Below are positions 1 to 64,000 of a DNA stretch of 64,000 nt, one piece after another. How positions within the stretch are numbered: position 1 is the stretch's first letter; every line of letters begins with the position of its first letter. Position numbers and translations under genes: made by a program. The notes beneath the pieces were generated by a model. That model was not told where the DNA came from, ran no database searches, and saw only the letters and a list, made by a program, of their open reading frames with translations. Source of the DNA: Desulfomonilia bacterium (GTDB lineage Bacteria > Desulfobacterota > Desulfomonilia > UBA1062). The stretch covers positions 1 to 64,000 of the forward strand of contig JBEKDT010000012.1 in NCBI GenBank assembly GCA_050014195.1, written 5' to 3'.

Positions 1-133
1 AGATTGATTTGGAATATCAGTGTGTTGCATGATAACCATAGCAGATATTCTCTAAATCTCCAATGAGAAAATGCTCTTTTACTCAATTATTTCAACTAAC
101 TATACTTTCCGGATGGGCACTAGTTAGGTCTTA

Positions 134-160
134 GTGTCCACTTTTTCTGGGGAAGTCCCA
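134..160. mobile_element. Probable IS3-family terminal inverted repeat (IS end) interrupting an attC; transposase not in window
   Basis: GTGTCCACTTTTTCTGGGGAAGTCCCA ends in CA and resembles IS3/IS150-type ends; it abuts a half attC. Confidence 0.45.
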
Positions 161-185
161 AGTCCGCTGAAAACACAAGTTAGGT
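161..185 (-). other. Truncated attC site (R'' and left arm only)
   Basis: Minus strand ACCTAAC-ttgtgttTTCAGCGGAC begins 5 nt after the phosphatase stop; parallels the intact attC (TTCTAAC-aaacacaTTCACCGGAC). Confidence 0.55.
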
Positions 186-190
186 GTAGG

Positions 191-763
191 TTATTTTCCC
201 ACCTCTTTTCGTATTTTTTCAACGTCTACATTCACTATATACTGTATAATGCTGCTAGCAAATCCAGTATGGAATCCATAACCACCTTCCTTCATTTCCT
301 TAATTGCATTCTCTTTACTCCATCGTTGTTCTACGATTCTAAACATTGCAATCATAGCACCAGTTCTATCTGCACCGTGTAAGCAGTGCACTAAAAATGG
401 ACCATTCTCATTTTTTTGGATTATTTGCAGAAATTTTATTACGTCTTCATCTTCAACATGCAGCAAGGGATTTTCTTTTATTCTTATATAATTTAATCCT
501 GCCTCTTTGGCAGCTTTCTTCTCCTTCTTCTCCCAAATCTTATCCACCGACTCTAGGTTTATTATCGTCTTTATCCGCTTTGTTCCAAGATTCCTTATAC
601 CCTTTATGGTTGGCCGTTCGCTTCTATAAAGATTATCAGTGACCTTATATAAGTTACCAATTCCCGTCAATTTTTCCGGCGTTGCCCACTCTCCCGGGCG
701 CCCAGATTCCGCTGCCACAACGGATGACATAAAAACCAATACTAGGAAAATCGCTTTTTTCAT
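191..763 (-). CDS. Secreted protein-tyrosine/dual-specificity phosphatase (Siw14/IphP-like); gene cassette
   Basis: HCLHGADRTG P-loop, signal peptide, AAGGAGG RBS, starts about 30 nt after attC R'. Confidence 0.85.
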   Translation of the reverse strand: MKKAIFLVLVFMSSVVAAESGRPGEWATPEKLTGIGNLYKVTDNLYRSERPTIKGIRNLGTKRIKTIINLESVDKIWEKKEKKAAKEAGLNYIRIKENPLLHVEDEDVIKFLQIIQKNENGPFLVHCLHGADRTGAMIAMFRIVEQRWSKENAIKEMKEGGYGFHTGFASSIIQYIVNVDVEKIRKEVGK

Positions 764-793
764 ATGAGATACCTCCTTAAGATTAAATAATAG

Positions 794-850
794 GTATAAC
801 GTTCTGCCTCACCGGCGGCTTTAGCCGTCCGGTGAATGTGTTTGTTAGAA
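794..850 (-). other. Integron attC recombination site (57 bp)
   Basis: Minus strand TTCTAAC...TCACCGGACGGCTAAAGCCGCCGGTGA...GTTATAC: R''/R' boxes around an imperfect palindrome. Confidence 0.75.
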
Positions 851-873
851 AAGCATAGACTGTCACCTGTGTA

Positions 874-1010
874 CGGGCTGTGCCCAAACCAAAGTATCTA
901 GGCATGTGAGATATACTTGCGAAAAAGGCCTATGATTTTGCCATATTCAGAATGACCCGTTCCCGGAGATTTCACAAAGTCCTCCGAAATCAGCTTTGGG
1001 CAACAGCCCG
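874..1010. mobile_element. 137-bp MITE with 15/16-bp TIRs and TGTA target duplication
   Basis: CGGGCTGTGCCCAAA ... TTTGGGCAACAGCCCG, flanked by TGTA at 870-873 and 1011-1014. Confidence 0.7.
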
Positions 1011-1081
1011 TGTAGGCCTGACACCCACCCCCTCAAGGTGAGTCATGAGCAGATTTGACCCCTTTCATAATTTTGTTCCTA

Positions 1082-1954
1082 TCAAAAACTAAACAAAAAA
1101 CCACCTCGAAATTCAGTTTCTTTAATATTGTAAGAAACAATATTAACACCATAACCATGAGAGTATTGAAAAAATATTTTCGGTTGAAAATTAGCACTAA
1201 AAACCTTGCTGGTACTTTCTATCATATAATAACCCTTTCCTAACGGATTCCCCGTACATTTAAAGTTAAAACCTTGCTCCTTTATTATTTGCCAAAGGCT
1301 ATAAAAATGCTTCTCATTATCTTTCCAGTCGAATTTGTGTATATAATATAGCTTTGTTTCGTAATTATGGCGGTAATCATTTATGTCTTTATTTTGCGTG
1401 CTTTTGCTCCAATATCCAAATAGTCTTGGATTAATCCCAATTTCATTCTGTTCCTTGTCATCTGTATATGAAATATCAAACTCTCCGTAGAATTCGTTTA
1501 TACTCCTATGATCAGAGCCTTCAACACCTGTAGAACAGTGATAAATCGGGGCTATTTTTAAATATTTAAACGGACCTAAATTCAAATCTCGAAAACGATT
1601 CTTTGACTCGAACTTAAAGAATGCTTCTGGCTGGTAGTTGCTAGAAAATGTATCCCGACCGGAATAAACAGTCCACCAACTTGTCTGGGTATATGCAAAA
1701 AATGCTGAACTACCAACTATTTTAAAGAAGGTATTAATTTTATTGTCTTCTGGATTTTTATCTGGAATAAATAACTGATATTTAGCAGATAATTGAAATT
1801 TTATCTGATCATTATTGTCGCCAAACGTAATGTAATTATCCCTATATAAAGACATTGCAGTTTTGTTCTGAGTTGCTGAAACCTCTGTTTCTTCCGCATA
1901 GCAGACTGAAATTTGAAAAAGTAAAATAATAATAAATAGTTTATTCATTATCAT
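1082..1954 (-). CDS. pldA: Outer-membrane phospholipase A1 (OMPLA/PldA family)
   Basis: IKFQLSAK, FAYTQTSWW, NYQPE, HxSxG-type (HCSTG) motif, C-terminal Phe, signal peptide; AT-rich. Confidence 0.8.
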   Translation of the reverse strand: MIMNKLFIIILLFQISVCYAEETEVSATQNKTAMSLYRDNYITFGDNNDQIKFQLSAKYQLFIPDKNPEDNKINTFFKIVGSSAFFAYTQTSWWTVYSGRDTFSSNYQPEAFFKFESKNRFRDLNLGPFKYLKIAPIYHCSTGVEGSDHRSINEFYGEFDISYTDDKEQNEIGINPRLFGYWSKSTQNKDINDYRHNYETKLYYIHKFDWKDNEKHFYSLWQIIKEQGFNFKCTGNPLGKGYYMIESTSKVFSANFQPKIFFQYSHGYGVNIVSYNIKETEFRGGFLFSF

Positions 1955-2270
1955 TCTCTTTTCTCCTCTTTACGGGGTACCCGCGAAGCGTGGCACAAGA
2001 GGGAAATAAGATGACCCTGTATCTTCCTGCGGGGAATCATTTGATGGATGGCTTCTTCCACCTGCCAGGGGAGAGAAGGATACGGTCTGCACCCATGCGA
2101 TGAGATGGGGTGCTGGAGCAGAATAAAGCCATTAGGCCTTCCGGGATGAAAGCGTCAAGACTCCGTCTACAAAGGGTGGATTCGTGGAGGAGGTGTGGAC
2201 CCTCATTCGAGCTAGGCAGGCATTTGTCATTCCAATTCATGTGGTGTGCTGTAGAAACAACTATACTGCA

Positions 2271-2300
2271 ATTATAACAAGAAGAAGTGATAGTTGTCAA
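2271..2300 (-). promoter_or_regulatory. Consensus sigma70 promoter TTGACA-N18-TATAAT with extended -10 TG, facing the cassette array
   Basis: Exact hexamers on minus strand; overlapped by ACAACTAT/ATAGTTGT inverted repeat (2257-2297). Confidence 0.65.
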
Positions 2301-2511
2301 ATGATTTAAGGGAAGGGCAGGTGGGTTGCGCTTAAGCCCGTGGGTCGTACGGAATACGCACATGAAGGGCATCCGCAATCTTGAATCGGATACCTGTGCA
2401 GACAGACATGTTCAACGCAGGTATTGCCTCGGCGTATACAGAACACCAATATAAGAAAGGCCGCTTTCATGGGAATATGGAAAGGCAATCTCTTAAAAAA
2501 TTGAGGTGAAA

Positions 2512-4050
2512 ATGAACGGAGCCGAATCGATCATTCAATCCGCAAGGTCCTGCGGCATTGATGTATGTTTTGCCAACCCGGGAACCACCGAGATCCCTTT
2601 GGTCGCTGCGTTGGATGCCGTGGGAGGAATCAGGCCGGTCCTCTGCCTGTTTGAAGGCGTGTGCACCGGTGCAGCGGACGGGTATGCACGGATGCTGGAC
2701 AAACCGGCCATGGTGCTGCTCCACCTGGGTGTCGGCCTGGCGAACGGAACATCAAACCTCCATAATGCACGCAGGGCACATACACCCATCGTTGTTGTGG
2801 TAGGCGAGCACGCCACGTGGCATCGTCCTTTAGACCCGCCGCTCGCCATGAATATCGAATCAATCGCATCCACCACCTCCGGATGGCTGCGCACATGCAG
2901 AGCGGATTCCCTTCTGGGCCGGGATATGGCGGATGCGGTCTCGGCTGCCCTTGAAGGACAGGTGGCCATTCTGATTGTGCCGTATGATCTCCAGATGAAG
3001 GGGTGCGAAGAAAAAATGGTCACTCTCAAGGCCCCTTATCGCGAAGAGGTCGACCATGCGAAGATCGAGGAAGCATTCGGAATTTTGGGCACAGGCACCA
3101 GGACAGCCCTTGTGCTTGGCGGCAAGGCACTCAGGAAAGATGGGCTCATGGCTGCCGCGCGCATCAGATCCGCATGCGGATGCGACCTTCTGTCCGAGGG
3201 TTTTCCCGCACGGATGGAGCGGGGTGCAGGCCTGCCCGATGTTACCCGCATACCCTATCTACCCGAGCCTGCGCTGGAGCTTCTTTCGCACTATGATGCG
3301 CTGGTCTTCGCAGGTGCCAATGAGCCCGTATCATTCTTCGGTTATGCCGGTGTGCCGGGGCGGCTTGTCAATGATAGTCAGAAGATGGTGCACTTGACGG
3401 AACCGGGGCATGATGCCACGGAAGGTCTGACTTTATTAGCCCATAGCCTAGGTGCCCCTGAAAGTCCGTCTCATGGCAATCTTGAGCCACGATCGAAGCC
3501 TGACTTGCCCACCGGCCCCCTGAGCGGGGAGAAGGCATGTGCAATGATTGCCGCCCTCCAGCCCGAAGGGGCGATTGTCGTGGATGAGTCCATCACGAAC
3601 AGTATCTCCTATTACCCCGCAACCAAAGGGGCAAGGCCTTTTACCCTCCTCACCCTTACCGGAGGGTCTTTAGGCCAGGGGCCGGCCTGCGCAGTGGGGG
3701 CCGCAATTGCATGTCCTGACAGGCCCGTGATCAATATCCAGGCGGACGGTGCGGCCATGTACACCATGCAGGCCCTCTGGACACAATCACGGGAGGATTT
3801 GAATGTGACCACATTGATCTTCTCCAACAAAAGCTATGACATATTGAAATATGAGCTGGCACGGTACGGTGTTGACAAACCCGGTCCACACGCCTCCAGG
3901 CTGACGGATCTTACAGGGATTGACTGGGTCTGCCTGGGTAAGGGCATGGGTGTGGCCTCCACTGCAGTAAACACAGCCTCGGAGCTGGAGTCTGAATTTT
4001 CAAAGGCCCTTGAAGAACAGGGCCCCCACCTGATCCAGATGAACCTCTAG
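2512..4050 (+). CDS. ThDP-dependent enzyme, acetolactate synthase large subunit/benzoylformate decarboxylase-like
   Basis: FANPGTTE, EGVCTGAADGYAR, ADGAAMYT...N ThDP motif. Confidence 0.85.
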   Translation: MNGAESIIQSARSCGIDVCFANPGTTEIPLVAALDAVGGIRPVLCLFEGVCTGAADGYARMLDKPAMVLLHLGVGLANGTSNLHNARRAHTPIVVVVGEHATWHRPLDPPLAMNIESIASTTSGWLRTCRADSLLGRDMADAVSAALEGQVAILIVPYDLQMKGCEEKMVTLKAPYREEVDHAKIEEAFGILGTGTRTALVLGGKALRKDGLMAAARIRSACGCDLLSEGFPARMERGAGLPDVTRIPYLPEPALELLSHYDALVFAGANEPVSFFGYAGVPGRLVNDSQKMVHLTEPGHDATEGLTLLAHSLGAPESPSHGNLEPRSKPDLPTGPLSGEKACAMIAALQPEGAIVVDESITNSISYYPATKGARPFTLLTLTGGSLGQGPACAVGAAIACPDRPVINIQADGAAMYTMQALWTQSREDLNVTTLIFSNKSYDILKYELARYGVDKPGPHASRLTDLTGIDWVCLGKGMGVASTAVNTASELESEFSKALEEQGPHLIQMNL

Positions 4051-4258
4051 GATTACGGGCGGTTCCTATAGTTACGGTATCGAGCTGCCACGGAAGGGCA
4101 CTTGCTGCACTGCATGTCTGCTGTGTGCAGGGAAGATCCCTTTTGGATAGTATTGATGCCGGAATACCCCGGCAGCCGTTACCGAGTGATCCTATAAGGA
4201 GAATCAGAACAACAATGACCCCGATGAATGCAATCATAACCCGAAACCAGGAACGCAT
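3911..4258 (-). CDS. Possible small membrane-anchored protein or remnant, divergent from the WYL gene
   Basis: AAGGAGG RBS, hydrophobic N-terminus; 3' end overlaps the ThDP gene by 140 nt. Confidence 0.3.
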   Translation of the reverse strand: MRSWFRVMIAFIGVIVVLILLIGSLGNGCRGIPASILSKRDLPCTQQTCSAASALPWQLDTVTIGTARNPRGSSGSGGGPVLQGPLKIQTPAPRLCLLQWRPHPCPYPGRPSQSL

Positions 4259-4348
4259 GACAGATACCTCCTTCCCTTTGGCTTGGCAGGATGGTACCAT
4301 GGCATCGTTCCATACCGCGGAATCCAATTGCACGATGAGGAATATTTT

Positions 4349-5368
4349 ATGCCTGAAAAAATAAGCCCTTATGCATCATACGGAGAAAAGATCATCAAGC
4401 TCTTTGCAAAGCTGCTTTTCTCCGGGCAGAGTTATTCACTCACCGAGCTGAGCCGCATGCTCGTCTGCTCGAAACAGACAGTGCTCAGGCTCATGGATGA
4501 TATACGCCGCTCCTATGGTGTTGAGATCGAAGAGACCGTGATTGAGCGGAACAAGTTCTACCGGATCAAGAAACCGGGCAGGGTGCCTCCGGCCCTTGCA
4601 CTCACGGGTGGTGAGATGAGCGTTCTGCTCATGTGCCAGGCCTTTGCAAGACATCTCTTGGGGGATGTCTTGTTTGAAGAGGCATCAACCGCCATTGAAA
4701 AGAACCGCGCACTCTCAGGCCCCTTGTCTGATAATGCAGGGCACCATTTTACCTCCTATAAACCCGGCAGCATTGATTACACCCCGCACGAGGAGAGCAT
4801 CAAGACACTGCTCAAGGCCATGGAGCAAAAGAAAATCTGTAAGGTGGCATATCGCTCACTCCTTTCCAGAGCGTCCAAGACCTTCCTCATCATGCCCCTG
4901 AAGATCTTCTCCCACAACGACTCCATGTATCTGAGTGCCAGATATGCAGGCAAACCGGGCAAGCGCGACGAACGGCGCGAATACGATCCGCTCCTGGCCA
5001 TACACCGGTTGAAACGCCTGGAGATGACGGAGCAGTCCTTCGAGTTTCCCAAGGACTATGATTTTGAGCAGATCTACAACCGGAATTTCGGTATCATGAA
5101 AAGCAGTACCTTCGAGGTTGAGGTGGAGTTCACCGGGTTGTCCGCCCGGTATGTCTCGGAGAGGATGTGGAGCCCCGACCAGCGCATACGCCGCATGAAT
5201 GATTCCACCATAAGGATAGTATTCAGTGCATCCTCGGCACAGGAGCTTATCTCATGGGTGCTGTCTTTTGGGAGTGAGGCCCGACTCATAAGGCCTCAGA
5301 TGCTTGTTGAGAACTTGAAAGGTATGTTAATGAAGATGGAAACACGGTATATTGATGGCTCAAGTTAA
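4349..5368 (+). CDS. HTH-WYL-WCX transcriptional regulator (PafB/C, BrxR-like architecture)
   Basis: N-terminal wHTH (SKQTVLR), WYL-like core (SMYLSA...IHRL), WCX motif WVLSFGSEA. Confidence 0.85.
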   Translation: MPEKISPYASYGEKIIKLFAKLLFSGQSYSLTELSRMLVCSKQTVLRLMDDIRRSYGVEIEETVIERNKFYRIKKPGRVPPALALTGGEMSVLLMCQAFARHLLGDVLFEEASTAIEKNRALSGPLSDNAGHHFTSYKPGSIDYTPHEESIKTLLKAMEQKKICKVAYRSLLSRASKTFLIMPLKIFSHNDSMYLSARYAGKPGKRDERREYDPLLAIHRLKRLEMTEQSFEFPKDYDFEQIYNRNFGIMKSSTFEVEVEFTGLSARYVSERMWSPDQRIRRMNDSTIRIVFSASSAQELISWVLSFGSEARLIRPQMLVENLKGMLMKMETRYIDGSS

Positions 5369-5454
5369 AGAGAAGTTCTTGATTTGTATCATGCACTGAA
5401 ATGTCACCTTGCACCAAACAGGTGATGCCCTTATTCCTATAGGAGGAGGCTTCT

Positions 5455-6051
5455 ATGAATCTTCCAAAGCCCAAGTCGGATGGAAGTATCTCTGTGGAAA
5501 AGGCCATCAGGACAAGGCGGACCGTGCGCTCGTTTACTCCAAGACAGCTTAAGCCGGAGCAGCTCTCACAGCTTTTGTGGTCGGCGCAGGGTATTACCGA
5601 AGATGGCGGGCACAAGAGGGCAGCCCCGTCCGCGGGTGCGCTCTATCCCATGGACGTCTTCGTGGTAGTGGGTCATGAGGCGGTGGATGATATCACACAG
5701 GGGATATACCACTATGAGCCCACGTTACACGTAACGAGCCTCATTGCAGAAGGTGATCACCGGGACGAGCTTGCAGCGGCCTCGCTTTCCCAGCTCTGGA
5801 TAGCCCAGGCACCGGTGAGTATCGTCATATGTGCGAAATACGACAGGATCATTGGCAAATATGGGGAGAGGGGCGAGCGCTACGCCTTGATGGAATCGGG
5901 ACATATCGCGCAAAACATCTTTCTCCAGGCCGGTGCGTTGGGATTAGCGGCAGGGATAGTCGGGGCGTTTATCGACAAGGACGTGAAGAAGGTCCTGAAG
6001 ACGGATACAGCCCATGAGCCGTTGCTCATCATGCCGGTGGGATACCACTAA
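5455..6051 (+). CDS. SagB/ThcOx-type nitroreductase
   Basis: RRTVRSF, RAAPSAGALYP, ESGHIAQN. Confidence 0.9.
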   Translation: MNLPKPKSDGSISVEKAIRTRRTVRSFTPRQLKPEQLSQLLWSAQGITEDGGHKRAAPSAGALYPMDVFVVVGHEAVDDITQGIYHYEPTLHVTSLIAEGDHRDELAAASLSQLWIAQAPVSIVICAKYDRIIGKYGERGERYALMESGHIAQNIFLQAGALGLAAGIVGAFIDKDVKKVLKTDTAHEPLLIMPVGYH

Positions 6052-6062
6052 ACATTTTTCAA

Positions 6063-6923
6063 TTATTGAAGGAACTCGGTGATGAAGCGGTTGACCTTCT
6101 CAGGGGCCTCCTCATGTGCCGAGTGGCCGCAATCCTTGATGATCTCCACCTTGATGTTCTTGATCTTTTCCTTGAACCTGCCTGCAAGCCCTACATCAAG
6201 ATAGAGGTCCTGCTCTCCCCAGATGAGAAGGACCCGATGGTTGAGATTCTCCAGGCGCCTCTCGATAAGGCTCCATGAGAGGTTCCGGGCGAGCAGGGTC
6301 TGGGCCTTGCGGTTTGCAGGGATCTTCATGGGAAGGTGCACCTCACGGGCCATGGCATCATCCACCATACCCTTGTGGACAAAGGAAAGCTCAAGCCTCT
6401 TCCTGACCATGTCAGGGGTGAGGAATCTCAGGAGCATGCCTCCGATAACAGGCACCTTCAGGAGTTCCCACTCCGGTACATCCGGCACATCCAGGCCGCT
6501 GGAGTCGATGAGCACTAACCTGTCCACCCTCTCGGGATATGCCAGTGCATAGGCCAGGGCCCAACCCCCGCCCCAGGAGTGGCCGACGAGAGTCGCCTTG
6601 TCGATATGTAGCCCGTCCATGAATTCCCTGACGGCAAGGATCATGGTATCGAGCCCTATGGGAAGGGTATGGTCGACAATGCTTGTAAAGCCGTACCCCG
6701 GCATGTCCAGGGCATATACAGAGGATATCTCAGACAGCGGGCCTATGTTATGCCTGAACGAATAGAGCCACACGCCTCCGCCATGGATAAGGATCAAGGG
6801 CAGGCCGGAACCTGCATGGAGGAAATGAATACGGAAATGTCCGGTACTGAGAAATGACGATGCATGTGCCTGAAGGTATTTAGATCGCTCCATGAGCCGA
6901 TCAATGGATGTGTTCATGAACAA
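6063..6923 (-). CDS. Alpha/beta-fold hydrolase
   Basis: DMPGYG, GHSWGG nucleophile elbow, WGEQD, CGHSAHEE. Confidence 0.9.
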   Translation of the reverse strand: MFMNTSIDRLMERSKYLQAHASSFLSTGHFRIHFLHAGSGLPLILIHGGGVWLYSFRHNIGPLSEISSVYALDMPGYGFTSIVDHTLPIGLDTMILAVREFMDGLHIDKATLVGHSWGGGWALAYALAYPERVDRLVLIDSSGLDVPDVPEWELLKVPVIGGMLLRFLTPDMVRKRLELSFVHKGMVDDAMAREVHLPMKIPANRKAQTLLARNLSWSLIERRLENLNHRVLLIWGEQDLYLDVGLAGRFKEKIKNIKVEIIKDCGHSAHEEAPEKVNRFITEFLQ

Positions 6924-6971
6924 CTTATACGCACCTTATATCATGTTATAAAATGTTTTTTTCTTGGGATC

Positions 6972-7009
6972 TTGACAGAAGACTCGTGGATTGTAATACA
7001 TGGTAATAC
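6972..7009 (+). promoter_or_regulatory. TTGACA plus GTAATAC direct repeats 10 bp apart; candidate operator of the RHH regulator
   Basis: GTAATAC at 6993-6999 and 7003-7009. Confidence 0.35.
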
Positions 7010-7038
7010 CGCATCGGATTACAGGAGGAATTGAATCA

Positions 7039-7293
7039 ATGAAAAAACAGGGGATCATCACCTTCAAGGTGGATGAAGGGCTCTATGATGTGATCAGGAA
7101 TATCCCGAACCGGTCCGAATTCATCAGGAATGCATTACTGTCGGCACTCGGGAACATCTGCCCCCTGTGCAACGGCACCGGTATTTTATCACCGAATCAA
7201 AAACAGCACTGGGACGAGTTTGCAGCAGACCACCAGGTACAGACCTGCCAGAAGTGCCAGGAACGATACCTGGTATGTGTGAGCGGACACTGA
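7039..7293 (+). CDS. CopG/ribbon-helix-helix regulator with Cys-rich metal-binding C-terminus
   Basis: ITFKVD...NRSEFIR RHH pattern; CPLC, CQKC, C; AGGAGG RBS. Confidence 0.8.
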   Translation: MKKQGIITFKVDEGLYDVIRNIPNRSEFIRNALLSALGNICPLCNGTGILSPNQKQHWDEFAADHQVQTCQKCQERYLVCVSGH

Positions 7294-7300
7294 GGGACAA

Positions 7301-7426
7301 GTGAATGGGACAAAGAGCAAGATGGCCCATAATGTGACCAAGGATCAATTTGAGAAAGGCGTTTCTTTCATGGATATTCTTAAAGGTGATCTTGATAATC
7401 TGAAGACCGGGCTTGGGTGCAGATAA
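7301..7426 (+). pseudogene. znuA: Remnant (C-terminal about 35 aa) of a ZnuA-type solute-binding protein gene
   Basis: Translates to AHNVTKDQFEKGVSFMDILKGDLDNLKTGLGCR*, like the ZnuA C-terminal helix; ends 1 nt before znuC. Confidence 0.6.
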
Positions 7427-7427
7427 C

Positions 7428-8180
7428 ATGAATCCCGTTTTATCGATAAAAAGATTATGCTCGGGTTACGGGCCGGTTGAAGTGCTCCACAATATAACTT
7501 TTGCCGTGGAAAAGGACGACTATATCGCCCTGGCCGGACCCAATGGCGCGGGCAAAACCACGCTTGTCAAAACAATCCTTGGGTTAATGGACAAATATAC
7601 CGGTACGGCAGAGGTATTCGGCCAGGACATAAGAGGTTTTAAACGGTGGGACCGTATCGGGTATCTGCCCCAGAGGGTGAATGCCTTCAATCCGCTTTTA
7701 CCGGCCATGGTAAGAGAAGTGGTCGGCCTGGGTTTATTATCTCAAAAGCACTTCCCGAAAAATTTCACCAAGAATGATGCGGTCAGCATCAGACAGACCC
7801 TTGACTTAATGGACATCGCCGATCTCACGGACAAGCCGATCGGGGAACTTTCCATCGGCCAGCAACAGCGCGTATTTCTGGCTCGATCCCTGGTGTCCAA
7901 TCCGGAACTTCTCATCTTGGACGAGCCGAGCACTGCCTTGGACCCGGTTTCGCGGGAGAGTTTCTTCGAGCTTTTAAAAAAACTCAATGTAAGTAAGGGG
8001 ATCACGATCATTCTGATCACCCATGACACGGCACAAATCGGAAAATATGCCAACAAGCTCCTGTATCTGGATAAGAAGGTCGTTTTTTACGGGAGCTTCT
8101 CCGACTTCTGCAAGTCTGAGGAAATGAGCCGATACTTCGGTCATTTTTCCCAGCATTTAATTTGCCATCAGCATGATTAA
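7428..8180 (+). CDS. znuC: Zn/Mn ABC transporter ATPase
   Basis: GPNGAGKT, IGYLPQ, LSIGQQQRV, LILDEP, His-rich tail. Confidence 0.9.
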   Translation: MNPVLSIKRLCSGYGPVEVLHNITFAVEKDDYIALAGPNGAGKTTLVKTILGLMDKYTGTAEVFGQDIRGFKRWDRIGYLPQRVNAFNPLLPAMVREVVGLGLLSQKHFPKNFTKNDAVSIRQTLDLMDIADLTDKPIGELSIGQQQRVFLARSLVSNPELLILDEPSTALDPVSRESFFELLKKLNVSKGITIILITHDTAQIGKYANKLLYLDKKVVFYGSFSDFCKSEEMSRYFGHFSQHLICHQHD

Positions 8181-8994
8181 TATAACCGTACTTCACTTTC
8201 TCCATTACGCCTTCATCCAGAAGGCATATCTCGCCGGGACCTTTATCGCCGTGCTCTGCGCCATGCTCGGTCTCTTTTTGGTATTACGGAAACTTTCATT
8301 GATCGGCGACGGCCTTTCCCATGTCAGCTTCGGGGCGATTGCGCTGGGGCTCTTCTTCGGTATTTATCCTTTTTATGTTGCGATCCCCGTAGTCCTCATC
8401 GGTTCTTATGTTATCTTAAGACTTACCGAAAGAGCCAGGATCTACGGTGATGCAGCCATCGGCATCGTCTCATCGCTAGGGATTGCAGGCGGTGTCATCC
8501 TGGCCAGCGTGTCAAAGGGGTTCAATGTCGATCTGTTCAGTTATTTATTCGGGAACATATTGGCCATCAGCAATCAGGAAGTTTATTTATCGCTGGGTCT
8601 CTCTATAGCCGTCCTGTTGATCATCATATTGCTCTATAATGATTTGTTCTCCGTTACCTTCGATGAAGAATTCGCCAAGATCACCGGGGTTAAAACCGAG
8701 CGTATCAATCTGGTTTTGACCTTTCTTACCGCCATAACGGTTGTCCTGGCCATCAAGGTGGTCGGCATCATGCTGATCTCGGCCCTGCTGATCCTGCCGG
8801 CGGTTACCGCCCTGCAGGTCGCCAGAGGTTTTAAGGGGGCTATGCTGATCGCTGTGCTTGATGCAGTCATATCGGTCTTGTTCGGGATTACCCTGTCTTT
8901 CTTATTGGATATACCGGCCGGTGCGACGATAGTCATGATCAATATGATGTTTTTTTCTGCAGCCTTATTGTACAAAAAGATCACCAAGGTGTAA
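8173..8994 (+). CDS. znuB: Zn/Mn ABC transporter permease
   Basis: GDGLSH, YLFGNIL, VGIMLISALL motifs. Confidence 0.9.
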   Translation: MINITVLHFLHYAFIQKAYLAGTFIAVLCAMLGLFLVLRKLSLIGDGLSHVSFGAIALGLFFGIYPFYVAIPVVLIGSYVILRLTERARIYGDAAIGIVSSLGIAGGVILASVSKGFNVDLFSYLFGNILAISNQEVYLSLGLSIAVLLIIILLYNDLFSVTFDEEFAKITGVKTERINLVLTFLTAITVVLAIKVVGIMLISALLILPAVTALQVARGFKGAMLIAVLDAVISVLFGITLSFLLDIPAGATIVMINMMFFSAALLYKKITKV

Positions 8995-9012
8995 TCTTGA
9001 TGTAAGGGATGA

Positions 9013-9861
9013 TTATCCGATTTGAAAAAATTCGTAGGCAGTCTCGATTTCTGATTGTATCTCACCGAACCAAACTGGGGCACTGTCGATAAGATTCAAG
9101 ATGCTCTTGGCATGTTCAGAGGTGGCTGCAATCAAAGGAGGCGTGTCTGATCCATTCATTCTCCTGTTCACGATGTTGTCGCTTGCGTGTACCAAGGAGA
9201 TCAGATTACTGCGTACTACATCCTTCCTGGGTTCATGGTGGAAGGTGATGGTATTGATGAGACACTCCGGCAGGTGCCATTTGTTCGCAAGATACCCGCC
9301 GATCTTTGCATGGTCCAATGGGATGAGAGATCGCTCCGCCTCATAAAAGCTCATGCCGGTCTTGTATAATGCCATGACCTGCTTGAACTCATTATTGAAA
9401 TAGCATGACAGGATCACTTTGCCCATGTCATGGAGAAGCCCTCCCACAAAGCAGGTTTCGGGGATCTCCAGGGGAATGCGTATGGAAAGTTGCCTGCAGG
9501 TTACCGCCACGGCAATGGAATGCCTCCAGAAATCGGTGATCGAGAAATCGTCAGAGCCGTTAGTCTTTGAAAGTGTCTGTGTAACCGATACCGAGAGGAT
9601 GGCATTTCTCAGTGTTTCAAAGCCAAGCACCATGATCGCACGGGAGAGGCTGTCGATCTTTGAAGGAAACCCATAGAATGATGAATTCACGAGCCTGAGG
9701 ATATTTGTGACTATGGCCTGGTCCTTCATGATCGTATCACCCAATATTCTCACTGAGATGTTCTGATCCTGAAGTAACTCATTTACCTTGAGTGCCACCT
9801 GGGGAAGGGTCGGCAGGTTCGGTATACGGTCAAACCGTTTTTTCATGGCAGCACTATCCAT
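9013..9861 (-). CDS. HDOD domain protein
   Basis: LPTLP, LVNSSFYG, FWRHS, GLLHDMGK, WHLP. Confidence 0.92.
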   Translation of the reverse strand: MDSAAMKKRFDRIPNLPTLPQVALKVNELLQDQNISVRILGDTIMKDQAIVTNILRLVNSSFYGFPSKIDSLSRAIMVLGFETLRNAILSVSVTQTLSKTNGSDDFSITDFWRHSIAVAVTCRQLSIRIPLEIPETCFVGGLLHDMGKVILSCYFNNEFKQVMALYKTGMSFYEAERSLIPLDHAKIGGYLANKWHLPECLINTITFHHEPRKDVVRSNLISLVHASDNIVNRRMNGSDTPPLIAATSEHAKSILNLIDSAPVWFGEIQSEIETAYEFFQIG

Positions 9862-9878
9862 TCATCGCTATCCTTCCT

Positions 9879-11162
9879 TTACTTCCTTATCGGGAGTCTC
9901 ACCTCGAAAGTAGCCCCGTTTATTCCCTTCACATCTATCGTCCCTCCGTGAGAGACAATGATGTCGTATGCCGTGGTAAGCCCCAAACCCATGCCCCGTC
10001 CGACCTCTTTGGTGGTGAAGAACGGCTCAAAGATCCTGTTGATGTTCGCATCCGGGATTCCCGGACCATTGTCGGAAATCCGTACGATGATCTCATTATT
10101 ATCCGTGTGCACAGTTGTAATGGTGACTTCAAGGCCCTCCGAGCGTGACTGGAGGGCGTTCAGGATGATGTTGAGGAAGCCCTGGGATATGAGGCCCGGA
10201 CTACATGTGAATTTGGGGAGCGGATTGAGCTTTTTTACAATATGGGCGCCTTGAGGAATCTCATGGCTCAGGAGGTCGATGATCATGTCCAGTTCCTCAT
10301 TGATGTCGATCATGCCTGTAGCACTTTCATCGATATGGGAAATCCCCCGCAGGTTGGATACGATGTGCTTGACCCGCTCCGCTCCGTCAATGCACTCGTT
10401 GATGAGATCATCGGCATCTGAAAATACCACATCCATCTTGAGGCGTTTCCATTGCTCCTTCAATACGTTCCCGAATTCAGGAAGAACCTTACCACTATCC
10501 GCTGCAGAGAGGCATAGCTTCAGAAGATCCTTGCTGCGCGCCATATACGTTTTCAGTGTGTTCAGGTTGCTCATGACAAATCCCATGGGGTTGTTGATCT
10601 CATGTGCGACACCGGCAGCCAATTGGCCGATGGAGGCCATCTTTTCCTGTTGCAGAAGACGCGTATGGAGTTGCTTGAGCTCCTCTGTCCGTTCCTTCAC
10701 TTTCTCCTCGAGATGCTCGGAGAGTTCGCGGTATTTCTTTTCCGAGGCAGAGAGTTGTTTATTGATTTCAAGGAGTTCCTCATTGGATTGATTTAACACC
10801 AATAAATGAACCTCCGAGGTGAGCATCCTTTTGAGGTTTGTTTGCATGAGCAAGTTCAGGGCATTGTATGTCATCCTGGAGAGGTGATCTACCTGACCAT
10901 CCCCCTTGATGGCCAGATACCCTACGATCTCTCCCTCGAGCGAGAGCGGATATCTTGCAATATGGCCACCCTCAATGTCCGGCCCTGAGGCCCATAGGAC
11001 ATTCCCTCCGGGGTCTGTCACCATGGCCGCGGACGCCCCGGCAAGGAGGGTATCTTGCAAAAGCGGCATTACCTCATCATCCCTGATGATCTCTTCAAGT
11101 TTCCTCTCAGAACCCACGACGAATTCGAGATTATCAATGCTGTCTTTGCCACCCATATTCAT
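9879..11162 (-). CDS. Sensor histidine kinase (NtrB-like)
   Basis: AHEINNP H-box, [18 protein letters not shown]. Confidence 0.92.
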   Translation of the reverse strand: MNMGGKDSIDNLEFVVGSERKLEEIIRDDEVMPLLQDTLLAGASAAMVTDPGGNVLWASGPDIEGGHIARYPLSLEGEIVGYLAIKGDGQVDHLSRMTYNALNLLMQTNLKRMLTSEVHLLVLNQSNEELLEINKQLSASEKKYRELSEHLEEKVKERTEELKQLHTRLLQQEKMASIGQLAAGVAHEINNPMGFVMSNLNTLKTYMARSKDLLKLCLSAADSGKVLPEFGNVLKEQWKRLKMDVVFSDADDLINECIDGAERVKHIVSNLRGISHIDESATGMIDINEELDMIIDLLSHEIPQGAHIVKKLNPLPKFTCSPGLISQGFLNIILNALQSRSEGLEVTITTVHTDNNEIIVRISDNGPGIPDANINRIFEPFFTTKEVGRGMGLGLTTAYDIIVSHGGTIDVKGINGATFEVRLPIRK

Positions 11163-11548
11163 ACAACCTCTCTATCAAGGTTTTTCTCCAGGTTCTCAAA
11201 ACTCCCGGCATTATTTGTGGCTTCGGAAAGCTGGGAGTCCGCAATGAAGGCTACCCTGTCGGCCCGTTGGAGAACCGCCTTGCGTGTGGCATCATGTTTC
11301 ACCTGTCCGGGAACGGTATACACCTTGAGCTTAATCTTCAGACCGCTCGGCGCAATAATAAAGAAGGGCAGCAGGTCGAAGAAGATGGTGCAGTCATCCT
11401 TAGTATCGAGGACTATGAGGTCCCCCCTGCCTTCTTTGTTAAGCAGATTATGGAGTTTGAGGAGATTCGTAGTCTTCCCTGAAAGGGACGGTCCATAATA
11501 AACCAGCATCAGTACCATTTTGTTGTCGATCTCATCGTGTTTTATCAT
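11159..11548 (-). pseudogene. mglA: MglA-like small GTPase, C-terminally truncated (no G4/G5)
   Basis: YYGPSLSGKTTN, TIFFD, YTVPGQ, FIADS; stops at 129 aa with no NKxD. Confidence 0.65.
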
Positions 11549-11583
11549 AGCGCTCCCAACGAATCCGGCCAAGAATCAGGCTA

Positions 11584-11616
11584 CCTTGCCCCTTGTGGGA
11601 GAGGGAAAGGGAGGGG
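11584..11616. repeat. G/C-run REP-like intergenic element
   Basis: CCTTGCCCCTTGTGGGAGAGGGAAAGGGAGGGG imperfect palindrome with G tail. Confidence 0.3.
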
Positions 11617-11627
11617 ATGAAATCTAT

Positions 11628-12944
11628 TCAGTGTGTCCATACGAACACCCCCCTGGGCGGAGGATCGATCTGGTAATAACGCTCGATGGCCTCGATACTG
11701 GTGCTGTCGAGACTCACTCCCTTGATCAGGAGCAGAAGGCCTGTCCCGCTCTTCACATCCCTGGAGAGTACCATACCTTCCTTCAGATCACCTGGTCTAA
11801 GCTCGCGCTCGGAAATCTCATTGCTTCGCAATAAACTGGTATAGAGATCCGTTACAGGTTTCCTCAGGTGAGGGAATATGCTGGGGTCGTATCTCTTTTC
11901 GAGTTCTTCCTGAACAGCCAGGAATGTGAGATCAATGGCATTCTCTGTGAATTTTTTCCCTATGGTCCTGTCGACAAAGTCAACCATCGCTATGATCCTG
12001 GCGCCCATGGGTATGGCGGCCCCTTTGAGCTTATCAGGAAAACCTGTCCCGTCATAGGATTCATGGTGATGACGGATCAGGATTCCGGCTTCCCTCAAAT
12101 CCTCGATGCCGTCGATGGCTGTCTGTCCCCTGACAGGATGGAGGCAATATTCCTTGAAACCCTCCGGAGAAAGCTCCTCGGGATCCTTGTTGATCAGTGA
12201 GTCTGCAAGCCCTATCTTACCGATATCATGAAGTAAAGCAGCCACGAATATCGTATCCGCCTCATTCCGGGAGAGCTCCATTGTAAGGGCGATCTTAGAT
12301 GAGATCTCAGCTACCTTTCTGGAATGACTTTTTACATTTTTATCGCGGAGTTCAATGAGTCCGGACAGTGAACTGATGATACCCTTGAAGTTGCCCCTTT
12401 CCCGCTCTGTAAGCTTCTTGAGCGTATCATTCTGTCGTGATAGTTCCATGGTATGTTCCTGTACCATGATCTCGAGCTCCTGGCTCCACTGCTTGAGCTC
12501 TTCATTTTTTTGCTGGATGATAGCGGACAGCTGCCTGTTTTTCTGAACGAGGACATATCGCTGGCATGCCTCGCGGACACTCATGATGAGCTCTTCATCC
12601 TTCCAAGGCTTGGTGAGATATTTCGATGCACCGCCGCGATTGATCGCGTCGATGGCTGCAGTGATATCGCTATAACCGGTGAGAAGTATCCGAATGGACG
12701 ATGGACTGATATTTTTAGCCTGTTCGAGGAAGTCCACACCCATAAGACCCGGCATCCGCTGATCCGATATAATGAGGCCTATGTCTTCATTATTCTTGAT
12801 CATGTCAAGAGCCTTATCACCTGAATTAGCAGCCAGGATCTCTATACCTTCGTTCATGAGGAGGCGTTTTAATGAACGGAGGATATTCTCCTCATCATCG
12901 ACAAGGAGCACTTTTATTGGGATTTCCTGATTGATATCATTCAT
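11628..12944 (-). CDS. Response regulator with HD-GYP phosphodiesterase (GFP variant)
   Basis: REC (VDD, SDQRMP, KPW); HDIGK, HHESYDGTGFP. Confidence 0.9.
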   Translation of the reverse strand: MNDINQEIPIKVLLVDDEENILRSLKRLLMNEGIEILAANSGDKALDMIKNNEDIGLIISDQRMPGLMGVDFLEQAKNISPSSIRILLTGYSDITAAIDAINRGGASKYLTKPWKDEELIMSVREACQRYVLVQKNRQLSAIIQQKNEELKQWSQELEIMVQEHTMELSRQNDTLKKLTERERGNFKGIISSLSGLIELRDKNVKSHSRKVAEISSKIALTMELSRNEADTIFVAALLHDIGKIGLADSLINKDPEELSPEGFKEYCLHPVRGQTAIDGIEDLREAGILIRHHHESYDGTGFPDKLKGAAIPMGARIIAMVDFVDRTIGKKFTENAIDLTFLAVQEELEKRYDPSIFPHLRKPVTDLYTSLLRSNEISERELRPGDLKEGMVLSRDVKSGTGLLLLIKGVSLDSTSIEAIERYYQIDPPPRGVFVWTH

Positions 12945-12945
12945 G

Positions 12946-13977
12946 TTAAATCCTCTTTTCCTCCTGAGGTTCCATCAATTTAAGAAATATGTCGAGAAGC
13001 TCAGGATCCAGGGCGGTACCCCTCATGGAACTCATGATATCAAATGCCTTTTGGAAGCTGAATGCTTCTCTATATGGCCTGTTTGAGGTTAGTGCATCAA
13101 AGATATCCGCAATAGACACAATCCGTGCCTCGATAGGGATGTCTTTCCCTTTCTTCCCTGTGGGGTAGCCGGTGCCGTCAAACCTTTCATGGTGATAAAG
13201 AATGATATTTACTATGGTGTCTGATCTGCAGGAAAACCTTGCCACATCTGCTCCCCAGGCAGGGTGTTTTTTGATGATTTCCATTTCCTCTTCTTCCAGG
13301 CTGCCCGGCTTATTTAATATGGCCTCCGGTACGCCGATTTTTCCGCAGTCATGAAGCCAGCTTCCGTATTTTATATTGGTCTTTATCCCCTGTGGAAGAT
13401 CCAGGGCTTCAGCCACAAGCAGGGCATGCCTTGCTACCCGATCACAATGGCCGCGTGTGTAGGGGTCCTTGAGCTCGATGGTCTGGGCCAAGGAGAGGAG
13501 ATTTCCTTCATCCCCCTTTCTCATGGTTTGGGTGATATGGTGTCTTCGCATACCCTCCTCAACAACATTGATGAGGTGTTCGTTCTCCCACGGCTTGGTG
13601 ATGAATTTAAAAACCTCTCCGGCATTAATGGCATTGATGGCGGTAGGAAGATCTGCATAAGCGGTCATGAGGATCTTCACGGTATCAGGAGATAATTCCT
13701 TTGCCAGAGTGAGAAGCTCAATTCCGGTCATATCAGGCATGCAGTTGTCCGAGACGAGTACTGCTATATCTTCCTCATTGAGCATGGCAAGTGCATCCCG
13801 GGGTTTGTCCGTGAGGAATACTTTGATATCAGTGCTGGAAAAAATCCGCTTGATGGCAGAAAGTATATGCTGGTCATCATCGACAAAGAGCACGGTATTC
13901 GGATTATTCTGTAGTACAAGGGAAGAGAGATCGTTCACTGTCGCACCTCCTGTTCTCGGATCATTATTCCTCATCAA
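12946..13977 (-). CDS. Response regulator with HD-GYP c-di-GMP phosphodiesterase
   Basis: REC; KDPYTRGH, HDCGK, HHERFDGTGYP, RPYR. Confidence 0.92.
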   Translation of the reverse strand: MMRNNDPRTGGATVNDLSSLVLQNNPNTVLFVDDDQHILSAIKRIFSSTDIKVFLTDKPRDALAMLNEEDIAVLVSDNCMPDMTGIELLTLAKELSPDTVKILMTAYADLPTAINAINAGEVFKFITKPWENEHLINVVEEGMRRHHITQTMRKGDEGNLLSLAQTIELKDPYTRGHCDRVARHALLVAEALDLPQGIKTNIKYGSWLHDCGKIGVPEAILNKPGSLEEEEMEIIKKHPAWGADVARFSCRSDTIVNIILYHHERFDGTGYPTGKKGKDIPIEARIVSIADIFDALTSNRPYREAFSFQKAFDIMSSMRGTALDPELLDIFLKLMEPQEEKRI

Positions 13978-14770
13978 AGACGAGCACTATGCCCTGCTGG
14001 GTTTCTTTATGATTCATGACCATGCCTTTGGTTCTCATTGTTCGTCCTGAAAAGATTATTTTCTCTGTCAGGTGACCTTCCGCGATGACACGATCGATGA
14101 ATATATTGATCTCAGGTGAAAAGGCCGTGAGCCTCTCTGCACCCAAGATCGTTTCACCAAAAAGTGAAGCGCCCATCTTGTTGTACAGGGCGATCATACC
14201 ATCCGGTGTGAGGCCCACAACAGCCACTGGGAGCGCGTCAAAGATGTTCTGAGAGCTTATCAGGGCCTGATTCCGGAACAGGAGCTCCTGGGTCCTCTCA
14301 TCGACCATCCTCTCCAGATTCTCGTTGATGATCCGCAGTTCCTCGTTCGTGTCCTTAAGCTTATTGGTGAGCTCGATATTCTTCCTGCGAAGAAAGTATC
14401 GCTCAACGGCGTTTGCGATGGTGATTTTCAGCTCGTCATCATTCCATGGTTTCGGGATGAACTTGTAGATTTGCCCTTCATTGATGGCGGAGACGATGCT
14501 AGCCGTGTCCGCATAACCGGAGAGTACGATTCGTATGGTATGCGGCCACCTCCTGCACACCTCTTGAAGAAACTCCACCCCGTTTATACCCGGCATCCTA
14601 TAATCAGATACCACTACTTGTATGGGCTGAGTACTTGAGAGCAGATCGAGTCCTTCTCCACTTGATGAGGCTGTAAGGATTTCATATTCGGTATCCATGA
14701 AAAGGCGTTTCAATGTCTTCAATATAGAGATCTCGTCATCCACGCAGAGTATTCGGACCTGTTCGTCCAT
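13964..14770 (-). CDS. Response regulator (REC, coiled coil, PAS-like)
   Basis: CVDDE, SDYRMP, KPW. Confidence 0.88.
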   Translation of the reverse strand: MDEQVRILCVDDEISILKTLKRLFMDTEYEILTASSSGEGLDLLSSTQPIQVVVSDYRMPGINGVEFLQEVCRRWPHTIRIVLSGYADTASIVSAINEGQIYKFIPKPWNDDELKITIANAVERYFLRRKNIELTNKLKDTNEELRIINENLERMVDERTQELLFRNQALISSQNIFDALPVAVVGLTPDGMIALYNKMGASLFGETILGAERLTAFSPEINIFIDRVIAEGHLTEKIIFSGRTMRTKGMVMNHKETQQGIVLVFDEE

Positions 14771-14772
14771 GC

Positions 14773-17700
14773 CTATTTCTCCTCCACGATAGGGATGCGG
14801 ACGGTGAATGTAGACCCTTTGCCTACCTCACTTCGTACCGTGATCTCCCCGCCATGCTTCTTGATAATGTCATAGGTGATGCTCAAGCCCAGGCCGGTCC
14901 CTTCTCCCACCTTCTTGGTTGTAAAGAATGGTTCGAAGATGCGGGTTAAGATTGTTGGTTCTATACCCCGGCCGGTATCGGAGACCGAGATGAAGATGGA
15001 GTCGCCCTCTCTCAATGTTTTAATCGTGATCGTCCCTTGTTTTTCAATGGCATGGGCGGCATTGACGAGCAGGTTCATGAAGACCTGGTTGAGCTGTTGG
15101 GGAAAGCACTTGGTGAATGGGATCTCCCCATATTCCTTCTGTACCGTTGCCTTGTATTTCAGCTCATTCCAAACGATATTGATGGTGCTCTCAATACATT
15201 CATTGATATCTGCGTGTTTGTATTCGGCCTGGTCCACACGCGAGAAGCTCTTCAGGTCTTGGACGATCTTCTTGACCCGCTCTGCGCCTTCTAAAGACTC
15301 CTTGATCAGATCTTTGATATCTTCGGTGATAAAATCGATCTTGAGGGCTTTACGCTTCTCTTTGAGTTCGGCCAATGCCGCCTTATCATTGATCTGATCG
15401 ATGAGTTGTTCTACGGAGGCCGTGTACTCGGATCGCTTATCAAGATACTTGCCGAGGGTGCCTAAGTTGCTTGAGATGAAGCCAATGGGATTGTTGATTT
15501 CATGGGCGACACCCGCAGCGAGCTGACCGATGGAGGCCATCTTTTCCTGCTGGAGGAGATGTGTGTGGGTGGTCTGGAGCTCAATATAGGCCTTCTCCAG
15601 ATCCTCCCTGGTTTTCTTCAACTCAGAAGTCTCTCTTCTAACCGTATCCTCGAGCCGTTTTCTCTCAGTGATGTCACGTATTATGGAGGTAAAGAAGCTT
15701 TTGCCTTCCGAGTTCCAGGAAGAAAAAGAGAGCTCTATGGGAAATTCGCTGCCGTCCTTTCTCAAACCCACTATTTCAGCCATCCTTCCGATTGGTGTAG
15801 TATTCACAATTTCCATCTTGTTCGTGGGTTTTATGATCTTCTTCATCTCGATATCGTAAAACACCCGGAACCTCTCCGGGATTATCATGGTGAAGACTTT
15901 GTCAAGGGCCTCCTGTGACGTATACCCGAACATCCTTTCCGCCCTGATGTTCCAAAAGATGATCCTGCCGCTGCTGTCGCTCGTGATGATCGCATCGTTG
16001 GCGGTCTGGGCGAAAGACCGAAACCGTTTCTCACTCTGCCTGAGCGCCTCTTCCGTGTTTTTGCGTTTCGTGATGTCCCGTATGACGCCGACGATATACT
16101 TGTTGCCGGATTTGTCAGTGAAAAGGGTCTTCTTGGTTAAAACGGTTAAGACTTGACCATGTGCATCATTGATGAACTCCTCTTTTGTGGTCTCCCGGCC
16201 TGTTTCGAATACCTCGTCATCGAATTTCCAGAAAACATCCACCTGCTCCTTCGGAAAAAAGTCATGGTCAGTCTTTCCGATTATTTCATCTCGTGGTCTG
16301 CCGATCAAATCTGCAAAGGCCTTGTTGACCAATACATACCGGTGCTGCTGATCATTGACAAAGACAGGGTCTCCTATGCAGTTGATGATGGTATTCAGGT
16401 ACTCCCTTGATTCCCTGAGGGCCTGTTCTGCCTCGATCCGTTCCGTGACATCCCTCCCAACCCCTCGGAATCCGATAGGCTCCCCTGATGAACCTCGCAT
16501 AAGCGAGATAGACATCTCGGTTATTCTCTTGGTCCCATCCTTTCTGATAAGCTCATGATCGAACATGGTATTCGGTTTGCCGGTGCGATAAATCTCGTTG
16601 AAAATCTGATAAGACCTCTTGGCGGTCTCAGGTGATGTATATACCTTGTAGTTCATACCCATGAGTTCTCGGCGTGAATAACCATGATCTTTGCACAGGG
16701 ACTCGTTGAAAAAGGTGTAGTTGCCCCTTAGGTCCAATTCGAAATATGTCTCATCCATGTTCTCCAGGATGGTTCGGTACTTCTCCTCGCTCTTGCGCAG
16801 ATCTTCTTCAGCACGTTTCCTCTCTGATATGTCTCGAGCAATACCGCGGAAACCTAGCGGTATGCCGGACGAATCCCGGATGAGGGATATCGATAGCTCA
16901 TGGGAGACTCGTGAGCCGTCCTTTGTTTTGACCTTACATTCCAGTCTCTTGGAAGGCCCCCCGGTCTTGAATACCTCATGGAACGCCTGAAACAAAATTT
17001 TTGCGTTGTCCACATCGGTATAGTCCCGGTAGTTTTTCCCCAGTAACTCATCCGGAGTGTATCCGTAAGCCCGAGGAACCCAGTAATTGAAGAAAGTCAT
17101 GTTCCCTGCAAGATCAACCTCATAGTAGCCGTCCTCAATGCTGTTGAGGATGGTACGATACCTTTCCTCGCTGGCCTTGATGGCATTTTCAATCTGCTTT
17201 CTCTCTGATATGTCTCGTACAATGCCGCGGAAGCCTACTGGGCTGCCGGACGCATCCCGGATGAGGGTTACCGATGACTCAAGGGAGACCCGTGAGCCGT
17301 CCTTCCTGATGAGCTCCCATTGAAATCCCTTGGAAGGTTGCCCTGTCGTGAATACATCACGGTACTCTTTGAACAAATTTTTAGCATTCTCAGCATCGGT
17401 GTATTCCCGGTAGTTTTTTCCCATGACCTCTTCTGGTGAATATCCGGAGATCATGGGCAGCCTGTAGTTAAAGAGGGTCATATTCCCGGCGAGGTCAAGT
17501 TCATAGTAACCGTCCTCGATGCTGTTGAGAATGGTCCTGTACTTTTCTTCATTTTTCCTAAGAGCTTCTTCAGCGAGCTTTTGAGGGGTGATATCCGATA
17601 CCACACCCGTGAAACCAACCACTCTGTTCCTATCATACAGGGGTCTGCTCGATGTCCTCAGATAGAGGATGTTTCCATTCCGATCGATGAACCGAAACTC

Positions 17701-18366
17701 CGAGGGCTCATTGTTTCCTGACAAGGTGAGTTCAAATATTTTCAGGACGAAGGGCAGGTCATCGGGATGAACGAATGTAGTGAAGGGCTTCCCAAGGCAT
17801 TCTTCCACCTTGTATCCGCCTATCTGCTCGACGGCAGGGTTGATATAAATGATAGTACCTTCCAAATTCACGGTGAATATGATGTCGTTAATGTTCTCGA
17901 CCATTTGACGATAGCTATTGCCCAATTGGGTAAGAGCCTGCTCAGTCTTTTCCTGTTTGATGATTTCTTCCGCAGTACAGAAGAAGCCAATAGGTTTTCC
18001 TTCATCGTTTTTCAGGAGGGTCGTTGTTATCCAGGTAGTGAGGACTGTCCCATCTTTCCGGACGTCGATGATCTCCCGGCGGTATGAGCCGATTTCCAGC
18101 ACGCTATCTTGAAAGGGGAACACCTCGTTTCCCTTCTGATCTCCGGCGAAAAACATGCTCGGGCTTCTCCCGATGAGCTCCAGCGGATTCTCGTATCCAT
18201 GCATACTGGCCCAGGCGTGATTACAGAACAGGATAGCGCCTTCGAGATCCACGATGATGATCCCTTGGATCGACTGTTCCACAGCGGTGCTCAGCATGGA
18301 TCGGAATTGTTCGGGGGCAATAATCTCCATAATTCTGGGAGACTTGTCTTCTTTCAAAACACTCAT
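14773..18366 (-). CDS. Cytoplasmic histidine kinase with about 7 PAS domains
   Basis: Repeated PAS/PAC (RKDG...DITERK), AHEINNP, HATPase. Confidence 0.92.
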   Translation of the reverse strand: MSVLKEDKSPRIMEIIAPEQFRSMLSTAVEQSIQGIIIVDLEGAILFCNHAWASMHGYENPLELIGRSPSMFFAGDQKGNEVFPFQDSVLEIGSYRREIIDVRKDGTVLTTWITTTLLKNDEGKPIGFFCTAEEIIKQEKTEQALTQLGNSYRQMVENINDIIFTVNLEGTIIYINPAVEQIGGYKVEECLGKPFTTFVHPDDLPFVLKIFELTLSGNNEPSEFRFIDRNGNILYLRTSSRPLYDRNRVVGFTGVVSDITPQKLAEEALRKNEEKYRTILNSIEDGYYELDLAGNMTLFNYRLPMISGYSPEEVMGKNYREYTDAENAKNLFKEYRDVFTTGQPSKGFQWELIRKDGSRVSLESSVTLIRDASGSPVGFRGIVRDISERKQIENAIKASEERYRTILNSIEDGYYEVDLAGNMTFFNYWVPRAYGYTPDELLGKNYRDYTDVDNAKILFQAFHEVFKTGGPSKRLECKVKTKDGSRVSHELSISLIRDSSGIPLGFRGIARDISERKRAEEDLRKSEEKYRTILENMDETYFELDLRGNYTFFNESLCKDHGYSRRELMGMNYKVYTSPETAKRSYQIFNEIYRTGKPNTMFDHELIRKDGTKRITEMSISLMRGSSGEPIGFRGVGRDVTERIEAEQALRESREYLNTIINCIGDPVFVNDQQHRYVLVNKAFADLIGRPRDEIIGKTDHDFFPKEQVDVFWKFDDEVFETGRETTKEEFINDAHGQVLTVLTKKTLFTDKSGNKYIVGVIRDITKRKNTEEALRQSEKRFRSFAQTANDAIITSDSSGRIIFWNIRAERMFGYTSQEALDKVFTMIIPERFRVFYDIEMKKIIKPTNKMEIVNTTPIGRMAEIVGLRKDGSEFPIELSFSSWNSEGKSFFTSIIRDITERKRLEDTVRRETSELKKTREDLEKAYIELQTTHTHLLQQEKMASIGQLAAGVAHEINNPIGFISSNLGTLGKYLDKRSEYTASVEQLIDQINDKAALAELKEKRKALKIDFITEDIKDLIKESLEGAERVKKIVQDLKSFSRVDQAEYKHADINECIESTINIVWNELKYKATVQKEYGEIPFTKCFPQQLNQVFMNLLVNAAHAIEKQGTITIKTLREGDSIFISVSDTGRGIEPTILTRIFEPFFTTKKVGEGTGLGLSITYDIIKKHGGEITVRSEVGKGSTFTVRIPIVEEK
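16430..17570 (-). repeat. Three tandem PAS modules with 381-nt period (boundaries approximate)
   Basis: YRTILNSIEDGYYE twice and YRTILENMDETYFE; equivalent positions at 17521, 17140, 16759. Confidence 0.8.
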
Positions 18367-18595
18367 TCTCCACCCTGTTCTTTTATGAATTATTGGTGCC
18401 TACAACGTATCGGAAAATTGCTATGATTTGAGAAGATAAATTCGATGCATTTTTGTTCATTGAACGAGTTGCCGGATATAACGATTGAAGTCTTATTAAA
18501 ACCTTTGGAATGTCGGGCTATCTTTACATGATATTTTCAAGTCTGATGTAACAAATCCATTTTCTTATCCTGAAGAACAGGCCATAAGGACTTTG

Positions 18596-21500
18596 TCATC
18601 CATCGAGCACGGATCGCACCTTTCCCGTCAGCTCCTTTACCGTAAAGGGTTTGGAAATCAAATTCATGCCGTGTATGAGGTCTCCGTGCTTTGCGATAAC
18701 GTCTTGGGTGTAACCCGATATAAATATGACCTTAAGACCCGGAAGTATGGGAGCCAGATTCTCGTAGAGTTGTTTTCCGTTCATCCCCGGCATAATGACA
18801 TCGGTGAGCAGAAGGTGAATCCGCCCTTTGTATTGTTCGACGGCATGGGAGCATTCCTGGGCGCTGCCGGCGCTGATGACCGTGTACCCATGTTTTTCCA
18901 GAATCCGACACATGAGTTCACGGACCGCTTCCTCATCCTCGACCACGAGGACCGTTTCTGTGCCGTGCTTGGTTTCAACTTCTTGGGCCTCCTCGGCCGA
19001 GTCTTGAACCGTGACTTCCTCGCCGGGCAGATACATCTTGAAGGTTGTACCCATACCCGGCTCGCTGTATGCCATGATATAACCGCCATGCTGCTTAACA
19101 ATGCCGTACACGGTTGCCAGGCCGAGGCCGGTACCTTTGCCCACCTCTTTGGTTGTGAAGAACGGCTCAAAGATATGATCCAAAGTCCGGTGGTCTATCC
19201 CGCTTCCTGTATCACTGAAGGCAATCATTATATATTTGCCGGGTGAGGCGCCCGGATGAATCTCAGTATAGGCCTCATCCAGGACTGCATCCGTGATTTC
19301 TATGGTGATGGTTCCGCCATGCGGCATGGCGTCCTGGGCATTGATGCCCAGGTTCATGAGGATCTGGTCTATCTTGCTTGCATCAACACGAATGAATTTC
19401 GGTGTTTCAGCCGGGACAACCTTTATCATGATATCTTCGCGTATCGTTCGTCTCAGGATCTTCTGGAAGTCTGAGATTACCTGCCTGAGGTCGACCGTTT
19501 TCATTTCAAGGACCTGCTTGCGGCTGAATGCAAGCAGTTGCCAGGTCAAGTCCTTTGCACGCTCTGCGGAGCGCTTTATCTGGAGAATTTCCTGATAATA
19601 CTTGTTTCCCGACTTTATCTCGCTGAGAAGCAGGTCCGCGTACCCGAGAATAGGAGAAAGCATGTTATTGAAATCATGGGCTATTCCTCCTGCCAGTTGG
19701 CCGACAGCCTCCATCTTCTGCGCCTGACGCAGCAGGCTCTCAAGCCGTAACTCCTCGGTAATATCCCGGGAGAAAACCACCTGACCGATGGGGTTTCCTT
19801 GGGTATCTTTCAAGCCGACACAGGACATACGGGTAGGAAAGATTGTCCCGTCCTTTTTTCTGTGTCCTATTTCCGCCCTATAACTCCCTTTCTCTCTTGC
19901 TGCTTTAAGGCACGGCAGCACCTCATTCTCCATCTGTTCCGGAGTGTGGAATATGCTTAAGTTCACGCCCTTGAGTTCATCGGGGGTATAAGCGTGCATG
20001 GCTGCCCAGGCGGGATTGACATAGAGAATGTCGTTATCGAGGCCGATCATGGCGATGCCGTCGATTGATTGCTCCAGGGCTTCATTTTGCCGGAGGAGAA
20101 TTCTTTCCACCCGTTTTCGTTCGGTAATGTCCAGGATGACACCTACCAGGCCGGCTATATTGCCGTCGCTTCCTACATATGTGGCCTTATTGAAAATGAC
20201 ATCATGCCTGCTGCCGTCGGCATGGGAGACTGATGTCTCATAAACCTGTACTCCGGGGTTATTGAACAGTTCGGTGTCTGCTTTAAGGTACAGCTCAGCC
20301 AGATCTTTGGGGGCCAGGTCAAAAACGGTCTTTTCTACGATCTGATCTTTTGCCAGACCCATAAATTCCAGATAAGCCTTGTTACAACCGAGGTAAACGC
20401 CCTGGATGTCCTTGTAAAAAACAGGGGGCGGTATGGAATCAAGAAGTTGTTGTAAAAAGAACACCTGGGAGCGTTGGGCCTCCTCTGCCTGTTTGCGGCC
20501 TTGTTCCTCTTTTTCCCTTTGCAGCCGGGCATGAAGGATCGGGGCCACCTGCTCGGCAATGCCCTCCATCAGACGTTGTTCATGGTCACCATATCCTGAA
20601 GCCTTGTTGGCTACGACAAAGACACCGATGGTCATTTTTTGAAAGACTATAGGGACAACCAGGACGCAGTCTATGAGGATGTGTCCTTCAGGTACCGCAC
20701 CCGGCATGTTGGAAAATATACTCTTTTTTTCTGCTATAGCCTGTCCGATGATTTCTCCGGAAAGGGCGGCCCAGGGAATGCGAAGGATCTTTTCGGAGAT
20801 GCGGGTGTTTTCAATATTCCCGATAAAGGAAGGAACCACGAGGGTCATCTCCTCATCCATGAATCCGAACAACCCGTGTTTGCTTCGGGTAATATCGAGG
20901 AGAACCTTCAGAACCTCTCCATACATCTCCTCGACAGGGCATGCAAGAAAGATCTCAGCGATCGTGTTCCGAATGGACAGGTTTCGTTCCGATTCCTTCA
21001 GCACCTGCTCGACCTGTTTACGCTCGCTTATGTCCAGCATTATCCCGACCATGCCGGAAACATGACCCTGTGAATCCGTATAGGTCGCCTTGCTGAAGAC
21101 ATAATTGCGCACGGTGCCTTCCGGGCATAATATGGCTTCATCATAAACCCTGAACCCCGGCATATGGATGAGCTCCATGTCCTGTGCGTGGCACCTTTGG
21201 GCAAGATCATGCGGGATGGTCCCGATCAGGTCGAGGATGGTCCGGCCGATGATCCGTTCCTTCGGCAGACCGATGATCATGGAGGCATATTGTATGTTGC
21301 AGCCCAGGTAAACGCCCTCAGCGTCTTTATAGTAGATCGGCGTCGGGATTGTATTGATCATGGTCTCCAGAAATTCCATTTGGTTATGGAGGGCCATTTC
21401 CGAATGTTTTCGCTCGGTGATGTCCATGTGTTGTATCACTGCATTGGATATTCTTTCCCTTGCGTCCCTTATAGGGAACACCGTGACATCAAGAATCACG

Positions 21501-23044
21501 GATGTGAAATGTTTCAATTGAAGGTTTTTGAGCTGTGAACTGTCATACGTGATTTCGAACCTCACCGTCTCACCTTTTTCAAACACACGTCTTACCAAAG
21601 GCAAAAACCCTTGTTCTTCAACAATGGAATCATTAAAGATGTTGTACTTGCCGACGACCTCTACATCCGAGATGTGCAGCAAGTCCCTGCAAGCCTGGTT
21701 GAGTCTTATGAGTGTACCTTTGTCATCGGAGATCCACATGGGGTGAGGACTCTGATCAATGACACTATTGAGAAAGGACTCCGATGTCCTGAGCATCTCC
21801 TCTGCATGCTTGCGCTCGGTTATGTCCCGAACGATGGCCCACATGCCCGAGGGATTGCCGGCATCGTCCTTCAGGAGGAAGGTCCGAAGCTCCACCGGGA
21901 AGACGGTGCCGTCCTTTTTACAATACTCCTTCTCATAGATTTCAGAATACCCCAATGGGAGTATCTGTTTATCTACGATATCTGCCTCAAATGCATGCCA
22001 CTTCTCAGGTGTCAGGTCCTTGTAGATCATGGCACGTAATTCCTCAGAGCCGTAACCGACCATGTCCTGATATGCCATGTTGGATTCGAGGATTCTTCCC
22101 TCCATGTCGGTCAAGACAAAGGCGTCCATCATGCTGTCGTGGAGCCGGTGATATTTGGCCTCGGAGACCCGTAGCGCCATCTCTGCTTGTTTGTGTTCAG
22201 TGATATCCCGGGAGAGCATCAATCCGGTGATTCTTCCGTTGCCGTCCGTATATACCGTCCCTGTCGTCTCAAGCCAGATATAGCCCTTCTCGGGGTGAGA
22301 GTACCGGTATTCGGCCCGCTCTTCGGACCCGGACTCCAGGCCTCTTGCGAAAGTCTTCAGTTCCTTTTCCAGGTCGTCGGGGTGAACCAATTCAAGCCAG
22401 CTGCGACCTAACAGCTCGTCTCCCCGGCCAAGGATTCTCCGGCAAGACGGTGAGATATAGGTGAAGGTTCCCTTTTCATCGGTCTCCATAACCACTTCAC
22501 TGATGTTCCGCGCCATGAGGCGGTATCTCTCCTCGCTTTCCCGCAGGCTCTTAGTCGCCTTTTCCAAGTCCAGCATCTTGTCTTCCAGTTTGCGGATAAG
22601 GGCCTCGTTATACATACGGTAGTAGACCGTTTCCTCCTCAATGCCATGCCTGGGGACGGCTGACCTGCCTGCCTTGTGCTCTTCAATGACCTGTTCCACC
22701 AGGGAGAGAAAGGCCTCGGGCTCAATGGGTTTGACGATGAAGCATGCAGCCCCCAGGCTCAGGCCCAGTTCCTCGTCCTTTGGGTCGGTGTAGGTGGCGG
22801 TGTAAAAAACAAAGGGGATGTCTTTCAGCCGGTCGTCCTTCTTCCATGCACGGCACAGGGCAAAGCCATCCATCACGGGCATGAGGATGTCCGATATGAT
22901 AATGTCCGGCGGGTTGCTTACGGCCAGTTCCAGGGCCTCTGCACCGTTTGCCGCCCGGATTATGTCATACTGGCGGGTCTCAAGGATTGTCTGCAGGAGA
23001 TAGAGATTCTCCGCATGGTCATCAACGATCAGCACCGTGCTCAT
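18596..23044 (-). CDS. Hybrid histidine kinase REC-PAS(4)-GAF-PAS(2)-HK-REC
   Basis: Terminal RECs, AHDFNNML H-box, PAS and GAF motifs. Confidence 0.92.
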
Positions 23045-23060
23045 AACGTATCCTCTTCTT

Positions 23061-23438
23061 TCACATGGATCCTGCTTTCAGGAAGGTCTTCACTTCCGCC
23101 ATGAATGTCTCGGGGTTGATGGGCTTCTCGATATAGCCGGTGCAACCCGCCGCCAGGACCCGTTCGCAGTTCCCCACCATTGCATAGGAGGTCACAGCCA
23201 CGATGGGCGTATCTTCAAGGTCCGGATTCTGCCTCAGGTTGCGGGCGACGGCGTAACCGTCCATTGCAGGCAACTGGATATCCAGGATGATCAAGTCCGG
23301 TTTGAGCAAGACTGCCATATCAATGCCCGGTTTACCATCCGACGCAGCAAAGACTTCATAGTTGTTCTGCTCTAGGATGAACCTGAAAAGATAAAGATTC
23401 TGCTCATTATCTTCTATGACAAGGATTTTCCCTTTCAT
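23061..23438 (-). CDS. Single-domain response regulator (DivK-like)
   Basis: IEDN, LDIQLP, GYIEKP. Confidence 0.9.
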   Translation of the reverse strand: MKGKILVIEDNEQNLYLFRFILEQNNYEVFAASDGKPGIDMAVLLKPDLIILDIQLPAMDGYAVARNLRQNPDLEDTPIVAVTSYAMVGNCERVLAAGCTGYIEKPINPETFMAEVKTFLKAGSM

Positions 23439-25426
23439 ACATCTTTTCTCTTTTTAGGTAGCGTGATACTGAAGGTGCTTCCTGAACTCCATATGCTTGT
23501 TGCCCAGATTTTACCCCCCATTATCTCTACAAGTCTTTTACATATGGAAAGCCCCAAGCCCGTGCCTTCATATTTCCGGGTAAGTCCCGAATCGATCTGC
23601 CTGAAGGATTGAAAAATTGTTTCCATATCTTCATTCTTGATGCCGATGCCGGTATCGATAACCCTTATAGTTACGTTGTCCCCTTCCGGTTCGCATTCAA
23701 TTTTTACCCAACCCTTTTCTGTAAACTTTATGGCATTGCTGATCAAATTCAGAAGAATCTGTTCCAATCGCCTGCGGTCGCCTGTTATGGTTTCAATCTC
23801 GGGAGAGATTGAAAGGGTAAGATCAAGCCCCTTTTTCCCTGCAAGTGGACTTACACTCTCCAAAGCCTTTCCTATTGTTTGACGCAGGTTGATATTTTCA
23901 TATGCTACCTGCAGCTGTCCTGCTTCGATCCTGGATATATCAAGGACATCATTGATCAGCGAAAGTAGATGCTGTGCACTGCTGTGCACCATATTCAGTT
24001 GTTTTTTCTGTTCATCATTCAAGGGTCCGACCATTCCCTGGAGAATAATACCGGTGAAACCTATGATTGAGTTAAGAGGGGTCCGCAGTTCGTGCGACAT
24101 GGTGGCCAGGAACGCGGATTTCAATCTGTCAGACTCCTCTGCGTGTTCTTTTGCGACTGCAAGTTCGTTCAGTGTCTGAATACGCTCGTTAATCTCCGCT
24201 GAGAGCTTCTCGTTCGCCTCTTCTAGCCATGACGTGCGCTCTTTGACCTGTGTCTCAAGATGATCCCTGTGTTCTATGAGATCGGCCTGTGTGTCCTTCA
24301 ATGATTTGTAAGTGAGCCTGAGGGTATTCATCATCTGGTTATAAGAATTTGCCAATAATCCGATTTCATCCTGAGAGGTAATATCTATAAAGCGCTCAAG
24401 ATTCGATGTTTGAGCAATGTAATCTGTTTCATCAATGAGCTTCTTCAAAGGTCTCACAACATAGATATTAAGTCCGATCAAGGTAAGGATACTCAATAAT
24501 ATCAGAGCGATCGCCATCCCTGAAATTGTCAATACGATTTGGTTAATGAGCTGCTTTTCGATATTTTCAGAAGGGATAAGAACGGCTATCCTCCAGTCTT
24601 GTTCAGTGGAACGTAGCGTAAAAACATAATTTTTCTTATCCTGGATAGTAACCGAGACAAACCCTTGTTTGGGTTGTTCAAGTATTTTGAGAAGGTCAGC
24701 CGAATAGTTGTTCACATTTTTAAAAAGCATATCTTTGCTTAAGCCGGCCAAGACCACCCCATTCCTGTCTGTAATAATTATCTTTCCACGAGGATTGGTC
24801 TTAAAATTATAAATATAGTTTGTTAAGTTCACCAATGTTACATCAGCGCCCACTACTCCATAAAACACGCCGTTTTCATCCACAAGGGCCCTGACGATGC
24901 TGATGTTGATATCGGAGGTTGTGAGCGAAGGGTACGCGTCGGTTTTCATAACTTTTCCGGGATTATTTTTCGCTAATATATACCAGGGGCGTTCTCTGGG
25001 GTCATAACGGGTGGGCCGTGCACGTTTGTGCGATCGCACAAAGCTGCCGTTTTCCCTTCCCATGTAAACCGAATTCACATAATCGTGCGTAACTCGATAA
25101 TTATTGAAGATATCGATTATTTTCTGTTCAAGATCCTGGATATGGTATGTAAAGATTACTTCGTCGGCATGAACAAAGTTGGTAAAATTGTTCTCATCCC
25201 TTGACCGGACTGTTTCGTCTGCCACAAACGTATTGATGTCATTTTCCACATTGGTAAAAAAGGCATTCAAAGCAAAGTCAACATGATGAAGCTGGTTTGA
25301 TATATCTTCTTGGATCGAGCTTAACCTTTCTTCCCATATCCAGGAATAAAGAATACCCCCTAAGGTGAACATGATGAATATCGCGCTGAGGGTATATAGG
25401 ACCAACAATTTCGTCTGGAGTCTCAT
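23435..25426 (-). CDS. Membrane histidine kinase (Cache-HAMP-HisKA-HATPase)
   Basis: Two TMs, YDPRERPWY Cache motif, DEIG HAMP, SHELRTPL. Confidence 0.92.
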   Translation of the reverse strand: MRLQTKLLVLYTLSAIFIMFTLGGILYSWIWEERLSSIQEDISNQLHHVDFALNAFFTNVENDINTFVADETVRSRDENNFTNFVHADEVIFTYHIQDLEQKIIDIFNNYRVTHDYVNSVYMGRENGSFVRSHKRARPTRYDPRERPWYILAKNNPGKVMKTDAYPSLTTSDINISIVRALVDENGVFYGVVGADVTLVNLTNYIYNFKTNPRGKIIITDRNGVVLAGLSKDMLFKNVNNYSADLLKILEQPKQGFVSVTIQDKKNYVFTLRSTEQDWRIAVLIPSENIEKQLINQIVLTISGMAIALILLSILTLIGLNIYVVRPLKKLIDETDYIAQTSNLERFIDITSQDEIGLLANSYNQMMNTLRLTYKSLKDTQADLIEHRDHLETQVKERTSWLEEANEKLSAEINERIQTLNELAVAKEHAEESDRLKSAFLATMSHELRTPLNSIIGFTGIILQGMVGPLNDEQKKQLNMVHSSAQHLLSLINDVLDISRIEAGQLQVAYENINLRQTIGKALESVSPLAGKKGLDLTLSISPEIETITGDRRRLEQILLNLISNAIKFTEKGWVKIECEPEGDNVTIRVIDTGIGIKNEDMETIFQSFRQIDSGLTRKYEGTGLGLSICKRLVEIMGGKIWATSIWSSGSTFSITLPKKRKDV

Positions 25427-25617
25427 TTTGGACGTACCTTCGATGCTGGCTTGATGATGTATTGGATGCGACTATGCTTAATCTACGAAGTCTCTTCAAA
25501 CCCATCGGCGACTCTCATTATATTATGTGATGCACTACAGAGAGATACAATCACCTAAAAGGGTTAGATCTGCAGTTTTCGGTGAAAGATGACTGATCAT
25601 TGGACATAACCTGCCGG

Positions 25618-26274
25618 TTAGGGCTTCGCGATCCCCTCCTTGATGGCGAAACGTACCAAGTCGGTCTCTTTATGGATATTGAGCTTGGCCATGAGGTTCT
25701 TCCGATGGGACTGAACCGTGTTGACCGTGCGTCCCAGATCAGCGGCGATTTCCTTGGTCGTCAGGCCCTCTGCAATGCGCTGCAGGACGATCCGCTCCTG
25801 GGAGGTAAGGTATGCAACCCTCTTGGAGAAACCTGGTTTCCTTCTTCCACCCATGCGGAACTTATCCACGAGCACGTGGGTAATGTCAGGGCTGAAATAA
25901 AAGCCTCCCGCAAACACCTCGCATATGGCATCCACCATGATACGGCCGGCTGCCTCCTTTGTCAGGTATCCATGTGCTCCGGCCTTTATCGCCTCTTCGA
26001 TCATGGCTTGCGAGTCATGAATGCTCAGCATGATGATCCTGCAGGCAGGGTGTTTTCTGATCAGCTCTCGCGCCGTTTCCAACCCGTTCAGACAAGGCAT
26101 GGTGACATCGAGGATGAAGACATCCACAGGGTTCCCCTCTGCCACCTTCAGGGCCTCCAGGCCGTCCGATGCCTCTCCTACGACCTCGATGCCTTTGTCG
26201 CTGCGTTCAATGACGAAACGCAGCCCATCCCGCACGAGCGGGTGATCGTCGGCGATCAGGACACGAATGCTCAT
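25618..26274 (-). CDS. NarL/LuxR-family response regulator
   Basis: ADDH, LDVTMP, LuxR HTH (TVQSHRKNLMAKL). Confidence 0.93.
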   Translation of the reverse strand: MSIRVLIADDHPLVRDGLRFVIERSDKGIEVVGEASDGLEALKVAEGNPVDVFILDVTMPCLNGLETARELIRKHPACRIIMLSIHDSQAMIEEAIKAGAHGYLTKEAAGRIMVDAICEVFAGGFYFSPDITHVLVDKFRMGGRRKPGFSKRVAYLTSQERIVLQRIAEGLTTKEIAADLGRTVNTVQSHRKNLMAKLNIHKETDLVRFAIKEGIAKP

Positions 26275-28103
26275 TGCGGCTCCTTCCCCTCGGATGTTTC
26301 ACGATCAGTAGGGATCGTCACGGTGACCTTCACCCCTTTCCCGGGCGTGGATGATATATTCAGCATGCCCCCAAGTCCTGCAATCATCTCCTGCATGACC
26401 TGCAGGCCGAGGTGTGTGCCCGGCTTTAACGCCTGGTGGGCCGGATTGAATCCCTTCCCATCGTCAGTGATGAAAAGCCGCAACTGTTGCTTGGGGGAGG
26501 ATAGACGCACCCGCACATGTTGGGCCTGTGCATGCGTGATCACATTGTTCAGGCACTCCTGTACGATACGGAAAAAGACTGTCTGGATCTCAGGGGGAAT
26601 CGTGGCTCTCCGTGTGGTGTCGTTAAAATGGATCTTCAACGGTATCATGTGGGTGATCTGGTCAATGTGCAGGCGCAATGCCGTTGGCAGACCGAGGACA
26701 TCCAGGTCCGGCGGGTGGAGCTCTGTGGCCAGGGCCTTCAGTTGTTTCACCGATTTTTCGAACAGTCGGCGGCTCTCCTTCAGCAACGCCAGGGCATCCT
26801 TATACTTGCCCGCACGGAGGTCTTCCTCTGCGGCATGCAGGCGTGCCATGACGCCCACCGTGATGGAGCCCACATCGTGATGGAGCACGGCTGAAAGACG
26901 GCGCTTTTCCTCCTCTCTTACGGACAGCAGCTTGCGTGAAAATTCGTGGGTGCGCTCTTCAGCCTGCTTCCTTTCCGAAACATCATGGATCACCATGCAG
27001 GTTCGCAGTCCCTCTTCGGTCTCGAATACCGCAGAGGACACCTCTGCCGGGAAGGACGACCCATCCGCCCGGATGAAATCCATCTCACCGGTAGCGTATC
27101 CCTTCTTCTCCCTTTCCCTCAACAACTTGCCGAGACGCGGATCATTCCTTTCAACCAAGCCGATTCGCCCTATCTTCGCAATCTCTTTCTCTGTTCTCTC
27201 GAACATCCTACATGCGGCCGGGTTTGCCGCAAATATGCGGCCGTCCGGGGCCGTGAGCAGGATGCCCACAATACTATGCTCGAAGATGGCACGCAGACGT
27301 GCCTCGCTCTCGCGCAATGCCTGCTCCGCCTGTTTGCGCTCGGTAATGTCGCGGACGCTGCTCCGATACCCCAGGGGATGAGACTGCTGATCGAAGATCG
27401 GCTGCCAGGAGACCTCTCCCCAGCGCACCGTGCCGTCCTTGCAGGCTATCCGGAATTCCACTCCATCACCCCGGTTGCCATGTGCGGCATCCTGGAGCTT
27501 CTGTCTCATGAAGGCACGGTCCTCCTCGAAGATAATCGGCAACGGGTAGTCGGGCATGGCCAGACAGTCATTAAAGGAGTAGCCTGTCATCTCTTCCACG
27601 GCGGGATTCACCCAAACAAGCCTTCCATCGATTGCAATCCAACTTTCCCAATCCACCGTGTAGTCAGCAATGGCACGGAAGTTCTCCTCGTTTTTCTGCA
27701 AAGCCTCCTCAGCCAGTCTGCGCAAAGTGATGTCGTCATGGGCGATCACGACACCACGCCTTGGGTCCCTCATGTGCGATACGCGCATTACGAACCAACG
27801 CTTCTTGTCGGGTGAGTGGCAGGGGTATTCCATGCTGAAAGCAGTTCTTGTATCCTCAAGCACCTCAAGGATGCCTTGGAGCGCTGCCATTGCGGATTCA
27901 TCCCCGTCGTGCCTGATTGCAGTTTCACATACCGCCAGGTAATCACCCCCCATATATGCGTTTTCATCCGGACACCCGTTCTCCCTGGCAAACGTCTTCC
28001 ATGCGGTGTTGACTGCAATGATACGGCCGGATTCATCCAAGACCGCCAAATGCGAGGACATGGACTCCAGGATGTCCTCAAAGAACTGATTCCTTTCCTT
28101 CAT
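26271..28103 (-). CDS. PAS histidine kinase, NarX/UhpB (HisKA_3) type
   Basis: Three PAS, REEEKRRLSAVLHHD, QECLNNVITHA, DDGKGF. Confidence 0.88.
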   Translation of the reverse strand: MKERNQFFEDILESMSSHLAVLDESGRIIAVNTAWKTFARENGCPDENAYMGGDYLAVCETAIRHDGDESAMAALQGILEVLEDTRTAFSMEYPCHSPDKKRWFVMRVSHMRDPRRGVVIAHDDITLRRLAEEALQKNEENFRAIADYTVDWESWIAIDGRLVWVNPAVEEMTGYSFNDCLAMPDYPLPIIFEEDRAFMRQKLQDAAHGNRGDGVEFRIACKDGTVRWGEVSWQPIFDQQSHPLGYRSSVRDITERKQAEQALRESEARLRAIFEHSIVGILLTAPDGRIFAANPAACRMFERTEKEIAKIGRIGLVERNDPRLGKLLREREKKGYATGEMDFIRADGSSFPAEVSSAVFETEEGLRTCMVIHDVSERKQAEERTHEFSRKLLSVREEEKRRLSAVLHHDVGSITVGVMARLHAAEEDLRAGKYKDALALLKESRRLFEKSVKQLKALATELHPPDLDVLGLPTALRLHIDQITHMIPLKIHFNDTTRRATIPPEIQTVFFRIVQECLNNVITHAQAQHVRVRLSSPKQQLRLFITDDGKGFNPAHQALKPGTHLGLQVMQEMIAGLGGMLNISSTPGKGVKVTVTIPTDRETSEGKEPQ

Positions 28104-28244
28104 CGCTCGCTTTCCCAAGGGTACAATCGGTTATTTCATTCTGCAATTTGTGCATTATACATCCATAATATATCTATAAGATAATAATCAAAACTTGACG
28201 GGCAATGATGCCCTAACATATGTTTCAATAAGAACGTGTCATAG

Positions 28245-29186
28245 ATGGGAAAGACAGGAGGCTGTAGGATGATATATCGCTTGCCGGGTATGCCTTTAGA
28301 GAAAAACAGATTTAGTGCCGGTTCTCTGATACGGACAATGATATTTGCTATGGTATGGGTTTGCCTCGCAGCCTTCATACCACAACCCGACAAATCGGTA
28401 TCGGTATCTGAAGGCAGCTCTATAATCAAAATCCTCAGTGATATAGTGATTAAAAACGGCATTGAAGTAAATAAAGCGATATCCATAGGCGGAGATGTCA
28501 GAGTCTACGGGCATGTCCGGAAAGATGCGGTTTCAGTTGGTGGATCGGTTTACCTCGGACCGGACTCGGTAGTTGAGGGGAATGTCGTATCTATCGGGGG
28601 CACGGTGGAGAGAGAGCCGGGTGCGCAGGTAGGCGGTGAGGTGACCATTGTTGATGCCACGGGCCTGAAATCATACTTATTTTGGTTGCCGAAACAAGGA
28701 ATTGCCAAAGTAAATGAGTTTTGGGACAGCATCGGATGGATTCCAGCCCTGGGCTTCTTCATAATCGCACTTTTCATAGTGGCAATAATGCCTGCTGCAG
28801 TGGGGTTCATCTCTTTCCAGATTGAAAACAATACGCTGCGTACGACCCTTTGGGGTCTGTTCGGCTCAATCCTGGTCTTTCCGATTGGTTTCATGCTCAT
28901 TATATCCATAGTGGGAATTGTCATAGTACCCGTTTTGATTATTCTTTTAGGCTGCGCTTTTACCCTGGGCTATATCGCAGTTGCACAACTCATGGGAAAA
29001 CGGATTACCATCACACTGAGGAAACCGAACAGGCATATCCTTGTCGAGACGATCTTAGGGTTGGTCGTCCTCTTCACCATCAGCCGCATCCCCTTTGCCG
29101 GGTGGCTTGTGAAGTATGCTGCAGTACTTGTCGGTTTCGGAGGGGTTTTGAGTGCAATCACTGCTGGATGGAGAACACGGCAGTGA
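28245..29186 (+). CDS. Membrane protein with bactofilin-like beta-repeat N-domain (start uncertain)
   Basis: Repeated (V/I)S(I/V)GG motifs followed by about 5 TM helices. Confidence 0.7.
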   Translation: MGKTGGCRMIYRLPGMPLEKNRFSAGSLIRTMIFAMVWVCLAAFIPQPDKSVSVSEGSSIIKILSDIVIKNGIEVNKAISIGGDVRVYGHVRKDAVSVGGSVYLGPDSVVEGNVVSIGGTVEREPGAQVGGEVTIVDATGLKSYLFWLPKQGIAKVNEFWDSIGWIPALGFFIIALFIVAIMPAAVGFISFQIENNTLRTTLWGLFGSILVFPIGFMLIISIVGIVIVPVLIILLGCAFTLGYIAVAQLMGKRITITLRKPNRHILVETILGLVVLFTISRIPFAGWLVKYAAVLVGFGGVLSAITAGWRTRQ

Positions 29187-29214
29187 TTGATAACAGTGAT
29201 CTGTGATCACTTCT

Positions 29215-29601
29215 TTATTCTCCATCTCCAATCAACGGCAACACTTTATCGATCCTAAATGAGACGAGATACTTGTTCTCTTTGTAGTATTCACCATGAG
29301 GGATATAGTGTTTTTTCCTCCGCAAGGTGTCTATCAGTTCACTATCCCTTTCCTCTTTGATCTTGGTTATATAAAGCCTCTTGCCCACGTACTTCTCGCC
29401 TTCTTCCATAAATATGTATGTTGCATGGGGATTGGACTTGAGGTTGTCGTGTGAAAGCCTTTCACCCATGATGAATGCTATGGTAGCTTCGTCTATGAAA
29501 TGGGGGTGGGCATAAACAGCTGCATTTACAAATCCTGATGAATCGGAGGTTGCCAGCACACCTTTACCTCTGATATTTTCGAAGTATTCAGAAAGTTTCA
29601 T
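29215..29601 (-). CDS. Pyridoxamine 5'-phosphate oxidase-like FMN-binding protein
   Basis: GVLATSD...VNAAVYAHPH, NLKSNP, GKRLY. Confidence 0.85.
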   Translation of the reverse strand: MKLSEYFENIRGKGVLATSDSSGFVNAAVYAHPHFIDEATIAFIMGERLSHDNLKSNPHATYIFMEEGEKYVGKRLYITKIKEERDSELIDTLRRKKHYIPHGEYYKENKYLVSFRIDKVLPLIGDGE

Positions 29602-29682
29602 ACGCGCGCTCCTTTCATGACATCTTCAATATCAGATAGAGGCTTTCAAGTGAAAATCAAAGGGGTCCTTTATTAAAATAAT

Positions 29683-29725
29683 AAAAAAAATAGGATGGCG
29701 GTTAGGGCATAGGACGCGCCATCCT
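29683..29725 (-). terminator. Intrinsic terminator without an upstream minus-strand CDS
   Basis: AGGATGGCG/CGCCATCCT 9-bp stem followed by T8 on minus strand. Confidence 0.55.
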
Positions 29726-29917
29726 TAAGAGGAGGTTAAAACTTTATTGCTTAATATTTTGATGCATTCCCGAGGAAAAGGATGCATGTCAAGAAAAGAC
29801 ACTATATAATGACAATCTGTGAAATTCCTGGACTAAGAAACACTTTTGCGTATTATTCTATGAATTGAAGGAAGAAAGAAATAATCCACCCATGAAATGA
29901 ATTGTATGAGGAGTGTT

Positions 29918-32284
29918 ATGAAGAGAATTCTGTTCATGCTCATGGTAACCATGCTGGCGCTGGTCATCATACTGATATGCTCAACCTTTCATAATCGTAA
30001 AGACGTTTATGCAGAGAAGACCCTCACACAGAATAGAGAAAACATTAGCTCGGTGAGTTGCAGGCAGTGCCATGCCGAGTTCTACGCTGTATGGTCCCAG
30101 TCTCTTCACGGCCTTGCCATACAGCCGTACTCTCAGGAGTTTGCCTTGAGCAAGCTTTCCCCACAGGCAAAGGATATCAGAATCGGCGGATATGGTTACC
30201 AGGCCGATATAAAGGGTAGGGAAGGTTATGTGATCGAAAAGGGTAACTTGCCTTGGAACAGCTCAAGATATCGAATCGATCACGTGCTTGGAGGAAAGAA
30301 TATATTTTATTTCCTTACGTTTTTAGAGGAGAGGAGGTTTCAGATCCTGCCGCTGGCTTACGATGTACATAAGAAGGAATGGGTCGATACGGCTTCCAGC
30401 GGGATCAGACACGCAAGAGGGAAACCGGGGAACTGGAAGGAACCGGGGTATACCTTCAACACTTCATGTTCCAGCTGCCATGCAGGCCAATATTCAATGA
30501 ACTACGATCTTAAGAACAATACATACGGCACAGTTTTGTTTGAGCAGGGCATTAACTGCGAGTCGTGCCATGGCCCGGTAAACGAACATAGCATGATCTT
30601 CCTGAAGGCTGCGGAATACAGTACCGTTCCCGAAGACCGGAAGATCATCAGCAACAAGAAATTTACTTCGGCTCAAATCAACTCAACATGCGCATCATGT
30701 CATTCCAAGATGGTTCCCATTACCAACTCCTTTACACCAGGCGAAAACTTCTTTGACCATTACGACCTGGCGACGCTCGAAGACCCCGGTTTTTCTTCCG
30801 ACGGATGCAATCTGGCCGACAATCACACCTATACCCGCTGGCTCATGAGCCCCTGTGTCAAATCCGGCCGGCTCGATTGCCTCAGGTGCCATACCAACGG
30901 CGGCGGCTACCGGTTTACCGACAGTGCCAAGGCCAATGATGCCTGCCTGCCATGCCATGCAAAACGTATTCAGGACACAAGCGCGCATACCCACCACAAA
31001 CCCGGCAGTCCCGGCAGCTTGTGCATCTCATGCCACATGCCTAAGACGGGATTTGCCCGCATGCAGAGCACCGACCATTCCATGCTGCCCCCGGTTCCTG
31101 CCGCCACGTTAGCCTTCAAGTCTCCAAACGCCTGTACCATTTGTCATGCGGACAAGGATGCCGCCTGGGCAGATAACACTGTTAGGCTATGGCACAAGGA
31201 TGATTATCAGGCCCCATTCCTTAAACGTGCAGCACTTATTGAAGCAGGGCGCAGGCGTGATTGGAGCAAGCTTTTTGATATGCTCGCATACATACAGAGC
31301 AAGGATCATGATGATGTGATTGCCTGCTCGCTGCTTCGGATGCTTAAGACATGCCCTGATATGAATAAGGTCCCTGTATTCATCGAGGCCCTTGACGACC
31401 CCTCAGGGCTTATCCGCTCGGCAGCGGCAGAGGGGCTTAGAGATGTGTCGACATCAAAGGCAATCAAGGCCTTGCTTGCAGCAACGGATGACCCGATAAG
31501 ACTTGTACGCATCAAGGCTGCTTCCGTATTGGCCAGGTATTCCACACAGAAACTCACTGAACCCGAGGCAAAGAGTCTTGAGCGGGTAACAGGTGAATAC
31601 CTTACCTCATTGCTGGTTCATCCGGATCTGTGGCAATCTCATTACAATATGGGTAATTACTTCCTTGACCGGGGGGAGAACAAGGATGCCCTTTTGGCAT
31701 ATAAGACAGCCATACGGATTGAGCCCGGCGCCACGGCCCCTTATGTTCATTCATCCATTGCCTATGCACGGCTCCATGATGTGTCTGAGGCCGAAGCATC
31801 TTTGAACAAGGCACTTAAGATTGACCCGAACAATGCGGACGCCTATTTCAACTTAGGGCTCTTGAAGATTGAGCAGGATGATATAAAGACGGCCGAAGAG
31901 GATCTCAGGACCGCGTTGAATGATGACCCGACCATGGCTGCAGCCGCATACAACTTGAGTATCATACTCTCAAAGGACAGATTGAAGGAGGCCGTCGCAT
32001 GGAGCAAAAAGGCTTACCTGATGCAGCCTGAGGTGAAATACGGCTACAGCCTGGCATCCTTTTTGAAACAAGACGGCAACTGGGACGAGGCCCTAGATGT
32101 GTTGAGACAGGTAGTTGCTTCAGACAGGACATTTGGCGATGCATACCTGCTCATGGGTGAGATCTATGAAGAGCGGGGAAAGAAAAGGGATGCAGCGGCT
32201 GTGTACCGGCAGGGGCTCGCAGTCGAAGAACTTCTGAAGAAAGACCGCAATCGGCTGGAGAGAAAGCTCGAATCCTTGCAATGA
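29918..32284 (+). CDS. Octaheme cytochrome c with HEAT and TPR repeats
   Basis: Eight CxxCH motifs, N-terminal signal/TM, HEAT and TPR repeats. Confidence 0.88.
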   Translation: MKRILFMLMVTMLALVIILICSTFHNRKDVYAEKTLTQNRENISSVSCRQCHAEFYAVWSQSLHGLAIQPYSQEFALSKLSPQAKDIRIGGYGYQADIKGREGYVIEKGNLPWNSSRYRIDHVLGGKNIFYFLTFLEERRFQILPLAYDVHKKEWVDTASSGIRHARGKPGNWKEPGYTFNTSCSSCHAGQYSMNYDLKNNTYGTVLFEQGINCESCHGPVNEHSMIFLKAAEYSTVPEDRKIISNKKFTSAQINSTCASCHSKMVPITNSFTPGENFFDHYDLATLEDPGFSSDGCNLADNHTYTRWLMSPCVKSGRLDCLRCHTNGGGYRFTDSAKANDACLPCHAKRIQDTSAHTHHKPGSPGSLCISCHMPKTGFARMQSTDHSMLPPVPAATLAFKSPNACTICHADKDAAWADNTVRLWHKDDYQAPFLKRAALIEAGRRRDWSKLFDMLAYIQSKDHDDVIACSLLRMLKTCPDMNKVPVFIEALDDPSGLIRSAAAEGLRDVSTSKAIKALLAATDDPIRLVRIKAASVLARYSTQKLTEPEAKSLERVTGEYLTSLLVHPDLWQSHYNMGNYFLDRGENKDALLAYKTAIRIEPGATAPYVHSSIAYARLHDVSEAEASLNKALKIDPNNADAYFNLGLLKIEQDDIKTAEEDLRTALNDDPTMAAAAYNLSIILSKDRLKEAVAWSKKAYLMQPEVKYGYSLASFLKQDGNWDEALDVLRQVVASDRTFGDAYLLMGEIYEERGKKRDAAAVYRQGLAVEELLKKDRNRLERKLESLQ

Positions 32285-32343
32285 TGATCGCCGCTGTCAT
32301 GAAAGAGTACCTACGCATGCGCTGAAGACATGGAGGATATCAT

Positions 32344-33822
32344 ATGAGAATCTGGCCGAACCATCCAAGGATCTATGAAATCAATACCTGGGCATGGCTT
32401 GAAGAACTCAGCAGGCAAGCCGGGCAGGAGATAACGCTTGCCACGGTATCAAAAGAGGTATGGAACGCCCTTGCAGAACTTTCCCTGGATGCGGTCTGGT
32501 TCATGGGGGTCTGGGAGAGGAGTCCCGTGGGTTTCGGTATTGCGGTGAAGAACGAGGGTCTTCAGGAGGAATTCCGGCGTATATTACCCGGTTATCAAAC
32601 CTCTGACATGACGGGTTCTCCCTACTGTGTACGCCGGTATGTGGCGGATGCACGTCTGGGTGGTGCCGATGGCCTTGCCGTAGCACGCAAAGAGCTTGCA
32701 AAGCGGGGCTTAAGCCTTATCCTTGATTATGTACCGAACCACGTGGCCCCTGATCACCCTTGGGTTACCGAGCATCCTGAGTATTTCATACATGGAGACC
32801 ATGAAGACCTTGAAAACGACCCTGCATCATTTATCGAAGTGAAAGACAAAATCTATGCCTGCGGAAGAGACCCTTACTTCCCGGCCTGGCAGGATGTGCT
32901 CCAGCTCAATGCGTTCAATAAAGGCCTGCGCCAGGCAGACCTTGAGGTGGTTTCAGCCATCGCTCAGCAGTGTGACGGCATACGGTGCGACATGGCCATG
33001 CTGCTCATGAATGACGTGTTCGCCAGGACCTGGGGAGACAGGGCGGGTTCAAGACCTGTCACGGAGTTCTGGCCGGATCTTATCAAATCAGTAAAGAAAT
33101 ACCTCCCTGACACCCTGTTCATGGCAGAGGCTTACTGGGATCTGGAATGGGAATTGCTGCAGCAGGGGTTTGACTACTGCTATGACAAACGTCTCTATGA
33201 CAGGCTCTATTCAGAAAACGCCGAGAGTGTGAGGCTTCACGTGGGCTCTGATGTTTCTTATCAGAAGAGGCTGGTGCGTTTTATTGAAAATCACGATGAG
33301 CCAAGGGCGGCTTTTGTATTCCCCCATGATAAAGCGCGAGTCGCAGCGCTCGTCATTGCAACGTTACCCGGGGCGAAGCTCTTCCATGAAGGCCAGTTCG
33401 AGGGTAGAAGGGTGAAACTGCCGGTCTTCCTGAAACGAAGACCCGATGAGCCTGTGGACCATGGTCTCAAAGCATTCTATGGCAAGCTGCTTGAAGCCGT
33501 GAACATACCGGTGATACAGGAAGGAAATTGGCGTCTCTGCGGACTTTCCGGATGGCCGGACAATGCGACGTGGATGACCCTGGCTGCATGGTTCTGGCAA
33601 AAAGGCAAGGATGTCTGCCTGATCGTGGTAAATCTCTCCGAGACAAGGGCCCAGGCTCGTGTGCGTATGACCGGCGTCGACCTTGCAGGGAAGACGCTCC
33701 AGATGAGAGACCTCATCAGTAATGAGCTCTATGAGCGATCAGGCAACGAGATGGCGGAGATCGGCCTGTATGTTGATCTCAGTCCGTGGGCGTTCCATGT
33801 CTTGAGATTTGAAAGTGCCTAA
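32344..33822 (+). CDS. Alpha-amylase family (GH13) glycosidase
   Basis: DYVPNH, DGIRCDMA, AEAYW, ENHDE. Confidence 0.9.
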   Translation: MRIWPNHPRIYEINTWAWLEELSRQAGQEITLATVSKEVWNALAELSLDAVWFMGVWERSPVGFGIAVKNEGLQEEFRRILPGYQTSDMTGSPYCVRRYVADARLGGADGLAVARKELAKRGLSLILDYVPNHVAPDHPWVTEHPEYFIHGDHEDLENDPASFIEVKDKIYACGRDPYFPAWQDVLQLNAFNKGLRQADLEVVSAIAQQCDGIRCDMAMLLMNDVFARTWGDRAGSRPVTEFWPDLIKSVKKYLPDTLFMAEAYWDLEWELLQQGFDYCYDKRLYDRLYSENAESVRLHVGSDVSYQKRLVRFIENHDEPRAAFVFPHDKARVAALVIATLPGAKLFHEGQFEGRRVKLPVFLKRRPDEPVDHGLKAFYGKLLEAVNIPVIQEGNWRLCGLSGWPDNATWMTLAAWFWQKGKDVCLIVVNLSETRAQARVRMTGVDLAGKTLQMRDLISNELYERSGNEMAEIGLYVDLSPWAFHVLRFESA

Positions 33823-33858
33823 CTCTGATGAAAAAGCCGAGAACGCCTAAAAACCTGT

Positions 33859-35361
33859 TCATGGTCGGCCGGAGGCTGCGACATTGCTCTGATCTTTGAT
33901 GTTTTCCTCAACCCACTGATGGTATCTCACTGCGCGTGCAAGGGCAGAGGCCGCCTTGTCCGGTGCGGAATAGGGCATGATGCCGTGATGGTCGAGGAAG
34001 TCCACGGGATTATTGTCCATTCGGATATCGAAGCTCATGATGTCGAAAACCGGTATGATAGGCCGCCGGTATTTTTCGACAAGTTCAACGATGAGGGTGA
34101 AGAGCTTGGTTTCTTCGGCTATCATGATTTCAGCCGATTGCTTCACGGCCTGGGTGGGTACGGTGCTGGACCTGAGCCAGCCATGGGCGCGAAGGCTTAG
34201 GTATCCGAGGCCCATGAGAAGAACGGCATCGGCTGACGCATGCTCCATAAGCTCTATAATGGTGTCCGTGATTACACTCACGCGCTGGGGCGCCACCAGG
34301 TCGATAGGGTTGCCCCTGCTCCAGTAGCGTGGAAGGATCTTATCGAGTGTTTCTATAAGAGACGGATCAAGGGGATTTACGACAAGAGAGTTTTTAATGC
34401 ACAAGTCGGTTGCTATCACACCCCATCCGCCGCCCGAGGTGATAATGGCCACGCGGTTTCCGGAAGGCATGGGCTGCATAAGGACCCCGGCCGTATCGAT
34501 CATTTCGTCCATGGTATCGAGCTGGATAATACCCGTCTGCCGGCACATGGATGTGAAAAGCTCGTCGTTGCCCGCCATGGCGCCTGTATGGGACATGGCA
34601 GCCACGGCACCTCTGTGGGTGCGTCCTCCCTTGATGAGGATGATGGGTTTCTTCGGCGATATCCTTCGGGCGGCCTCGAAAAACTTCCTGGGCTGCCTCA
34701 GGCCCTCCACATAAAGGCAGATGATCGTGGTCTTTTCATCGAGCTCGAGATATTCCATGAAGTCTTCCAGGGTGAGGTCGGCCTCGTTCCCCGAGCTGAT
34801 GAGGCGGCTGATGCCGATACGCCGTCGCAGGAAGCGGTATGAGATGGAAGACCCAAGGTTGCCGCTCTGTACGATGAGGCCGATGCCGCCCGGTCTCAAC
34901 GGCATGGAGCCCATGAGGGCCTGCATGATGGATGGATACGCACTGAACACGCCCATGGTATTGGGACCCACCAACCGCATGCCTCCTTTCCTGGCGGTCT
35001 TAACCACCTCTCGTTCGAGCTTTGCTCCCTTGGAACCGGTCTCGGAAAAACCGGCGGTAATGATGATGCCATACGGTATCTTTTTTTCTATGCACTGTTT
35101 CACCGTGTCCAGAACAAGGTTGTCTGCAACCACGATGAGGGCGAGGTCAATGGGTTTGTCGATCTCATCGAGGGAAGAGTACATTTTTCTGCCGAACCAT
35201 TCTCCTCCCCTGGGGTTGACGGGAAAGATCTCGCCTGCAAAACCCCGTTTCACGATGGTGTGGAGGATGTTGAACCCCCATTTGAAGATGTCGGTAGAGG
35301 CGCCGATGAACGCTATGGTGCGTGGTTCGAAGAGACGCTGAAGATCGTTGATGGCAGGCAT
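33859..35361 (-). CDS. Acyl-CoA synthetase (NDP-forming) alpha subunit
   Basis: IGAS, AGFSE, GPNTMG, QSG, GNEAD, SHTG phospho-His, NPIDL. Confidence 0.88.
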   Translation of the reverse strand: MPAINDLQRLFEPRTIAFIGASTDIFKWGFNILHTIVKRGFAGEIFPVNPRGGEWFGRKMYSSLDEIDKPIDLALIVVADNLVLDTVKQCIEKKIPYGIIITAGFSETGSKGAKLEREVVKTARKGGMRLVGPNTMGVFSAYPSIMQALMGSMPLRPGGIGLIVQSGNLGSSISYRFLRRRIGISRLISSGNEADLTLEDFMEYLELDEKTTIICLYVEGLRQPRKFFEAARRISPKKPIILIKGGRTHRGAVAAMSHTGAMAGNDELFTSMCRQTGIIQLDTMDEMIDTAGVLMQPMPSGNRVAIITSGGGWGVIATDLCIKNSLVVNPLDPSLIETLDKILPRYWSRGNPIDLVAPQRVSVITDTIIELMEHASADAVLLMGLGYLSLRAHGWLRSSTVPTQAVKQSAEIMIAEETKLFTLIVELVEKYRRPIIPVFDIMSFDIRMDNNPVDFLDHHGIMPYSAPDKAASALARAVRYHQWVEENIKDQSNVAASGRP

Positions 35362-35363
35362 GA

Positions 35364-36176
35364 TTAATACTTGCCCCTAAAGTCGGGTCTTCTTTTCTCT
35401 TTCTGGGCACGAACCCCCTCGCGGGCGTCTTCACTGGCAAAAATAGGCATGCCGATGGCCACCTCACGAATGAACAGATCCTTCAAATTCCTCATGCGCA
35501 TCTCTCGGTTGAATTTGATGATGCCCTGGGTGGCAAGTGGACCGTTGGAGGAAATCTTACCAGCAAGTTCAAGGGCGGTATCCATGAGCTTGTCCTTGGG
35601 GACGACCCTGTTAAGGAAACCCCATTCATACATGGTCTTGGCATCGAAATTACCGGCTGTGAGGAGGATCTCAAGGGCCCTGCACGTTCCGACATGGCTC
35701 GGAAGGAAGATGTTCCCTCCGCCCGTGGGCATGATGCCGAGGCTCGCCTCACGCATCTGGAAGACCGCATCCTCGGATGCAACGCGCAGGTCTGCGCCCA
35801 TGACCATCTCGAAACCGCCGGTGAGGCAATAACCATGGATAGCCGCGATAACGGGCTTGTTTACAAAGCTGATCTTGAGCATGGCCTCACCGACACCCTT
35901 GCCGTCCCATCCGGAGGCTACCCACTCTTCTGCCTCATTCTCAGGCGGTCTTGCCCTTGTGAGAATGGGTATAGCAGTCTTCAGGTCCATTCCGGCGCAG
36001 AATATGCCGGGAAGTGCCGAGTACAACACAGCCACCCTGATGTTAGGGTCATCATTGATGTCTATCCAGGTCTTGTGCAGTTCGAGCAGAATACCCGGGT
36101 CCAGGGCATTGAGCTGCTGGGGGCGATTGAGGCCGACCTTTGCGATGTGTCCGATTTTTTCATAAATAAGATTCAT
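35364..36176 (-). CDS. Enoyl-CoA hydratase/crotonase
   Basis: FCAGMDL, GGFE, EASLGIMP. Confidence 0.92.
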   Translation of the reverse strand: MNLIYEKIGHIAKVGLNRPQQLNALDPGILLELHKTWIDINDDPNIRVAVLYSALPGIFCAGMDLKTAIPILTRARPPENEAEEWVASGWDGKGVGEAMLKISFVNKPVIAAIHGYCLTGGFEMVMGADLRVASEDAVFQMREASLGIMPTGGGNIFLPSHVGTCRALEILLTAGNFDAKTMYEWGFLNRVVPKDKLMDTALELAGKISSNGPLATQGIIKFNREMRMRNLKDLFIREVAIGMPIFASEDAREGVRAQKEKRRPDFRGKY

Positions 36177-36325
36177 ACACCCTCCCTAGGACTGCATGTA
36201 GTTATCGATCCATATAGTGCTACCGGTCTACCGGGCATTTGTCAACCACACGGGGATCATAAAATTAAGGATAGCAATGATGTGTAGAGATTTTTGCTTC
36301 ATCCTTCATGCCTAAACTTGACGTC

Positions 36326-36375
36326 TTGACAAAATGATCTATCAAATTATCTTTTATATTGAACACCCAGTCAAT
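36326..36375 (+). promoter_or_regulatory. Promoter (TTGACA-N16-TATCTT) and ATTGA-N8-TCAAT candidate TetR operator
   Basis: Inverted repeat 36358-36375 just upstream of tetR. Confidence 0.4.
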
Positions 36376-36391
36376 TTAAAAAGGAAAAGCA

Positions 36392-37063
36392 GTGAAACGC
36401 AGCACCCTCGGTTTACGGAAGAATCTCAAGGAACTCAAGCGCAGGGAGGCCATAATCTCCTCGGCCATACAGGTCTTCTCTGCCAAGGGATATGAGAGGG
36501 CCACCATGGATGACATTGCTGCAGATACCGGGCTCAGTAAGGCATTGATCTACTGGTACTGGGAAAACAAGGCTGCGTTATTCTCTGAGCTGGTTGACCG
36601 GTGCATGATACCCTACTGCCATCTCCTGCAGAAGACCATCGACTCCCCTGATCCGTTTGGAGAGAAGCTCACCTTGTTCCTGACGGATTTCACACGGCTC
36701 TTCAGAGATAATGATGCCTTGAACAAGCTGGTGCATTTCGGCTCACTCCATTCCCATCCGGTAAATGAACAGGAGAATTTCAGCGAGAAGGCGAACGCCT
36801 ATTACCAAAGGGTCCAGGACTTGCTCCATGAGTTGCTCAGCCAGGGTGTCAAACAGGGCTATTTTAAGGTCGACCTGGACAAAAAGGCGCTATCCTTTTT
36901 CCTCCTGCTGGCTGTGGAAGGATACATCTACATGTCCATGCTGGAAGAGAGGATGCCGGTTGAGAGGGCCCTGATAGACTTGGCCCGGAATATCATATTC
37001 CCGGCTGTCATTCGTAAAGATGATAACAGAACAGGCTTCAACAACTTGTTTTCTTGTAGATGA
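36392..37063 (+). CDS. TetR/AcrR-family regulator
   Basis: GYERATMDDIA...SKALIYWYWENK HTH. Confidence 0.92.
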   Translation: MKRSTLGLRKNLKELKRREAIISSAIQVFSAKGYERATMDDIAADTGLSKALIYWYWENKAALFSELVDRCMIPYCHLLQKTIDSPDPFGEKLTLFLTDFTRLFRDNDALNKLVHFGSLHSHPVNEQENFSEKANAYYQRVQDLLHELLSQGVKQGYFKVDLDKKALSFFLLLAVEGYIYMSMLEERMPVERALIDLARNIIFPAVIRKDDNRTGFNNLFSCR

Positions 37064-37155
37064 AGGGACACGGTGGTCTCTGTTGGCGGGTAGCTCGGTA
37101 ACGGTTGACTTTACTTGGGGCTGCTAAAGGTTAAGATAAAAAAGGAGGATGCCCT

Positions 37156-37851
37156 ATGGAATCCCAGGATAAAGGTGTGTTCGATAGATTTCAGGAGATC
37201 TTCTTTACTTTTCAAATCGATGAGATCATCAAGCATGCGGATGATCTTATCGGCTCTCATGTATCCCCGCAGGGTTTCCTTACTGTATGCCAACAGTGCA
37301 TGGACGTTGTCGGGAAGAGGTTTGAGGCAGGTGAATACTTCCTCCCGGAGCTGATTGTTGCAGGGGAGGTCTTCAAGCTGTTGAGCCTAAAGATACGACC
37401 ATTTCTCAAGACATATGATACCCTCGGCTCGAGCGGAAGCATTGTGGTCGGCACACCTAGGGGCGATATACACAGCCTCGGGAAGGACATCTTCTGTATG
37501 CTGGCCGAGGCTGTAGGGTTTAGGGTCCATAACCTGGGGGAAGATGTGCCGCCTGATGCCTTTATCGCCAAGGCAAGAGAAACAGATGCCAGGATTATAG
37601 GCATGTCTGCGCTCATTACGACTGCATACTCATCCATGCAGGAAGTCATCCGGCAGCTCGAAAAAGACGGGCTTCGAGACCGGGTCAAGGTCGTGATCGG
37701 GGGCGGTGCCACCACAAAAGAACTCGCTCAGAAGCTGGGCGCAGATGCACAAACATGGGATGCCTATGAAGGGATCAGGATCATAGAGTCGTTCCTTTCT
37801 CAAGAAGCCTCTGATGTGAAAATCGCCTCTGAAGGGGGAAAGCTCGGGTGA
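37156..37851 (+). CDS. Methyltransferase cognate corrinoid protein
   Basis: GEYFLPEL cap domain, DIHSLG (DxHxxG), GMSALIT, IGG. Confidence 0.92.
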   Translation: MESQDKGVFDRFQEIFFTFQIDEIIKHADDLIGSHVSPQGFLTVCQQCMDVVGKRFEAGEYFLPELIVAGEVFKLLSLKIRPFLKTYDTLGSSGSIVVGTPRGDIHSLGKDIFCMLAEAVGFRVHNLGEDVPPDAFIAKARETDARIIGMSALITTAYSSMQEVIRQLEKDGLRDRVKVVIGGGATTKELAQKLGADAQTWDAYEGIRIIESFLSQEASDVKIASEGGKLG

Positions 37852-39044
37852 GGGAGCAGAAAATATTTAAGAGGGATCGACTGAGCGCTGATCAAAGGGT
37901 CAATGCTGTTGTGCGCTGCGAAAAGCCTGACCGGGTTCCGCTTTCTCTCATGATCTACTACTATGCCCCGTTTCACACGGGCATGGACATGGGGACGTAC
38001 CTGAAGCGGCCCAAGGCCTACATGTCGGCGATGCACCAGGTGTTTGAAGATATCGGGCCCTGGGACATATATTACAACATCAATCCTTTCTCGAGGTTGA
38101 TGTACAGCTATGTCATGATGATGAGGTCCCTGTGGCCCGGGATAGAGCTTCCTCGCGGCGGGGTGGTACAGATCGAGGAGATAGAATATATGACGCCTGA
38201 AGACTACGATGATATCCTCAGGTCCGACTCATGGTGGTCAACCAAGCTCGGCGATACCCTGTTCCGACTCAGGATGCTTCCCCGCTTCTGCCAGGAGGCA
38301 AGCGGCAGTAGCCCCATAAAGGTTTTTTCACAATTTATCGCCGGACTCTTCAGCCAGTGGCTCTTCTGGTTCAGGGATTTCTCATGGTGGAGGAAAAAGG
38401 GGGCGGCCATCCAGATCGGCTACCAGGCCGAGATGCCTTTTGACATCTTCTCGCAGGCGAGAAACGTCATCAACTTTTCAAAAGACCTCTTTGCCATACC
38501 CGACAAGATAGGCAAAGCAGCCACTAGGCTTGCCGACAGCTTCGCCAATTTCTCCATCCTGATTGCAAAGGTCATGCAGGTTCCCCGTGTGCAGCTCTAT
38601 CTTCACCGGACATCCAACAGCTTCATCTCGCCTAAGCAGTTCGAGATGCTTGCATTCCCGAGCATCGAGATCATCGTGAACCGATTGGTTGATGCAGGGA
38701 TCACCCCGATCCTCCACTGCGACGGAGACTGGCTGAAGAACCTGAAGACCCTGCGCCGCCTCCCGGCAAAGTCCTGCATACTCCAGCTCGACGGGCTGAC
38801 GGACATCTTCAAGGCCAAGGAGGAGATAGGCGAGGATATGTGTATCTTCGGCGATGTCCCCGCTGGCATGCTCGTGATGGGCTCAGAAAGCGAGGTCGAT
38901 GAGTACTGCCATCGTCTCATCACGGAGGTGGGCAGGGGAGGGGGATTCATCCTGGCCGGTGGCTGAGAGGTCCCGTCCAACTCCCGTGTGGAGAATCTCA
39001 AAGCCATGGTAGGCGCTGTGGAAAAGTACGGCTACTATGAGTAA
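37848..39044 (+). CDS. UroD/MtaA-family corrinoid methyltransferase; predicted selenoprotein (Sec373 at TGA 38964-38966), 398 aa
   Basis: PDRVP, HCDG, GGFILAGG-U-EVPSNSRVENLKAMV; readthrough restores the family C-terminus and ends 14 nt before the next ATG. Confidence 0.82.
38964..39000 (+). promoter_or_regulatory. Candidate bacterial SECIS hairpin
   Basis: TGAGA...CTCC-CGTGT-GGAG..TCTCA; apical loop 18 nt after UGA with GU at loop positions 2-3. Confidence 0.6.
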
Positions 39045-39058
39045 AATAAGGAGAAGGG

Positions 39059-39871
39059 ATGAAAACCGATATCATCAATGCGGTGAAGGATTTTACGGCA
39101 CAGGAGGGAGTCCTCATGGGCGTTGCGAGCGCAGAGGTGCTCAATGCAAAGGCCCCTGAAGGATTCCGCCCCGTGGACATAATGCCGAGTGCCAAGAGCG
39201 TGCTCGTCTTTGCCAAGCCTCTTCCCCTTGCCGTATTCCTTGTGCCCGACGGATTCAATCACATGTATTACCAGCGGTCTGCCTACATGTACTACCTCCT
39301 CATGGATAGGGTAGCAGATGGAGCGAGCATGATCCTCCAGGAAGAAGGATATCTTTCACTGCCCATCCCGTCCTACAGCCCATTACGATTTCATGAGGGC
39401 GAACCGAGGGGGGTCATCAGCCTCAAACACGCTGCAGCCGAAGCCGGGCTGGGCGCAATCGGAAGAAATACCCTGCTCATCAACCCCAAATATGGGAATA
39501 TCATGAGGCTTGGTGCTCTCATGACCGAGATGCAATGGCCGGAATACTCATCCAATGCCGATTACAGACCCTGCCCGGAAGGGTGTCATGTATGCGAACG
39601 CTCTTGTCCGATAGGCGCCATCAAAGATGGCAGGGTAAATAAGACAGCCTGCCTGGGCAGGTGCATCAAGCATGCGATGCTGCCTCCATCTTTCATGCTC
39701 CCTGTGGTTAAGAAGGCAGTTGCACACAGCAGGATGCTCACAGAGTTCATGGAGCTCATCTCGCTCAATTTCTTCGAGACCTATGGTATCGGCTGCACGG
39801 CCTGCTTGAATGCATGCCCACATTTCCCGGGTAAAAAAAGAGAGGTCAGCCGGGGTGTGAGAAATAATTAA
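39059..39871 (+). CDS. QueG/reductive-dehalogenase-like 2x[4Fe-4S] protein (short form)
   Basis: SLKHAAAEAGLGAIGRNTLLINPKYG; CPEGCHVCERSCP; CTACLNACP. Confidence 0.8.
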   Translation: MKTDIINAVKDFTAQEGVLMGVASAEVLNAKAPEGFRPVDIMPSAKSVLVFAKPLPLAVFLVPDGFNHMYYQRSAYMYYLLMDRVADGASMILQEEGYLSLPIPSYSPLRFHEGEPRGVISLKHAAAEAGLGAIGRNTLLINPKYGNIMRLGALMTEMQWPEYSSNADYRPCPEGCHVCERSCPIGAIKDGRVNKTACLGRCIKHAMLPPSFMLPVVKKAVAHSRMLTEFMELISLNFFETYGIGCTACLNACPHFPGKKREVSRGVRNN

Positions 39872-39946
39872 GAAAGAAGGCCATTCATGACTTCCAATAA
39901 ACATTTGCAATCCATGCTCGAATTCTAGATGAGATCGGAGATGACC

Positions 39947-40822
39947 ATGCATGCATTTATCGCTGACCTGATCAAAGACGGGCCGGTCCTGACGGACGGA
40001 TCCTGGGGCACGCAGATCATCAAACGCGGCCTTAAGCCCGGGGAATCCCCTGATTCATGGAATCTCACCCACCCGGATAAGGTCCAGGAGGTAGCCAAGG
40101 AATATGTCGATGCGGGCAGCCGGATCATCCTGACCAACACCTTCGGCGCCAACCGTTTCGTGCTGGGCAAGTTCGGCCTTGCAGACAAGGTGGCCGAGGT
40201 CAACAGCAAAGGAGTCGAGATCTCCAAGAAGGCCGCAGGCACAAAGGCGTATGTCTTTGCATCCATGGGGCCCAGCGGCAAGTTGCTCCTTACCAGGGAT
40301 GTCAGCGAGGACGACCTCAGGCAGGCATTTGAAGAACAGGCCAAGGCCATCGCAACGGCGGGTGCGGACGCCATCGTGGTGGAGACCATGATGGATCCGG
40401 CCGAGGCCAGGATAGCCGCCACTGCGGCCAAACAGACCGGGCTTCCCGTGCTGGCCTGTCTGGTCTTCGATGCAGGCAAAACCAAAGACCGCACCATGAT
40501 GGGCAATACCCCCGAACAGGTTGTGGAAGTTCTCAGCCATCTAGGCATTGACGGCCTCGGCGCCAACTGCGGTCAGGGCATAGAGGGTTTCATCCCCATC
40601 TGCAGGCGTATGCGCTCAGTCACGGATCTTCCGCTCTGGATGAAACCGAACGCAGGGCTCCCGGAAAGGGTGGAGGGAAAGGTGGTGTACAGAACGACTG
40701 CCCAGGAATTCGTCCGCTTCGTTCCCGACCTTGTTCGCTCGGGTGCGAACTTCATCGGCGGATGCTGCGGGACGGAACAGGCATTCATCAGTGAGATTGG
40801 AAAAACACTGAAAGGCTTATAA
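39947..40822 (+). CDS. Homocysteine S-methyltransferase domain (stand-alone MetH Hcy module)
   Basis: DGSWGT, TNTFGAN, GANC, PNAGLP, GGCCGT Zn ligands. Confidence 0.92.
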   Translation: MHAFIADLIKDGPVLTDGSWGTQIIKRGLKPGESPDSWNLTHPDKVQEVAKEYVDAGSRIILTNTFGANRFVLGKFGLADKVAEVNSKGVEISKKAAGTKAYVFASMGPSGKLLLTRDVSEDDLRQAFEEQAKAIATAGADAIVVETMMDPAEARIAATAAKQTGLPVLACLVFDAGKTKDRTMMGNTPEQVVEVLSHLGIDGLGANCGQGIEGFIPICRRMRSVTDLPLWMKPNAGLPERVEGKVVYRTTAQEFVRFVPDLVRSGANFIGGCCGTEQAFISEIGKTLKGL

Positions 40823-40841
40823 TAATAAAGAGGAGTCATGC

Positions 40842-42011
40842 ATGCATGCCATCGAACGCGTACTCAACGCATTGGAAGGGAAGCCGACCGACAGGGTCCC
40901 CACCTTCTGTGCCATGGTTGAAGACAGGACCTTCAACGAGGTGCTCGGAAAACCGCTCATATCCCAGGAGACACTGTTGAAAAACCCCGTGTCCCGATTT
41001 TTCCTCGACAGATGGGGCACAAGGTTGACGAAGCTCGTATTTCAGCCCGAGGTGAACCGTGCCCTGGAAAAGCGCATCAGGGCCCAGGTCGAGCTGGGCT
41101 TCGATGCGGTATGGGCCTTTCTCGACGAGACCTTCGTCGTGCTCGATTCGAAGACCATGGCGAGGTTCACGGGGTCCATCTTCAATCTCCAGCCGGACGG
41201 CTTTGGGAACATGACCTACATGTACCGCGGGCCGGGCATCAAGAGCCGGGAGGATTTCGAGAGCTGGCCCTACTGGCCGGATGCCGATGATGTGGCGCAC
41301 AGTTCGTACAAGTTTTTCAAGAGGATGGTTAAAAAATATGGAGATCGTTCCTGCATCATCGGCGAAGCCTCTGCATACGGTATCCAGGAAACGATCCTGT
41401 GGGCATTGGGCTTTGAGAAGATGCCTATCTGGATCAGACGTGAGAAGGATCTGATCAAGCGTTTTATCGAGAGAAACGAGGAGCTCTGCCTCAAGACCAA
41501 CATGGCCCTCATCGATGCGGGGGTGAGAGTCATCATCCAGTGTGACGACTTTTCATTCAAGAGCGGCCCCATCATGAATCCGAAGCTTATCGACGAGCTC
41601 TTCGGCCCGTCATATAAGCGCATCATCAAGGCCGTGCACGACCGTGGAGCCAAGTATGTGCTCCATTCATGCGGCGACAACACCCTGCTCTTCGACACCT
41701 TCATCTCCTGGGGGGTGGATGGGCTCCACGCCTATGAAATGACCTCCAATGTCGACATCTTCAAGGAAAAGAAGATCCATGGCGACAAGGTTACCATCAT
41801 CGGCGGGGTGGGGGTGGATTATCTGCTCACGGACCGCTCAAAGGATGAAGAGGTAGTGGAAGAGGTCAGGAAGCTCATCAAAGAGCTCGGCCCCGGCGGC
41901 AGGTTCATCATCTCCCCGGTCCACAGCCTGAGTTCCATACCGGCGCACAAACTTAAGGTTATGGTGGATGCAGCCAAACGTTATGGCAGCTATCCCATAT
42001 CAATATCCTAA
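40842..42011 (+). CDS. Second UroD/MtaA-family corrinoid methyltransferase
   Basis: TDRVP, HSCG, GGRFIISPVH. Confidence 0.85.
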   Translation: MHAIERVLNALEGKPTDRVPTFCAMVEDRTFNEVLGKPLISQETLLKNPVSRFFLDRWGTRLTKLVFQPEVNRALEKRIRAQVELGFDAVWAFLDETFVVLDSKTMARFTGSIFNLQPDGFGNMTYMYRGPGIKSREDFESWPYWPDADDVAHSSYKFFKRMVKKYGDRSCIIGEASAYGIQETILWALGFEKMPIWIRREKDLIKRFIERNEELCLKTNMALIDAGVRVIIQCDDFSFKSGPIMNPKLIDELFGPSYKRIIKAVHDRGAKYVLHSCGDNTLLFDTFISWGVDGLHAYEMTSNVDIFKEKKIHGDKVTIIGGVGVDYLLTDRSKDEEVVEEVRKLIKELGPGGRFIISPVHSLSSIPAHKLKVMVDAAKRYGSYPISIS

Positions 42012-42035
42012 CATTGAATCCAAGGAGGCTCTCAC

Positions 42036-42677
42036 ATGAAGGAATCGATCCTGGCGGTACGCAAGGCCATTGACGAACTCGACATCGACGGGATCAGCAA
42101 GCTCGTAAGCCGATGCCTGGAGGAAGGTCTTTCCCCGGAAGAGGTCATCCAGGAGGGCGTCAGCAAGGGGCTTGAGATCGTGGGGGGCAAGTTCGAGGCC
42201 GGTGAATATTTCCTGGCGGATCTCATCATGGCCGGAGAGGTCGTGAAAGAGGCCATGCCCATCCTCAAGGAGAAGATGAACCCGGGCGAGAGCAACAGCA
42301 GGGGCAAGGTCATCCTCGCCACGGTGGCAGGGGACATCCATGAAATCGGCAAGAACATCGTGGGCATGATCCTGTCCGCCAATGGATACGAGGTGATCGA
42401 CCTGGGTGTGGATGTGCCGGCAGAGAAAATCATGGACACTGCAAAAACCACCGGGGCACGGTTCATCGGGCTCTCAGCCCTGCTCACCACCATGGTAGGC
42501 AGCATAAAGGAGGTGGTAGAGTCATCCAAGGCCGCAGGCCTGCGCAACAAACTAAGAATTGTCATCGGCGGCGCCTGCACATCAAAGGACCTGTGCAAGG
42601 AGATGGGGGCTGATGCCTATGGAGAGACCGCCATCGATGCCTTGAGGATCTTCAACGGATTTACTGCAAGTACCTGA
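42036..42677 (+). CDS. Methyltransferase cognate corrinoid protein
   Basis: GEYFLADL, GDIHEIGKNIV, SALLTT. Confidence 0.93.
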   Translation: MKESILAVRKAIDELDIDGISKLVSRCLEEGLSPEEVIQEGVSKGLEIVGGKFEAGEYFLADLIMAGEVVKEAMPILKEKMNPGESNSRGKVILATVAGDIHEIGKNIVGMILSANGYEVIDLGVDVPAEKIMDTAKTTGARFIGLSALLTTMVGSIKEVVESSKAAGLRNKLRIVIGGACTSKDLCKEMGADAYGETAIDALRIFNGFTAST

Positions 42678-42728
42678 TATGGAAGCCTTTCCCCGTAAGA
42701 CCTAAGGAACAGCGATCCTAAAGACCTC

Positions 42729-44240
42729 ATGAATCAGCATACCATAACCCTCATCCCTTCTGGCTCACAGCAATCGTTCCCTTCGGAGATGTTTCTCACA
42801 GAGGCGCTCCTGGACATGGGCATTGCCCTGAAAACCCCCTGCGGCGGCAAGGGCATATGCAATAAGTGCAAGGTTATGGTGGAAGGAGAACCCGCTGCAG
42901 TTCTTGCCTGCCAGACACGCATCACTAAGGATCTTAGGGTGCATGCAGAGCAAGAGGAGATCAACCGGGACATCCATATCCCTCATGTCCGTCCTGATGA
43001 TCACATATCAGTGGCCGTGGACATCGGGACCACCTCTGTGAGGATATCCCTGGTTGATACATCACGAAAGGCCTCGTTCGAGATCGCATCATTTCTTAAC
43101 CCGCAGCAGAGATTCGGACACGACGTCATCTCACGGATCGCAGCAGGCAGGGACCCATCCAAGCTACAGTCCCTACAAAACCTTATCAGAAAGGCCGTCA
43201 ATATCCGTCTCGGCTTGGTTCTTAATGTCATAGAACTCCCTGCAGGCATGATCGAACAGATCGTGTTCTCGGGCAACACCACCATGCTCTACCTGCTCTT
43301 CGGGCTCGACGTGGAGCCTCTGGGCAGGTATCCGTACACGACCCTGACAAAGGATTTTAAAGACCTCTTGGCAGAAGAGATCGGCCTTGATTGCATCGGT
43401 TCGGCACGTGTCCTTAGCCTGCCCGTGCTCAGCGCATTCATCGGCGCTGACCTCGTGGGCGGATTAACCATGTGCCATGACCTTGGCATCACCCGCAATG
43501 CCTTCTTCATTGATCTGGGCACCAACGGCGAGTTGTTCCTCCTGGACGGCAAGGGTAATCCGTATACAACCTCCTGTGCCATGGGCCCTGCCCTGGAGGG
43601 CATGAACATCACCTGGGGCATGACTGCCGATACCGGCGCCATCACCCATATTTATGCAGAAAAGGGAGGTCTCAGGTATCACATGATCGGCCGGGGCTGG
43701 CCTGTCGGCATCACCGGCACAGCGCTGGTGGACCTGATCGCCATCCTTCTGGACAATGGCATCATCGCACCGCATGGCGCCTTTTCCAATAATTCGGAGA
43801 AATATAATCTCTTGAGCCCGCTGTGCCTAAACCACAACGGAGAATCCAAAGGGCTTAAGCTCTGGGGAGATATCAGGCTCACCCAGAAGGATATCCGCAA
43901 TGTCCAGCTCGCCAAGGCGGCATCGCTGAGCGCTGCACGCTTCCTCCTGGAGGCCGCCGAGTTTGACCCGGGTGACGTCGAGCATGTGTTCATTGCAGGG
44001 GCCTTTGGCGAGAACCTTGATCTGGATCATTTCAGCAGGCTCGGCTTTATCCCTTGTTTTCCCAATGCCGCCTGCGAGTTTCTCGGCAATACGAGCTTGA
44101 AGGCCGCCCAGAAGGCCTGCTTTGACCCTGATTTCCTGAAACGTGCCGTTACACTAAGGGACAAAGCCCGGGAGGTGGTGCTCTCCGCGTTGCCAACCTT
44201 CCAGGATGTATTCATTCGATCACTCGAATTCCCGGCATAA
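42729..44240 (+). CDS. ATP-dependent reductive activator of corrinoid proteins (RACo/RamA, ASKHA)
   Basis: CGGKGICNKC 2Fe-2S, DIGTT, DVISRI, DLGTNGE, GPALEG, AGAFG. Confidence 0.92.
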   Translation: MNQHTITLIPSGSQQSFPSEMFLTEALLDMGIALKTPCGGKGICNKCKVMVEGEPAAVLACQTRITKDLRVHAEQEEINRDIHIPHVRPDDHISVAVDIGTTSVRISLVDTSRKASFEIASFLNPQQRFGHDVISRIAAGRDPSKLQSLQNLIRKAVNIRLGLVLNVIELPAGMIEQIVFSGNTTMLYLLFGLDVEPLGRYPYTTLTKDFKDLLAEEIGLDCIGSARVLSLPVLSAFIGADLVGGLTMCHDLGITRNAFFIDLGTNGELFLLDGKGNPYTTSCAMGPALEGMNITWGMTADTGAITHIYAEKGGLRYHMIGRGWPVGITGTALVDLIAILLDNGIIAPHGAFSNNSEKYNLLSPLCLNHNGESKGLKLWGDIRLTQKDIRNVQLAKAASLSAARFLLEAAEFDPGDVEHVFIAGAFGENLDLDHFSRLGFIPCFPNAACEFLGNTSLKAAQKACFDPDFLKRAVTLRDKAREVVLSALPTFQDVFIRSLEFPA

Positions 44241-44303
44241 AAATGGTGAAGGCTGATACGCTCATGGTATACAAATAATCGATGAACCTTTGGTGGTGAT
44301 GAC

Positions 44304-44966
44304 ATGGACCGGATCATCTTAGACGATATACCCTTTGAGGTGGATGAGAAAGGGCTTGTAGAGCTCTTAAGGATTCAACCCGGCTCCCGCAGCGCAGCCG
44401 AGCTCTCGAAGATCCTGGGAGAGGCCCGCTTGGTTGCCAGGCCAAAGGCGGCCTTTGCCGCGGCTGCTGCGCATATGATTGAAGAGGGAACCATAGAGAT
44501 CGGTGGAGTACATTTCACCAGCAGGCTGCTGTGCATAAACCTGGACAAGGCGGGCATTGTCTTTCCGTTTGTAGCCACATGCGGGAGCGAGCTCGAGCAG
44601 TGGTCACGGACCATGAGCGGCATGCTGCATTCCTTCTGGGCCGATTCCATCATGCTCATGGCATTGGGCTGTGCCATGACCTTCCTTGAAACATGCCTGA
44701 AGAAGAGGGTAGGCGACGGGGCATCCCTTTCGTCCATGAACCCGGGCTCGCTTACGGACTGGCCGCTCACGGAACAGGCAGCACTCTTCTCCCTTTTGGG
44801 AGATAGTGCCAAGGCAATCGGCACCAGGCTCACCGAGAAGATGGTCATTCAGCCTCTTAAATCTGTTTCAGGCATACAGTTTGTCTCGGAGGAGGGATTT
44901 GTGAACTGTTCTCTATGCCCGAGGCAGGGCTGTCCATCCCGCAGGGCGCCGTATGATGCAAAATAA
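44304..44966 (+). CDS. B12-dependent methionine synthase activation-domain-like protein
   Basis: ATCG, NPGSLTDWPLTEQ, PLKSVSG, CSLC...CPSR. Confidence 0.8.
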   Translation: MDRIILDDIPFEVDEKGLVELLRIQPGSRSAAELSKILGEARLVARPKAAFAAAAAHMIEEGTIEIGGVHFTSRLLCINLDKAGIVFPFVATCGSELEQWSRTMSGMLHSFWADSIMLMALGCAMTFLETCLKKRVGDGASLSSMNPGSLTDWPLTEQAALFSLLGDSAKAIGTRLTEKMVIQPLKSVSGIQFVSEEGFVNCSLCPRQGCPSRRAPYDAK

Positions 44967-44996
44967 AAGGTGACTTCTATGATCTTTTTAAGCTTG

Positions 44997-45380
44997 TTAT
45001 ACCTTCCTGAACACCGTGCCGTTGAATGTTGCTATCAATTCATTGCCCTTAAACACTTCCATCCGGTAGAGGCCGGTACGCTTTGTCGTGTGGATCATCT
45101 TTGCCTCCGCAACTACCTTGTCGCCCACCTGTGGGGTCTTTAAAAAGGACCCGCTCACATCCAGCGCGAATGAAGGCAGGTGATCGCTGTTGGACGCAAT
45201 GGAAAAGGCGACATCGGCCAGGCTGAAGATCAGACCCCCATGCACTGCGCCATTGAAATTCAGCATTTCATCTCTGATGACAACAGAGCACCGGGAATAC
45301 CCTTTTTCAATGGTATCGACACTGATGCCGAGAAAACGGATAAAGGGGTCCTTTAATATTTTTTGAGTAATATCATCCAT
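44997..45380 (-). CDS. paaI: PaaI-family hotdog thioesterase
   Basis: NFNGAVHGGLIFSLAD. Confidence 0.85.
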   Translation of the reverse strand: MDDITQKILKDPFIRFLGISVDTIEKGYSRCSVVIRDEMLNFNGAVHGGLIFSLADVAFSIASNSDHLPSFALDVSGSFLKTPQVGDKVVAEAKMIHTTKRTGLYRMEVFKGNELIATFNGTVFRKV

Positions 45381-45438
45381 CTCTGACTCATATCCTCCTA
45401 ACAGGATAATAGTCCATAGGATGGTACGATTGAAAGAA

Positions 45439-46257
45439 TCATTTTTTGCGCTGCACCCATTTCACGATCAAATCCGAGGTGATTCTGGTGGCCCATCCAT
45501 TCGTGAGGCGGTGGTTGAGGAATAACAGATTAGCCAGGATCCCCGGTATTACCAGGAATTTCTTTTTGGCAATGCCTTTGACAATGGCCTTTGCCACGGG
45601 TCCGGGCTGCAAGGTCCCGGCAAAATTCTTCAAGGCCCTGGCCTCACGCGGGATGGTACTCTCATTTGCCAGGAAGGGGGTATCTACCTCAGGTGGGCAT
45701 ACCAGGGTAACAGAGATGTCATAACATTTGAGTTCGCTCCTCAGGCATTCCGCAAAACCCACCAGTGCATATTTCGATGTCGCATAGGAGGTATAGCCGA
45801 ACATTCCCATGAGCCCTGCAGCAGAAGAGATGATCACGATCAGTCCGCCCCGGTCTTTCATGGAGGGCAGCAGGGCGGCGATCACACTTCGTGTGCCGTA
45901 GACATTGATCTTCATGAGCGAATCGAATGCCTCATGAGATATGTTCTCGAAATGATCGGCATTGCCCACACCTGCGCTGGTGATAACAATATCAGGCACG
46001 CCGAACTGCTTTACCGCATCATTCATTCTTATTTGGCAATCGTCATGGTCTGCCACATCGAGAGGCATTGCCTGGATATTCTGAGAGGGAGAGAGTCTGT
46101 GACCTTCAATATCTTTTTTTGCCTGATCGAGTTTCTCTTTGTTCCGGGCAAAGATGACGATATGAGCCCCCAAGGATGACAGCAGTCCGGCGGTTTCAAG
46201 GCCGATGCCGCTGGAACCCCCGGTTATGTACACGAGCTTGTTGGTGAAATTCTGCAT
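45439..46257 (-). CDS. SDR oxidoreductase, 3-ketodihydrosphingosine reductase-like subgroup
   Basis: TGGSSGIG, FGYTSYATSK, CPPEVDTP. Confidence 0.8.
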   Translation of the reverse strand: MQNFTNKLVYITGGSSGIGLETAGLLSSLGAHIVIFARNKEKLDQAKKDIEGHRLSPSQNIQAMPLDVADHDDCQIRMNDAVKQFGVPDIVITSAGVGNADHFENISHEAFDSLMKINVYGTRSVIAALLPSMKDRGGLIVIISSAAGLMGMFGYTSYATSKYALVGFAECLRSELKCYDISVTLVCPPEVDTPFLANESTIPREARALKNFAGTLQPGPVAKAIVKGIAKKKFLVIPGILANLLFLNHRLTNGWATRITSDLIVKWVQRKK

Positions 46258-46271
46258 ATGCCCCCTTCGGT

Positions 46272-47093
46272 TTATTCAAGAGTAACTTCCTGGTTTTTCA
46301 GTGTGAAGGATTTACGGGCGAAAATCGCCGCCCCCAGGGCGCCGACGATCTGGGGGTCAACCGGCAGCGAGGTCACTTCCATATTGATGATCCTGGCAAG
46401 CGCCTTGATGAGGCCGAGGTTCTTGGCGCAACCGCCGGTGACCGTCACCTGCGGCCGTATGCCGATGCGCTTGAGCAGCGTGAAGCACCGCTTGGACACG
46501 GCGGTCTGGATGCCTGCAGCAATCTCCTCGGGCGGATTCTTTTTAGCCAGGAGGCTGATCACCTCGCTCTCGGCAAAGACGCTGCACTGGGCCGTGACCG
46601 GTATCATCCTGTTCGTCTTCAGGGAAAGTTCGGAAAACTGGTTCAGGTCCATGCGGAATATCCTGCTCATGGCCTCGAAGAACCGGCCGGTACCGGCCGC
46701 GCATTTGTCGTTCATAGCAAATTCCAGGACCGAGCCGTCGTGGTCAAGCGCAATGGTCTTCACATCCTGGCCGCCGATATCGATGATGGTCTTGATGAGA
46801 GGTTTGCAGGAGAACACGCCCATGGCATGGCAGCTGATCTCCGAGACATTCTTGTCGGCAAAGGCGACCTCGTTTCTCCCGTAGCCCGTGCCCACCAGAT
46901 AGGCGATGTCCCTGTAGCCGCCCATATCCGGGACCTGTGCACAGGCCTTCTCCAGGGAGAGAACCGAGGTCAATTCCGGATCGATCTCGCTCGGGACTAT
47001 GGAGGCGGCAACGATGGTGCCGCTTTCGTCAAGGATGACTGCCTTTCCTGTCGTCGATCCTACGTCGCATCCGCCGAAATACTTTGCTGCCAT
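46272..47093 (-). CDS. 2-hydroxyacyl-CoA dehydratase activase (HgdC/BzdQ family)
   Basis: DVGSTTGK, GTGYGR, EISCH, DIGGQD, NDKCAAGTG. Confidence 0.92.
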   Translation of the reverse strand: MAAKYFGGCDVGSTTGKAVILDESGTIVAASIVPSEIDPELTSVLSLEKACAQVPDMGGYRDIAYLVGTGYGRNEVAFADKNVSEISCHAMGVFSCKPLIKTIIDIGGQDVKTIALDHDGSVLEFAMNDKCAAGTGRFFEAMSRIFRMDLNQFSELSLKTNRMIPVTAQCSVFAESEVISLLAKKNPPEEIAAGIQTAVSKRCFTLLKRIGIRPQVTVTGGCAKNLGLIKALARIINMEVTSLPVDPQIVGALGAAIFARKSFTLKNQEVTLE

Positions 47094-47132
47094 ATCCGTC
47101 TCCCTATCGTTATGGTCTTGTGCGGCTTTTAT

Positions 47133-48443
47133 TCAGATATCAAGCATCCAGCCCTTGCCCTGCAGTCTGGCAATGGTTTTTGCGGAACTTAAGAATGTGG
47201 AACGGAACATGTCGCTCATGAGGGCCTTTTTCACCGGCAAGAGTTTCAGGAAACCGCCGATAAATGATCTCATGATTTCCTGGGTGATGCTTTCCGGATT
47301 GTCGAAGATCTGATTCTGGAGATTACCCCTCTCGAGGCTGAGCAGAATTATCCTTTCGAATGTTGTTTCCGGGTGAATGACCCTGGTTCCCCGTTGTATC
47401 ATCGCAATGGCGTCAGCCGGGCATTTCAATGCACATACGCCGCAACCCACGCACCTTTCCTCATCAACTTTGGCTTTCTTTTTCTTCAGATGTTTCGGTT
47501 CATTTGCAGAAACCAGGACAGCGGCATTGACGGGGCATGCATCAACGCATTTTCCGCACCCTTTGCACTCAGAGCCATCGATCTGTGAGATAAAATTGGA
47601 AGTGACGGCACTGTTCACGAAGCCGAACTTGTTCAGCCCGGCCAGGAAGTTGCAGCAGCATTTACAGCAGTGGCAGATGACCGTGGGGTTCCTTTTGGTA
47701 TTTTCAGCACAGAGAACCAACCCAAGCTCTCTTGAGCGGGCAAAATTTTCCAGCATCTCGGACTTGGATACCTCCCTGGCCATGTTATGCCTGATGGTAT
47801 AGTCTGCACCAATACCCAAAGTGCTGCAGTTATTCATGGGAGTATCACATTCTTTTTCGTGGTTAAGAAATTTTTCATTTCTGCAGGAACAGAGTCCGAG
47901 GCCGAGTCTATGGGAATTTTCTATGAGGGATGAGGCCTTTTCATAATCCATGAATTCGACGTATTCACCCGGCCGTATGGTTTCTTCAACAGGGATCACT
48001 CTCAATATTGCCACCTGTTCATCTCTTGAGAAATTGGCCGGGTAAAACTCATGGAAATATTCCTGAAACAGTTTCGCGCATTCCTTCTTGTCATGATTGT
48101 TCCCGGTTCTCATCATGGTAAACTCGAATATCCCGATGAGGAGGGGAGATGGCATGTAGTAATACTGGCCGTCATTCTCATTATACAGATCCAACACCAA
48201 ACCTTTGCTGCACATCATATCCAGTATGGTTTGCAACCGTGTCTTTTCAATCTTGGCTATCCCGGCAATTCTCTCGAGTGATGAGAGGGTATAAGGCATC
48301 TTGATCAGCAGTTCTGCTTCTTCAGTGGTATACACCTTTTTAAGGATGCTCAGTAATGTCTCATTCCAGGGTGCCCTCACGGTCAGGTTATCGATCTTTT
48401 CTCCCAGTCGGCGATAGACATCTCCTTCATTTCTTCTGATCAT
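47133..48443 (-). CDS. 4Fe-4S dicluster protein with extra Cys clusters
   Basis: CSCR, ICHCCKCCC, two CxxCxxCxxxCP. Confidence 0.85.
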   Translation of the reverse strand: MIRRNEGDVYRRLGEKIDNLTVRAPWNETLLSILKKVYTTEEAELLIKMPYTLSSLERIAGIAKIEKTRLQTILDMMCSKGLVLDLYNENDGQYYYMPSPLLIGIFEFTMMRTGNNHDKKECAKLFQEYFHEFYPANFSRDEQVAILRVIPVEETIRPGEYVEFMDYEKASSLIENSHRLGLGLCSCRNEKFLNHEKECDTPMNNCSTLGIGADYTIRHNMAREVSKSEMLENFARSRELGLVLCAENTKRNPTVICHCCKCCCNFLAGLNKFGFVNSAVTSNFISQIDGSECKGCGKCVDACPVNAAVLVSANEPKHLKKKKAKVDEERCVGCGVCALKCPADAIAMIQRGTRVIHPETTFERIILLSLERGNLQNQIFDNPESITQEIMRSFIGGFLKLLPVKKALMSDMFRSTFLSSAKTIARLQGKGWMLDI

Positions 48444-48453
48444 AGGTCACTCC

Positions 48454-49965
48454 TTATTGATCGAGGCGCTGCGCCTTCATCACGTTCTCCATGAAAAATT
48501 CCACCTGGTTCATCATGCCGTCCTGGGATACGATGCGGGGATCGAGCAGGTCGTAATCGAGGATGAGCAGGGGTATCTTCATCCCGCGGCACTTCTCCCT
48601 CAGGATGCCGTTCATTGCCTGCCCGCTCTTACAGCCCACGTGGTTTGCCACCCACACCATATCGAGATTGAACTGTCTGTACATGCGGAAGATATCATCC
48701 AGGTAGTTCTCCGCAGGACCCCTGGTGTGACGTACCATGGGCCCCTGCATGATGGTGTTGGCCAGGCCGCGGAGCATGGTATCGGGTGTCGAGGTGTCTA
48801 TGGGGGCGTGGTGGTGATAGGTCATGCTGTCGTTGATGAGGGTCACGCCATAGGCACGCTCGCTCTTGTTGAAGATGTCGATGAAATGGGGGAAGGGCGG
48901 GTTCCAGAGAACAGCCCTATACCTCTCGTTTTTTGTGGCGGGAATCCCAGCAGTGAGGTTTTTCCGTGCCATGGCAACCAGAGATTCGAAGTGTTTTATA
49001 GATAGCTTGTACCCCGCAAAGAGATTGAAATGCCACATATGGCTCAGGAACACGGCTTCAGCGGCCAGCGGGGCGGGTTTCATCCGGATCATGTCCCACA
49101 GCTCGAGCTCAAGCTCCAGCATGCGGTTGCGTCCTTCGCAGATCTCCTTCAGGCGGTCCCAGTCCATGCGGCCGGGTGTGTGCTCCTCGAGCCATGCGAT
49201 CATGCCCTTGAGGTCGTCGGCAAAGAGCTTATCCGCCCTTTCGTTGTAGAAATTAGACGGGACATCGAGGCGATAGATGGGTGTGCCATGCTCCCTGTGT
49301 ATGAGGGAATAGGAAGCCATGCCGGCGTCGCAGGGCATATTGGAGCTCACCATGGCAATGCCTTTGGGCATATGACCCTTGAGGACCATGCCCACGGTGG
49401 CCTTTGGCAGGCTGCAGGCATCGGGATTGATCCCGGCGTTTTCCGCCTCGTCTATATATTTCAGGTCGCTCTGTGCTGCCAATATGGGCAGGAGTATCCC
49501 CATGGCCTCCAGCAGCCAGACCTTCAGGCCCATGGCACGGGCGATGTCCGGCGGCACCATCTCCTCGTTTATGATCAGGAGGTCAGGATGGTAGAACACA
49601 TCCTCCAGGTTCTCTGCGAGCGTGAAAGCGATCGTGTATATGGTCATGCAGATGGACTTGAGGTATAAACCGCTCCGCCCCCTGGAAAGACGGCGCATCA
49701 GGCCGGTCACCCTGAGGAGATGCAGTATCCAGGGATAGCCTACAAGCACCCGGATGATACCGATGGGGCCGCGCTTGAAAAGAAGCCTGATGACGAACTT
49801 CAGGATAACCGCCCATATGAGGGCCCAGTATTTTGCATAGATCAATGAGTCTTTGAGGTTTTTCGATTCAAGGATATATCCGGCCAGGGAGTTCCGGAGA
49901 AAGCCCTTCACCTGGCCCGGCAGCCTCATAAACAGAGACTTTGCGTTTGCGGCACTCACGGTCAT
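48454..49965 (-). CDS. 2-hydroxyacyl-CoA dehydratase/aryl-CoA reductase alpha-type subunit with hydrophobic N-extension
   Basis: DACSLPK, PCD, HVGCK, DLLDPR. Confidence 0.82.
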   Translation of the reverse strand: MTVSAANAKSLFMRLPGQVKGFLRNSLAGYILESKNLKDSLIYAKYWALIWAVILKFVIRLLFKRGPIGIIRVLVGYPWILHLLRVTGLMRRLSRGRSGLYLKSICMTIYTIAFTLAENLEDVFYHPDLLIINEEMVPPDIARAMGLKVWLLEAMGILLPILAAQSDLKYIDEAENAGINPDACSLPKATVGMVLKGHMPKGIAMVSSNMPCDAGMASYSLIHREHGTPIYRLDVPSNFYNERADKLFADDLKGMIAWLEEHTPGRMDWDRLKEICEGRNRMLELELELWDMIRMKPAPLAAEAVFLSHMWHFNLFAGYKLSIKHFESLVAMARKNLTAGIPATKNERYRAVLWNPPFPHFIDIFNKSERAYGVTLINDSMTYHHHAPIDTSTPDTMLRGLANTIMQGPMVRHTRGPAENYLDDIFRMYRQFNLDMVWVANHVGCKSGQAMNGILREKCRGMKIPLLILDYDLLDPRIVSQDGMMNQVEFFMENVMKAQRLDQ

Positions 49966-49986
49966 TTCAATCCTCCCGTCCGCACA

Positions 49987-51156
49987 TCATTTCCCCATGC
50001 TCTCGATGAAGGCCTGGACCCGGGTCCGCAGCTGGCCTTCCGAGCCCATACGGTACTCCCGCTCCAGCTTCAGCACGGGTATCCCCTCTTTTCGCAAGGC
50101 GCTGACCAGCGGCATCGAATCAATGCCCCAGAGGTCGCAGAACTTGATGATCTCGATGACAACGCCGTCCACGTTGTATTCCTTTGCGGTCTCGATGATG
50201 GTCGTAAGCCTCCGATCGAAATCCTCCATCATCCGCGGGCACAGTGTCTTTTTGAAGGAGTGTTCGGCCAGGGTCCTGATGGGGTCGCCACTCATCTCTA
50301 TGGGCTTGAGTCCGGGAATGAAACCGGTGCAGAGACGGTCTGCCACCACAAGCCCGCCCTGCGACTCGATGACATGGATGAATTCAGGATCATGAAGGTG
50401 GCCGCCCACCATCAGTAACCGGGCCCGGTAATTTTTAATGCCATCGCGCTTTTCGATCTCTGTGCGGAAATCGAGGATTGTGGGGAGGATGAGGTCCTTG
50501 GGTGACGCCAGGGAGGTCATGAGCAGGGCGTGGAATTCGGTGCCGGTGATGGGCGGGTCCGGTCTTTTTCTCAGATCACCGATGGATTGAATGACATCAG
50601 CAAAACTGTTCCACTCGGAAATGGCCTTCATGAGGGAGCCATCGCTCATGTCAACGCCGAAGTGCGAGGAGAGCCTGTCTGCGAGCATCCTGAGCTCCTC
50701 GGCCAGCCAGACCGTAGTGACCTCGTTCACCTTGCGGGGCACATCGAGGATATGTGAGAATGCCGGTTTTTTGAGGTACTCGAGGTTGTCATAGAGCCGC
50801 TGCATGTGCGCGCACGAGGGGACGAATACCCACCCCTGTATCAGGTCGAAACGGTCGTCCATGGCGAATTCGAGGAGGCTGCGTGCATAGGAGCAGATGA
50901 AGTTGGAAAGATAGTTGTCCGCAATTTCAGTGCCTGCAATCCCCGGGGCACGCAGGCGCACCGGGAAAAGCCTGTCCGCCATGAGAAGGGCCTCGGGAAC
51001 GAACGAGCAGGAATACCCGATGGGTATGCGGCCGTCAGCCGAGGCCTGCTCCACCAGGCTGTTCAGCGGGCTTTCAAGAAGCCCTTCGAATACGCGCATC
51101 GTCTTGCTCTTTGTCGTCATGACACTCCGCCCGGCACCATGGAGTTTCTCAGGCAT
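49987..51156 (-). CDS. 2-hydroxyacyl-CoA dehydratase/aryl-CoA reductase beta-type subunit
   Basis: GYSCSFVPE, ICSY, DRLCTG, CPRM, FCD, QLRTRVQAFIE. Confidence 0.88.
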   Translation of the reverse strand: MPEKLHGAGRSVMTTKSKTMRVFEGLLESPLNSLVEQASADGRIPIGYSCSFVPEALLMADRLFPVRLRAPGIAGTEIADNYLSNFICSYARSLLEFAMDDRFDLIQGWVFVPSCAHMQRLYDNLEYLKKPAFSHILDVPRKVNEVTTVWLAEELRMLADRLSSHFGVDMSDGSLMKAISEWNSFADVIQSIGDLRKRPDPPITGTEFHALLMTSLASPKDLILPTILDFRTEIEKRDGIKNYRARLLMVGGHLHDPEFIHVIESQGGLVVADRLCTGFIPGLKPIEMSGDPIRTLAEHSFKKTLCPRMMEDFDRRLTTIIETAKEYNVDGVVIEIIKFCDLWGIDSMPLVSALRKEGIPVLKLEREYRMGSEGQLRTRVQAFIESMGK

Positions 51157-51221
51157 TCACCTACCAGTCTCTTCACTGTCATTTCCCCCATGGACACGCT
51201 CCATTGCCGGGTGTACCTGTA

Positions 51222-51992
51222 TCACGGCAGCACCTCCATTTTTGTGAGGACATGTGCAATCACTGCCAGGGCCGGTGAGGTGTCGGGGATCCCGGTCAAG
51301 GACATTCCCTTGAAATCGAAATCCCTGATGCTTTCGTCTTCTGCGATCCACCCATAGATATCAAGGTCTGTCCTGCCCCTGATGTCATCCACCTCGGCTT
51401 GGCACCTCACCCTGTTGAGAACGAGCCCCATGCTATAGAAGTCAACCGCCTTCTTCTCGTTCGCAACAAGGGCTATGGTGCCGGCCACACAGACGCCTTT
51501 TGCCGAGGTGTCCGAGACCAGGACCAGGTGGTCCACTTTCTTCATGACCCGCCTGTTGATCTGCTCGATGCCGGCCTCGCCGTCGATGAGCACGATGTCG
51601 AACTTCCCTGCCAGATCGCCGATGATGTCCCTGAGGAGGTTGTTCACCTTGCAGAAGCACCCCTCGTCCTCAGGCCTGCCGATAGCCAGCAGGGCATATC
51701 CGTCACGCTCCTCAATGGCATCGAACACCTCATAGTCCAGGAGTTTCAGTGTCTCCTTATTTCCCAGGGATTCACCCTTTTGAATTCTTGTAATCAGTCC
51801 TTTCCTGATGTCATCCACGGTCTTCTTCACCGTTATACCCAGGGCTGTTGCCAGGCCCACAGCCGGGTCGGCGTCTATGGCCAGGATCTTCCGGTCATTC
51901 CTTTGTGAGAGCAGCTTCACCATAAGGGCGGAGACGGAGGTCTTGCCCACACCGCCCTTGCCGCACATTGCCAAGATTTTCGTGTCAGCCAT
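51222..51992 (-). CDS. cooC: CooC/AcsF-type nickel-insertion ATPase
   Basis: GKGGVGKT, IDADP, GRPEDEGCFC, DGEAGIEQ. Confidence 0.88.
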   Translation of the reverse strand: MADTKILAMCGKGGVGKTSVSALMVKLLSQRNDRKILAIDADPAVGLATALGITVKKTVDDIRKGLITRIQKGESLGNKETLKLLDYEVFDAIEERDGYALLAIGRPEDEGCFCKVNNLLRDIIGDLAGKFDIVLIDGEAGIEQINRRVMKKVDHLVLVSDTSAKGVCVAGTIALVANEKKAVDFYSMGLVLNRVRCQAEVDDIRGRTDLDIYGWIAEDESIRDFDFKGMSLTGIPDTSPALAVIAHVLTKMEVLP

Positions 51993-52722
51993 GCAGTGCC
52001 CTTTTTGTTTTCTCCATGAGCCTATCCCTCATGCCCTTAAGCCCGTCGGCCTCGTCACAGACATCTTGATAAGCACAGCTCCGGCATTCGAAATCCATCT
52101 CCGAGGCCATCTTGTTCATGGCAGCGATGATCTTCTCTGCAGGGGCTGTGATCTCCTTGATCCTGCTCACATCATGGGTACTGGAAGTGAAGAAGATCAC
52201 CTCGACGGCTTTCACATAGGGCAAACCTTTGAACAGGCACATGAGGGCCGAGCCTAGGACCTGTGCGGAAAATCCCTGCAGGAGAACATCGCGGCCGATC
52301 CTGCACCACTCCCTCATGTACTGGGACACAGCCCTCATCATGAACCCCTTGAGGTCAAGGTCGTATCTCAGGAAATCCATTTCCTTATGCCTGTCATAGG
52401 CATTGTCTTCACTAAAGCCTCCCACCCCGGCCAGGACTACTTTGCCGAAGGGGAGGCTGTCGCCCATACTCTCCGGGAAATCAGGGCCCACCAGGGTTAT
52501 CCTGCCATCTGCAATGCTTGAGAGGTTCTCTGTCCACAGCAGGCAGGACACGGACTCCCTTTCCGGGCTGCCCAGCTCGAGCCCCATGTGCTCTTTCAGG
52601 ACGATGTTCATGCCGTGGCCGCCCGGCCATGGTTTTTTATCATCAGCAGGCCAGGACCTTTTGTGAGGCTGCTCATCGAGAAATGAATGCAGTGTGGTTA
52701 TTATTTTTTCAAAGAGTTCCAT
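51985..52722 (-). CDS. Acetyl-CoA synthase (CdhC/AcsB) partial-domain homologue with C-terminal CxxC-x5-C
   Basis: LELG, DGRITLVGPD, LPFG, EWCRI...GFS resemble a CdhC domain; only 245 aa. Confidence 0.6.
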   Translation of the reverse strand: MELFEKIITTLHSFLDEQPHKRSWPADDKKPWPGGHGMNIVLKEHMGLELGSPERESVSCLLWTENLSSIADGRITLVGPDFPESMGDSLPFGKVVLAGVGGFSEDNAYDRHKEMDFLRYDLDLKGFMMRAVSQYMREWCRIGRDVLLQGFSAQVLGSALMCLFKGLPYVKAVEVIFFTSSTHDVSRIKEITAPAEKIIAAMNKMASEMDFECRSCAYQDVCDEADGLKGMRDRLMEKTKRALHG

Positions 52723-52725
52723 ATC

Positions 52726-53526
52726 TCATGCCGTCCGTATCTTACCGTTACCGTCTGCAGCCTGGCGGGCGATGAGTGCCGCGCCCAGGGCGCCGATGAT
52801 CTGCGGGTCGGTTGTCATCTTCCTGAGCTTCACGCCGAGGGCCTCCTCAAGGGCCGCGAACATGCCGGAGTTTTTCGCCACCCCTCCGGTCATGGTGATC
52901 TCGCTGTCCAACTCTATGCCCCTGGCCAGCGCCGCCACCCGGTGGGCTAGAGACTTGTGCAGACCGCTGACGATCTCCGGCAGTTCCTTGCCCGCATTGA
53001 TCAGTGAGATGATCTCGGTTTCTGCAAAGACCACGCACTGGTTTGATATGGACAACGGGGCTTTCGCCCGGGAGGAGATCTGCCCCATGTCTTCGAGGGC
53101 AATGCCCATGGCCCCGGCCATGACCTCCAGGAACCTGCCGGTGCCGGACGCGCACCGGTCGTTGTAGGCGAAGCGGATGATATTGCCTGCATCGTCCAGC
53201 CTGATGGCCTTGGCATCCTGGCCGCCGATGTCGATCACCATGTGCACCTCAGGCATGAGCCACTGGGCGCCTTTACCATGGCATATGATCTCGGATTCCA
53301 CAGAATCGGCAAATGGAACGGAGTTCCTGCCGTAGCCCGTGCCCACGCAGTATGCGATGTCTTTCATTGAAAGCCCTGCCTTCTCGAGGGCCTTATCCAT
53401 CACCTCCCGGGCCGACTCCTCGGGCTCGGGTTTTGCGAATATTACATGCGAGGCAAGCACATCGCCTTTCTTCATGATGAGGGCCTTGGCACTCAATGAC
53501 CCGACATCGCATCCCGCAATAAACAT
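52726..53526 (-). CDS. Dehydratase/reductase activase (HgdC/BzdQ family)
   Basis: DVGSLSAK, TGYGR, DIGGQD, NDRCASGTG. Confidence 0.92.
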   Translation of the reverse strand: MFIAGCDVGSLSAKALIMKKGDVLASHVIFAKPEPEESAREVMDKALEKAGLSMKDIAYCVGTGYGRNSVPFADSVESEIICHGKGAQWLMPEVHMVIDIGGQDAKAIRLDDAGNIIRFAYNDRCASGTGRFLEVMAGAMGIALEDMGQISSRAKAPLSISNQCVVFAETEIISLINAGKELPEIVSGLHKSLAHRVAALARGIELDSEITMTGGVAKNSGMFAALEEALGVKLRKMTTDPQIIGALGAALIARQAADGNGKIRTA

Positions 53527-54308
53527 CACTTCCCCCCCATCTTCTCTTTGGCGAACACCGCAGCCCCAAGTGCACCCATGACCTGAGGGTCCAGCTTAAG
53601 CCTGCGCATGGGCACACCCAGCTGTTTTTCCATGGCCCCCACAACGCCGGCGTTTTTTGCAACACCGCCTGTCATGCACACATCCTTCTCAACACCCACA
53701 GACTTGGCCAGGATCGCGACCCTGGCAGCCATGGCCTGATTGATGCCGGAAGCAAGGTCCGCCTTTGATGTATTCGTGTTCAAATGCATGATAACCTCGG
53801 CCTGGGCCCAGGCCGTGCAAGTGGCGGCTAAGGTGATGGGGTTTCTGGCCTGTTCGGATAGCTTGCCCAGATCCTCCAGCTCAAGACCGAGGAGCTTTGC
53901 CATGACCTCCAGGAATCTTCCCGTGCCAGAGGCGCACTTGTCATTGGTGACGAACCTGACGATGTTCCCTGTCTCGTCGATACGGATGGCCTTGCAGTCC
54001 TGCCCGCCGATATCGATGATGGTCCTCACCGACGGCAGCAGCCAGTGTGCGCCCTTGGCATGGCAGGCAATCTCGGAGACGGCCTTGCCCACAAAGGGTA
54101 TCCGCTCCCTGCCGTAGCCGGTTCCCACGCAGAACCCGATATCATCCATGGTGAGCCCTGCGGTGTTCATCGCCATATCCATAACTTCAGAAGCGGATTT
54201 TTCAGGATTGAAGGATGAACGGATCAGCGCATGGCTGATGACCCTGGTGTTGTTGAGGATGACTGCCTTGGTGGTCAGTGATCCGACGTCACAGCCTGCC
54301 ACGATCAT
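53526..54308 (-). CDS. Dehydratase/reductase activase (HgdC/BzdQ family)
   Basis: DVGSLTTK, TGYGR, NDKCASGTG; ATGA overlap with upstream gene. Confidence 0.92.
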   Translation of the reverse strand: MIVAGCDVGSLTTKAVILNNTRVISHALIRSSFNPEKSASEVMDMAMNTAGLTMDDIGFCVGTGYGRERIPFVGKAVSEIACHAKGAHWLLPSVRTIIDIGGQDCKAIRIDETGNIVRFVTNDKCASGTGRFLEVMAKLLGLELEDLGKLSEQARNPITLAATCTAWAQAEVIMHLNTNTSKADLASGINQAMAARVAILAKSVGVEKDVCMTGGVAKNAGVVGAMEKQLGVPMRRLKLDPQVMGALGAAVFAKEKMGGK

Positions 54309-55711
54309 GACATAATCCCCCTTACGTGCATGAACTCGCTGATCTTGTCCACACAGTGCTCCCATGAGGCGACCCTATCGTCGAAGGCATCGGCAAAGAG
54401 CAGCATGGTGGGCAGGCCTTCACGCTCGCAATCGCGCTGGATCAGCTTGTTGGCACCCCAGCTGTTGCGGCACCCCATGCTCCCCACATAGACCAGGAAA
54501 TCGGGCTTCATGATCTTTGACATGAAGAGGAGATCATCCCGCCACATGCCTTTCGCGTCATACGGCCCCCTGAGCTGCTTGACCATGGGCATGCGCGAGT
54601 TGATATCCACAAGCGAGTCGATCATGGTGTCCAGGTTCGTGGTGTCTATGTGGTAGGTCTCGTCTTCGCGGCCCTTTGCATACTCGTGGCCTTCATTCCA
54701 GAAGTTGAATATGAGCGTGGGCAGGAGGCTGATATCCTGGGAGTCAATCCATTCCCAGAACCTGGCATCCGTGGTGTAGTGGTCGATGTAGCACATCAGG
54801 AGCCGTGCCCGTTCCTTTTTCGAGCTCGTGCCTGCATACCCTTGTGCTGCATTTTCACGAACAACCTTGAGCATGGATTCCAGCACTGCGGTGTACGATT
54901 TCCTGCCCGGCATGCTAAGCCTTCCGGCGTAGATGAACAGGGTGAAGATGGGCGGGACAGGGCATGGCTTGAGTCTCATGAGGTCATAGAGTTCGATTGC
55001 GAGCTCGTCCTGGCGCTTCTGCTCTACAAGGAGATCCCGGAGTTTGTCCTCGTTCAGGCGTGAGCCTGACTGCTCCTCGATAAAGGAGATCAGGGCCTTG
55101 TAGTCCTTCCGGTGATACTCGTCGATCCTCTTACCCGTGAGCTTTGCAGGGAAGTTGAGCTGGAACATGGGGAGGTCAAGATATGATGAGAGAAACTGGA
55201 CCGCATTGGCATTCGTGTCGCAGATGCCGGGCGATCCGCAGATGAGAAAATCGGGCTTCTCGGCAAGGCCTGCCAGGTATGCCCCGAACGACCCGCGCTG
55301 GGCCGAGCAGGAGGTCTCGGTAAACCCCACCTCGCAGCAGTAGTCCATGTACTCTGCCGTACCTTTCCTCAGGACAAGGGTCCCGAATACGGTCATGATC
55401 TCGGCCCAGGCAGGCACCACGTTGTCAAAGGCGAAGAACAGGTGTTTCGCCGAGACAAAGGTGCCGAGACACAGCTTCTTCCCCTGAGCATGCGCCGTCA
55501 TGACGTCGGTGAGGTATTCTGCTGCCATCTTCATGAAAAGCACGCCAGGCTCTCCATGCCGTAACATCGCACCCATGACGTTCTTGAAGTTCGGTATGAC
55601 CCCTTTCAGGCTTTCATACTCCTTCTGGGTCCCATCAAGTGCAGTTGCAGCGGCACTGATTGTAGTCCAGAGCATCCAGTCATAATTATACTCGCGCGTT
55701 TCCTTCTTCAT
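54305..55711 (-). CDS. 2-hydroxyacyl-CoA dehydratase/aryl-CoA reductase alpha-type subunit
   Basis: TSCSAQRG, GICD, MGCR, DAFDDR. Confidence 0.82.
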   Translation of the reverse strand: MKKETREYNYDWMLWTTISAAATALDGTQKEYESLKGVIPNFKNVMGAMLRHGEPGVLFMKMAAEYLTDVMTAHAQGKKLCLGTFVSAKHLFFAFDNVVPAWAEIMTVFGTLVLRKGTAEYMDYCCEVGFTETSCSAQRGSFGAYLAGLAEKPDFLICGSPGICDTNANAVQFLSSYLDLPMFQLNFPAKLTGKRIDEYHRKDYKALISFIEEQSGSRLNEDKLRDLLVEQKRQDELAIELYDLMRLKPCPVPPIFTLFIYAGRLSMPGRKSYTAVLESMLKVVRENAAQGYAGTSSKKERARLLMCYIDHYTTDARFWEWIDSQDISLLPTLIFNFWNEGHEYAKGREDETYHIDTTNLDTMIDSLVDINSRMPMVKQLRGPYDAKGMWRDDLLFMSKIMKPDFLVYVGSMGCRNSWGANKLIQRDCEREGLPTMLLFADAFDDRVASWEHCVDKISEFMHVRGIMS

Positions 55712-55725
55712 AAACTTTTCCCTCC

Positions 55726-55968
55726 TCAGACCCCCGACATACTTAAGTGTGCCCCGGACTTTATCCGCTGTATGTAGAGCTTGGAACGGTCCTTTAAGAC
55801 CGTGAGGTCAGTCTTGCGCACGATGTATTCCAGAGTCATAACCGCTGATGCAGGAAAGAGGGTGAGCGCATCGATGGCCCGCTGCCTCTCGGCAAGCATC
55901 CTTGAGTCATCCAGGGCGATGTCGCGTAACACCTCTATGGCTATTGTTTCTCTATCTATCTGGCACAT
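55726..55968 (-). CDS. Small hypothetical protein (80 aa, HEAT-like helices)
   Basis: AAGGAGG RBS; fills the gap between beta and alpha genes; ERQRAIDAL. Confidence 0.7.
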   Translation of the reverse strand: MCQIDRETIAIEVLRDIALDDSRMLAERQRAIDALTLFPASAVMTLEYIVRKTDLTVLKDRSKLYIQRIKSGAHLSMSGV

Positions 55969-55978
55969 TGAAACCTCC

Positions 55979-57112
55979 TTATGAAATTCTCTCCATGAAG
56001 GCATCGAGGCGCATCCTGATCCTGCCTGTCTCCACCAGGGGACCATACTCCCTTTCGATGCGTAAGCATGGGATCCCTGCCGCCTCGAGGTCCCGCTCAA
56101 GCACCCCGTTCTCCGAGCCATGGAGGTCGCAGAAACGCACGTTCTGGAGGATCACGCCGTCCACTGAGGCCTTCTTCACGAGGTCCATGATGTAGGAGCG
56201 CCGGTCCTTGTAGTAGCCGAGCATGCGGGGGCAGACGCTGTTGCTCAGGTAGTGCGATGCAAGGGTATGGATCGGGTCTGCCTTCTCGTCCACCAGGTTT
56301 GCATAGGTGCGCGACCCGAAGCATACGGTGTCTGCCACGACAATGGCTCCGCCATCCTCGATCAGCCTGATGAAATCCACGTCGTCGTTTGCACTCCCGA
56401 TGAGCATGAGACGCTTCTTACGGTCTGATACGGATGGCGACCTCTCCAGGCCTGCAATGATATCTGTGAGCATGGTGCCCCACTCTTCACGCGGTATGGC
56501 ATGGCCGGCAATAAGGATGGCCATGGCATCCGAACCCGTGATGGGCACGTCGTTACGGTATCTGAGCTCGTCGAGTTTCTTCAGGAGCATTCTCCCCTGG
56601 TTGTAGACCTTGATGGATTTCTTCAGGGCCTTGTCCGTAATATCAACCTTGAAATGCCTTTCAAGGGTAGCGATCATGCCCTTGAGCTCTTGGGCGTAAA
56701 ATTCAATACTGTAGTCCACCGACTTGTGGGGCACGGAGAAGAATTCATAGTAACCCGGCAGGGTGCCGGGGTAGTCTTCGCTCGCCTTTCTCCAGCACTC
56801 CTCGAGCCTGCGCATGGAGTCGCAGCCGTTACTGATGATGGCGCCGTCTAAAAACCTGTACGACCCCTGTCCTGCGAGCTGCAGCATGCACTTGGGCAGG
56901 CTGCAGTTCACCGGACCGAAGTATGAGTCGCCGATGGAGACAGACGTGGTTCCTACACCCCGTAATCTGAACGGCAGCAGCCCTGCGGCATGGAGTATCT
57001 CTTCGGGTATGAAGGTGCACGAGTAGCCCACGACCTTGCCCTTGCCCTTCTTCCACTTCTCCACAAATTCGTTGTCCAGGGTGGTTGCAATTTTTTTGAG
57101 TTTTTCTATCAT
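55979..57112 (-). CDS. 2-hydroxyacyl-CoA dehydratase/aryl-CoA reductase beta-type subunit
   Basis: GYSCTFIPEE, NCS, GCD, CPRM, FCDLH, RLDAFME. Confidence 0.88.
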   Translation of the reverse strand: MIEKLKKIATTLDNEFVEKWKKGKGKVVGYSCTFIPEEILHAAGLLPFRLRGVGTTSVSIGDSYFGPVNCSLPKCMLQLAGQGSYRFLDGAIISNGCDSMRRLEECWRKASEDYPGTLPGYYEFFSVPHKSVDYSIEFYAQELKGMIATLERHFKVDITDKALKKSIKVYNQGRMLLKKLDELRYRNDVPITGSDAMAILIAGHAIPREEWGTMLTDIIAGLERSPSVSDRKKRLMLIGSANDDVDFIRLIEDGGAIVVADTVCFGSRTYANLVDEKADPIHTLASHYLSNSVCPRMLGYYKDRRSYIMDLVKKASVDGVILQNVRFCDLHGSENGVLERDLEAAGIPCLRIEREYGPLVETGRIRMRLDAFMERIS

Positions 57113-57115
57113 TTC

Positions 57116-58399
57116 CTACCCCCTGCTGCCTGCGGCCAGGGCTGTTTTTAAGGAATCCATGGCCTCCTTGTGTTCCGGACTCGTGTAGCCGTCATCAGGG
57201 CTTATGAGCTCGCTGAAGCCTTTGATGATGAAAGGCATCATTTCAACAGCCAGCGGCTTGATGGCTTCCACAATATCCGGAATCAGCCACCGGGCCGTTT
57301 TCTTGACCTCTTCAGGGCTCACGGAATCCACAACTCCGCTCAAGGCGTTGCTTAGAATGTCCGGTTTGACTTCATGGATCCGGTTGGCGACCCTGCATGC
57401 GGTGTTCACGAGCCCGGCGATCTCGTAGGTGTCAAGGTCCGACATGCCCTCGGATACGGCGGACTTCAGACCGACGGGATCGATCTGTTCTATGACGCCC
57501 AGTCTACGGGTTCTTGCCTTGATGTCCGAGGTCTTCACCAGCCCCATTGATGCCAGGTAGGATAAGGTGATATCTGGGTTGTCGGAGAGCGCATCCGCCA
57601 TAGCATTTGCCATGGCCTCCCTGTCTTCGGCGAATATGATGCGGATCTTTTTTACCAGCTCCGGGTCCATCTCGGGCAAGCAGTCATGGAGCAGGTCCGT
57701 AAGGTAGATCTGGAATAGCGGCTTGCCGCCCTTTCCGAGCAGGAGACTCCCGGTGTGGACCCTCCGGATGACCTCGCGGACGGCATTGATGAGCTTCGCA
57801 GTATCCGTACCGTTGATGCCCTTTACCATAGAGAGCATGATGTCTGCGAGCAGGTCGGGACCTATTTTCTCCTCAATGGGGATCAGGATCTCACGCGAGG
57901 CCTTTATGAAGGTGTTCATGAGCGGGATGATGGTTGCCACCAGGGTCCCGACCTTTGCCGGGTATTTCCAGAGCTGCTCGTTGAAGGCCTCAATAGTCTT
58001 GATGACACATGGCCCTGAACCCTCGACCATCTCCCTGATCTCGCCGAAGTCGGTATATTTAAGGAAGTTATGTATGGTATCCCCTCGCGCCCCGGCATGG
58101 CAAAGCGGGTCATCCGCATGATCGGTATTGATCTTTTTCGCCCATGTGGTCAGGAACCTTCCGACATCAGCCGATATGGCCTTGCCGTTCCAATCCTTAC
58201 CGGGCTGTAACACCTTTGATACTATCCAATTGACAGGGGAGGCGATCTTGCCCCTGAAACGACCTTTTTTTGCCCATTCTTCGATCAATTCCTTGACAAC
58301 CGCAGAGAGAAAGGTCCTCGTGCCGGTTGCCCGGATAGTCTCCGTGATGATCTTTGCCGAGAGCCGGGCAAGTTGGTCTTGATTATCTAAAGTATTCAT
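57116..58399 (-). CDS. Hypothetical all-helical repeat protein (paralogue of 59146 and 59796 ORFs)
   Basis: GGAGG RBS, operon-packed, shared N-x2-(I/V)KA-x2-E motif. Confidence 0.8.
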   Translation of the reverse strand: MNTLDNQDQLARLSAKIITETIRATGTRTFLSAVVKELIEEWAKKGRFRGKIASPVNWIVSKVLQPGKDWNGKAISADVGRFLTTWAKKINTDHADDPLCHAGARGDTIHNFLKYTDFGEIREMVEGSGPCVIKTIEAFNEQLWKYPAKVGTLVATIIPLMNTFIKASREILIPIEEKIGPDLLADIMLSMVKGINGTDTAKLINAVREVIRRVHTGSLLLGKGGKPLFQIYLTDLLHDCLPEMDPELVKKIRIIFAEDREAMANAMADALSDNPDITLSYLASMGLVKTSDIKARTRRLGVIEQIDPVGLKSAVSEGMSDLDTYEIAGLVNTACRVANRIHEVKPDILSNALSGVVDSVSPEEVKKTARWLIPDIVEAIKPLAVEMMPFIIKGFSELISPDDGYTSPEHKEAMDSLKTALAAGSRG

Positions 58400-58419
58400 C
58401 CTTAAAACCTCCGCTTCAT

Positions 58420-59067
58420 CTATTTCAGCCCTACAAGTGCCTTTCTGCCTGCTTCGGTGAGGTATGATTCGAACATCAGGTTGCTCATGGAGGTAAGGGT
58501 TTGGATCGCCTCATCCCGGGTAAACTTCTTTTCCATGAGGTAGCTGTGTCCGAGGTACATGGCCATGCCGACCACGGAATAGGCCAGGGTATGGGGATTC
58601 ACCCCTTCAATGACACCGACATTTAGCCAGCTCTGGATATCCTCGGCCAGGTCCTGGGCGAGATCGCTGTAGTAGCTCCACACATTATCATCGAATTCTT
58701 CATCCACACCGAAGCTTCCCCTGAGCAGGATGAGGAACTGCTGCTGGTGGCTGTCAATGTAATCGAAATAGGCGGAGTAGGTCTCGTTCAGCTTTGAGAG
58801 CCTGTCGGTCTGGTCCCAGATATTCACCGGGTTTCTGACCTCCTTGATCCGGGTCCTGAACGTACTGAAATTATGCCTGGTGAGCTGGGCAAAAAGATCA
58901 CGCTTATCCTTGAAATAATTATAGAACGTGCCGGCGGACATGCCCACCGCCTTCACGATATCCATGATCTGGGTGTTGTGGTAGCCGTACTGGCTGAACA
59001 GCTCCTCAGCAGCCTCGATGATCATCTCTCTCATGTATTGCCGCTTTTTTTCAGCAAGTCTTGGCAT
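58420..59067 (-). CDS. TetR-family regulator (paralogue of 63286 ORF)
   Basis: GYHNTQIMDIVKAVGMSAGTFYNYFKDK. Confidence 0.92.
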   Translation of the reverse strand: MPRLAEKKRQYMREMIIEAAEELFSQYGYHNTQIMDIVKAVGMSAGTFYNYFKDKRDLFAQLTRHNFSTFRTRIKEVRNPVNIWDQTDRLSKLNETYSAYFDYIDSHQQQFLILLRGSFGVDEEFDDNVWSYYSDLAQDLAEDIQSWLNVGVIEGVNPHTLAYSVVGMAMYLGHSYLMEKKFTRDEAIQTLTSMSNLMFESYLTEAGRKALVGLK

Positions 59068-59089
59068 ATGTAGTATGATCCTTTATGAT

Positions 59090-59149
59090 GCAGGAGCGCC
59101 TTCAGGCGCGGCTAACCATTTTCATATCGCGGCTAAAGCCGCTCCTTAC
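59090..59149. repeat. REP doublet (REPIN-like, GTAG family)
   Basis: GCAGGAGCGCCTTCAGGCGCG ... TCGCGGCTAAAGCCGCTCCTTAC inverted pair. Confidence 0.6.
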
Positions 59150-59796
59150 ATTTTTCCAAATCGTTTCTTTATCCTGTTCCGTACGAGGTTCCATGTCCAC
59201 GAGGTGAGGTGCCAGTTCTGGTCAAGGAATGCCCCGGCAAGGGTATGGGTGGCCTTGCCGACCTCCTCGCCATCAATGTTTCTCAGCACCTGAGTAATGA
59301 ATGTGCTGAAGGCCTGCGGATTGTTTTGGGTTATCGCATTTATTAACCTCGCCAGGCCATTGATGGCCCCTGCCTTGATCTTGGGGCCTGAAGAGAGCAG
59401 GAACCCTGTGGCGGCCTGCCTCAGTTCCGGCGAGGCCTTCCACTGGGAAGCGGCCAGCTCCGCCCATGCCTTTCCGCACTGTCTAAGGGCATCCTTGTCG
59501 ATGTCGTCATACAGGCTTGTAAGGAATGCCTTCAGCATCTCAGGGGGATATTTGTCCTTGAGCTGGACGGCAAACTCGGTGGATGCCTTTACGAGGACGT
59601 TTATAAACATCGGCAGCGAGCTGATAAGGCCGAAAAATACCTCGGGGTCTTCACCCATGAGGGTCTTCACGAAAGAGCTGCCGGTGTGCGGGTCGACTTC
59701 ATTGAGGTTTGTACGGAGGATATCCTTGAACAGGGGTGAGCGAATGATCCCTTTTATGATACCGGAACGGTTGTGAGTTAAGGAATCGCTATGCAT
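59146..59796 (-). CDS. Hypothetical helical protein (216 aa)
   Basis: GGAG RBS, TAATG coupling to upstream gene, clear paralogy with it. Confidence 0.8.
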   Translation of the reverse strand: MHSDSLTHNRSGIIKGIIRSPLFKDILRTNLNEVDPHTGSSFVKTLMGEDPEVFFGLISSLPMFINVLVKASTEFAVQLKDKYPPEMLKAFLTSLYDDIDKDALRQCGKAWAELAASQWKASPELRQAATGFLLSSGPKIKAGAINGLARLINAITQNNPQAFSTFITQVLRNIDGEEVGKATHTLAGAFLDQNWHLTSWTWNLVRNRIKKRFGKM

Positions 59797-60233
59797 TATA
59801 TGTTCTCCTCCCTCCGTGCAGCCCGGTCTTGAATCACCTGCCATACTGCAATAAATAGCGGCGCCAGATCATTCTTAAGTTCTCTGGCTTCGGCGATGAG
59901 GTCGGCCAGTGTCTCCTTGTCGATCTCATCCAGGAGCGATTCGACGAAACTCGCGAGCAGGGGAGGGGGGAACTTCTCCCGTATCTGGACGATGAGCTCA
60001 TGTCCGGCCTTGATAAAGCAGTTCGCAAGAACAGGCAGAGCCCCTGCCACAGCCAGCGGCACCTCGATGTCCCTGCCCAGCAGTGTACGCACGAGATGCG
60101 GGCTGTTCCCCGGGTCGATACTCTTTAAGAAAAGGCGCAGGCTGTCCTTGAACGCTGTCTTTGCCAGCAGCTCATCCAGAACCCTGCTCTTGGATTCAAT
60201 GAATCCCGTGTTTGTGTTTTCTTCCATGGACAT
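59796..60233 (-). CDS. Hypothetical helical protein (145 aa)
   Basis: GAGG RBS, starts 4 nt after the ACAD stop. Confidence 0.8.
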   Translation of the reverse strand: MSMEENTNTGFIESKSRVLDELLAKTAFKDSLRLFLKSIDPGNSPHLVRTLLGRDIEVPLAVAGALPVLANCFIKAGHELIVQIREKFPPPLLASFVESLLDEIDKETLADLIAEARELKNDLAPLFIAVWQVIQDRAARREENI

Positions 60234-60237
60234 AACC

Positions 60238-61512
60238 TCACAAGGTTTCGCAGTTGAAGAAGTACCGGGCAGCCTCCATCTGGCAGAGCTGCTTGCCGCC
60301 CATCCAGAGTTGGACGATCTTGATGTCGCGCCAGTGCTTCTCGATATCCCATTCTCTGTCCGCCCCGTAGTGACCGAGGATGTCCATGCCCTTGCCGAAG
60401 ATGTCTACGGCCCTGTCCGAGACGAAGTCTTTGATGTTGCGGATCCTGCCCACCACGTCTTCCGAGGTGAGCGGTCTGCCATATGGCTTGTTGCGGCGGT
60501 CGCCGATCATGGCCGCTTCGTGGCCAAGGATACGGCAGATATCTATGTCGCCTGCTATGCGCCCGATGATAGCGGCAATGGCATCATTTTCCTTTAACGG
60601 ACGGTTGTTGTAGGTATGCGTGGACACGAATTCGTAGAGTTTCTCGTACAGGTTCAACATGGCACCGGTGAGGAAGGAGCAGCTCATGACCTGACCGAAG
60701 GAGATGAGCTGGTAGAAGGCTTTGGCATCTTTTCCGGGACCGTGGGCGCGGTACCAACTCGGCACCCGCACGTCTTCGAACCAGATGTCGCCGTTCTTGT
60801 CTGCGGCCATGCCTGCCTTCTCGTAGGCCCCGCCCTGGGTTACGCCCGGCAAATCCGCAGGAACAAAAATGAAGGCAAAATCCATAGGGTCATTTGACCC
60901 GAGTTTTGTCGTGCACGGCACACCGAAGAGCTTGGACACACCGCCCGAGTTGGTGGGCCAGAGCTTGTGGCCGTTCACCACCCACTCATCGCCCTCGAGC
61001 CGGGCCGTGGTGCGGATGGTTTTGCCTCCAAGCAGGCCAAGGTTCTCGATGTCCGCACCCCCCTGGGGTTCGGTCATGGCATTGGCTGCAAACACGGCCT
61101 TCTTTGCGTTGCAGAACATGGGGGCGAATTCCGCGATGAGCCGTTCGTTCACATAGGGCTCCACCATGATCACGAGCAGGGGCCAGAAGGTGACGGCCAG
61201 GGCCACGGCCATACCCGTGTCGGCTCGGCCCAGTTCTTCGCAGAGCATATACCCCACCCGGAAGATATAATCTGAGTTGGCCAAACCCCACCCGCCGTAT
61301 TCCTGGGGGAAGAGGGATTTCTGAAGGCCGAGCTCGACCATGAGCTTGTCGAATGCCGGTTCGATGAGGTGGTGGTCCTTCCAGTCCTCATCGTATCTGC
61401 GACGTTCCGGCATGACCCACTCATCCAGGTGTTTCCTGATCACCCGCCTGAAGTGCTTGTCAAAGGGGGAGATATATTCTTCCGGTCGCGAGAATTCATC
61501 GAAATGTTTCAT
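60238..61512 (-). CDS. Acyl-CoA dehydrogenase-family subunit (isoalloxazine-binding type)
   Basis: MTEPQGGAD, NGHKLWPTNSG, FEDVRVP, EKHWRD. Confidence 0.9.
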   Translation of the reverse strand: MKHFDEFSRPEEYISPFDKHFRRVIRKHLDEWVMPERRRYDEDWKDHHLIEPAFDKLMVELGLQKSLFPQEYGGWGLANSDYIFRVGYMLCEELGRADTGMAVALAVTFWPLLVIMVEPYVNERLIAEFAPMFCNAKKAVFAANAMTEPQGGADIENLGLLGGKTIRTTARLEGDEWVVNGHKLWPTNSGGVSKLFGVPCTTKLGSNDPMDFAFIFVPADLPGVTQGGAYEKAGMAADKNGDIWFEDVRVPSWYRAHGPGKDAKAFYQLISFGQVMSCSFLTGAMLNLYEKLYEFVSTHTYNNRPLKENDAIAAIIGRIAGDIDICRILGHEAAMIGDRRNKPYGRPLTSEDVVGRIRNIKDFVSDRAVDIFGKGMDILGHYGADREWDIEKHWRDIKIVQLWMGGKQLCQMEAARYFFNCETL

Positions 61513-61527
61513 GGCTAAAATCCCTCC

Positions 61528-62769
61528 TCAGATCTCAGTGCAGTTATAGAAGAAGCGTGCAGTGTCCATCTTCACCGGCGCCTCGGCAGCCACCCCGCAC
61601 AGGAGCGACTGGATGGTCTTCACATCCCGCCAGTGTTTCTCCACGTGCCACTCCTTGGAGTACCCTGCCGAGCCCATGAGCTCCAGGCCGCGGTTGATGG
61701 CCTTCATGACTGATTGCTGCACGCGGGCCCCGATCATCTCGGCGAAGGTGAAGACGCGTGCACCATTACCCGCGCTCCATTCCTCGGGCGTGGTGATAAT
61801 GTGGGCAAGGTCATAGAGGAGCAGCTTGGAGAGCGCGACCTCTTCCGCCACGTCGGCGAGTACCGAGGCGCACAGCGGGTTCTCCTTCAGCATTGTCCCG
61901 CCCTTGATCACGCGTGTCTCGCTCCAATCAAAGAGCATCTCATAGAAGTTCGTTCCGGCCCCCGCGCTCACCCCACCGAGCAGGAGGTTAAGCCAGACAT
62001 AGAGTTCTTCAACCGTACCATCCCGCTCGATCACGTTCTCCTTGGAGACCCGGACATTGCTGAAGGTCACATCCGCATTCTCACAGGCATTGAGCCCGGT
62101 GGTCAGAAATGCCACGCCTCTCTTCACACCGGCGGCATCACCGGGAACGAAGGCGATACAGGGCTTCCCTTTCTTCCCCGCACACACGACGCAGAACAGG
62201 TCGGCCTCCTTCCCGCTGAACAGCGGCCTCAAGTTTGCGCCTTCGATCGTGTATCCACCCTCGACGGCCTTTGCCTCGGCAAGGATGGCCCTGCCATTGA
62301 ACAGCGGGTGCTCTTTCCCGGCGATACCCGCCCCGGGGAGGATAATGGCAACGGTCTTGATCTCGTCGCCGGCGTACAGGGGAGCGAGCGTGTCGCAGAG
62401 TTTCTGGTTGATGTTATGCTCAAGGGTGATGGTCGCGAAGATGGCGTACTTTGCAGCCAGCGTTATGCCTATTGCAGCATCCGCCCTGCCGGTCTCGCAG
62501 AGGATGGTGAGCACGCCCGGTGCATTTTCAGGGCTGTTCCATCCAAATCCACCATGTTCCACAGGAAGGGTAAGCCGCTGGAGGCCGATGGCCAGCCCCA
62601 GCTTCTCTCTCTTTTCCTTGAAGAGCCTGGCGTAGTTCTCCCGGTACTCCATACGCTTTGAGATGATCTCCTTGTCGGCCCACTGCCTCACAAGGGTGGC
62701 AATGCTCCGCGATTCATCATCCATCCACTGCTTCGGGAAAATAAAAAGATCATCGACATTCCTGTTCAT
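61528..62769 (-). CDS. Degenerate acyl-CoA dehydrogenase-family subunit (probable heteromer partner)
   Basis: FSNVRV, ELMGSAGY, VEKHWRD; lacks the TEP motif. Confidence 0.85.
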   Translation of the reverse strand: MNRNVDDLFIFPKQWMDDESRSIATLVRQWADKEIISKRMEYRENYARLFKEKREKLGLAIGLQRLTLPVEHGGFGWNSPENAPGVLTILCETGRADAAIGITLAAKYAIFATITLEHNINQKLCDTLAPLYAGDEIKTVAIILPGAGIAGKEHPLFNGRAILAEAKAVEGGYTIEGANLRPLFSGKEADLFCVVCAGKKGKPCIAFVPGDAAGVKRGVAFLTTGLNACENADVTFSNVRVSKENVIERDGTVEELYVWLNLLLGGVSAGAGTNFYEMLFDWSETRVIKGGTMLKENPLCASVLADVAEEVALSKLLLYDLAHIITTPEEWSAGNGARVFTFAEMIGARVQQSVMKAINRGLELMGSAGYSKEWHVEKHWRDVKTIQSLLCGVAAEAPVKMDTARFFYNCTEI

Positions 62770-63015
62770 AGAACCCCCACGAATTGAGACATAGTTTTCT
62801 TTTTATAAGGGCAAAAGGACGGTACTTGTTGATGATCGGCCTAACCATGAATAATGGTAGGAAGATGACCCTGAGAAGAAAACCATCCCCATGCGATTCC
62901 TTTCTGAGGCATGGGTGCGTGCCTCAAAAATTCGATTTCAAAGTCCCGGGCTTTCACTGAACCGGTAGGTGATAAGTTCATGTTGTTTGACAGTAATGAG
63001 GTTTCAATATCCTGA

Positions 63016-63043
63016 ATAGTAATTATCATTACTCTCTTGTCAA
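63016..63043 (-). promoter_or_regulatory. Promoter TTGACA-N16-TACTAT with AGTAAT-N4-ATTACT palindrome (candidate TetR operator)
   Basis: Palindrome 63018-63033 overlaps the spacer and -10, upstream of the 18-kb minus-strand operon. Confidence 0.5.
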
Positions 63044-63285
63044 GGGAAGCAAAAAATATTTTTTCTCAGGAGTAATTAATATCTTCACATGGGTACGGAC
63101 CAGGGGATAGTGCATTATCCCTTATTTTACCTGACATGAATGCATTGTGTGATTGGGTGCAGGCTCTATCCCCGGCAGGAAGAGGTGAATACGGCAGGAT
63201 AGTGATATGATATGAGAGAGAGCCGATCAGGTAAGAAAAACAAGGTCAAAATTGTTTTGTATTTTTTTCTTGCTGTTTACAGAGA

Positions 63286-63954
63286 TTATAAAACAAGCGC
63301 ATCCTGTTTTTTTGTCAACTCAAGGGCCTTTCTGCCTTCTTCGGTGAGGTATGCCTCGAACATGGCGAGAACCATCTTTATCAGGTTTTCAATGATCTCT
63401 TTGCGCGTGTACTGCTTTTCAACAAGATAGCTGTGGATAAGCTGGAGACTCATGCCGATAACGGCTGTCCCGAACATCATCGGGTCTATCCCCTCGATGA
63501 CCCCCATTTTAATCCACTTCTCCAGGTCCTCGCTTGCATCATAGGCGAAACCCTGAAAATATTTCCACACGTTTACATCTAAGTCCGTGTCGACACCGAA
63601 ACTTCCCCTCAAGACCATGAGGAGCTGCTGGGGGTTGTTGTCTACGTAATCAAAGACGGCATTAAAGGTCGCCAGAAGGGTCTTTGCCCTTTCCTCATGA
63701 CTCCAGATATCAACCGGCTCACGCATGAGCTTTACCGTTATCCTGAGGCTCTCGAGACTTTCCAAGGTGATCTGCTCGAAGAGGTCTCTCTTGTCTTTGA
63801 AATGATTATAGAATGTCCCGGCTGACATGCCGACAGCCTTCACGATGTCCATAACCTGGGTATTGTGGTATCCGTGTTTGCTGAAAAGCTCGCATGCAGC
63901 CTCAATGATCTTTTCTTTGGTCTTTTCTCTTCTATTGTCTGATGTGTTTGCCAT
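63286..63954 (-). CDS. TetR-family regulator
   Basis: GYHNTQVMDIVKAVGMSAGTFYNHFKDK. Confidence 0.92.
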   Translation of the reverse strand: MANTSDNRREKTKEKIIEAACELFSKHGYHNTQVMDIVKAVGMSAGTFYNHFKDKRDLFEQITLESLESLRITVKLMREPVDIWSHEERAKTLLATFNAVFDYVDNNPQQLLMVLRGSFGVDTDLDVNVWKYFQGFAYDASEDLEKWIKMGVIEGIDPMMFGTAVIGMSLQLIHSYLVEKQYTRKEIIENLIKMVLAMFEAYLTEEGRKALELTKKQDALVL

Positions 63955-64000
63955 GTTTTCCAACTAACTCATTGATTCACATAACTAATTACATTTTATT

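What the first reader, a model, noticed from the sequence alone, without database searches (positions are those of the whole stretch)
37848..39044. Hidden selenoprotein: UroD/MtaA-family methyltransferase with Sec at the Zn-ligand Cys position
Seen: the ORF stops at GGFILAGG-TGA, but the frame continues EVPSNSRVENLKAMVGAVEKYGYYE-TAA. This tail aligns with the paralogue at 40842 (LKVMVDAAKRYGSY) and ends 14 nt before the next start. A hairpin CTCC-CGTGT-GGAG with a TGAGA/TCTCA lower stem has its loop 18 nt after the UGA. Established: MtaA/MtbA bind Zn through HxC and a distal Cys in a GC motif after the last strand; bacterial SECIS lies just 3' of UGA with G early in the loop. Inference: His290/Asp292/Sec373 metal site. 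I do not recall this among the classic selenoprotein families, but novelty is unverified.
Basis: partly seen in the sequence, partly recalled or inferred. Interest (0 to 1): 0.9.

Follow-up and report, generated by a model that had tools for sequence, protein, structure and literature searches.

The report
Uncatalogued selenoprotein: corrinoid methyltransferase with selenocysteine
This gene for a vitamin-B12-dependent methyl-transfer enzyme almost certainly reads its internal TGA "stop" as selenocysteine, at the spot where relatives have an invariant cysteine thought to hold the catalytic zinc, and this enzyme family is missing from the selenoprotein catalogue I checked.

Summary
The ORF 37848-38966 ends at TGA, and the frame runs 25 more codons to TAA at 39044. 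The URO-D domain match spans the TGA.

At this column, every full-length homologue has Cys (TGC or TGT). Twelve genomes, the window's own included, plus 3 further metagenome contigs, have TGA followed by a conserved in-frame tail.

- **Tail is translated:** it is under purifying selection in frame (pN/pS 0.12-0.14; off-frame about 1.9).
- **Tail is structural:** it forms the last helix of a confidently modelled TIM barrel.
- **Sec machinery is present:** the genome has selA, selB, tRNA-Sec and a Sec-containing selD.
- **TGA is otherwise a stop:** it ends 8 of 18 neighbouring ORFs.
- **Two origins:** TGA forms fall into two separate clades nested among Cys forms (AU test p 1e-6). Each has its own hairpin that meets the published bacterial SECIS constraints.
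- **RNA-level constraint:** synonymous variation is suppressed just after the TGA only in TGA forms.

Alignment to MtaA puts Sec373 at the distal zinc-ligand Cys, with His290 and Asp292 as the other ligands. This is inferred, not shown.

A 2026 catalogue of 119 prokaryotic selenoprotein families lists no URO-D/MtaA-type enzyme, and public records deposit these proteins truncated.

Verdict: a real, apparently uncatalogued selenoprotein family. Its substrate is unknown.

The parts
37848..38963 (+). Selenoprotein gene, part before the Sec codon (372 codons, GTG start overlapping the upstream stop by 4 nt). URO-D/MtaA-superfamily corrinoid methyltransferase. Contains the H290-C291-D292 motif.
   Evidence: The motif is conserved in 120, 120 and 121 of 121 family members respectively.
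38964..38966 (+). In-frame TGA = predicted selenocysteine codon (residue 373).
   Evidence: Cys in 101 of 101 family rows that reach this column, the query's own U-read-as-C included. 19 public protein clusters end exactly here. TGA with a conserved tail in 14 distinct loci against TGC/TGT in 74.
38967..39044 (+). Translated tail after the Sec codon (25 codons plus TAA). Forms the loop after the last beta-strand and the final helix 381-394 of the barrel.
   Evidence: pN/pS is 0.115 in clade A and 0.144 in clade B, against 1.87-1.97 in the three other-frame reads that could be computed. AF2 model has pLDDT 94.
38964..39000 (+). Candidate bacterial SECIS. Lower stem UGAGA/UCUCA (or GAGGU/AUCUC). 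Upper stem CUCC/GGAG at 38981-38984 and 38990-38993. Apical loop CGUGU at 38985-38989, with G and U at nt 23-24 counted from the U of UGA.
   Evidence: It meets the four published bSECIS constraints (PMC13188914, section 5). This genome's fdhA-like SECIS has its loop at the same nt 22-26. The fold z-score is not significant.
36392..37063 (+). TetR-family regulator. Conserved upstream partner of the module.
   Evidence: Pfam. Synteny TetR-CoP-MT in both TGA and Cys loci.
37156..37851 (+). Corrinoid (B12-binding) protein 1, translationally coupled to the selenoprotein gene.
   Evidence: PF02310 plus PF02607. Corrinoid-protein NCBIfam hits below cut-off. Conserved neighbour.
39059..39871 (+). Fe-S protein resembling QueG or reductive dehalogenase. 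Role unknown. Found only in clade A loci.
39929..40822 (+). Homocysteine S-methyltransferase-domain protein (PF02574). Candidate methyl-corrinoid:thiol methyltransferase.
40842..42011 (+). Second URO-D-family methyltransferase (paralogue, 31% identical over 142 residues). Has an HSC motif, and His at the Sec column.
42036..42677 (+). Corrinoid protein 2.
42729..44240 (+). RACo-type reductive activator of corrinoid enzymes.
44304..44966 (+). Protein resembling the methionine-synthase activation domain (PF02965, weak match). The same kind of gene directly follows the methyltransferase in clade B and some Cys loci.

Best explanation
The gene at 37848-39044 encodes a 398-residue selenoprotein, and its UGA at codon 373 is decoded as selenocysteine. 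The decoding would use the genome's SelA/SelB/SelD/tRNA-Sec system, guided by a small hairpin that starts right after the UGA.

The protein is a TIM-barrel corrinoid-dependent methyltransferase of the URO-D/MtaA superfamily. Its nearest solved relative is CdmB, an enzyme that passes a methyl group from a substrate to a corrinoid protein. It most likely takes a methyl group from an unknown small molecule and passes it to the corrinoid protein encoded just upstream. An O-methyl substrate is suggested by the His/Asp/Cys-type site.

Sec373 sits in the loop after the last beta-strand, at the position of the distal zinc-ligand Cys of MtaA. Together with His290 and Asp292 it is inferred to bind the catalytic zinc that activates the substrate.

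- **Shown here:** the TGA/Cys column, the translated tail, the Sec machinery, two independent Sec lineages, and the fold.
- **Inferred:** SECIS function, zinc binding, the direction of methyl transfer and the substrate.
For: 1. **Cys/TGA column.** Of the 120 best homologues (of 428 found), 100 have Cys at the column and 19 end exactly before it; one fragment stops earlier. At DNA level, 14 distinct loci have TGA and 74 have TGC/TGT.

2. **Tail is translated.** pN/pS after the TGA is 0.144 in clade B (body 0.208) and 0.115 in clade A (body 0.128). The three other-frame reads that could be computed give 1.87-1.97.

3. **Sec machinery.** selA scores 524.6 bits, selB 332.2 bits, tRNA-Sec 72.9 bits, and selD has its own in-frame TGA. 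selA is above cut-off in 8 of 9 other TGA-form genomes; the ninth, a 2.2-Mb assembly, holds only a fragment.

4. **TGA is a normal stop here.** It ends 8 of 18 nearby ORFs. The genome has no other close copy of the gene. In 4 of 5 clade B genomes searched, the TGA form is likewise the only match at E<=1e-30.

5. **Two origins.** TGA forms make two separate clades, each with 100% support, nested in Cys forms (77 rows). A single clade is rejected (AU p 1.0e-6).

6. **SECIS.** All 14 TGA regions pass my scan with the published bSECIS constraints, against 12 of 74 Cys regions and 83 of 560 shuffles. In clade B, synonymous difference falls to 0.133 at codons +5..+15 against a 0.372 mean, rank 1 of 125 windows. 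Three Cys clades show no dip. The loop lies at nt 22-26, as in this genome's fdhA-like gene.

7. **Fold.** AF2 gives pLDDT 94 and pTM 0.92. The tail is the last helix. H290 and D292 end a strand, and residue 373 follows the last strand. Foldseek's top hits are UroD and MtaA.

8. **Metal site.** MtaA alignment of H290, D292 and U373. A preprint states that URO-D-superfamily S-methyltransferases use His-Cys-Cys, while O-methyltransferases replace Cys by Asp or Glu (PMC10418091, passage seen).
Against: - No protein, RNA or selenium data exist.
- The candidate SECIS in the window's clade is only a 4-bp upper stem plus a 5-bp lower stem. Its fold energy does not differ from shuffled sequence (z -0.58 and 0.02; mean z near 0 over 13 TGA regions).
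- No Rfam family matches.
- Covariation in the clade B hairpin is not significant. There is one compensatory pair, and 99 of 500 shuffles do as well.
- The 14 TGA regions are only two independent lineages, so the SECIS-scan contrast is worth roughly 0.15 squared.
- Sec machinery does not discriminate: 5 of 5 Cys-form genomes tested also have selA.
- CdmB, the closest solved relative, has no zinc and lacks both the His and the Cys. Zinc binding here rests on alignment to the more distant MtaA.
Confidence: 0.85

Rival explanations
1. The TGA is a true stop. The organism makes a 372-residue protein lacking the last helix, or the gene is a pseudogene. The downstream frame is a remnant.
For: Public records deposit these proteins as 369-372-residue products. 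The SECIS hairpin is thermodynamically unremarkable.
Against: - The tail stays open and under purifying selection in frame across sequences only 77-95% identical in protein.
- The stop sits exactly at an invariant Cys column in two independent clades.
- The tail is the final barrel helix.
- The genome has no other close copy.
Confidence: 0.05
2. The UGA is read through, but by a standard amino acid (Cys or Trp, by near-cognate or suppressor decoding) and not by selenocysteine.
For: No selenium data exist. The SECIS is weak.
Against: - Complete Sec machinery is present in 9 of 10 TGA-form genomes tested.
- A Cys/UGA column is the standard signature of Sec.
- Synonymous suppression and a consensus-type hairpin follow the UGA only in TGA forms.
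- TGA is a common ordinary stop in the window.
Confidence: 0.04
3. Sec is incorporated, but it is not a zinc ligand. It might act as a nucleophile or transient methyl carrier. Alternatively it might be a redox partner of another Cys, such as the nearly invariant Cys291, in a metal-free active site like CdmB's.
For: - CdmB works without zinc (PMC13222342, passages seen).
- Cys291 is conserved in 120 of 121 members and has no counterpart in MtaA, which has Ile there.
- Most known selenoproteins use Sec for redox or nucleophilic chemistry (PMC13188914, section 7).
Against: - His290 and Asp292 are invariant or nearly so. They align with the His and Cys of MtaA's zinc motif, and residue 373 aligns with its third ligand.
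- In a beta-strand, residues 290 and 292 face the same side and 291 the opposite side. This is a geometric inference from the model's strand 286-292.
Confidence: 0.3

Closest known systems
CdmB, chloromethane:corrinoid methyltransferase (MTI) of Acetobacterium dehalogenans (PDB 9rui; PMC13222342)
   Same: - Closest solved structure by sequence (phmmer E 8.9e-22; family profile E 1.4e-42 over residues 17-394).
- URO-D-type TIM barrel.
- Works with a separately encoded corrinoid protein.
- The C-terminal helix motif ...ENv.AM...yG.Y is shared.
   Different: - CdmB has Ser and Phe where this family has His290 and Cys/Sec373.
- CdmB contains no zinc and does not need it.
- CdmB is not a selenoprotein.
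- Identity is low and the substrate here is unknown.
MtaA/MtbA methylcobamide:coenzyme M methyltransferases (PDB 4ay7; NCBIfam NF040654, NF041608, TIGR01463)
   Same: - Same superfamily and fold.
- The zinc-motif columns align: His of LHICG = H290, and Cys of APGC = residue 373.
   Different: - Scores are far below the curated cut-offs (38.9 vs 400; 31.5 vs 600; 36.2 vs 235.4 bits).
- The middle ligand is Asp, not Cys.
- MtaA uses Cys, never reported as Sec.
- MtaA is an MT2 that methylates a thiol, whereas this family looks like an MT1.
Established Sec/Cys enzyme pairs in which Sec binds an active-site metal (formate dehydrogenase Mo/W-Sec, [NiFeSe] hydrogenase Ni-Sec)
   Same: - A UGA at a metal-ligand Cys column, with Cys-containing orthologues in related organisms.
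- A SECIS directly after the UGA.
- This genome's own fdhA-like gene shows the pattern.
   Different: The metal here would be zinc in a non-redox methyl-transfer enzyme. The 2026 catalogue lists no such family. That no natural Zn-Sec enzyme site is established is my recollection, not a search result.
Type 1 mlp gene clusters (MtaA-like Mlp proteins linked to selenium metabolism; PMC10418091)
   Same: URO-D-superfamily methyltransferases with a corrinoid protein and an activase, found in anaerobes that mostly have Sec machinery.
   Different: - Mlps are proposed to act on methyl-selenium or methyl-sulfur substrates with His-Cys-Cys sites.
- They are not described as containing Sec themselves in the passages I saw.
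- This family has His-Asp-Cys/Sec.

Membership tests
Bacterial selenoprotein gene (UGA decoded as Sec) | In-frame UGA at a column where homologues carry Cys | tested here: met
   Cys in 101 of 101 family rows reaching the column, query's U-as-C included. TGA in 14 and TGC/TGT in 74 distinct loci.
Bacterial selenoprotein gene (UGA decoded as Sec) | Sequence after the UGA is conserved as protein in the same frame | tested here: met
   pN/pS 0.115 and 0.144 in frame, against 1.87-1.97 in the three other-frame reads that could be computed. The Pfam match and the paralogue alignment both cross the UGA.
Bacterial selenoprotein gene (UGA decoded as Sec) | SECIS stem-loop just 3' of the UGA: 4-16 bp stem, 3-9 nt loop with G then G/U in its first positions, 16-37 nt spacing, MFE <= -7.5 (PMC13188914, section 5) | tested here: inconclusive
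   All four constraints are met in 14 of 14 TGA regions, against 12 of 74 Cys regions and 83 of 560 shuffles. There is Sec-specific synonymous suppression. Against this, fold z-scores are near 0, covariation is not significant and Rfam gives no hit. My scan is home-made, not bSECISearch.
Bacterial selenoprotein gene (UGA decoded as Sec) | selA, selB, selD and tRNA-Sec in the genome | tested here: met
   All four are above the curated cut-offs.
Bacterial selenoprotein gene (UGA decoded as Sec) | Selenium shown in the protein | not testable with these tools
   Needs 75Se labelling or mass spectrometry.
URO-D superfamily (PF01208) | Pfam score above the gathering threshold, and a URO-D-type TIM barrel | tested here: met
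   93.5 bits against a cut-off of 23.9. AF2 pLDDT 94. Foldseek hits to UroD and MtaA with probability 1.00 and TM 0.58-0.72.
MtaA/MtbA methylcobamide:CoM methyltransferase (NF040654, NF041608, TIGR01463) | Score above the curated NCBIfam cut-off | tested here: not met
   38.9 vs 400; 31.5 vs 600; 36.2 vs 235.4 bits.
MtaA/MtbA methylcobamide:CoM methyltransferase (NF040654, NF041608, TIGR01463) | His-Cys-Cys zinc site | tested here: not met
   His-Asp-Cys/Sec by alignment to 4ay7. D292 is present in 121 of 121 members.
Substrate:corrinoid methyltransferase (MTI) of the O-demethylase/CdmB kind | Encoded next to its corrinoid protein; nearest characterised relatives are MTIs | tested here: met
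   The corrinoid protein gene lies directly upstream, with a 4-nt overlap, and is conserved across Sec and Cys loci. CdmB is the best PDB match.
Substrate:corrinoid methyltransferase (MTI) of the O-demethylase/CdmB kind | Methyl transfer from a defined substrate to Co(I)-corrinoid protein | not testable with these tools
   Needs an enzyme assay.

The most novel reading that the evidence does not exclude
Selenocysteine is a direct ligand of the catalytic zinc in a B12-dependent methyltransferase. That would be a natural Zn-Se active site in a non-redox enzyme. It would have been selected twice independently in anaerobic Thermodesulfobacteriota (record titles of the related loci name Desulfomonilia and Desulfosudaceae/Desulfobacterales). 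The likely gain is better activation of a poor methyl-donor substrate, such as a methoxylated or methylthio compound in peat and sediments.
Probability: 0.45. Interest if true: 0.8.

Novelty: new member of a known kind. Interest (0 to 1): 0.66.

Why it matters
- **A new family.** This would add an enzyme class to the selenoproteome: corrinoid-dependent methyl transfer of the URO-D/MtaA superfamily. That class is not in the 119-family catalogue of 2026.
- **An annotation error.** Public records carry these proteins cut short by about 25 residues, losing a predicted metal ligand and the last barrel helix.
- **A sign of real advantage.** Cys has been swapped for Sec at the same residue twice, which argues that the residue is catalytically central and that selenium gives a benefit in this chemistry.
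- **A testable mechanistic question.** If Sec binds zinc, the natural Cys orthologues provide matched controls for asking what a selenolate ligand does to a Lewis-acid zinc site.
- **An ecological lead.** The stretch is held in many peat and wetland metagenome runs, so the system may matter for anaerobic demethylation in those habitats. That link is a guess.

Tried and rejected
- **Rfam.** A scan of 38900-39100 at E<=10 gave only chance hits and no SECIS family.
- **Thermodynamic tests of the hairpin.** z was -0.58 and 0.02 for the window, -0.80 and -1.41 for two clade B sequences, and near 0 on average over 13 TGA regions. I therefore do not claim thermodynamic support. The lower raw MFE of TGA regions (-14.3 vs -9.6 kcal/mol) compares kin and is only a hint.
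- **Covariation in the clade B hairpin.** One compensatory pair; 99 of 500 shuffles do as well. Not significant.
- **RNA evidence.** No RNA holder was listed among the 24 runs. Only contigs were laid.
- **Sec machinery as a discriminator.** Rejected, because 5 of 5 Cys-form genomes tested also have selA.
- **Genome-wide TGA reassignment.** Rejected, because TGA ends 8 of 18 nearby ORFs.
- **MtaA orthology.** Rejected on NCBIfam scores and the Asp ligand.
- **A possible third TGA lineage.** Truncated proteins P0085 and P0089 are 61-66% identical to clade B and 60-64% to Cys forms. I could not check them because I had no DNA for them.
- **The phylum sample.** Among 401 genomes, only the window's own genome had the TGA form. 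The pattern-based scans and the order-level sample found the others.
- **Literature.** Eight full-text searches found no paper reporting a Sec-containing URO-D/MtaA-type methyltransferase.
  - I read Table 1 and section 5 of PMC13188914 in full.
  - I read only passages of PMC10418091, PMC13222342, PMC8318568 (and its preprint), PMC6778437, PMC9768040, PMC9723677 and PMC1976440.
  - Haft & Gwadz 2023 (PMC9879109) is not held. I know it only through the review's table.
  - Supplementary tables are closed. Supplementary Table 6 of PMC8318568 lists further putative selenoproteins and could include such a protein.
Full report
**What is in the sequence**

The ORF starts with GTG at 37848, overlapping the TGA stop of the upstream gene by 4 nt. 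It runs to TGA at 38964-38966 after ...GGGFILAGG. The same frame continues for 25 codons (EVPSNSRVENLKAMVGAVEKYGYYE) to TAA at 39042-39044, 14 nt before the next ATG.

The Pfam URO-D model matches residues 193-394 of the 398-residue read-through product (93.5 bits against a cut-off of 23.9), so it crosses codon 373. The paralogue at 40842-42011 aligns to residues 256-397, again across the TGA column.

**The TGA column in relatives**

A search of the large protein collection found 428 relatives, of which the best 120 were listed. In an alignment of these with the query:
- 100 have Cys at the column. The query's own U was read as C, giving 101 of 101 rows that reach the column.
- 19 clusters of 369-372 residues end exactly at ...GG before it.
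- One fragment stops earlier.

Five of the truncated clusters come from NCBI records. One is named 'uroporphyrinogen decarboxylase family protein'. So they are deposited as short proteins.

At DNA level I collected loci from four searches:
- a phylum sample of 401 genomes;
- a pattern scan of one genome per species (36 loci);
- a metagenome scan (67 loci);
- an order-level sample of 301 genomes around one TGA-form genome. There, 9 genomes had a close homologue, 6 with TGA and 3 with Cys.

Among 88 distinct post-codon regions, 14 have TGA and 74 have TGC or TGT. Every TGA is followed by an open, conserved tail.

The TGA forms lie in 12 genomes, the window's own included, and in 3 further metagenome contigs, plus one contig identical to the window. 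Contigs from three coded runs not flagged as a possible source (X20-X22), plus a near-identical X23 contig that may itself be the source, cover the TGA with no difference there. One of these is a variant strain with three synonymous changes and one Glu-to-Lys change in the tail. A sequencing error or an isolated nonsense mutation is excluded.

**Is the tail translated?**

I computed Nei-Gojobori pN/pS for the 24 codons after the TGA.

| Clade | Sequences | Tail | Gene body |
|---|---|---|---|
| B | 9 (77-95% identical in protein) | 0.144 | 0.208 |
| A | 3 | 0.115 | 0.128 |

Reading the same bases in the other two frames gives 1.87-1.97 for the three frames that could be computed; clade A's +1 frame could not.

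The AlphaFold2 model (34-row alignment, pLDDT 94.0, pTM 0.92) has strand 367-370, then the loop holding residue 373, then helix 381-394. The tail is therefore the last helix of the barrel. Foldseek's best matches are UroD structures and MtaA (probability 1.00, TM 0.58-0.72).

**Decoding machinery**

The genome (100% complete by the tool's figure) has the following, all above the curated cut-offs:
- selA, 524.6 bits;
- selB, 332.2 bits;
- tRNA-Sec, 72.9 bits;
- selD, 381.1 bits, itself carrying one in-frame TGA.

An fdhA-like gene with an in-frame TGA is also present. TGA ends 8 of 18 ORFs around the gene, so it is not reassigned genome-wide.

selA is above cut-off in 8 of 9 other TGA-form genomes. 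The ninth, a 2.2-Mb assembly, holds only a C-terminal fragment. selD carries a TGA in 5 of 5 clade B genomes tested. This does not discriminate, because 5 of 5 Cys-form genomes tested also have selA.

The window's genome has no second close copy of the gene. In 4 of 5 clade B genomes the TGA form is the only match at E<=1e-30.

**Two origins**

A maximum-likelihood tree of 77 non-identical proteins read from the loci places the 12 TGA rows in two clades, each with 100% SH-aLRT support. The Sec column was read as C in all rows.
- **Clade A:** the window, L044 and L080. It is sister to a Cys clade whose record titles name Syntrophales and Smithella. Together they have 99% support.
- **Clade B:** 9 rows whose record titles name Desulfosudaceae, Desulfobacterales and Thermodesulfobacteriota.

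Both clades are nested among Cys forms. The best tree that holds all TGA rows together is 64 log-likelihood units worse (AU p 1.0e-6). The root is not inferred, but all deeper branches are Cys, so two Cys-to-Sec switches is the simplest reading.

**SECIS**

The review PMC13188914 (section 5, read) gives the bacterial model:
- a 4-16 bp upper stem;
- a 3-9 nt loop with G, then G or U, in its first positions;
- 16-37 nt between the UGA and the loop;
- MFE <= -7.5 kcal/mol.

The window's hairpin has upper stem CUCC/GGAG and loop CGUGU, with 18 nt spacing and a lower stem. A 40-nt fold gives -8.3 kcal/mol, so the constraints are met. Its loop occupies nt 22-26 counted from the U of UGA. This genome's fdhA-like SECIS has its loop (GGUCU) at the same positions on an 8-bp stem, and selD's GGU loop is at nt 24-26.

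Clade B uses a different hairpin 15 nt further on: AACC[G/A]UC-CG[U/G]GC-GAUGGUU, with 33 nt spacing. It is kept in 10 of 10 aligned sequences. It shows one compensatory pair and two one-sided changes.

My own scan with the published constraints passes 14 of 14 TGA regions, 12 of 74 Cys regions and 83 of 560 shuffles. Because the TGA regions are two lineages, that contrast is worth about 0.15 squared.

Independent support comes from synonymous sites. In clade B (11 sequences), the synonymous pair difference at codons +5..+15 is 0.133 against a mean of 0.372, the lowest of 125 windows. Three Cys clades show no dip: 0.386 vs 0.400, 0.513 vs 0.489, and 0.524 vs 0.576 (earlier version).

Against this:
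- fold z-scores are unremarkable;
- covariation is not significant;
- Rfam has no match.

I rate the SECIS as likely but not demonstrated.

**What the protein is**

It is not an MtaA/MtbA orthologue. NCBIfam scores are far below cut-off (38.9 vs 400, 31.5 vs 600, 36.2 vs 235.4).

The closest solved structure is CdmB, the chloromethane:corrinoid methyltransferase of Acetobacterium dehalogenans (E 8.9e-22 with the single sequence, 1.4e-42 with the family profile). CdmB is zinc-free and has Ser and Phe at the positions of His290 and residue 373.

The family profile also aligns to MtaA (4ay7, E 3.9e-10):
- LHcdG aligns to LHICG, so H290 falls on the motif His and D292 on the motif Cys;
- aagCeip aligns to APGCGIA, so residue 373 falls on the distal Cys.

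In the family, H290 is present in 120 of 121 members, C291 in 120, and D292 in all 121.

A preprint states that URO-D-superfamily S-methyltransferases have His-Cys-Cys zinc sites, while O-methyltransferases replace one or both Cys by Asp or Glu (PMC10418091, passage seen). On that rule, His-Asp-Cys/Sec points to an O-methyl substrate. This is a weak inference.

**Gene context**

The window holds, in order:
- a TetR regulator;
- corrinoid protein 1;
- the selenoprotein gene;
- a QueG/RDH-like Fe-S protein;
- a PF02574 homocysteine-S-methyltransferase-domain protein;
- a second URO-D paralogue, with an HSC motif and His at the Sec column;
- corrinoid protein 2;
- a RACo activase;
- a PF02965-like protein.

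The core TetR-corrinoid protein-methyltransferase is conserved in both TGA and Cys loci. A PF02965-like gene directly follows the methyltransferase in clade B and in some Cys loci. This fits a regulated, self-contained corrinoid methyl-transfer module.

**Novelty**

Table 1 of the May 2026 review lists 119 prokaryotic selenoprotein families and subfamilies. None carries PF01208 or is an MtaA/CmuA/URO-D-type or corrinoid-dependent methyltransferase. The corrinoid-related entries are HgcA, a CobW-related protein and BtuF.

No NCBIfam selenoprotein model matched. Eight full-text searches found no report.

There are limits to this check. Subscription papers and supplements were not visible. Haft & Gwadz 2023 was seen only through the review. 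Supplementary Table 6 of PMC8318568 could hold a relevant entry.

**Verdict**

This is a real selenoprotein gene with high probability (about 0.85-0.9 for Sec decoding). It belongs to a family that appears uncatalogued and is misannotated as truncated in public records. Sec has been acquired twice at the same predicted metal-ligand residue. The zinc-ligand role, the substrate and the SECIS function remain inferences.

It is a new member of a known kind (a Sec/Cys enzyme family with standard bacterial recoding). It has one feature that would be new if confirmed: a Zn-Se site in a methyltransferase.

Noticed in passing
window 40842-42011: The URO-D-family paralogue in the same operon has a canonical H-x-C motif (HSC). 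At the column where the selenoprotein has Sec, it has His, not Cys. Its metal site would therefore be His-Cys-His-like.
   Followed up: partly
window 39059-39871: A 270-residue Fe-S protein with weak QueG and reductive-dehalogenase similarity (all below cut-off). It sits between the two corrinoid-methyltransferase modules. It was found only in the window's own clade (L080, L081), not next to other homologues.
   Followed up: partly
window 29897-32284: A 795-residue ORF combines multihaem cytochrome c motifs, HEAT repeats and a long TPR array.
   Followed up: no
L010 (own genome, contig 2) and L148 (own genome, contig 14): The genome's selD and an fdhA-like gene each carry an in-frame TGA followed by a strong hairpin. 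The fdhA-like gene has an 8-bp stem. The loops are GGU at nt 24-26 and GGUCU at nt 22-26 from the UGA.
   Followed up: yes
proteins P0085 and P0089 (no DNA held): Two 370-residue proteins end at ...GGFILGGG, exactly before the Cys/Sec column. They are as distant from Sec clade B (61-66% identity) as from Cys forms (60-64%). They may be a third TGA lineage.
   Followed up: partly
clade B loci (e.g. L047), codons -105 to -95 relative to the TGA: A second window of low synonymous difference (0.151 against a 0.394 gene mean) ties with the post-TGA window in the whole-gene scan. The cause is unknown.
   Followed up: no
L078 2648 and 3966: One genome record, whose title names Candidatus Geothermincola (Actinomycetota), carries two tandem Cys-form copies of the methyltransferase. 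They lie after two corrinoid protein genes.
   Followed up: no
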